A stretch of 20,000 bases of DNA from an uncultured virus (IMG/VR IMGVR_UViG_3300035181_003152) (IMGVR_UViG_3300035181_003152), one strand, 5' to 3'. Numbered from the stretch's first letter, positions 1 through 20,000 are shown. A program made the numbers and translations. The notes: generated by a model from the letters alone, not told the origin.

Positions 1-1
1 G

Positions 2-391
2 TGGTTCGTGAGCGGTACCGCAGACTGGCACTCGTTCGTGGCCGACGGCATCGCCGATATGCGGCCGGACTACCCCGATCGGCGCTACGACCTGCGCAGC
101 AACAGCGCACCGGGCGGGCCGGCGGCCTTCAACGAGTCCAACGGGCGCATGTTCGTCCTCCGGCTGCCGGAGATCGAGGCGGCCGACGGCGAAGGCGCCT
201 TCCCTCGAAGGCCGCTCGACCTGCATGACACTGACCGCTTTTACGTGAACGACGGTAGCGGCGACTGGCACGGATTCGCCTTCTCTGGTGGCCAGTCGGC
301 TCACGCCATCTACGGCGCGATCGTCAACACGGTGGAGAGCATCCGCGGGCACGGCGTCCGCTGGCTGGCCTTCGTCGACCCCAAGCTCTGA
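2..391 (+). CDS. Phage structural protein, 5'-truncated (possibly baseplate)
   Basis: Frame is open from the window edge, with GC3-rich codons. It lies upstream of the structural genes. The C-terminal 'VESIRGHGVRWLAF' loosely recalls baseplate wedge proteins; the product is inferred from position. Confidence 0.5.
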   Translation, partial: WFVSGTADWHSFVADGIADMRPDYPDRRYDLRSNSAPGGPAAFNESNGRMFVLRLPEIEAADGEGAFPRRPLDLHDTDRFYVNDGSGDWHGFAFSGGQSAHAIYGAIVNTVESIRGHGVRWLAFVDPKL

Positions 392-403
392 GAGGTATTC
401 CCC

Positions 404-1771
404 GTGGAAAGACAATACGTTCGCCCGCTGTCGGGCGCCGAGGTTCGCGACCAGGATCTCACCGCAATGGCCGACGCTGGCGCCTTTGCCGACGATCGCA
501 CGCTGTGGGAGCTGCTGAGGTTGCAGCCTGGCAGCGCGACGCCGGATCGCGGGATCCTGCCCTACGCGGTGCGCGGCGCGGGTATCCCGGCGCTCGGCGA
601 CGGCTTCGCAGCCGCCATGCACAACACCGCTCTGGTGCAGGGCAACACGAGCAACGGCAGCGTTCGCGTGATGCCGTTCCGCGCCATCATCGGCTCGACG
701 ACGCTCTTCGCCACGAGCCCAGTGGAGAAGCTCCGGGGCATCCGGAGCGGCTACCACGTCGGCTCGACCTCGATGTATTCGACGGTGGCCATCGCGGCCA
801 ACGCCACGGGCAACCCGCGCTGGACGCTGGTCTATGCCATCGTCGCGCCCAACGCCGACGGCGACACGGTCACGCTCAAGGCCAAGGCGCTGAGCGGCGG
901 CGCGCTCTCGGACCAGACGATCGTCGTCAACAAGCTCACCACGGTCACGGTCACGTCGCTGGACGGTACCGCCGGAGCCAACCCGACGCGGCCGGCTCTG
1001 CCGGCGGATGGCGCGGGGCTCTACTACATCCCCCTCGCGTACCTGTTCATCCCGACGGGGTTCGGCGCATCGTCCAGCGTACTCTTCTCGCAGATCCACG
1101 AGCACGCGCCGGTGCTGACGATGTCGCCCGCGATGGGCGGCGCGTCGATGATGCCGGCGTCGGAGCAGAGCAGGATCGGCGGCGTTGTCGACCTCGCGCA
1201 GAACCCCAACAGGAACGCCGCGAAGCGGACTGGTGCGTACCTGCCGAGCACGATGGTGGGCTGCGAGTCGGTTTTCATCCTTCTGCAGCTCGGTCTCTCG
1301 CCGGCGTCGCACGCCGACGGGGCGATTGTCGACAGCTCACGTGATTGGCGACAGCGCTACTTCACCTGGTCAACGTTCGTCGCTGCTGGGACCACGTCAG
1401 TGGCCGCCTTCGTGAGCGATGGCAACGGGACCGGCGCCGCGGGCGCCTTCACCCGAGCGCCGTCGGCATTCTCGTCCAGCGGCCTCGGCGGCCCCGGCGT
1501 GAATACGATGACCGGCTGGGGGCAGTCGTTCTTCAACGACTATCCGAGCGGCGCGATCGTGACATGCTCTGGCGTCGCCTTCGCGCTCGGCGGCTCCACG
1601 TCGGTCGACAACACCAAGCCGGCCTGCACGGCGCTCGGTACGACGGGTGCAATCGTGCTGCTCTACGTCGAGAGCACCACGGGGAACCTCATCATGAAGC
1701 TGATCGGTTCGCCGTCGGGCCAGCTGCTGGTCAAGCTCGATGCCACGGCTCAGTTCTCGAACAGCTTCTAG
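404..1771 (+). CDS. Putative virion tail/baseplate-associated protein (455 aa)
   Basis: GAGG RBS before GTG. Beta-rich G/A/S/T composition. 'PTRPALPAD..YYIPLAYLFIP' is typical of the N-terminal domains of phage tail-fibre/minor tail proteins. Confidence 0.65.
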   Translation: MERQYVRPLSGAEVRDQDLTAMADAGAFADDRTLWELLRLQPGSATPDRGILPYAVRGAGIPALGDGFAAAMHNTALVQGNTSNGSVRVMPFRAIIGSTTLFATSPVEKLRGIRSGYHVGSTSMYSTVAIAANATGNPRWTLVYAIVAPNADGDTVTLKAKALSGGALSDQTIVVNKLTTVTVTSLDGTAGANPTRPALPADGAGLYYIPLAYLFIPTGFGASSSVLFSQIHEHAPVLTMSPAMGGASMMPASEQSRIGGVVDLAQNPNRNAAKRTGAYLPSTMVGCESVFILLQLGLSPASHADGAIVDSSRDWRQRYFTWSTFVAAGTTSVAAFVSDGNGTGAAGAFTRAPSAFSSSGLGGPGVNTMTGWGQSFFNDYPSGAIVTCSGVAFALGGSTSVDNTKPACTALGTTGAIVLLYVESTTGNLIMKLIGSPSGQLLVKLDATAQFSNSF

Positions 1772-2448
1772 GGACTGAGGGGGGGACAGCACCAGAGCAA
1801 CGTGCCGTCCGGCGCGGGGACGAAGCTCCCGCCGGCCACGTTGAGCTGGCAGCCCACCGGGACATGCGCATCCTTGTCGATATCCCCGCAGTACCAGGGG
1901 GTGAGCGTGTCAACGCCGCCTGCGCATGCGAGGTCTGCCTTGTTGGGGTTCTGCCACTTGTGAGCATCCGAGCAGGCGCACGTCCCGGTGGGGTCGCAGT
2001 GGAGCCAGGGATTGCCACCGCATGTCGTATCGCACGCGATCTCCCCGCCGCAGCCGTCGGGCTCGGTACCGCAGTGGTGGACGTCGCACGCTGTCTTAGG
2101 CGCGCAGCACGCGCCGTCGGCGCACACCTGGTTCACGGAGCACCGCGCTCCGCACACCACCGTCGAGCCGCAGCCGTCATCGACCTCGCCGCACGTCGCG
2201 GCGCCGCACGCGGCAGAACTCGGCACGCACGGCGTTCCGCCGGCCCCGCCCTCGCCGCTCGAACTGCTCGACGACGAGGTGCCACCGGTACCGCTGATCG
2301 AGCTTGAGCTTGAGCTTGAGCTGCTCGACGCTCCCGTCACCACATGGTGGACAACGACGGGCCCGAAGAGGTCGGCGTCGTCGATGTAGCTGCACCCCGC
2401 GAGGCACGCGATCAGCGCGCACACGATCGCCCACGTCCCTCGATCCAT
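1768..2448 (-). CDS. Cys-rich lipoprotein with poly-Ser/Gly linker (myxobacterial-type), moron
   Basis: Signal peptide with lipobox LAGC, an SSSSSSSSS..GGTSSSSSSSGEGGAGG linker, and two CG-x-DGCG repeats. Its stop overlaps the convergent gene's stop (CTAG). Confidence 0.8.
   Translation of the reverse strand: MDRGTWAIVCALIACLAGCSYIDDADLFGPVVVHHVVTGASSSSSSSSSSISGTGGTSSSSSSSGEGGAGGTPCVPSSAACGAATCGEVDDGCGSTVVCGARCSVNQVCADGACCAPKTACDVHHCGTEPDGCGGEIACDTTCGGNPWLHCDPTGTCACSDAHKWQNPNKADLACAGGVDTLTPWYCGDIDKDAHVPVGCQLNVAGGSFVPAPDGTLLWCCPPLSP
2300..2322. repeat. (GAGCTT)n hexamer tandem repeat encoding poly-Ser
   Basis: gagctt gagctt gagctt gagct seen directly; reads AGC-TCA on the minus strand. Confidence 0.9.
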
Positions 2449-2455
2449 GAATCCG

Positions 2456-2483
2456 AGGGTAGGACGCGCGACGTCGGCGTCAA
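2456..2483 (-). promoter_or_regulatory. sigma70-type promoter, leaderless
   Basis: TTGACG-N16-TACCCT-N7-ATG(2448); no Shine-Dalgarno present. Confidence 0.65.
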
Positions 2484-2502
2484 TACGTTGGATTTTCGAC
2501 GC

Positions 2503-2997
2503 TCAGTGGCGCGTAGCGTCAAACGTTCTTGATTTAGGCTCGCGCTGGGACTCGCCGCCGCAGGGCACGCTGAGCCGAGGCGCCATCAACCCGCCTGAAA
2601 TCGCCACCTGCTCTGGCGCGTCATTCGCCGCGGCCGTCACGTCCACGCCGTCGGGCACGGTCTGGCGCGCCGGCCTCTTCGCTGCCTTCTTGGCCTGTTT
2701 GGCCTCCCACGTGGCGATGTCTGCCCGCTCCTTGGCGCACCGCTCGGCCAGTGCGGTGGCCGCTCTCTCTTCCTCGACCTGCACTGCGGCAGCGGCTTTC
2801 TCCTCGTTGACGGCGCGCTTGGTGGCGTCCGCCTGGAGCTGCGCCGTCTTCGCTCGGGCGAGGTCCGCCTGCGCGTCGAGCGCACGCACCTGCGCCGCTA
2901 CGACAGCCGGATCCGGGGCTGAGCTGGCCGGTAGCGGTGCTGCCGCCGGCGGAGCCGAGCAGCCGGCAAGAAGGACAAGAAGAACGAGACGTCGCAT
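2503..2997 (-). CDS. Lipoprotein with Ala/Glu/Lys coiled coil (164 aa), moron
   Basis: MRRLVLLVLLAG-C lipobox followed by a helical, charged core. Confidence 0.75.
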   Translation of the reverse strand: MRRLVLLVLLAGCSAPPAAAPLPASSAPDPAVVAAQVRALDAQADLARAKTAQLQADATKRAVNEEKAAAAVQVEEERAATALAERCAKERADIATWEAKQAKKAAKRPARQTVPDGVDVTAAANDAPEQVAISGGLMAPRLSVPCGGESQREPKSRTFDATRH

Positions 2998-3003
2998 CTG
3001 GCG

Positions 3004-3033
3004 AGGCTACGAGCGCCGCGCCAGCACCGTCAA
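3004..3033 (-). promoter_or_regulatory. sigma70-type promoter, leaderless
   Basis: TTGACG-N18-TAGCCT-N6-ATG(2997). Confidence 0.65.
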
Positions 3034-3090
3034 CACCTGCTCCTTAAGCTCCCCACCCTCTTCGCTGCCTTCGCGCGGCGCTGGTGACCC

Positions 3091-4239
3091 ATGTCCACGT
3101 TCCGATCCACGCTCGTCCCCGACGCCCCGATCGTCCCCTCGGCGCGAAAGCCTTTCGACGACGTCGCCCGCCAGGAGGCCGACGCGCGCGCGCTCGCCTC
3201 GCAGCTCTTCCTGGCCGAGTGCCTCATCGCGGGCACCGCGGCCGCGTGGGTCAAGCTCGACGTCACCAGCGTGGCGGTGGTCAAGGGCGACGTCCTCGTG
3301 CGCACCAGCGCGAACTCGGCGCTCACCGTCACCCGCGCCGACGCCTCGCCGCTCGCGGCCGCGGGCATCCCCTACGGCATCGCCGTCCGCGCGGCCGCAC
3401 CCGGCGCCAATGTCCTCGTCGCCTTCGACGGCGTCGTCGGGCCGGACGTCACCGGGCTCGCCGCCTCGAGCCCGGGGCCGGTGCGTGTCGCCGCCTTCCG
3501 CGCTGCGCAGGTCTCCGCCCTCGTCGGCGGTGACTTCCCCCTGGGTTACGTCGACGCTGCCGGCTGGCTCACGTTCGCGCGCGGGCTGGCGGTCGGCTCG
3601 CCGGCGGCAGGCACTGCGGGTAACCCCGGCGGCGACGGCAGCCCCGTCACGATCGTCGGCGGCGCGCCGGGGGACGCCAGTCACAAGAGCGGCGCCGTGC
3701 AGGTCCAGCTCGGCACCCCGGGCACGACCGACGGGCACACCGGCCAGTTCGCGGTCCTCGCCGGCTCCGTAGGAACGGCGCTCACAGTCGAGTACGATGA
3801 TGGCTCTGTCTCCGGCCTCCAGGGCGTCAAAATTGACGTCCCCAGCGCGTTTACGCAGCTCAATGGCGACTTGGCGGTCACCGGCGGGCTGGCTGTAGGC
3901 GGAGGGCTCAACGTCGGCGGAGCTCTCGCGACGGCCGCGCCGGTAGCCTCACCATCAGGAGCCACCTACACAGCGAGTTCCGCAGCAGGGAACACACTCA
4001 CGATCAGCGTCTCCGGAGGCATCGCGATCTCCGTCAACGTGGCCAGCACGGGCATCCAGTTCGAGATCTTCATCATTCAGGACAGCGCCGGCAGCCATGC
4101 CGTTACGTGGAACGCCGCCGTGAAGTTCGCCACCGGCGTGAGCAACGCGGCCTCGCTCACGGCCAACGGCAAGACGTGGTTCCAGATTCGTTTCCTTGGC
4201 GGCGTCGCCTACGTCGTCGCGCGCGCCGTCCTCTCCTGA
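3091..4239 (+). CDS. Virion fibre/decoration protein (382 aa)
   Basis: The N-terminal 'KGDVLV..ADA..GIAVRAAAPGANVLVAFDGVV' resembles DUF2190/capsid-cement-like modules. Gly-rich middle. The C-terminal 'IIQDSAGSHAVTW' is a common fibre-tip motif. Confidence 0.65.
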   Translation: MSTFRSTLVPDAPIVPSARKPFDDVARQEADARALASQLFLAECLIAGTAAAWVKLDVTSVAVVKGDVLVRTSANSALTVTRADASPLAAAGIPYGIAVRAAAPGANVLVAFDGVVGPDVTGLAASSPGPVRVAAFRAAQVSALVGGDFPLGYVDAAGWLTFARGLAVGSPAAGTAGNPGGDGSPVTIVGGAPGDASHKSGAVQVQLGTPGTTDGHTGQFAVLAGSVGTALTVEYDDGSVSGLQGVKIDVPSAFTQLNGDLAVTGGLAVGGGLNVGGALATAAPVASPSGATYTASSAAGNTLTISVSGGIAISVNVASTGIQFEIFIIQDSAGSHAVTWNAAVKFATGVSNAASLTANGKTWFQIRFLGGVAYVVARAVLS

Positions 4240-4278
4240 TCCATCCCCGATCCCCACCGCCCTCGGAGTCCACCGCCC

Positions 4279-4629
4279 ATGAAAGCCCAGTACCTCTCCG
4301 CATTTCGCCGCTTCGCCGATGGCGCCGTGCTGGCCATGTTCGGCCTCGACGATCGCGGCGCGCTCCGCACGGCCAGCGAACCGTGGAGTGGGCTGGAGAC
4401 CGTGGACCTCAGCTCGGCCGACGCCGTCTACACGTCGGCCACCGGCTGGCCGAGGAGCATCCGCGCCACCGCGGCCGGCAACGTCAAGGTGGACTGTCTC
4501 AAGGGCGATGGCACCGCGCAAACCGGCCTGGTCATCGCGGTGACCGACTTCGAGAACCTGCCGCTTAGCCACGTCACCAAGATCTGGAAGGTGGGCACGA
4601 CGGCCACCGGCCTGTTCGTGGGCTTCTGA
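4279..4629 (+). CDS. Head-spike base protein, RcGTA Rcc01079 (GhsA)-like
   Basis: GGAG RBS. 'PRSIRATAAGNVKV...LPLSHVTKIWKVGTTATGLFVGF' matches the family pattern R-x-x-x-x-x-x-G-N/D-x-x-V ... P-x-x-V-x-x-V-x-x-TGTTAT-x-I as I recall it. Confidence 0.75.
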   Translation: MKAQYLSAFRRFADGAVLAMFGLDDRGALRTASEPWSGLETVDLSSADAVYTSATGWPRSIRATAAGNVKVDCLKGDGTAQTGLVIAVTDFENLPLSHVTKIWKVGTTATGLFVGF

Positions 4630-6476
4630 TGATCGGCGTAGGTATTGGACCGGGGTTTGGCGCACGGCGGGCGGCTGTCCCCGGCCTGCGTCTCGACTTC
4701 GGCTCGGCGGCGAGCTCGTACTCCGGCCTCGTGGCGACGACGACGGGCAGCGTGTACCTCCAGGCGGCCGGCGTCCCTGTCCTCGCGACGGGCGCCACCA
4801 ACCCGCTCTGGGAGGACCTCGGCGGCAACGAGGGCGGCGGCGTCCACGTCTTTTCGAGCACCGTCAACGCCGCGCCGAGCCCGATCGACTTTCGCACGTC
4901 GGCAGGCTGGACGAACAGCGGCGGTATCGCGATCACCAACGCGGCTGTCCTCGGGCCCGATGGGCTGACGATGGCGCAGAGCGTGGCCGACACCGTGACC
5001 AACGATGAGTCGCAGGTGCTCTATCTGTTCCCGGGCGGCGCTCAGGGACAGTACGCCTCGTGCTGGATCAAAGACGATGCGTCGAATCCGCCCAACGACT
5101 TCTTTTCGCTGCAAAAGGGCAACTACACCGGCATCCACCAGCCGCACTACGCCGGATGGACGCGCGTCACGAACTACGACGTGGCCGGCTCGGCCACGTA
5201 CACCGGCTTTGCGCCGTCGGGTACGACGTCAGTCAACGGCGCGACCCTTACCGGCCTCGGCGCGACGTGCGTGTGGGGTTTCCAATCCGTCGTTGGGCCG
5301 CTGTCGCCGCCGCTGATTTCGAGCGGCACCGCGGCTGCCGCAAAGACGCTCGACGCGTCCGCGTGCGCAAAGGCCATCGACAAGAACGGCGCGCTGGATT
5401 TCCAGGTCACCGTGGCCCCCGGAGCGGGCGACCGTTCGGGCTCGCAAGGCGTCAACCTCGACCTCGGCGACCTCCAGGTGGTGCCGAGCTACTTCCTCTG
5501 GTCGTTCACCACGACGGACGGGCGCTCCTCGCTCCGGTACATGCAGGGCACGGGCGGCGCGCCCGGGTTCTACACGCTCGAGGTCCGCGGCGTCGACGTC
5601 GGCAGCACGCCGACGAACGGACACACCGGCATTTTCGGCAGCGGACAAGCCATCACCCTGCGGTGCTGGTACAACCCCGCCACGACGAGCGCTGGTATCC
5701 GCGTGAGCGTCAACGGCTGCTACATGTCGGACGTGGCGATTACGGCGTCTGGCACAGCGCTCGTGCGGCCCTCGACGATCTACCTCGGCACCAACGGAGG
5801 CTCATCCACGGCAGCGATGGTCGGTCGTTTCACGAAGTCGCCGACGCGCACGCTGCTCGCGGGCGCCGCGCCCGAGTTCCTGTTTCTCGGCGACTCCATC
5901 ATGGGCGACCTCGGCGTGACGTACATGCCGGTCGGCTCGTGGATCTACACCGCAGCCGAGATGGGCACGCGCCCCGGGATTGGCTCGCTCGCGGTCTCCG
6001 GCAACACGGTTCAAAACCAGCTTAACTTCTTCAACGCGTCGGCGTGGAAGACGGCGGCGGTCAAGGCCGTGGTGGTCCAGGTCGGCATCAACGACATCAA
6101 CACCGGCGCTACGGCGGCAGCGACGATTGCCAGCCTTCAAGCGCTGGCCACCGCGATCAAGACGGCCATTCCGCTGGCGAAGGTCGTGCTCTGTCAGCTG
6201 CTCCCCTGCTCGACGTTTCTGACGAACACGTTTGGCGCGGCCTATCAAACGAAGTGGGTCGCGGTCAACGACGCTATCGCCGGTCGCGGGGGCACGCCGA
6301 TCACGGGCGTCGACTACCGCGCTCTGACGGGCGACGTCGGCAGCACGCTCAACGACGGAGCCAACAACATCCCGACTGGGTATCGTCTCGCCGATGGCCT
6401 GCACACCAACACCAACGGCCGGGTCGCCAACGCGGTATACGCCCGCGCGGGGCTGCACTCGCTCGGCCTCATCTGA
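4629..6476 (+). CDS. Head-spike fibre-like protein with C-terminal SGNH/GDSL hydrolase (615 aa)
   Basis: TGATG-coupled to the spike base. N-terminal MIGVGIGPGF peptide and a beta-sandwich-like middle. SGNH blocks: FLGDS, AVSGN, VGIND, DGLHTN. Confidence 0.85.
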   Translation: MIGVGIGPGFGARRAAVPGLRLDFGSAASSYSGLVATTTGSVYLQAAGVPVLATGATNPLWEDLGGNEGGGVHVFSSTVNAAPSPIDFRTSAGWTNSGGIAITNAAVLGPDGLTMAQSVADTVTNDESQVLYLFPGGAQGQYASCWIKDDASNPPNDFFSLQKGNYTGIHQPHYAGWTRVTNYDVAGSATYTGFAPSGTTSVNGATLTGLGATCVWGFQSVVGPLSPPLISSGTAAAAKTLDASACAKAIDKNGALDFQVTVAPGAGDRSGSQGVNLDLGDLQVVPSYFLWSFTTTDGRSSLRYMQGTGGAPGFYTLEVRGVDVGSTPTNGHTGIFGSGQAITLRCWYNPATTSAGIRVSVNGCYMSDVAITASGTALVRPSTIYLGTNGGSSTAAMVGRFTKSPTRTLLAGAAPEFLFLGDSIMGDLGVTYMPVGSWIYTAAEMGTRPGIGSLAVSGNTVQNQLNFFNASAWKTAAVKAVVVQVGINDINTGATAAATIASLQALATAIKTAIPLAKVVLCQLLPCSTFLTNTFGAAYQTKWVAVNDAIAGRGGTPITGVDYRALTGDVGSTLNDGANNIPTGYRLADGLHTNTNGRVANAVYARAGLHSLGLI

Positions 6477-6504
6477 TCCACGCCCGCTCGACGAGGTAAC
6501 CGCC

Positions 6505-6537
6505 ATGAAAATCAGCACACGATCGGCCCGCCTGTGA
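6505..6537 (+). CDS. Possible 10-aa leader ORF (MKISTRSARL) coupled to the next gene
   Basis: GAGGT RBS upstream of the ATG; its TGA overlaps GTG 6534 (GTGA). Confidence 0.35.
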   Translation: MKISTRSARL

Positions 6538-7019
6538 GCAGCGACCTGGCCCCGACCTCGACGCCGCACACCATCATGGATTGGATCATCTTCGGCGCCT
6601 CGGTCGGCGGCGCGGCCGTCGCCGGCGCCGTGGGCCAGGCGTTCGGCCTCAGCAAGAGGATCGCCGCCCTCGAGCTGCAGCTCAAGGACACCCCCTCAGC
6701 CAAGAGCGAACTCGCCGCGGTGAAGGACACCACGGCTCAGCAGGTGGCCGCGGGGCTGGCCAGCGTGCGGGGCGAGCTCGCCGCGGTCGCGCAGCGTGCA
6801 GAGCTCGCGGTGGCCACGGCCCAGGCGGCGGCCGCGGGCGCTGGCGATCCGCGCGCACTGCGCCTCGCCATCGCCGACGAGCTGGCGCGCGACATGCGTA
6901 TTCAGACGCACGACAGGGAGATCGAGCGCCTCCGCGACGCGGCCGACAAGGGCGCCGACAACACGCTCCGGATGAGCGGCGCAATCGAGCGCATCGGCGC
7001 CACGCTCGAGAGGCTGTGA
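6534..7019 (+). CDS. Membrane-anchored coiled-coil protein (161 aa)
   Basis: One N-terminal hydrophobic segment (WIIFGASVGGAAVAGAVG) followed by a long helical heptad region. Start uncertain (GTG 6534 or a later ATG). Confidence 0.7.
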   Translation: MSSDLAPTSTPHTIMDWIIFGASVGGAAVAGAVGQAFGLSKRIAALELQLKDTPSAKSELAAVKDTTAQQVAAGLASVRGELAAVAQRAELAVATAQAAAAGAGDPRALRLAIADELARDMRIQTHDREIERLRDAADKGADNTLRMSGAIERIGATLERL

Positions 7020-7022
7020 GCC

Positions 7023-7283
7023 ATGTCCACGCGATCTCTCACCGCAGCGTTCGGCCCGCGGTCCGCCTGCGTGGCGGGCATCGAATACATCGAGCGCAAG
7101 CTCACCGAGGTGGTGCGCCGCCGCTCCGGACCGCCCGCGCTGCCCCTGCCGCCCCCGCGGCGCCTCGACGTTTCGATCGACGAGGAGCCGGAGCCGCACG
7201 GGCGACTCGCCCTCCCGCCCGCGCGCGCCGTGGCCATCACCCTCGACGACGCGGTGGCCCACGACTGGCAGCCTGCGCGGTGA
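7023..7283 (+). CDS. Hypothetical protein (86 aa)
   Basis: Starts 3 nt after the previous stop, with GAGG upstream; its stop abuts the convergent gene. Confidence 0.6.
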   Translation: MSTRSLTAAFGPRSACVAGIEYIERKLTEVVRRRSGPPALPLPPPRRLDVSIDEEPEPHGRLALPPARAVAITLDDAVAHDWQPAR

Positions 7284-7922
7284 TCAGACGGCGATCTTGG
7301 CGCGCATCCAATGCACGTGCGCGACGACGGCGGCGAGTTGCAGCGCGAGCAGGCCAATCCATACCAGCGGCCACGTCTCGCGGGGCTGGCCAGTCGCCGT
7401 GACGACCGCGAGCGCGCATGACTCGACGGCCAAATACAAGACCACGAGGTGCTGCGTGTTCGTGGCCCACGCGCGCGCGCGCAGCCAGATCGCCACACCG
7501 GACCAGCCGATCAAGAGCGCGGCCCCCTTGATCGCGGGCGCCACCCACTTCGCGCGCGAGCCGGGGTACATCGCCACCACGGCGACCTCGGCGAGCACGG
7601 CAGCGCCCACCAAGTGGCCCCACCGCCAGCCGGCGAAGATGACCCACGCCGCGAGGCCGATGGCCAGCGGACCGGCGAAATCACTGGCGCGGTCGAGCTC
7701 GTAGGCCACGCGCGCCACGCCGCCCAGCGGGTGCACGCGGCCGAGATGGTCGCGCACCACGCTCAGTCCAGCGCGCGCCGGGTCGACGAGCGCCAAGAAC
7801 ACCGCGAGCCGGACAAAGGGCCGGTGGTACGGCCGCCCAGCGCGGGCCACCACGACGGCCAGCGCGGCCACCACGAGCTCGAGCGCGTAGCCGAGCCACG
7901 GCAGCCACGCCGGCGCCGTCAC
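7284..7922 (-). CDS. Polytopic membrane protein (about 212 aa, 6-7 TM), moron
   Basis: Multiple hydrophobic, Trp-rich helices. The GTG start overlaps the upstream TGA (GTGA). Confidence 0.75.
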   Translation of the reverse strand: MTAPAWLPWLGYALELVVAALAVVVARAGRPYHRPFVRLAVFLALVDPARAGLSVVRDHLGRVHPLGGVARVAYELDRASDFAGPLAIGLAAWVIFAGWRWGHLVGAAVLAEVAVVAMYPGSRAKWVAPAIKGAALLIGWSGVAIWLRARAWATNTQHLVVLYLAVESCALAVVTATGQPRETWPLVWIGLLALQLAAVVAHVHWMRAKIAV

Positions 7923-8251
7923 GCCGCCACGCAGAGCGCGAGGCGCGTGCCGTCGCAGAGGTCGACATCGACGAGCCACCACCTCGCCGCGCCCACGAGG
8001 ATGGTGCCGTCGGCTTGCAGCACGCCCGCGGTGAGCAGGCGCAACGTCGACGGAGTGAACGACGCGTCAGGTCGTGTAGTGAGCGTCCAGTGACCCTCGG
8101 CGTCGATGAGCGGCCAGCGCTGCTCTCCCGAGGCGAGGCGCACCGCGCCGGTGTCGAACGTTGCGCCGCGCAAGGCGGCAAGGAACGCAGGCGTGAGCAC
8201 GGCGGAGCTGCGTGCGCGGCCGAGTTTTTCGGGCGGAGGTGTGAATCCCAT
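7919..8251 (-). CDS. Hypothetical soluble protein (110 aa), moron
   Basis: Globular composition; coupled to the membrane gene; has its own extended -10 promoter. Confidence 0.65.
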   Translation of the reverse strand: MGFTPPPEKLGRARSSAVLTPAFLAALRGATFDTGAVRLASGEQRWPLIDAEGHWTLTTRPDASFTPSTLRLLTAGVLQADGTILVGAARWWLVDVDLCDGTRLALCVAA

Positions 8252-8257
8252 CCGCGC

Positions 8258-8266
8258 AGTCTACCA
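8258..8266 (-). promoter_or_regulatory. Extended -10 promoter, leaderless
   Basis: TG-G-TAGACT-N6-ATG(8251). Confidence 0.55.
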
Positions 8267-8317
8267 CGCGCCGCGGGCGCCCACTTCGTCTCCACCTCCA
8301 ACCCCTTGAGGCTCTCC

Positions 8318-8788
8318 ATGCGCCTGCTCTTCGCGGCCGCGTTCTTCGCGGCCTTCATGCTGCTGGGCTGCGCCAGCCCGCTCACCACCTCGATCAACGT
8401 CGCCAACGCGCTCGGTAACGTGGCCAGCGCGAGCGGCCAGCAGGTCAACGCCGACTTCGCGCGCGCCGATCGAGCGTGCCTGTGGGCGCCCACCGGCGCG
8501 CCGGTGACGACCACCGTGGACGCGCAGGCTCAGTGCCTCACCAGCGTGCGCGCTCAATACGCGCCCGCGCTCAAAGCCTACGACGCCTTCCTCATGGTCT
8601 GGGCGCCTTTTAGCTTCGCGGTGCGCGTCGCCGAGGCCAACGAGGTGCTCGGTAGGGCGCCCAATCTCGACAGCTTCGCCGCTCTCCTGCCGGAACTGCT
8701 GAGGACCGCCGACGCCTTCGCCGCGCACTACAAGGCGCTTGTCGCGCCGCCACTCCCCGCCACCTCCACCACGAAAGCGGGCCAATAA
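8318..8788 (+). CDS. Helical lipoprotein (156 aa), possible lysis accessory
   Basis: GAGG RBS and MRLLFAAAFFAAFMLLG-C lipobox. The true start lies inside ORF 8015..8788. Confidence 0.8.
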   Translation: MRLLFAAAFFAAFMLLGCASPLTTSINVANALGNVASASGQQVNADFARADRACLWAPTGAPVTTTVDAQAQCLTSVRAQYAPALKAYDAFLMVWAPFSFAVRVAEANEVLGRAPNLDSFAALLPELLRTADAFAAHYKALVAPPLPATSTTKAGQ

Positions 8789-8958
8789 TGGGCTGGCTGT
8801 CTGCACTCATTGGCGCGCTTCCGGCTCTCGTGCAGGGCATCGCCGCTTTCAACACGCGCCGCGCCGAGCTCATGACGCCGGCCCCCGCCACGCACGCGGG
8901 CGTGGTCGCCGAGGACGACGCCGAGCTCGCGCGCCGTCGCGCCGCGGAGGCCAAGTGA
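8788..8958 (+). CDS. Small amphipathic protein (56 aa), absent from the ORF track
   Basis: MGWLSALIGALPALVQGIAAFNTRRAELMTPAPATHAGVVAEDDAELARRRAAEAK; TAATG and GTGA overlaps on the two sides. Confidence 0.75.
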   Translation: MGWLSALIGALPALVQGIAAFNTRRAELMTPAPATHAGVVAEDDAELARRRAAEAK

Positions 8959-9233
8959 ACTGGGGCGCGTTCTTGAGCTCGCCCTATTTCGTGGGCTTGG
9001 TGGCTGTCGTCGTCGGCGCCGCGCTCTCCGCCACGGCAGCGGCCACGCGGCTCACGCATCCTCGGCTCAGCGCGTGGCTGAGCGCCTTTGCCGCGGCGCT
9101 GCCGGCGGACGTCACCAGGATGAGCCCGGGCGCGGCGCCGCGCACGGCCCCGCCGCAGCTCGTCGTGGTGCCGGACGTCGCGCCGCAGGACGACGTGCCC
9201 ACCGTACCCACGCCGCGGGAGCCCCCGCTGTGA
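8955..9233 (+). CDS. Small membrane protein, holin-like candidate (92 aa)
   Basis: Coupled GTG start, TM segment YFVGLVAVVVGAALSA, a second amphipathic helix and a Pro-rich tail. Confidence 0.65.
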   Translation: MNWGAFLSSPYFVGLVAVVVGAALSATAAATRLTHPRLSAWLSAFAAALPADVTRMSPGAAPRTAPPQLVVVPDVAPQDDVPTVPTPREPPL

Positions 9234-9550
9234 GCGCCACACAAGGCTCCACCTTCGTCGGTATCCGCGCGCCGCGCGCGCTGGAGATCACGTACACGGC
9301 CACCGCGGCTGTCCCCGACTTCTCCGGCGTCACGGCCGCTTCGCTGCGCGTCTTTCGCGAGGACGATACCGAGCAGGCATGGACGTGCACCATCGCCTCG
9401 CAGACGGCCACCACCATCGTGCTCGTGCACCCCTGGGTGAGCGGCGACAACGACACCGACAACGAGACCATCCGCGTCTTTGGCCAGCTCACCATCAACG
9501 GGCAGGTCCTCGAGATGCTGCCCGTCTTCGTGACCTTCAAGCCGCGCTGA
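9230..9550 (+). CDS. All-beta virion protein, BppU-N/Ig-like candidate (106 aa)
   Basis: GTGA-coupled; alternating beta pattern, including 'PDFSGVTAASLRV'. Confidence 0.6.
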   Translation: MSATQGSTFVGIRAPRALEITYTATAAVPDFSGVTAASLRVFREDDTEQAWTCTIASQTATTIVLVHPWVSGDNDTDNETIRVFGQLTINGQVLEMLPVFVTFKPR

Positions 9551-9626
9551 TTCGCGCACTGGCCCGTCGCCAGAGCGCAACATTCGATAGCAGACACACC
9601 GCCCACGTGGGCACCAAGGGAGATTC

Positions 9627-10871
9627 ATGTCCATTCGTTCCACGCTTGCCGTCCTCTTCGTTTTCGTCCTCTCGGCCTGCGGCACCCCGCGTGCGCCCAC
9701 GGACGCGGGCCCCTCGGCTGCGGCCAGCGTCGCGCATGCGCCAGAGACCGCCGTCGCCACGTCTGCGGCCCTCGTCGCGATGGGCGGCGCCTGCGTCACA
9801 AGCGCCGACTGCGGGACTGGCCTGTACTGCGAGATCGGCGCGGGCGCGCTCGCGTCGAGCTTCGCCCTCGACCACACCTGTCAGCCCGCCAGCTCGGCGG
9901 CGATCGCCACGGTCTCAACGTGCACGCTCCCGTCGCTCGCAGCGGTGACTCCCGTCGTCATCACGTACACGACCGACGGACTGACGTGCTCGGTGTTCCA
10001 GCCGTCGACGGGGACCAACCTGCCCGTCGTGGTCGCACTGCCTTACGGCGGCTTCGTCCAGCAGTTCGCAGGCAACCCGGACTTCGTGAACTACGGCAAA
10101 CAGGTCGTAGCGTCCGGCAAAGTCGCGGTGCTCTGCAACTACACCAAGGCGACGGCGACGATCTCCGGCGTCCCCGCCGAGCTCTCCGACGTGCGCTGTG
10201 CGATTCGTACGGCCGGCTCCTCGGCGCTCGGCGCGGCCTTCACGGCGGCGGGCGGCGGCACCTACCGCGGCAGCCCTTCGCGCGTCGGCGTGGTCGGCTC
10301 CTCGGCTGGCGGCTCGCTCGCGCTCGATGCTGTCCTCGACGAGGACGTGCCCGCGCTCGCGCTCCCCGACACGACGGCACCGGGCACGTACCACGCGCCG
10401 CTCCCGCTCGATTCGGGCACCTGCATCGCCGGCACCTCAAGCATCCTCGGCATGGTCAAAGTGCTCGTCGCCGCGGCCCCGCCGACGGACCTGCCTGGCC
10501 CGACCGGCTACGGGGACGCCGCGCACCCCACGAAAGTCGCGACGCTCGACGCCTACGCCGGCTCGGCGGTGAACCCCGCGCGCGCCGATGCTCTCTCGGC
10601 GGTGTCGCCCGCGCTCTTCGACATGGCCCACCCGTACCCCGGCGCGCCGAAGGTGCTGCTGATCCAGTCGAGCGGCGACACCGCCGTCGATCCTGCGCAG
10701 TCGGCCGCCATGGACGCGGCTCTCGCGGCGCACGGGTACAGGCACTCTCGCATCCTCGCGGCTCCGCTGATGTGCGGCGTCACCCCCTGCTCGCATCCCT
10801 GGCAATTGACCATGGGCGGCGCCGCACTCGCTGGCAATTGCACCGCGTGGGCGCTGCTCGCCACGCTCTGA
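9627..10871 (+). CDS. Lipoprotein alpha/beta-hydrolase (esterase/lipase, HSL/BD-FAE-like)
   Basis: AAGGGAG RBS and lipobox LSAC. Oxyanion-region 'PVVVALPYGGF', nucleophile elbow GSSAGG, Asp in GDTAVDPAQS, His in CSHPW. Confidence 0.85.
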   Translation: MSIRSTLAVLFVFVLSACGTPRAPTDAGPSAAASVAHAPETAVATSAALVAMGGACVTSADCGTGLYCEIGAGALASSFALDHTCQPASSAAIATVSTCTLPSLAAVTPVVITYTTDGLTCSVFQPSTGTNLPVVVALPYGGFVQQFAGNPDFVNYGKQVVASGKVAVLCNYTKATATISGVPAELSDVRCAIRTAGSSALGAAFTAAGGGTYRGSPSRVGVVGSSAGGSLALDAVLDEDVPALALPDTTAPGTYHAPLPLDSGTCIAGTSSILGMVKVLVAAAPPTDLPGPTGYGDAAHPTKVATLDAYAGSAVNPARADALSAVSPALFDMAHPYPGAPKVLLIQSSGDTAVDPAQSAAMDAALAAHGYRHSRILAAPLMCGVTPCSHPWQLTMGGAALAGNCTAWALLATL

Positions 10872-10916
10872 TCCTCTCACGCTCGCCTCAACCAGCTCTG
10901 ATCCGGAGTCACGACC

Positions 10917-11339
10917 ATGCCCACGCCCATCACGTACGACAGCTTTTTCACTGACCTCGGCGCGGGCGCCATCAACCCGACGTCCGACACCTTCTACATG
11001 ATGCTCACCACGAGCAGCTACACGCCGTCGAAGGGCACGCACGCGAAGCGGAGCGCCATCACGAACGAGGTTGTCGGCACGGGCTACACGGCCGGCGGCC
11101 AGGCTGTCGTGTGCACCCCGGCGACGAACACGACCACGCACGTCTGGACGCTGACGCCGGCAACCACGGTGTGGAGCGGCGCCACGCTGACGGCGAGGTA
11201 CGGCGTGATCTACAAGCATCGCGGCGGGCTCGCGTCAGCCGATGAGCTGGTGTGTCTCGTCGACTTCGGCGCCGACATCACGAGTACCGCGGCCGCGTTC
11301 ACCGTGACGTTCTCGGCTCCTCTCACGATCACGAACTGA
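10917..11339 (+). CDS. Conserved phage virion structural protein (140 aa)
   Basis: GGAG RBS. 'DTFYMMLTTSSYTP...NEVVGTGYTAGG...LVCLVDFGADITST' is a pattern I recognise from widespread phage fibre/decoration proteins. Confidence 0.75.
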   Translation: MPTPITYDSFFTDLGAGAINPTSDTFYMMLTTSSYTPSKGTHAKRSAITNEVVGTGYTAGGQAVVCTPATNTTTHVWTLTPATTVWSGATLTARYGVIYKHRGGLASADELVCLVDFGADITSTAAAFTVTFSAPLTITN

Positions 11340-11341
11340 CC

Positions 11342-11848
11342 ATGGCTGGCGACTCCTACACGACGCTATTTCTCGGCACCGGCGGCGATAACGTCTATGG
11401 TGAGGACATCGGCGGATCGCCCGTCATCAAGATGCCGGCGTGCAAGATCCACACGGGGGCGCTCGGCGTGGACGGCGGCCCCCTCACGCCCACGAACCCT
11501 CTGCCCGTTCGGCCCGCGGGGTGGGCCAGCTTTCCGCCGGTTCTGACGACCGGGGGCGTGATTCAGGCTGCCGGTGGGGGGCGCATTCTACGGCGGCTCA
11601 CCGCGTACAACAGGCACTCTGCGCAGGTCAACATCGCGGTATTCAACGGCGTCGGCACGTGGGGAACGAGCGCGAACCTTCTCGACATGTTCGCCGTCGC
11701 GGCAAACCTCGCAGGCAATCCGCGCGACTACTCGGACGCAGGGATCCAGTGCTCCAGCGGGATCTATTGCCTGATTTCCACAGGGCTTTGGACTGCTGGA
11801 ATTGCAGCCCCGGCCACCGGATCGGACATCTGGGGCCTGTCGGCCTGA
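11342..11848 (+). CDS. Putative virion protein (168 aa)
   Basis: ATG 2 nt after the previous stop; 'TPTNPLPV' linker followed by a jelly-roll-like beta domain. Confidence 0.65.
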   Translation: MAGDSYTTLFLGTGGDNVYGEDIGGSPVIKMPACKIHTGALGVDGGPLTPTNPLPVRPAGWASFPPVLTTGGVIQAAGGGRILRRLTAYNRHSAQVNIAVFNGVGTWGTSANLLDMFAVAANLAGNPRDYSDAGIQCSSGIYCLISTGLWTAGIAAPATGSDIWGLSA

Positions 11849-11857
11849 CCGCTCGCC

Positions 11858-12346
11858 GTGCTGCAACTCCCGTACATTCTCGATCTCGGGCAGCCCGGCA
11901 ACGCGTCGGGCTCGCTCGCGACGTCGACAGCCAGCGCAGTAGCTGCCTCGGCGACGGGCGCTGCTGCCGCAATGGGCGCGCTCCCCACCTCCGCAGCTTC
12001 CCCCGCTGACGCCTCGGCCACGGGCGCGGCCAGCGCAACGGGTGCTCTCGCCACGTCAACGGCATCGCCTGCGACGGCGAGCGCTTCGGGAGGCGGGGCG
12101 GGCTCGCCGGGCGACGCAACGGGTGCTCTCGCGACCGCGACCTCAAGCCCGGCAACGGCCAGCGCGAGCGGCGCGGCCACGGCCAGCGGCACCGGCGCCA
12201 CGTCCATATCGAGCCCCGCGCAGGCAGGGAGCGGGACCGTGGCGCCGTACATCCCATCCCCGGCGCTGACGTCGATGCCCATGGGCGACGTCCGCCTCAC
12301 CAGCGCGCCGATCGACGACGTGCGGGTGACAGCGGCGGCGACGTAG
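11858..12346 (+). CDS. Low-complexity Ala/Ser/Thr/Gly repeat protein (162 aa), fibre-like
   Basis: Four imperfect G[AS]LATS[TA]ASPATASA repeats; the DNA unit gcaacgggtgctctcgc recurs. Confidence 0.7.
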   Translation: MLQLPYILDLGQPGNASGSLATSTASAVAASATGAAAAMGALPTSAASPADASATGAASATGALATSTASPATASASGGGAGSPGDATGALATATSSPATASASGAATASGTGATSISSPAQAGSGTVAPYIPSPALTSMPMGDVRLTSAPIDDVRVTAAAT

Positions 12347-12531
12347 TCACCGCGGCTGGCGGCCCGAGAGCGGCCACTTCTGGCGTCGCCACGCGGCGTC
12401 GTAGCCGCTGGCGGCGAGCCGTCGTTGCAGCGTGCTGGCGTTGATGCCGAGCGCGAGGGCGGCGGCGCGCTCGTTGCCGCGGGCGGCGTCGAGGGCGGCC
12501 AGCATGGCGGCAAGCTCGGCGGCGGCGACGT
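12332..12531. repeat. 13-bp direct repeat GCGGCGGCGACGT (12332-12344 and 12519-12531) flanking the HTH insert
   Basis: Exact match seen in the sequence; the unit is GC-rich and partly low-complexity. Confidence 0.7.
12347..12505 (-). CDS. Stand-alone Fis-type (HTH_8) helix-turn-helix protein or fragment
   Basis: 'LAALDAARGNERAAALALGINASTLQRRL' matches the Fis/NtrC C-terminal HTH. Start uncertain; similarity extends to about 12530. Confidence 0.65.
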   Translation of the reverse strand: MLAALDAARGNERAAALALGINASTLQRRLAASGYDAAWRRQKWPLSGRQPR

Positions 12532-12679
12532 GAAGCTCCTCGCCGCGCTGGGCGCCTTGCTCGGCCTCACTGCCGGGCTGCTGGTCGTCTTCGTCGCCGT
12601 TCTCTGCGCCCTGCTCACCCGCTCGCGCCGCCTCGGCCCATGGGCACTCGTCGGCGTCGTCTTCGTTCTTGCATCCTGA
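12530..12679 (+). CDS. Small 2-TM protein, holin candidate (49 aa)
   Basis: MKLLAALGALLGLTAGLLVVFVAVLCALLTRSRRLGPWALVGVVFVLAS, directly upstream of the endolysin. It is followed by the same C-rich spacer plus GGAG seen at other late-gene junctions. Confidence 0.55.
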   Translation: MKLLAALGALLGLTAGLLVVFVAVLCALLTRSRRLGPWALVGVVFVLAS

Positions 12680-12709
12680 CCCCTCACCCCTCCTCGGAGC
12701 TGCTCCCAG

Positions 12710-13309
12710 ATGGTCGACCCCTGTTCGCCCGATGCTCTCTCGCCCGCGCTCGCCGACACGCTGCCCGCGGGCGCGCCGCAGTACATGGCGCCCGAGCAGA
12801 TCCCCGCGCGCCACTCCACGCCCGGGCGCCGCGCCACGATCTCCCTCGTGGTGATCCACACGACGGAGAACGACTGCAAACCGGGCACCGCGCGCGCGGT
12901 AGCCCGCTACTTCGCTACCCCGCCGGCCCCCCAGGCGAGCGCGCACTACGTCGTCGACGCGGGCGAGATCGTCCAGTGCGTCCCCGAGGCCGACGAGGCG
13001 TGGGCCGCGCCTGGCGCGAACTGGCAAGGCGTGCACGTCGAGTTCGTGGGCAGAGCCACGTGGAGCGCCGAGCAGTGGGCTACGGCCGACGTGGAGGCGA
13101 TGCTCGGCCTGGCGGCTGTCCTCGTGGCCGACATCTGCCGGCGGCGCGCCATCCCAGTCGCCAAGCTCGACGCGGCCGCCGTGCGCGGCGGGACTAGCGG
13201 GCTGTGCGGCCACGTCGACGTCAACCACGCCTTCCACCACGGCAACCACTGGGACCCAGGTCCGGGCTTCCCGTGGGAGAAGTTCTTGGCGTTGGTGGCG
13301 TCGTCGTGA
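12710..13309 (+). CDS. Endolysin, N-acetylmuramoyl-L-alanine amidase (Amidase_2)
   Basis: Motifs VVIHTTE, ASAHYVVD, EAWAA..AN..GVHVEFVG, CGHVD and HWDPGPGFPW supply the Zn ligands H/H/D and catalytic E. Confidence 0.93.
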   Translation: MVDPCSPDALSPALADTLPAGAPQYMAPEQIPARHSTPGRRATISLVVIHTTENDCKPGTARAVARYFATPPAPQASAHYVVDAGEIVQCVPEADEAWAAPGANWQGVHVEFVGRATWSAEQWATADVEAMLGLAAVLVADICRRRAIPVAKLDAAAVRGGTSGLCGHVDVNHAFHHGNHWDPGPGFPWEKFLALVASS

Positions 13310-13959
13310 GCGCCTCGCGCTCGAGCGGCGGCCTGCTCTTGGCCGCGGTGATGGCCGGCGACCACGTCCCGCCCACCTGGGCCGACGTCGACGTGGGCGG
13401 CGGCCTGGTCGTCTGCGTGGCGAGCGACGCCCTGCGCGCTGGCATCGACGAGGCGGGCGCGCCGGTGCGGCTGCCCGCCAGCTACGCGGAGACCATCGCC
13501 ATCTGCCGCGCGCTCGACTGCGTGCCGCCCACGCGCGAGATCAGCGACGCGATCTGGCGAGCGGCCAGCGTGCGCGTGCGGCCGCAGGGGCTCGTGGTGA
13601 CGACGGGCGACGCGCGCCAGATGGCCACCGTCGAGTGGAGCTTGCGGCACAACGCGGCGATCGAGGGGCAGCTGCGCGACCGCGACGTCAAGCCGGAGAA
13701 CATCGTCGCCGACGTCGGCAAGGACTGGATTCTCGATAACGGCCTGGCGGTGCGCGGCGCGGTCAACTACGGCTGGCGCGCCGACGCGCACCACCTCTTG
13801 CAGCCGCTCGGCCACGCCCACAACGCGCAGCACTGGGACTACAGCCAGGTGGTGCGGCTGGTGAAGCGGTGCGCGCGGCTCGACGGCGCGGTGGTCGACC
13901 TGCTCGACGTGCTCGTGGCGCGCGGGCTGGCGAAGAGGTGGGCGGCGGCGCTGAGGTGA
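13306..13959 (+). CDS. Uncharacterised enzyme-like protein coupled to the endolysin (217 aa)
   Basis: GTGA overlap with the amidase; motif-rich (GKDW, NYGW, QPLGHAHNAQHWDYSQ). Confidence 0.75.
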   Translation: MSASRSSGGLLLAAVMAGDHVPPTWADVDVGGGLVVCVASDALRAGIDEAGAPVRLPASYAETIAICRALDCVPPTREISDAIWRAASVRVRPQGLVVTTGDARQMATVEWSLRHNAAIEGQLRDRDVKPENIVADVGKDWILDNGLAVRGAVNYGWRADAHHLLQPLGHAHNAQHWDYSQVVRLVKRCARLDGAVVDLLDVLVARGLAKRWAAALR

Positions 13960-13975
13960 GCGCTGGATTTTGGGG

Positions 13976-14032
13976 CGGATTTTGTGACCAGCGTCGGGAT
14001 TTATGACCGACGTCGGATTTTATGACCTGCCG
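13976..14032. repeat. Three tandem 19-bp imperfect repeats (core GG[A/G][T/A]TTT[A/G]TGACC)
   Basis: cggattttgtgaccagcgt / cgggatttatgaccgacgt / cggattttatgacctgccg, plus a partial ggatttt at 13965. Confidence 0.85.
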
Positions 14033-14044
14033 CGAACGGCAACG

Positions 14045-14084
14045 GCCCGGTCTCTCTTTGGAGGGGCCGGGCTTCGCTGCTTTT
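14045..14084 (+). terminator. Intrinsic terminator ending the late operon
   Basis: GCCCGGTCTCTC-TTTG-GAGGGGCCGGGC stem (2 G-U pairs) followed by TTCGCTGCTTTT, between convergent units. Confidence 0.75.
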
Positions 14085-14115
14085 GTGGCCGCCATCCGGA
14101 GGACGTCGCAGGCGC

Positions 14116-14334
14116 TCAGCGCTTTCGCTTTGCGACGATCTCGATCTCGTAGTCACACGCCGCCGCGAACCGTGCGAGCGCCTCAAGCGAGATCCCGCCG
14201 CCGCGCCGCTCCGTCTGCGAAACGTTCGGGCGCGAGCACGCGAGGCGGTCCGCAACTTCGCCGAGGGAGAGACACGCGGCCTCGCGGAGGGCGGCAGCCG
14301 GGGCATCGTGGGGGAGGACGAGCGGGGAGGTCAT
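14116..14334 (-). CDS. XRE-family HTH transcriptional regulator (72 aa; frame open to 14541)
   Basis: 'LREAACLSLGEVADRLACSRPNVSQTERRGGGISLEALARFAAAC' is an HTH_3 pattern. TAGCAT-N7-ATG supports the 14334 start; an extension to ATG 14535 is possible. Confidence 0.85.
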   Translation of the reverse strand: MTSPLVLPHDAPAAALREAACLSLGEVADRLACSRPNVSQTERRGGGISLEALARFAAACDYEIEIVAKRKR

Positions 14335-14536
14335 CGCGCCGATGCTATCGGAGATCGGCGCAGGCGGGCGAAGCGGAGAGGAGCCGGTGGCGATCGTAGC
14401 CAGTAGACGCGCGAGGACGGCAGAGACGCGATGGCCGCGGCTCCACTGTCTCGCCTCCTCGCGAATGATCACAATCACGCGCTCTCGCTCTGCGATTCCC
14501 TCTTCGTACGTGGCTGCCATGGGTCGTTCGCTCATA

Positions 14537-14584
14537 ACCACGAGAGCCCGCCCCGGCGCTCTGCCGGGTACGGGCTCTCGTGGT
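14537..14584. other. Long intergenic hairpin
   Basis: Perfect 14-bp stem ACCACGAGAGCCCG/CGGGCTCTCGTGGT plus an inner CCCGGC/GCCGGG stem. Confidence 0.85.
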
Positions 14585-14597
14585 GCCGAGTCGTCGA

Positions 14598-14852
14598 CTA
14601 CAGGTCCGGACCGTCTTGCGGGATCCAGTCCTCGCGGCGGAAGGCCGGATCGAGCGGCGCCGCCCTGCGCTGCTCCTTCAAGGCCATTACGTGCTCGAGG
14701 AACGCCGCCCGGTCTGCGCGCATCGCGTTGCGCACGGCGACGAGGTTGTCACTGGACGGGTCGCGCACGTAGACAACCAGCGTGTTGATGTAGGCATTGC
14801 ACGCCACCTCGGACTTGGCCGCGGCGGTCTCGGTCGTTTCGATGATGCTCAT
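14598..14852 (-). CDS. Hypothetical protein (84 aa)
   Basis: AGGAGG upstream; bounded by hairpins on both sides. Confidence 0.7.
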   Translation of the reverse strand: MSIIETTETAAAKSEVACNAYINTLVVYVRDPSSDNLVAVRNAMRADRAAFLEHVMALKEQRRAAPLDPAFRREDWIPQDGPDL

Positions 14853-14873
14853 GGGAACTCGTAGCCTCCTGGC

Positions 14874-14904
14874 CAGAAAGGCCCGCCCCTTGAGAGAGCG
14901 GGCC
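14874..14904 (-). terminator. Terminator-like hairpin
   Basis: Minus strand GGCCCGCTCTCTCAAGGGGCGGGCC followed by TTTCT, just after the stop at 14913. Confidence 0.6.
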
Positions 14905-14912
14905 GGAGATGG

Positions 14913-15365
14913 TCAGTTCGCGACCGCTCTTTCTCGTAGGACCGCTACCGACCGGTCAAGGATCGCTCGCTCCGCCGCAGACCAAGCCCTGCCCGGGGGG
15001 CTCGACGCCCTCAAATTGGCAGCAACGCTGAGCCGCGCATCAACCTCGCTCAATTGCATGTGTGCGGTCAGCAGGATGGCAGCGTTGAGCTGGTCGTGAC
15101 CCCCCGCGCCCGCCTCCGCGGCGAGCGCTCGCAGTTTCGTGATCGCATCTTCCCACGGCGCGAGACCCCCCACGGCGTCCACCGCCAAGCGCTCGCGCAC
15201 ACCCTCCGCGAGGACATCGTATATGCTCTCGGACTCGTCCGTGTCGTCCGCGAGCTGCGAGAAACTGGGAGCAAAATCCTCGCCGTCCCATGCGCCCCGC
15301 GCGATTCTCGCCGTCCCCCGGTAGAAAGACACTTTCGAGTAGTATCCGTCGCCTCCGTCGAACAC
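14913..15365 (-). CDS. Hypothetical acidic protein (150 aa; true start possibly 15411 via a frameshift)
   Basis: Globular, D/E-rich N-terminal half. An upstream ATG at 15411 is out of frame. Confidence 0.65.
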   Translation of the reverse strand: MFDGGDGYYSKVSFYRGTARIARGAWDGEDFAPSFSQLADDTDESESIYDVLAEGVRERLAVDAVGGLAPWEDAITKLRALAAEAGAGGHDQLNAAILLTAHMQLSEVDARLSVAANLRASSPPGRAWSAAERAILDRSVAVLRERAVAN

Positions 15366-15417
15366 GACCGCGTAGCGCGCCCTTGATTTCTCGAATAATT
15401 ATGATGCTCATACCTGG

Positions 15418-15451
15418 AAAGGCCGCCTCGAGTCTCCCCGGGCGGCCTTTT
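15418..15451. terminator. Terminator-like hairpin (possibly bidirectional)
   Basis: AAAGGCCGCC-N13-GGCGGCCTTTT. Confidence 0.7.
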
Positions 15452-15455
15452 CGGC

Positions 15456-15671
15456 TCACTCGCCGTCGATGTCGATGGCGTCTTGAATGTCGACGTCGTC
15501 GGCTTTCGCCCGATTCACCAGCTCGTCCCACTCCTCGACGGCGCGCAGTCCCTTGACCGCCGCGCACTGGAAGAAGAGCCCCGCGAGGGCCATGCTGATG
15601 TTGCCCTCGCGGGAGACCATATCCGCCTGGAGTCCGCAGTAGGCCGCGCCGCTGATTGCCGTCGTCTTCAT
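15456..15671 (-). CDS. Small acidic protein (71 aa)
   Basis: C-terminus ADDVDIQDAIDIDGE; lies directly under a leaderless promoter. Confidence 0.7.
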   Translation of the reverse strand: MKTTAISGAAYCGLQADMVSREGNISMALAGLFFQCAAVKGLRAVEEWDELVNRAKADDVDIQDAIDIDGE

Positions 15672-15678
15672 GATGTGG

Positions 15679-15706
15679 ATGATAACCTATGCGTTAGCAT
15701 GCGCAA
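15679..15706 (-). promoter_or_regulatory. sigma70-type leaderless promoter with a palindrome in the spacer
   Basis: TTGCGC-N16-TATCAT-N7-ATG(15671). The spacer contains ATGC-TAAC-GCAT within an AT-rich patch. Confidence 0.65.
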
Positions 15707-15736
15707 GTGGCAATCGTACAAATCGACAGCGGCGGC

Positions 15737-16444
15737 TCAAAACAGCTCGACCTGTCGCACCTCGGCAACCAGCTCCCCTTGGTCCACCGCGCCGAGCTTG
15801 GCCAGATACCCCGCGAGCAAGCGCCGGTGGCACCGCTTTTCATCGGTGCAGTAGCAGACGAGGACGACGCGGCGGCGCGCCAAGAGCTGGTCCCACGCGG
15901 CTCGATTGGCCTTGTAGCTGGTCCGCATTTCAAGGCGGTAGGCAGGCTGGTAAACCGCCCACGCGGCGTCCTCGATCTCCAGCGCGCGCCCCTCGTGGAA
16001 GATGCGGTGTTGCGGCTCGCGCTTGGCCTCCGCGATCAGCGTCAACGCCTGCGTCCTCGCCGCGAGCGCGGGCCGCAAGATCTCCCAGCTCGGCGCGAAC
16101 GGCGCGCCCTCCACGCCGCCTGACTTGGCCGTGATGTCGAAGACGTCGGGGTCGCGTGAGGAGATCCGCGCCGTGTAGACGAGCACGCCGGCCACCTCGC
16201 CGGTCTCCTCCGGAGGCGCCGCGCAGCCCGGGCAGAGGTCGCTCTCTGGCCCGGTGCTCACCGCGCACGCGTCGCAGATCGGCGCCGAGCACGTCGTTCG
16301 CTTCACGCCCTTTGGCGGCGGCCCGTCGCACAGCTTCGTCGACGGCCGTGAGCACGCTTTGCAGGGCACCACCTTGGCCGGCGGCCCCGACGTGCAGACG
16401 AAGCCGCGGGCGCCGTTGGGGAACGTGAGCCGCGTGCAGGTCAT
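15737..16444 (-). CDS. Zinc-finger plus DUF488-like domain protein (235 aa)
   Basis: ATGA-coupled start MTCTRL. N-terminal CKAC..KLCD..TCSAPICDAC..LCPGC. C-terminal FAPSWEIL...VVLVCYCTDEKRCHRRLLA is the DUF488 signature. Confidence 0.75.
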   Translation of the reverse strand: MTCTRLTFPNGARGFVCTSGPPAKVVPCKACSRPSTKLCDGPPPKGVKRTTCSAPICDACAVSTGPESDLCPGCAAPPEETGEVAGVLVYTARISSRDPDVFDITAKSGGVEGAPFAPSWEILRPALAARTQALTLIAEAKREPQHRIFHEGRALEIEDAAWAVYQPAYRLEMRTSYKANRAAWDQLLARRRVVLVCYCTDEKRCHRRLLAGYLAKLGAVDQGELVAEVRQVELF

Positions 16445-16851
16445 ATCGCCCGCCGCCACATCGCCAGCTCGCCGTTGAGCGCGAGTATCCCCGGACCGTT
16501 CATCGTGATCCACACGTGCTGCGACCACGGCACCTGCTTGCCCTCGACGAGCAGCTCCAACGGCTCGTCGGTGATGCGGCGCCACTTCTCCAGCGGCACG
16601 TCGCAGTCCTCCAGCATGTCGTCGGGGATCGGGTCGAGTGCAATCGCGCGGGCCTCGGCGGCAGTCGCGGCGATGAAGATCGCGTCGCCGTCGGTCCAGA
16701 GCTTGAGCCGGCGAAAGGGGCAGGTGCGCCGGTCGTGCTTCTCGCGCGAGCAAAACGAGCAGCGCGCCGGGCGTCGGCCCCACCCGTTGCGCGCGACCGG
16801 CTCACCGCGCAAGCGAGCGCGGATGATCGCGATCTTCGCCGTGGGCGTCAT
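16441..16851 (-). CDS. Zinc-knuckle-containing hypothetical protein (136 aa)
   Basis: CSFCSREKHDRRTC fits C-x2-C-x4-H-x4-C; ATGA overlaps on both sides. Confidence 0.7.
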   Translation of the reverse strand: MTPTAKIAIIRARLRGEPVARNGWGRRPARCSFCSREKHDRRTCPFRRLKLWTDGDAIFIAATAAEARAIALDPIPDDMLEDCDVPLEKWRRITDEPLELLVEGKQVPWSQHVWITMNGPGILALNGELAMWRRAI

Positions 16852-17168
16852 TTGCCGGCCGCACCCACGTTGAGCAGCCGCCTCACCGCTCTTCGCAGCC
16901 CGCGCCGCGGCAGCGCTACCGCATCGGCGCCGACGTCCGCGAACGCCAGCCGCGCAGGCACGTTGTCGCGTGCGTCGTTCGCCTCGCGTGTGGCCATGTC
17001 GGCGGCGATGCCGAGCCGCAAGGCGTCGAGGATCGCGTCGTCGCTCTCGACCTTACTGGCGAGGCGCCAGGAATTGGCGCGCGCCTCGTGCACCCAGGTG
17101 TCGATTTCGTCGCGGGGGATGTCGTTGACCGCGGCCAGGCGGTCGAGCTCGGCGTCGAGGGTGCTCAT
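16848..17168 (-). CDS. Hypothetical protein (106 aa)
   Basis: ATGA-coupled chain with good codon bias. Confidence 0.7.
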   Translation of the reverse strand: MSTLDAELDRLAAVNDIPRDEIDTWVHEARANSWRLASKVESDDAILDALRLGIAADMATREANDARDNVPARLAFADVGADAVALPRRGLRRAVRRLLNVGAAGK

Positions 17169-17344
17169 TGGCTGGCCAGCTCCTCGCGGCGCCTGGCAGC
17201 GCGGCTCTCGACGTGGATGTACCAGGCGACCTCGGCAGCGTTGGCATCGAGGTCCGTGGTGGACTGGTCAGCGGCGCGGCGGCGCACCAGTTCGGCGGCG
17301 ATCTTGGTCGCCGTGGCGGTGAGGCGGTCGACGAAGGTGGTCAT
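17165..17344 (-). CDS. Hypothetical protein (59 aa, MTTFVDRL...)
   Basis: GGAGG directly upstream; ATGA overlaps on both sides. Confidence 0.65.
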   Translation of the reverse strand: MTTFVDRLTATATKIAAELVRRRAADQSTTDLDANAAEVAWYIHVESRAARRREELASQ

Positions 17345-17904
17345 CCTCCACCTCGCAGCTCTTGCAGCCGGGCGCACAGCCGCGGCGCCATGCCATCCAA
17401 GCTCTTGCTCTCCACCGCCCACAAGGACTCCAGTTCCTCCCACGTGGGGGCGATCTTGGCCCACGTCCCGGCGGTCATCTCGCCCATGCGCGCCCGCCAG
17501 CCAACAGCCCACGACGCCGCGAGCAGGCGAGAGCACCGGCCGAAGTCGTCGGGGTCGTAGGGCGCGGCTCCTCCACCGCCGTGGATCTTGTCGCGCATGT
17601 GGTTGTAGATGGCCTTGGACGAGGCGCCGTCATCGCCGCAGCCCGGCCACTGCTCTGGCGTGAGCACCTTGAGCCGCACGTGGTCGAAGAGCCCGTGGCC
17701 CAGCTCCATGCACGCCGCACAGCGCTCGTCGCTGGGCGCCTTGCACTTCGCGTGGAGCTTCGAGAACGCCTTGCAGGCCTTGGCCATGGCGCCGATCTCG
17801 ACGCCAACCGTGGGGTCGACAGGCGGCGTGCGCGTGCCGCAGTGCAGGCAGACGAGGCGGAGAGCGTCGCCGATGACGACGTGGTCGGTGTTGGGGCGGC
17901 TCAC
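17341..17904 (-). CDS. Phage protein with Cys/His clusters and a P-x-DPDDFGRC motif (187 aa)
   Basis: GTGA-coupled; CLHCG, CAAC..GH and 'PYDPDDFGRCSRLL', a recurrent phage hypothetical motif. Confidence 0.75.
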   Translation of the reverse strand: MSRPNTDHVVIGDALRLVCLHCGTRTPPVDPTVGVEIGAMAKACKAFSKLHAKCKAPSDERCAACMELGHGLFDHVRLKVLTPEQWPGCGDDGASSKAIYNHMRDKIHGGGGAAPYDPDDFGRCSRLLAASWAVGWRARMGEMTAGTWAKIAPTWEELESLWAVESKSLDGMAPRLCARLQELRGGG

Positions 17905-18443
17905 AGGCTCACCGCCTGCGCAGGCTGCGCAGCCGTCTTCTCCGCGGCCAGTTCCGCGCGGAGCATCGCCGCGAACACCGGCCAGACGCGCTCGGCGAAC
18001 ATCGACGCTTGCGGGTCGCGCATGGTGGCCGAGATCCCCCAGATGTCTTCGAGCTTCGTCTCCTGCATCCACAGAACGAAGCTATCACGGTCGCTGAGGT
18101 CGCTATGCTCGTCGAGCAACTCCCACTCTTCGCGCGCCTTCACGCAGTCAATGCGGAGCTTGCGGCGGTCCTCGCAGATCCGCTTCTTGACGCTCTTGAG
18201 CGTCTCGTCGCCGTCGTATTCGTGGCCCGGTTTGAGCTTGCCGATGATGTAGTCCGCGTCGAGCTTGGCCAAGAAGGCGCGGAACTCCATTTCCGCGCCG
18301 GTCCACCAGTACGCGTAGTTGCCGTAATCGCTCACGGTCGAGAAGTAGCCGTCATCGGCGATGACGATCGTGGCGAGCCACCTTCCCTTGTCGGTGCGCA
18401 CGTTATACCGTCGAAGCTGCGTTGAGCCGTTGCCAGTCGCCAT
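17901..18443 (-). CDS. Conserved phage hypothetical protein (180 aa)
   Basis: 'SDYGNYAYWW...FRAFLAKLDADYIIGKL' is a pattern seen in phage early genes; GAGG upstream. Confidence 0.8.
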   Translation of the reverse strand: MATGNGSTQLRRYNVRTDKGRWLATIVIADDGYFSTVSDYGNYAYWWTGAEMEFRAFLAKLDADYIIGKLKPGHEYDGDETLKSVKKRICEDRRKLRIDCVKAREEWELLDEHSDLSDRDSFVLWMQETKLEDIWGISATMRDPQASMFAERVWPVFAAMLRAELAAEKTAAQPAQAVSL

Positions 18444-18447
18444 GCTA

Positions 18448-19038
18448 TCAGCCCTCCTCTTTCGTCGCCGTCCCGCGCGCCAACCCCACCAGCGCCTCGA
18501 CGTCGGCCACGTAGCAGGCGCACGGCTTGCCCGGAGCATCGCAGTCGTCGCCGCTGTTGCCGTCGGAACAGCTACCGCGGAGCGGGCAGTCGCGGTGTTC
18601 GCATTCGGCAGCATGGCGCCACGTCGGCCTCGACACCTTGAGCGCCGCACAGCGCAGGACGCAGAGGTCGACGGAGAGGCGATGCCCTGCGCTCTGCGCA
18701 GACCGCAGAGCGACACCTTGCCGCGTCGAGATCGCAGACTCACGCACCAACTCGGCGCGCAGCGCGGCCAGCTCCTCGTCCTGCTCGCGGAGCGCGGCGC
18801 AGAGGGCGGGGACGTCGGTGCGCGAAGCGGCGATGAACAGCGCGGTCCCCTTCGCCTGCTTCACATCGTCGTCGCGGACATTGGATATCACGTCGCCTTC
18901 GTTGCCGTCCTGCTGGACTTGGTAGTTGATGGCGCCGCCGCTCTTGTCAAAGCGATGGACCGTCCACGGAGCTTTGGTCGCCTTCGCCGCCCTCGCCTCC
19001 ACCGCCGCCACGTCCACCGCTGCTCGCTTGTCGCCCAT
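18448..19038 (-). CDS. Ead/Ea22-like phage protein with Cys-rich C-terminus
   Basis: 'RAAKATKAPW...ALFIAASRTDVPALCAALR' signature; GGAGG before ATG 19038. Confidence 0.75.
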   Translation of the reverse strand: MGDKRAAVDVAAVEARAAKATKAPWTVHRFDKSGGAINYQVQQDGNEGDVISNVRDDDVKQAKGTALFIAASRTDVPALCAALREQDEELAALRAELVRESAISTRQGVALRSAQSAGHRLSVDLCVLRCAALKVSRPTWRHAAECEHRDCPLRGSCSDGNSGDDCDAPGKPCACYVADVEALVGLARGTATKEEG

Positions 19039-19110
19039 TTGCTCAGCCTCCACGGGCCCAAGCTCCGGCCGCCGTGAGGCAGTGCGGAGCTGGGCGGGTG
19101 AGGGAGGTGG

Positions 19111-19377
19111 TCAGGCACTCGTCGAGCGGGCATATCCGCCGCCCCATCCTTCCAGGACTTTGATGCGCTCGAACGTCGCAGTGACCCACTCGCGCGCGTG
19201 CTCGTAGTCGGCGAAAGCCGCGCGCTGTCGCTTCGTCTTGCGGGTGAACATACCGGGCGTGTTCTTGAGCCGGTCGCGCTCGGCGGCGCAGGCCATGAGC
19301 AAGTCGTGGAGCGCCGCGAGAGCACGTGTCCTGTCTGCCCCGTTGTCACGCCCAGCGATGATGCTGTCAAAATCCAT
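19111..19377 (-). CDS. Hypothetical protein (88 aa)
   Basis: GGAGG RBS; helical composition. Confidence 0.7.
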   Translation of the reverse strand: MDFDSIIAGRDNGADRTRALAALHDLLMACAAERDRLKNTPGMFTRKTKRQRAAFADYEHAREWVTATFERIKVLEGWGGGYARSTSA

Positions 19378-19459
19378 CTGTAGTGTGCCTCCACGCCCTC
19401 AAGGCCCGGGCCCACGTTGCTACGCGGGACACCGGGCCGAGAGGGCGCCGCGAGGCTGG

Positions 19460-19678
19460 TCAGAACTTGATCGCCTTGCCGACCTCTTTGGACAGCGGGA
19501 TTCCGAGCATCATCGCGAGGCAACCAAACGTGCGCCACGCGTTGAACTCGGACATCGTGAGGGTCTGCATTTCGCCGTTGGTCTCGGCGGCGATCGTGAT
19601 CTCGCCCGGACCCGGGCGGTTCACGGACATCGGCCCATCGCTCGGTTTACGCTCCGGCATCGTCAGCTTGTCAGCCAT
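19460..19678 (-). CDS. Hypothetical protein (72 aa)
   Basis: GAGG RBS; starts 4 nt after the upstream stop. Confidence 0.7.
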   Translation of the reverse strand: MADKLTMPERKPSDGPMSVNRPGPGEITIAAETNGEMQTLTMSEFNAWRTFGCLAMMLGIPLSKEVGKAIKF

Positions 19679-19682
19679 CGCC

Positions 19683-20000
19683 TCAGCTCCTCTCCACCGC
19701 TACCACTCCACCACTCCGCGCGTCGTACCCCCAGCGCCTCCCCGCCTTCTCGTGCCGCAGATCCTTGTGGCCCGGCGGCAGCTCGCACGCGCCACCGTCC
19801 CTGTTCGTGGCCTCGCACCTGACAGGCCCGCACGTCGTGCACCGTGCCTGCGCGGGCAGCCCCGGCCCGCTCAACTTGGGCCCGCTCAGCTTGGGCCGGA
19901 CCACGTGGCCGCAGCTCAGAACGAGCCTGCTCATCGTACCTTCTCGCGTGCCAGATATCACGTCCTGATACATGCCCAGCTCGGAATACCGCGGCGCCAT
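19683..20000 (-). CDS. Cys/His-rich hypothetical protein (may extend past the window edge)
   Basis: LSCGH..RCTTC and C..C.LPPGH...H putative Zn sites. Confidence 0.6.
   Translation of the reverse strand: MAPRYSELGMYQDVISGTREGTMSRLVLSCGHVVRPKLSGPKLSGPGLPAQARCTTCGPVRCEATNRDGGACELPPGHKDLRHEKAGRRWGYDARSGGVVAVERS
19864..19897. repeat. 15-bp tandem duplication (PKLSG-PKLSG)
   Basis: ggcccgctcaacttg ggcccgctcagcttg ggcc. Confidence 0.85.

Follow-up and report, generated by a model that had tools for sequence, protein, structure and literature searches.

A head-spike-like gene pair with a predicted SGNH esterase in a contractile-tailed provirus

Can a phage carry a polysaccharide-modifying enzyme on its head rather than on its tail? 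Two overlapping genes in a 20,000-nucleotide stretch of DNA from an uncultured virus (IMGVR_UViG_3300035181_003152; the whole stretch is called the window below) raise this question. They recall the head spike of the gene transfer agent of Rhodobacter capsulatus (RcGTA), which consists of the base Rcc01079 (GhsA) and the fibre Rcc01080 (GhsB) (PDB 6TB9, 6TBA, 6TSU and 6TUI; family NF048002), and the second of the two genes ends in an SGNH/GDSL hydrolase domain. The TGATG-linked genes for 116 and 615 amino acids, the MIGVGIGPGF start and the intact SGNH blocks reported in a preliminary description are all found in the sequence. We put the probability that the pair encodes a head-mounted, active esterase at roughly 0.6. 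The features concerned are the following.

4251..4278, + strand: left border of the putative cassette, from which X2 and X3 contigs align, with a probable ribosome-binding site, GGAG
4279..4629, + strand: predicted spike base of 116 aa, a divergent Rcc01079/NF048002-type jellyroll by profile and fold
4627..4631, + strand: TGATG stop/start overlap, the base TGA (4627-4629) overlapping the fibre ATG (4629-4631)
4629..6476, + strand: head-fibre-type protein of 615 aa, with a docking peptide, a beta-rich middle and an SGNH hydrolase
4629..4658, + strand: predicted docking peptide MIGVGIGPGF, in a register that matches RcGTA fibre residues 2-10
4680..5858, + strand: middle region, residues 18-410, with one or more possible ConA/LamG- or CBM-like beta-sandwich domains (a lead only)
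5883..6419, + strand: SGNH/GDSL hydrolase domain, from PF13472, Foldseek and motif residues

The window is the final part of a 75,903-base provirus record in IMG/VR (G000), about 75% complete, and its DNA was matched in four runs, all of them sediment or microbial-mat metagenomes, one of which may be its source. A PHROGs scan of 26 proteins of the record identified a large terminase, portal, head morphogenesis protein, scaffold, major head protein, tail sheath and endolysin, and a tyrosine integrase (PF00589) lies at the left end. Since integrase, terminase, portal, capsid and tail sheath occur together, we take the record, on its gene content, to be a temperate contractile-tailed phage (myophage). 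An origin as a gene transfer agent, defined as a host-maintained structural cluster without replication or integration genes of its own, was ruled out for this 75.9-kb provirus by the same set of genes. Both of the two organism-named sequences among the best 120 integrase relatives listed are from Sorangium (50-51% identity). Together with a GC content of 70%, these relatives point weakly to a Sorangium-like or Polyangiaceae-like myxobacterium, and the myxobacterial host proposed at the outset stands as a weak suggestion from the integrase.

Several other genes of the record were noted in passing. An amidase endolysin (phrog_12609, E 3e-38) is encoded at window positions 12710-13309 (+) and 13204-13959 (+), 6 kb 3' of the spike pair, with mixed-strand accessory genes between. 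A second hydrolase, an alpha/beta-fold esterase (BD-FAE, E 1.5e-10) at 9627-10871 (+), has a lipoprotein-like signal (LSAC) and Cys-rich segments and may be an enzyme of the surface or of lysogenic conversion. Two more ORFs, at 2503-2997 (-) and 8015-8788 (+), have motifs like those of lipoprotein signals (LLAGC and LLGC), the second ORF being possibly spanin-like, and the gene that follows the spike pair is possibly holin-like. Further away, a gene for 554 aa that lies between a tape-measure-like gene and the tail tube region (G000:C1:46287-47951) had no PHROGs match; its product looks like another baseplate-wedge protein, one that contains a large insert. Directly upstream of the spike pair, an Ala/Gly-rich protein of 382 aa (3091-4239, +) had no match in Pfam, PHROGs, NCBIfam or PDB sequences. 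It may be a second appendage, since its N-terminal part presumably resembles anchor domains of the capsid-cement or head-fibre type, and its C-terminal part a fibre tip.

The small gene, whose product has the C-terminus KIWKVGTTATGLFVGF, had been called a homologue of Rcc01079, with a profile search proposed as a check and a lack of structural similarity named as grounds for refuting it. Profile and structure both bore the proposal out. NF048002 is its top NCBIfam family, at 21.1 bits (E 2.8e-4), though below the curated cut-off of 28 bits; its two nearest relatives score 18.4 (P0003) and 21.9 bits. An exhaustive search returned 19 relatives, of which P0003 was scored separately; 17 of the remaining 18 match NF048002 and 7 exceed its cut-off. 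The score below the cut-off weakens formal membership of the family, not homology. Against PDB sequences, a profile made from the protein's own matches (P0001 as the base, profile A1) hit only 8cjz_h (1.4e-5) and 6tb9_E3 (2.1e-5) at E<0.5, and a wider base profile gave 6tb9 at 5e-19 and 8cjz at 2e-17, with no others below E 0.08. The AlphaFold model has a mean pLDDT of 81.7, above 90 in each ten-residue block over residues 41-116 and 42-58 over residues 1-30; the latter lie in a poorly modelled N-terminal stretch, presumptively a capsid-gripping arm, by which the protein is about 25-30 aa longer than Rcc01079 at this end. When this model was aligned with VIA-align to 48,161 chains, the spike base of Carin-1 (8cjz_h) ranked first with Z 9.8 and the RcGTA base (6tb9) second with Z 8.6, followed at Z 6.2 by a phi812 baseplate domain (9euf) with 4% identity. 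Foldseek with the same model against the PDB returned nothing at E<=0.001, and both 6tb9 and 8cjz were unlisted. In the ESM Atlas, a cluster bearing the spike base family name scored 0.92 to the protein. A conserved SEP motif aligns to the ESP of Rcc01079, with its Glu off by one from the cation ligand Glu12. Profiles and the predicted fold together show, at that level of evidence, that the base is homologous to Rcc01079 and shares its small jellyroll fold.

The base and fibre genes overlap, and the TGATG arrangement likely couples their translation; an overlap of 1 or 4 bases is seen in 23 of 33 other viral base-fibre pairs. As described in PMC7296036, the RcGTA base is a pentamer that attaches to capsid pentamers and grips a single fibre through residues 2-10, which form a five-point star within it. 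A docking-type N-terminus had been proposed for the fibre studied here, and MIGVGIGPGF indeed follows the register of the RcGTA peptide, with non-polar residues at positions 2, 4, 6, 8 and 10 (I, V, I, P and F). Four of these five pocket positions are aliphatic or aromatic, and position 8 is a proline, as in L014 and unlike in the RcGTA fibre. Of 1,281 ATGs counted over the two strands of the genome, a single one, that of the fibre gene, opens with M-x-G-h-G-h-G (h standing for a hydrophobic residue). Predicted complexes of the fibre's first 34 residues with four copies of the base (residues 21-116), one fewer than in the native pentamer, scored 0.00 in two of two predictions with controls that did not fold, which counts neither for nor against docking. 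We consider it very probable that the fibre docks into the base.

This N-terminus also bears on whether the 615-aa protein belongs to the virion at all, as opposed to being a soluble esterase freed at lysis or a lysogenic-conversion enzyme with a vestigial peptide. Among the four fibre homologues (46-74% identity) the peptide is kept only in L005; P0024 starts with another sequence, the peptide is missing from P0025, and P0026 sets in downstream of its position, so the fibre body may be mounted another way. Lysis-type genes and another hydrolase in the region would suit a non-virion enzyme, as would the case of Peru-2, a phage with Ig-like vertex pentamers whose virion GDSL esterase co-purifies, was not located in the structure and is suspected by its authors to be internal (PMC13320782). 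Yet the fibre gene overlaps the base gene, the L005 homologue retains the peptide behind a different base, and the N-terminus, by eye, has no long hydrophobic stretch of the export-signal type. A role outside the virion is therefore highly improbable in our judgement, and we return to a fibre docked in its base.

Where would this spike sit? Tailed-phage heads have five-fold vertices, 11 of them free, and their tails have six- or three-fold symmetry. A pentamer with five pockets suits the vertices and not the tail. Moreover, we place the spike on the head because the two base relatives with solved structures belong to entries of capsids (6tb9 and 8cjz), and by the title of entry 8CJZ, a mature capsid, a true phage, Carin-1, carries such a base on its capsid. 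The pair might instead have been redeployed to the tail, baseplate or neck, where it would act as an accessory tail enzyme like G7C gp63.1. Its genes sit 3' of the baseplate-region genes, about 20 kb away from the capsid gene at G000:C1:38917-39945; PHROGs labels the base family 'tail fiber protein' (phrog_12296, E 0.0026); the third fold match lies in a baseplate; the N-terminal extension of the base is unusual; and a 2017 review (PMC5380687) assigns the depolymerases described so far to tail fibres or tailspikes, apart from a single pre-neck case. On the other side, the base of RcapNL received the same label by similarity alone (PMC5026251), and in RcapNL and P8625 the base-fibre pair follows lysis or tail genes, which suggests that a location away from the head genes is usual. 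We judge mounting on the tail rather unlikely and a place on the head quite probable. Counted against a head-mounted esterase were the base score below the NF048002 cut-off, the 'tail fiber protein' label and the gene position after the baseplate, and also the missing Foldseek match, the poor model of the base arm, the Glu12 offset and the homologues without peptide or catalytic Asp.

The fibre's C-terminal domain has, on sequence and model, a clear SGNH/GDSL fold. PF13472 covers residues 419-597 (E 1.7e-12, 48.7 bits against a cut-off of 32.9), and blocks I, II, III and V read GDS (421-423), SG (457-458), GIND (486-489) and DGLH (589-592), with the codons of S423 at 5895-5897, G458 at 6000-6002, N488 at 6090-6092, D589 at 6393-6395 and H592 at 6402-6404. 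The Ser, Gly, Asn and His are invariant in all five fibre sequences, and the triad Asp is kept in three, being absent from P0025 and P0026. The full-length fibre model, built on a 5-row alignment, has a mean pLDDT of 37; residues 1-413 are unusable, with the middle below 50, and the model is reliable in parts of the C-terminal domain only. Foldseek gave 125 matches for it at E<=0.001, those listed being SGNH-type proteins; the top matches included a sialate O-acetylesterase (6xpm, E 9.7e-7), PAF-AH and TesA. Against the 74%-identical L005 fibre, a crude Nei-Gojobori estimate from this one pair, at high dS, gave a dN/dS of about 0.27 for the whole fibre, the same value for its SGNH part and 0.21-0.36 for the middle, which indicates purifying selection on the fibre. 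GC3 in the base and fibre ORFs (0.87-0.90) matches that of neighbouring genes, and the PF13472 match and the dN/dS ruled out a chance open reading frame. The complete SGNH domain claimed initially is thus upheld.

Whether the domain turns over a host substrate is a further step. The protein could be a head-mounted adhesin whose SGNH domain holds on to acetylated sugars with no useful turnover, or has a target other than the host, for example an acylated lipid or the polysaccharide of mats or sediment. Such a role would fit the binding function of the RcGTA head fibre, a capsule polysaccharide binder modelled as lectin-like (PMC10218006); the SGNH motif is missing from 26 of 33 other viral fibres, the triad Asp from two of four homologues, and lipid and thioester hydrolases are among the structural matches. 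Against it stand the five catalytic-motif residues, all intact in this fibre, the invariance of four of them, the dN/dS of the SGNH region, and the fact that the characterised phage SGNH receptor-binding proteins covered in PMC9569702 are active deacetylases. We therefore hold an adhesin without useful catalysis to be unlikely and expect, with good confidence, an active domain. Thioesterases and PAF acetylhydrolases among the top matches mean that the fold does not settle the substrate. We favour deacetylation because the SGNH tail proteins G7C gp63.1 and Pectobacterium phage Possum gp66 de-acetylate O-polysaccharide (same source), and an O-acetyl group on a polysaccharide seems a reasonably likely target.

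The sugar-binding domain that had been assigned to the middle of the fibre is a lead at best: ESM Atlas neighbours are ConA/LamG-like, but residues 18-410 had no Pfam match at E<=1 and the model is unusable there. One viral cluster at a score of 0.96 has PF13385 in 41% and PF02018 in 16% of its members, and PF13385 occurs in 10-41% of members across the neighbouring viral clusters.

The pair does not appear to be bound to this genome. In a 32-kb provirus unrelated to it (L005/G001), the 74%-identical fibre follows a base that is only about 32% identical (30/95 aligned), and tblastn matched no other G000 protein there. Contigs from two other runs, X2 and X3, align from 4251 onwards, with unaligned sequence continuing upstream, and X2 and X4 have contigs that span the junction of base and fibre. 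These comparisons mark the base-fibre pair, as far as sequence can show it, as a mobile cassette. MW202476.1, a related myophage of which 52 of 77 kb were examined, yielded no spike base, nor did G002 (50% complete), and a candidate in G003 was dropped as a weak partial match within a 398-aa frame. The left end of G001 (L049:1-726) holds a recA fragment (PF00154, E 1e-92), possibly its integration site.

Several searches for further pairs returned no match: the base itself (P0001) in viral contigs or cultured phages, alignment A2 in metagenome or genome contigs, alignment A5 in metagenome contigs, the capsid protein in genome contigs, and a strict DNA pattern for the junction. A DNA pattern combining the base end with a docking-type start found 34 viral loci, and 33 of the 34 upstream ORFs match the base profile at E<=2.6e-4; L035, whose upstream ORF failed it, was dropped. 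This pattern selects for the peptide, so the frequency of the peptide among bases cannot be read from the survey. The 33 fibre partners, four of which are cut by the locus edge, measure between 43 and at least 1,173 aa and make up 19 sequence groups. Seven of them carry the SGNH motif, under a rule set after the sequences had been seen, against 0.035 expected from shuffles; they belong to four groups (L009/L020/L021/L027, L013, L017 and L023). On Pfam only L017 passes the cut-off, with L013, L020 and L009 weak, and a profile of the fibre's own SGNH domain could not separate other fibres from shuffles (best 8.3 vs 6.6 bits), which makes these SGNH-bearing fibres, by sequence, distant from that of G000. 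The phrog_2 terminase was found in none of the five records searched among the seven. Lectin cargo recurs too, as CBM_5_12 or Laminin_G_3 is present in the fibres L008:3538-6930, L018:2714-3520 and L041:5237-6991. Three of the 33 partners are complete ORFs of 43-54 aa with little beyond the docking peptide (L010:3536-3667, L019:3374-3520 and L024:3356-3520); possible readings are minimal plugs, adapters or frameshifted fibres.

Among cultured phages, three were located through the base alone, RcapNL, P8625 and elemoF, with one match to an Edwardsiella phage left out; in this small check, which has no bias towards the peptide, a Gly-Leu-Gly-Leu peptide starts the next gene in RcapNL and P8625 but not in elemoF. 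PMC5026251 and PMC8601537 report Rcc01079 homologues in phages and prophages. The label of a GTA-type pair thus holds for the Rcc01079-type base and not for any specificity to gene transfer agents, since these three phages also have the base. As Carin-1 has it too and SGNH-type cargo recurs, the module is not peculiar to G000.

If the head-mounted esterase is real, it could work as follows. Base pentamers would occupy the 11 free capsid vertices, each holding one fibre by its alternating hydrophobic/Gly peptide as a plug. The middle domain would bind the sugar coat of the host, and the SGNH domain would strip O-acyl, probably O-acetyl, groups from the surface polysaccharide. De-acetylation would loosen each contact and let the particle advance through the matrix until the contractile tail meets its receptor; such bind-and-release movement is speculative. 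More broadly, the Rcc01079-type pentamer might be a general vertex socket for interchangeable monomeric enzymes, with 11 SGNH deacetylases serving as a bind-and-release device in this phage. Unrelated phages would share the pentamer, and this myxobacterial myophage would use the device to pass through host exopolysaccharide ahead of tail engagement. We offer this wider proposal tentatively and find it less than even in probability.

Both halves of the arrangement are already known, the RcGTA-type spike, also on a true phage capsid, and the SGNH deacetylase. Searches of openly accessible full-text articles turned up no account of an esterase carried by a head spike of the RcGTA type; the word 'esterase' does not occur in PMC10218006 on the RcGTA fibre, and passages of PMC10589892, PMC11476376, PMC11934525 and PMC13317679 hold nothing on spike cargo. 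The pair is a real and well-supported instance of a recurring variant for which we found no published counterpart, its location and activity being predicted. A catalytic head spike would, if true, give the virion a second site of matrix remodelling and would mean that many 'tail fiber' or 'GDSL lipase' genes beside a small base are mis-assigned. The fibre domains would point to an acetylated polymer on the surface of the host, which is uncultured and probably a myxobacterium. Base and peptide lend themselves to recombinant testing without the phage and could make a compact capsid display tag; should the socket proposal hold, ten residues would suffice as a tag for attaching any enzyme to a capsid of this kind.

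Set beside RcGTA, which has eleven spikes on capsid pentamers, the pair shares a base with a small jellyroll fold (18% identity; Z 8.6 and rmsd 3.3 A over 81 residues) and an adjoining fibre gene with an N-terminal alternating hydrophobic/Gly peptide. It differs in size, with a base of 116 aa against 84 and a fibre of 615 aa against 325, in a fibre that ends in an SGNH hydrolase where that of RcGTA is lectin-like, and in its carrier, a contractile-tailed temperate phage rather than a gene transfer agent. The best structural match, the spike base of the Cobetia marina phage Carin-1 (8CJZ chain h; 24% identity, Z 9.8 and rmsd 3.7 A over 78 residues), comes from a T7-like podovirus, whereas G000 is contractile-tailed. 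With G7C gp63.1 and Possum gp66 the fibre shares an SGNH domain on a virion appendage, here a predicted one; in those two it de-acetylates surface polysaccharide while the phage adsorbs. Those proteins are tail fibres or tailspikes with tail-attachment domains, whereas the fibre described here would be a monomer, held by a predicted ten-residue plug in a pentamer at a capsid vertex.
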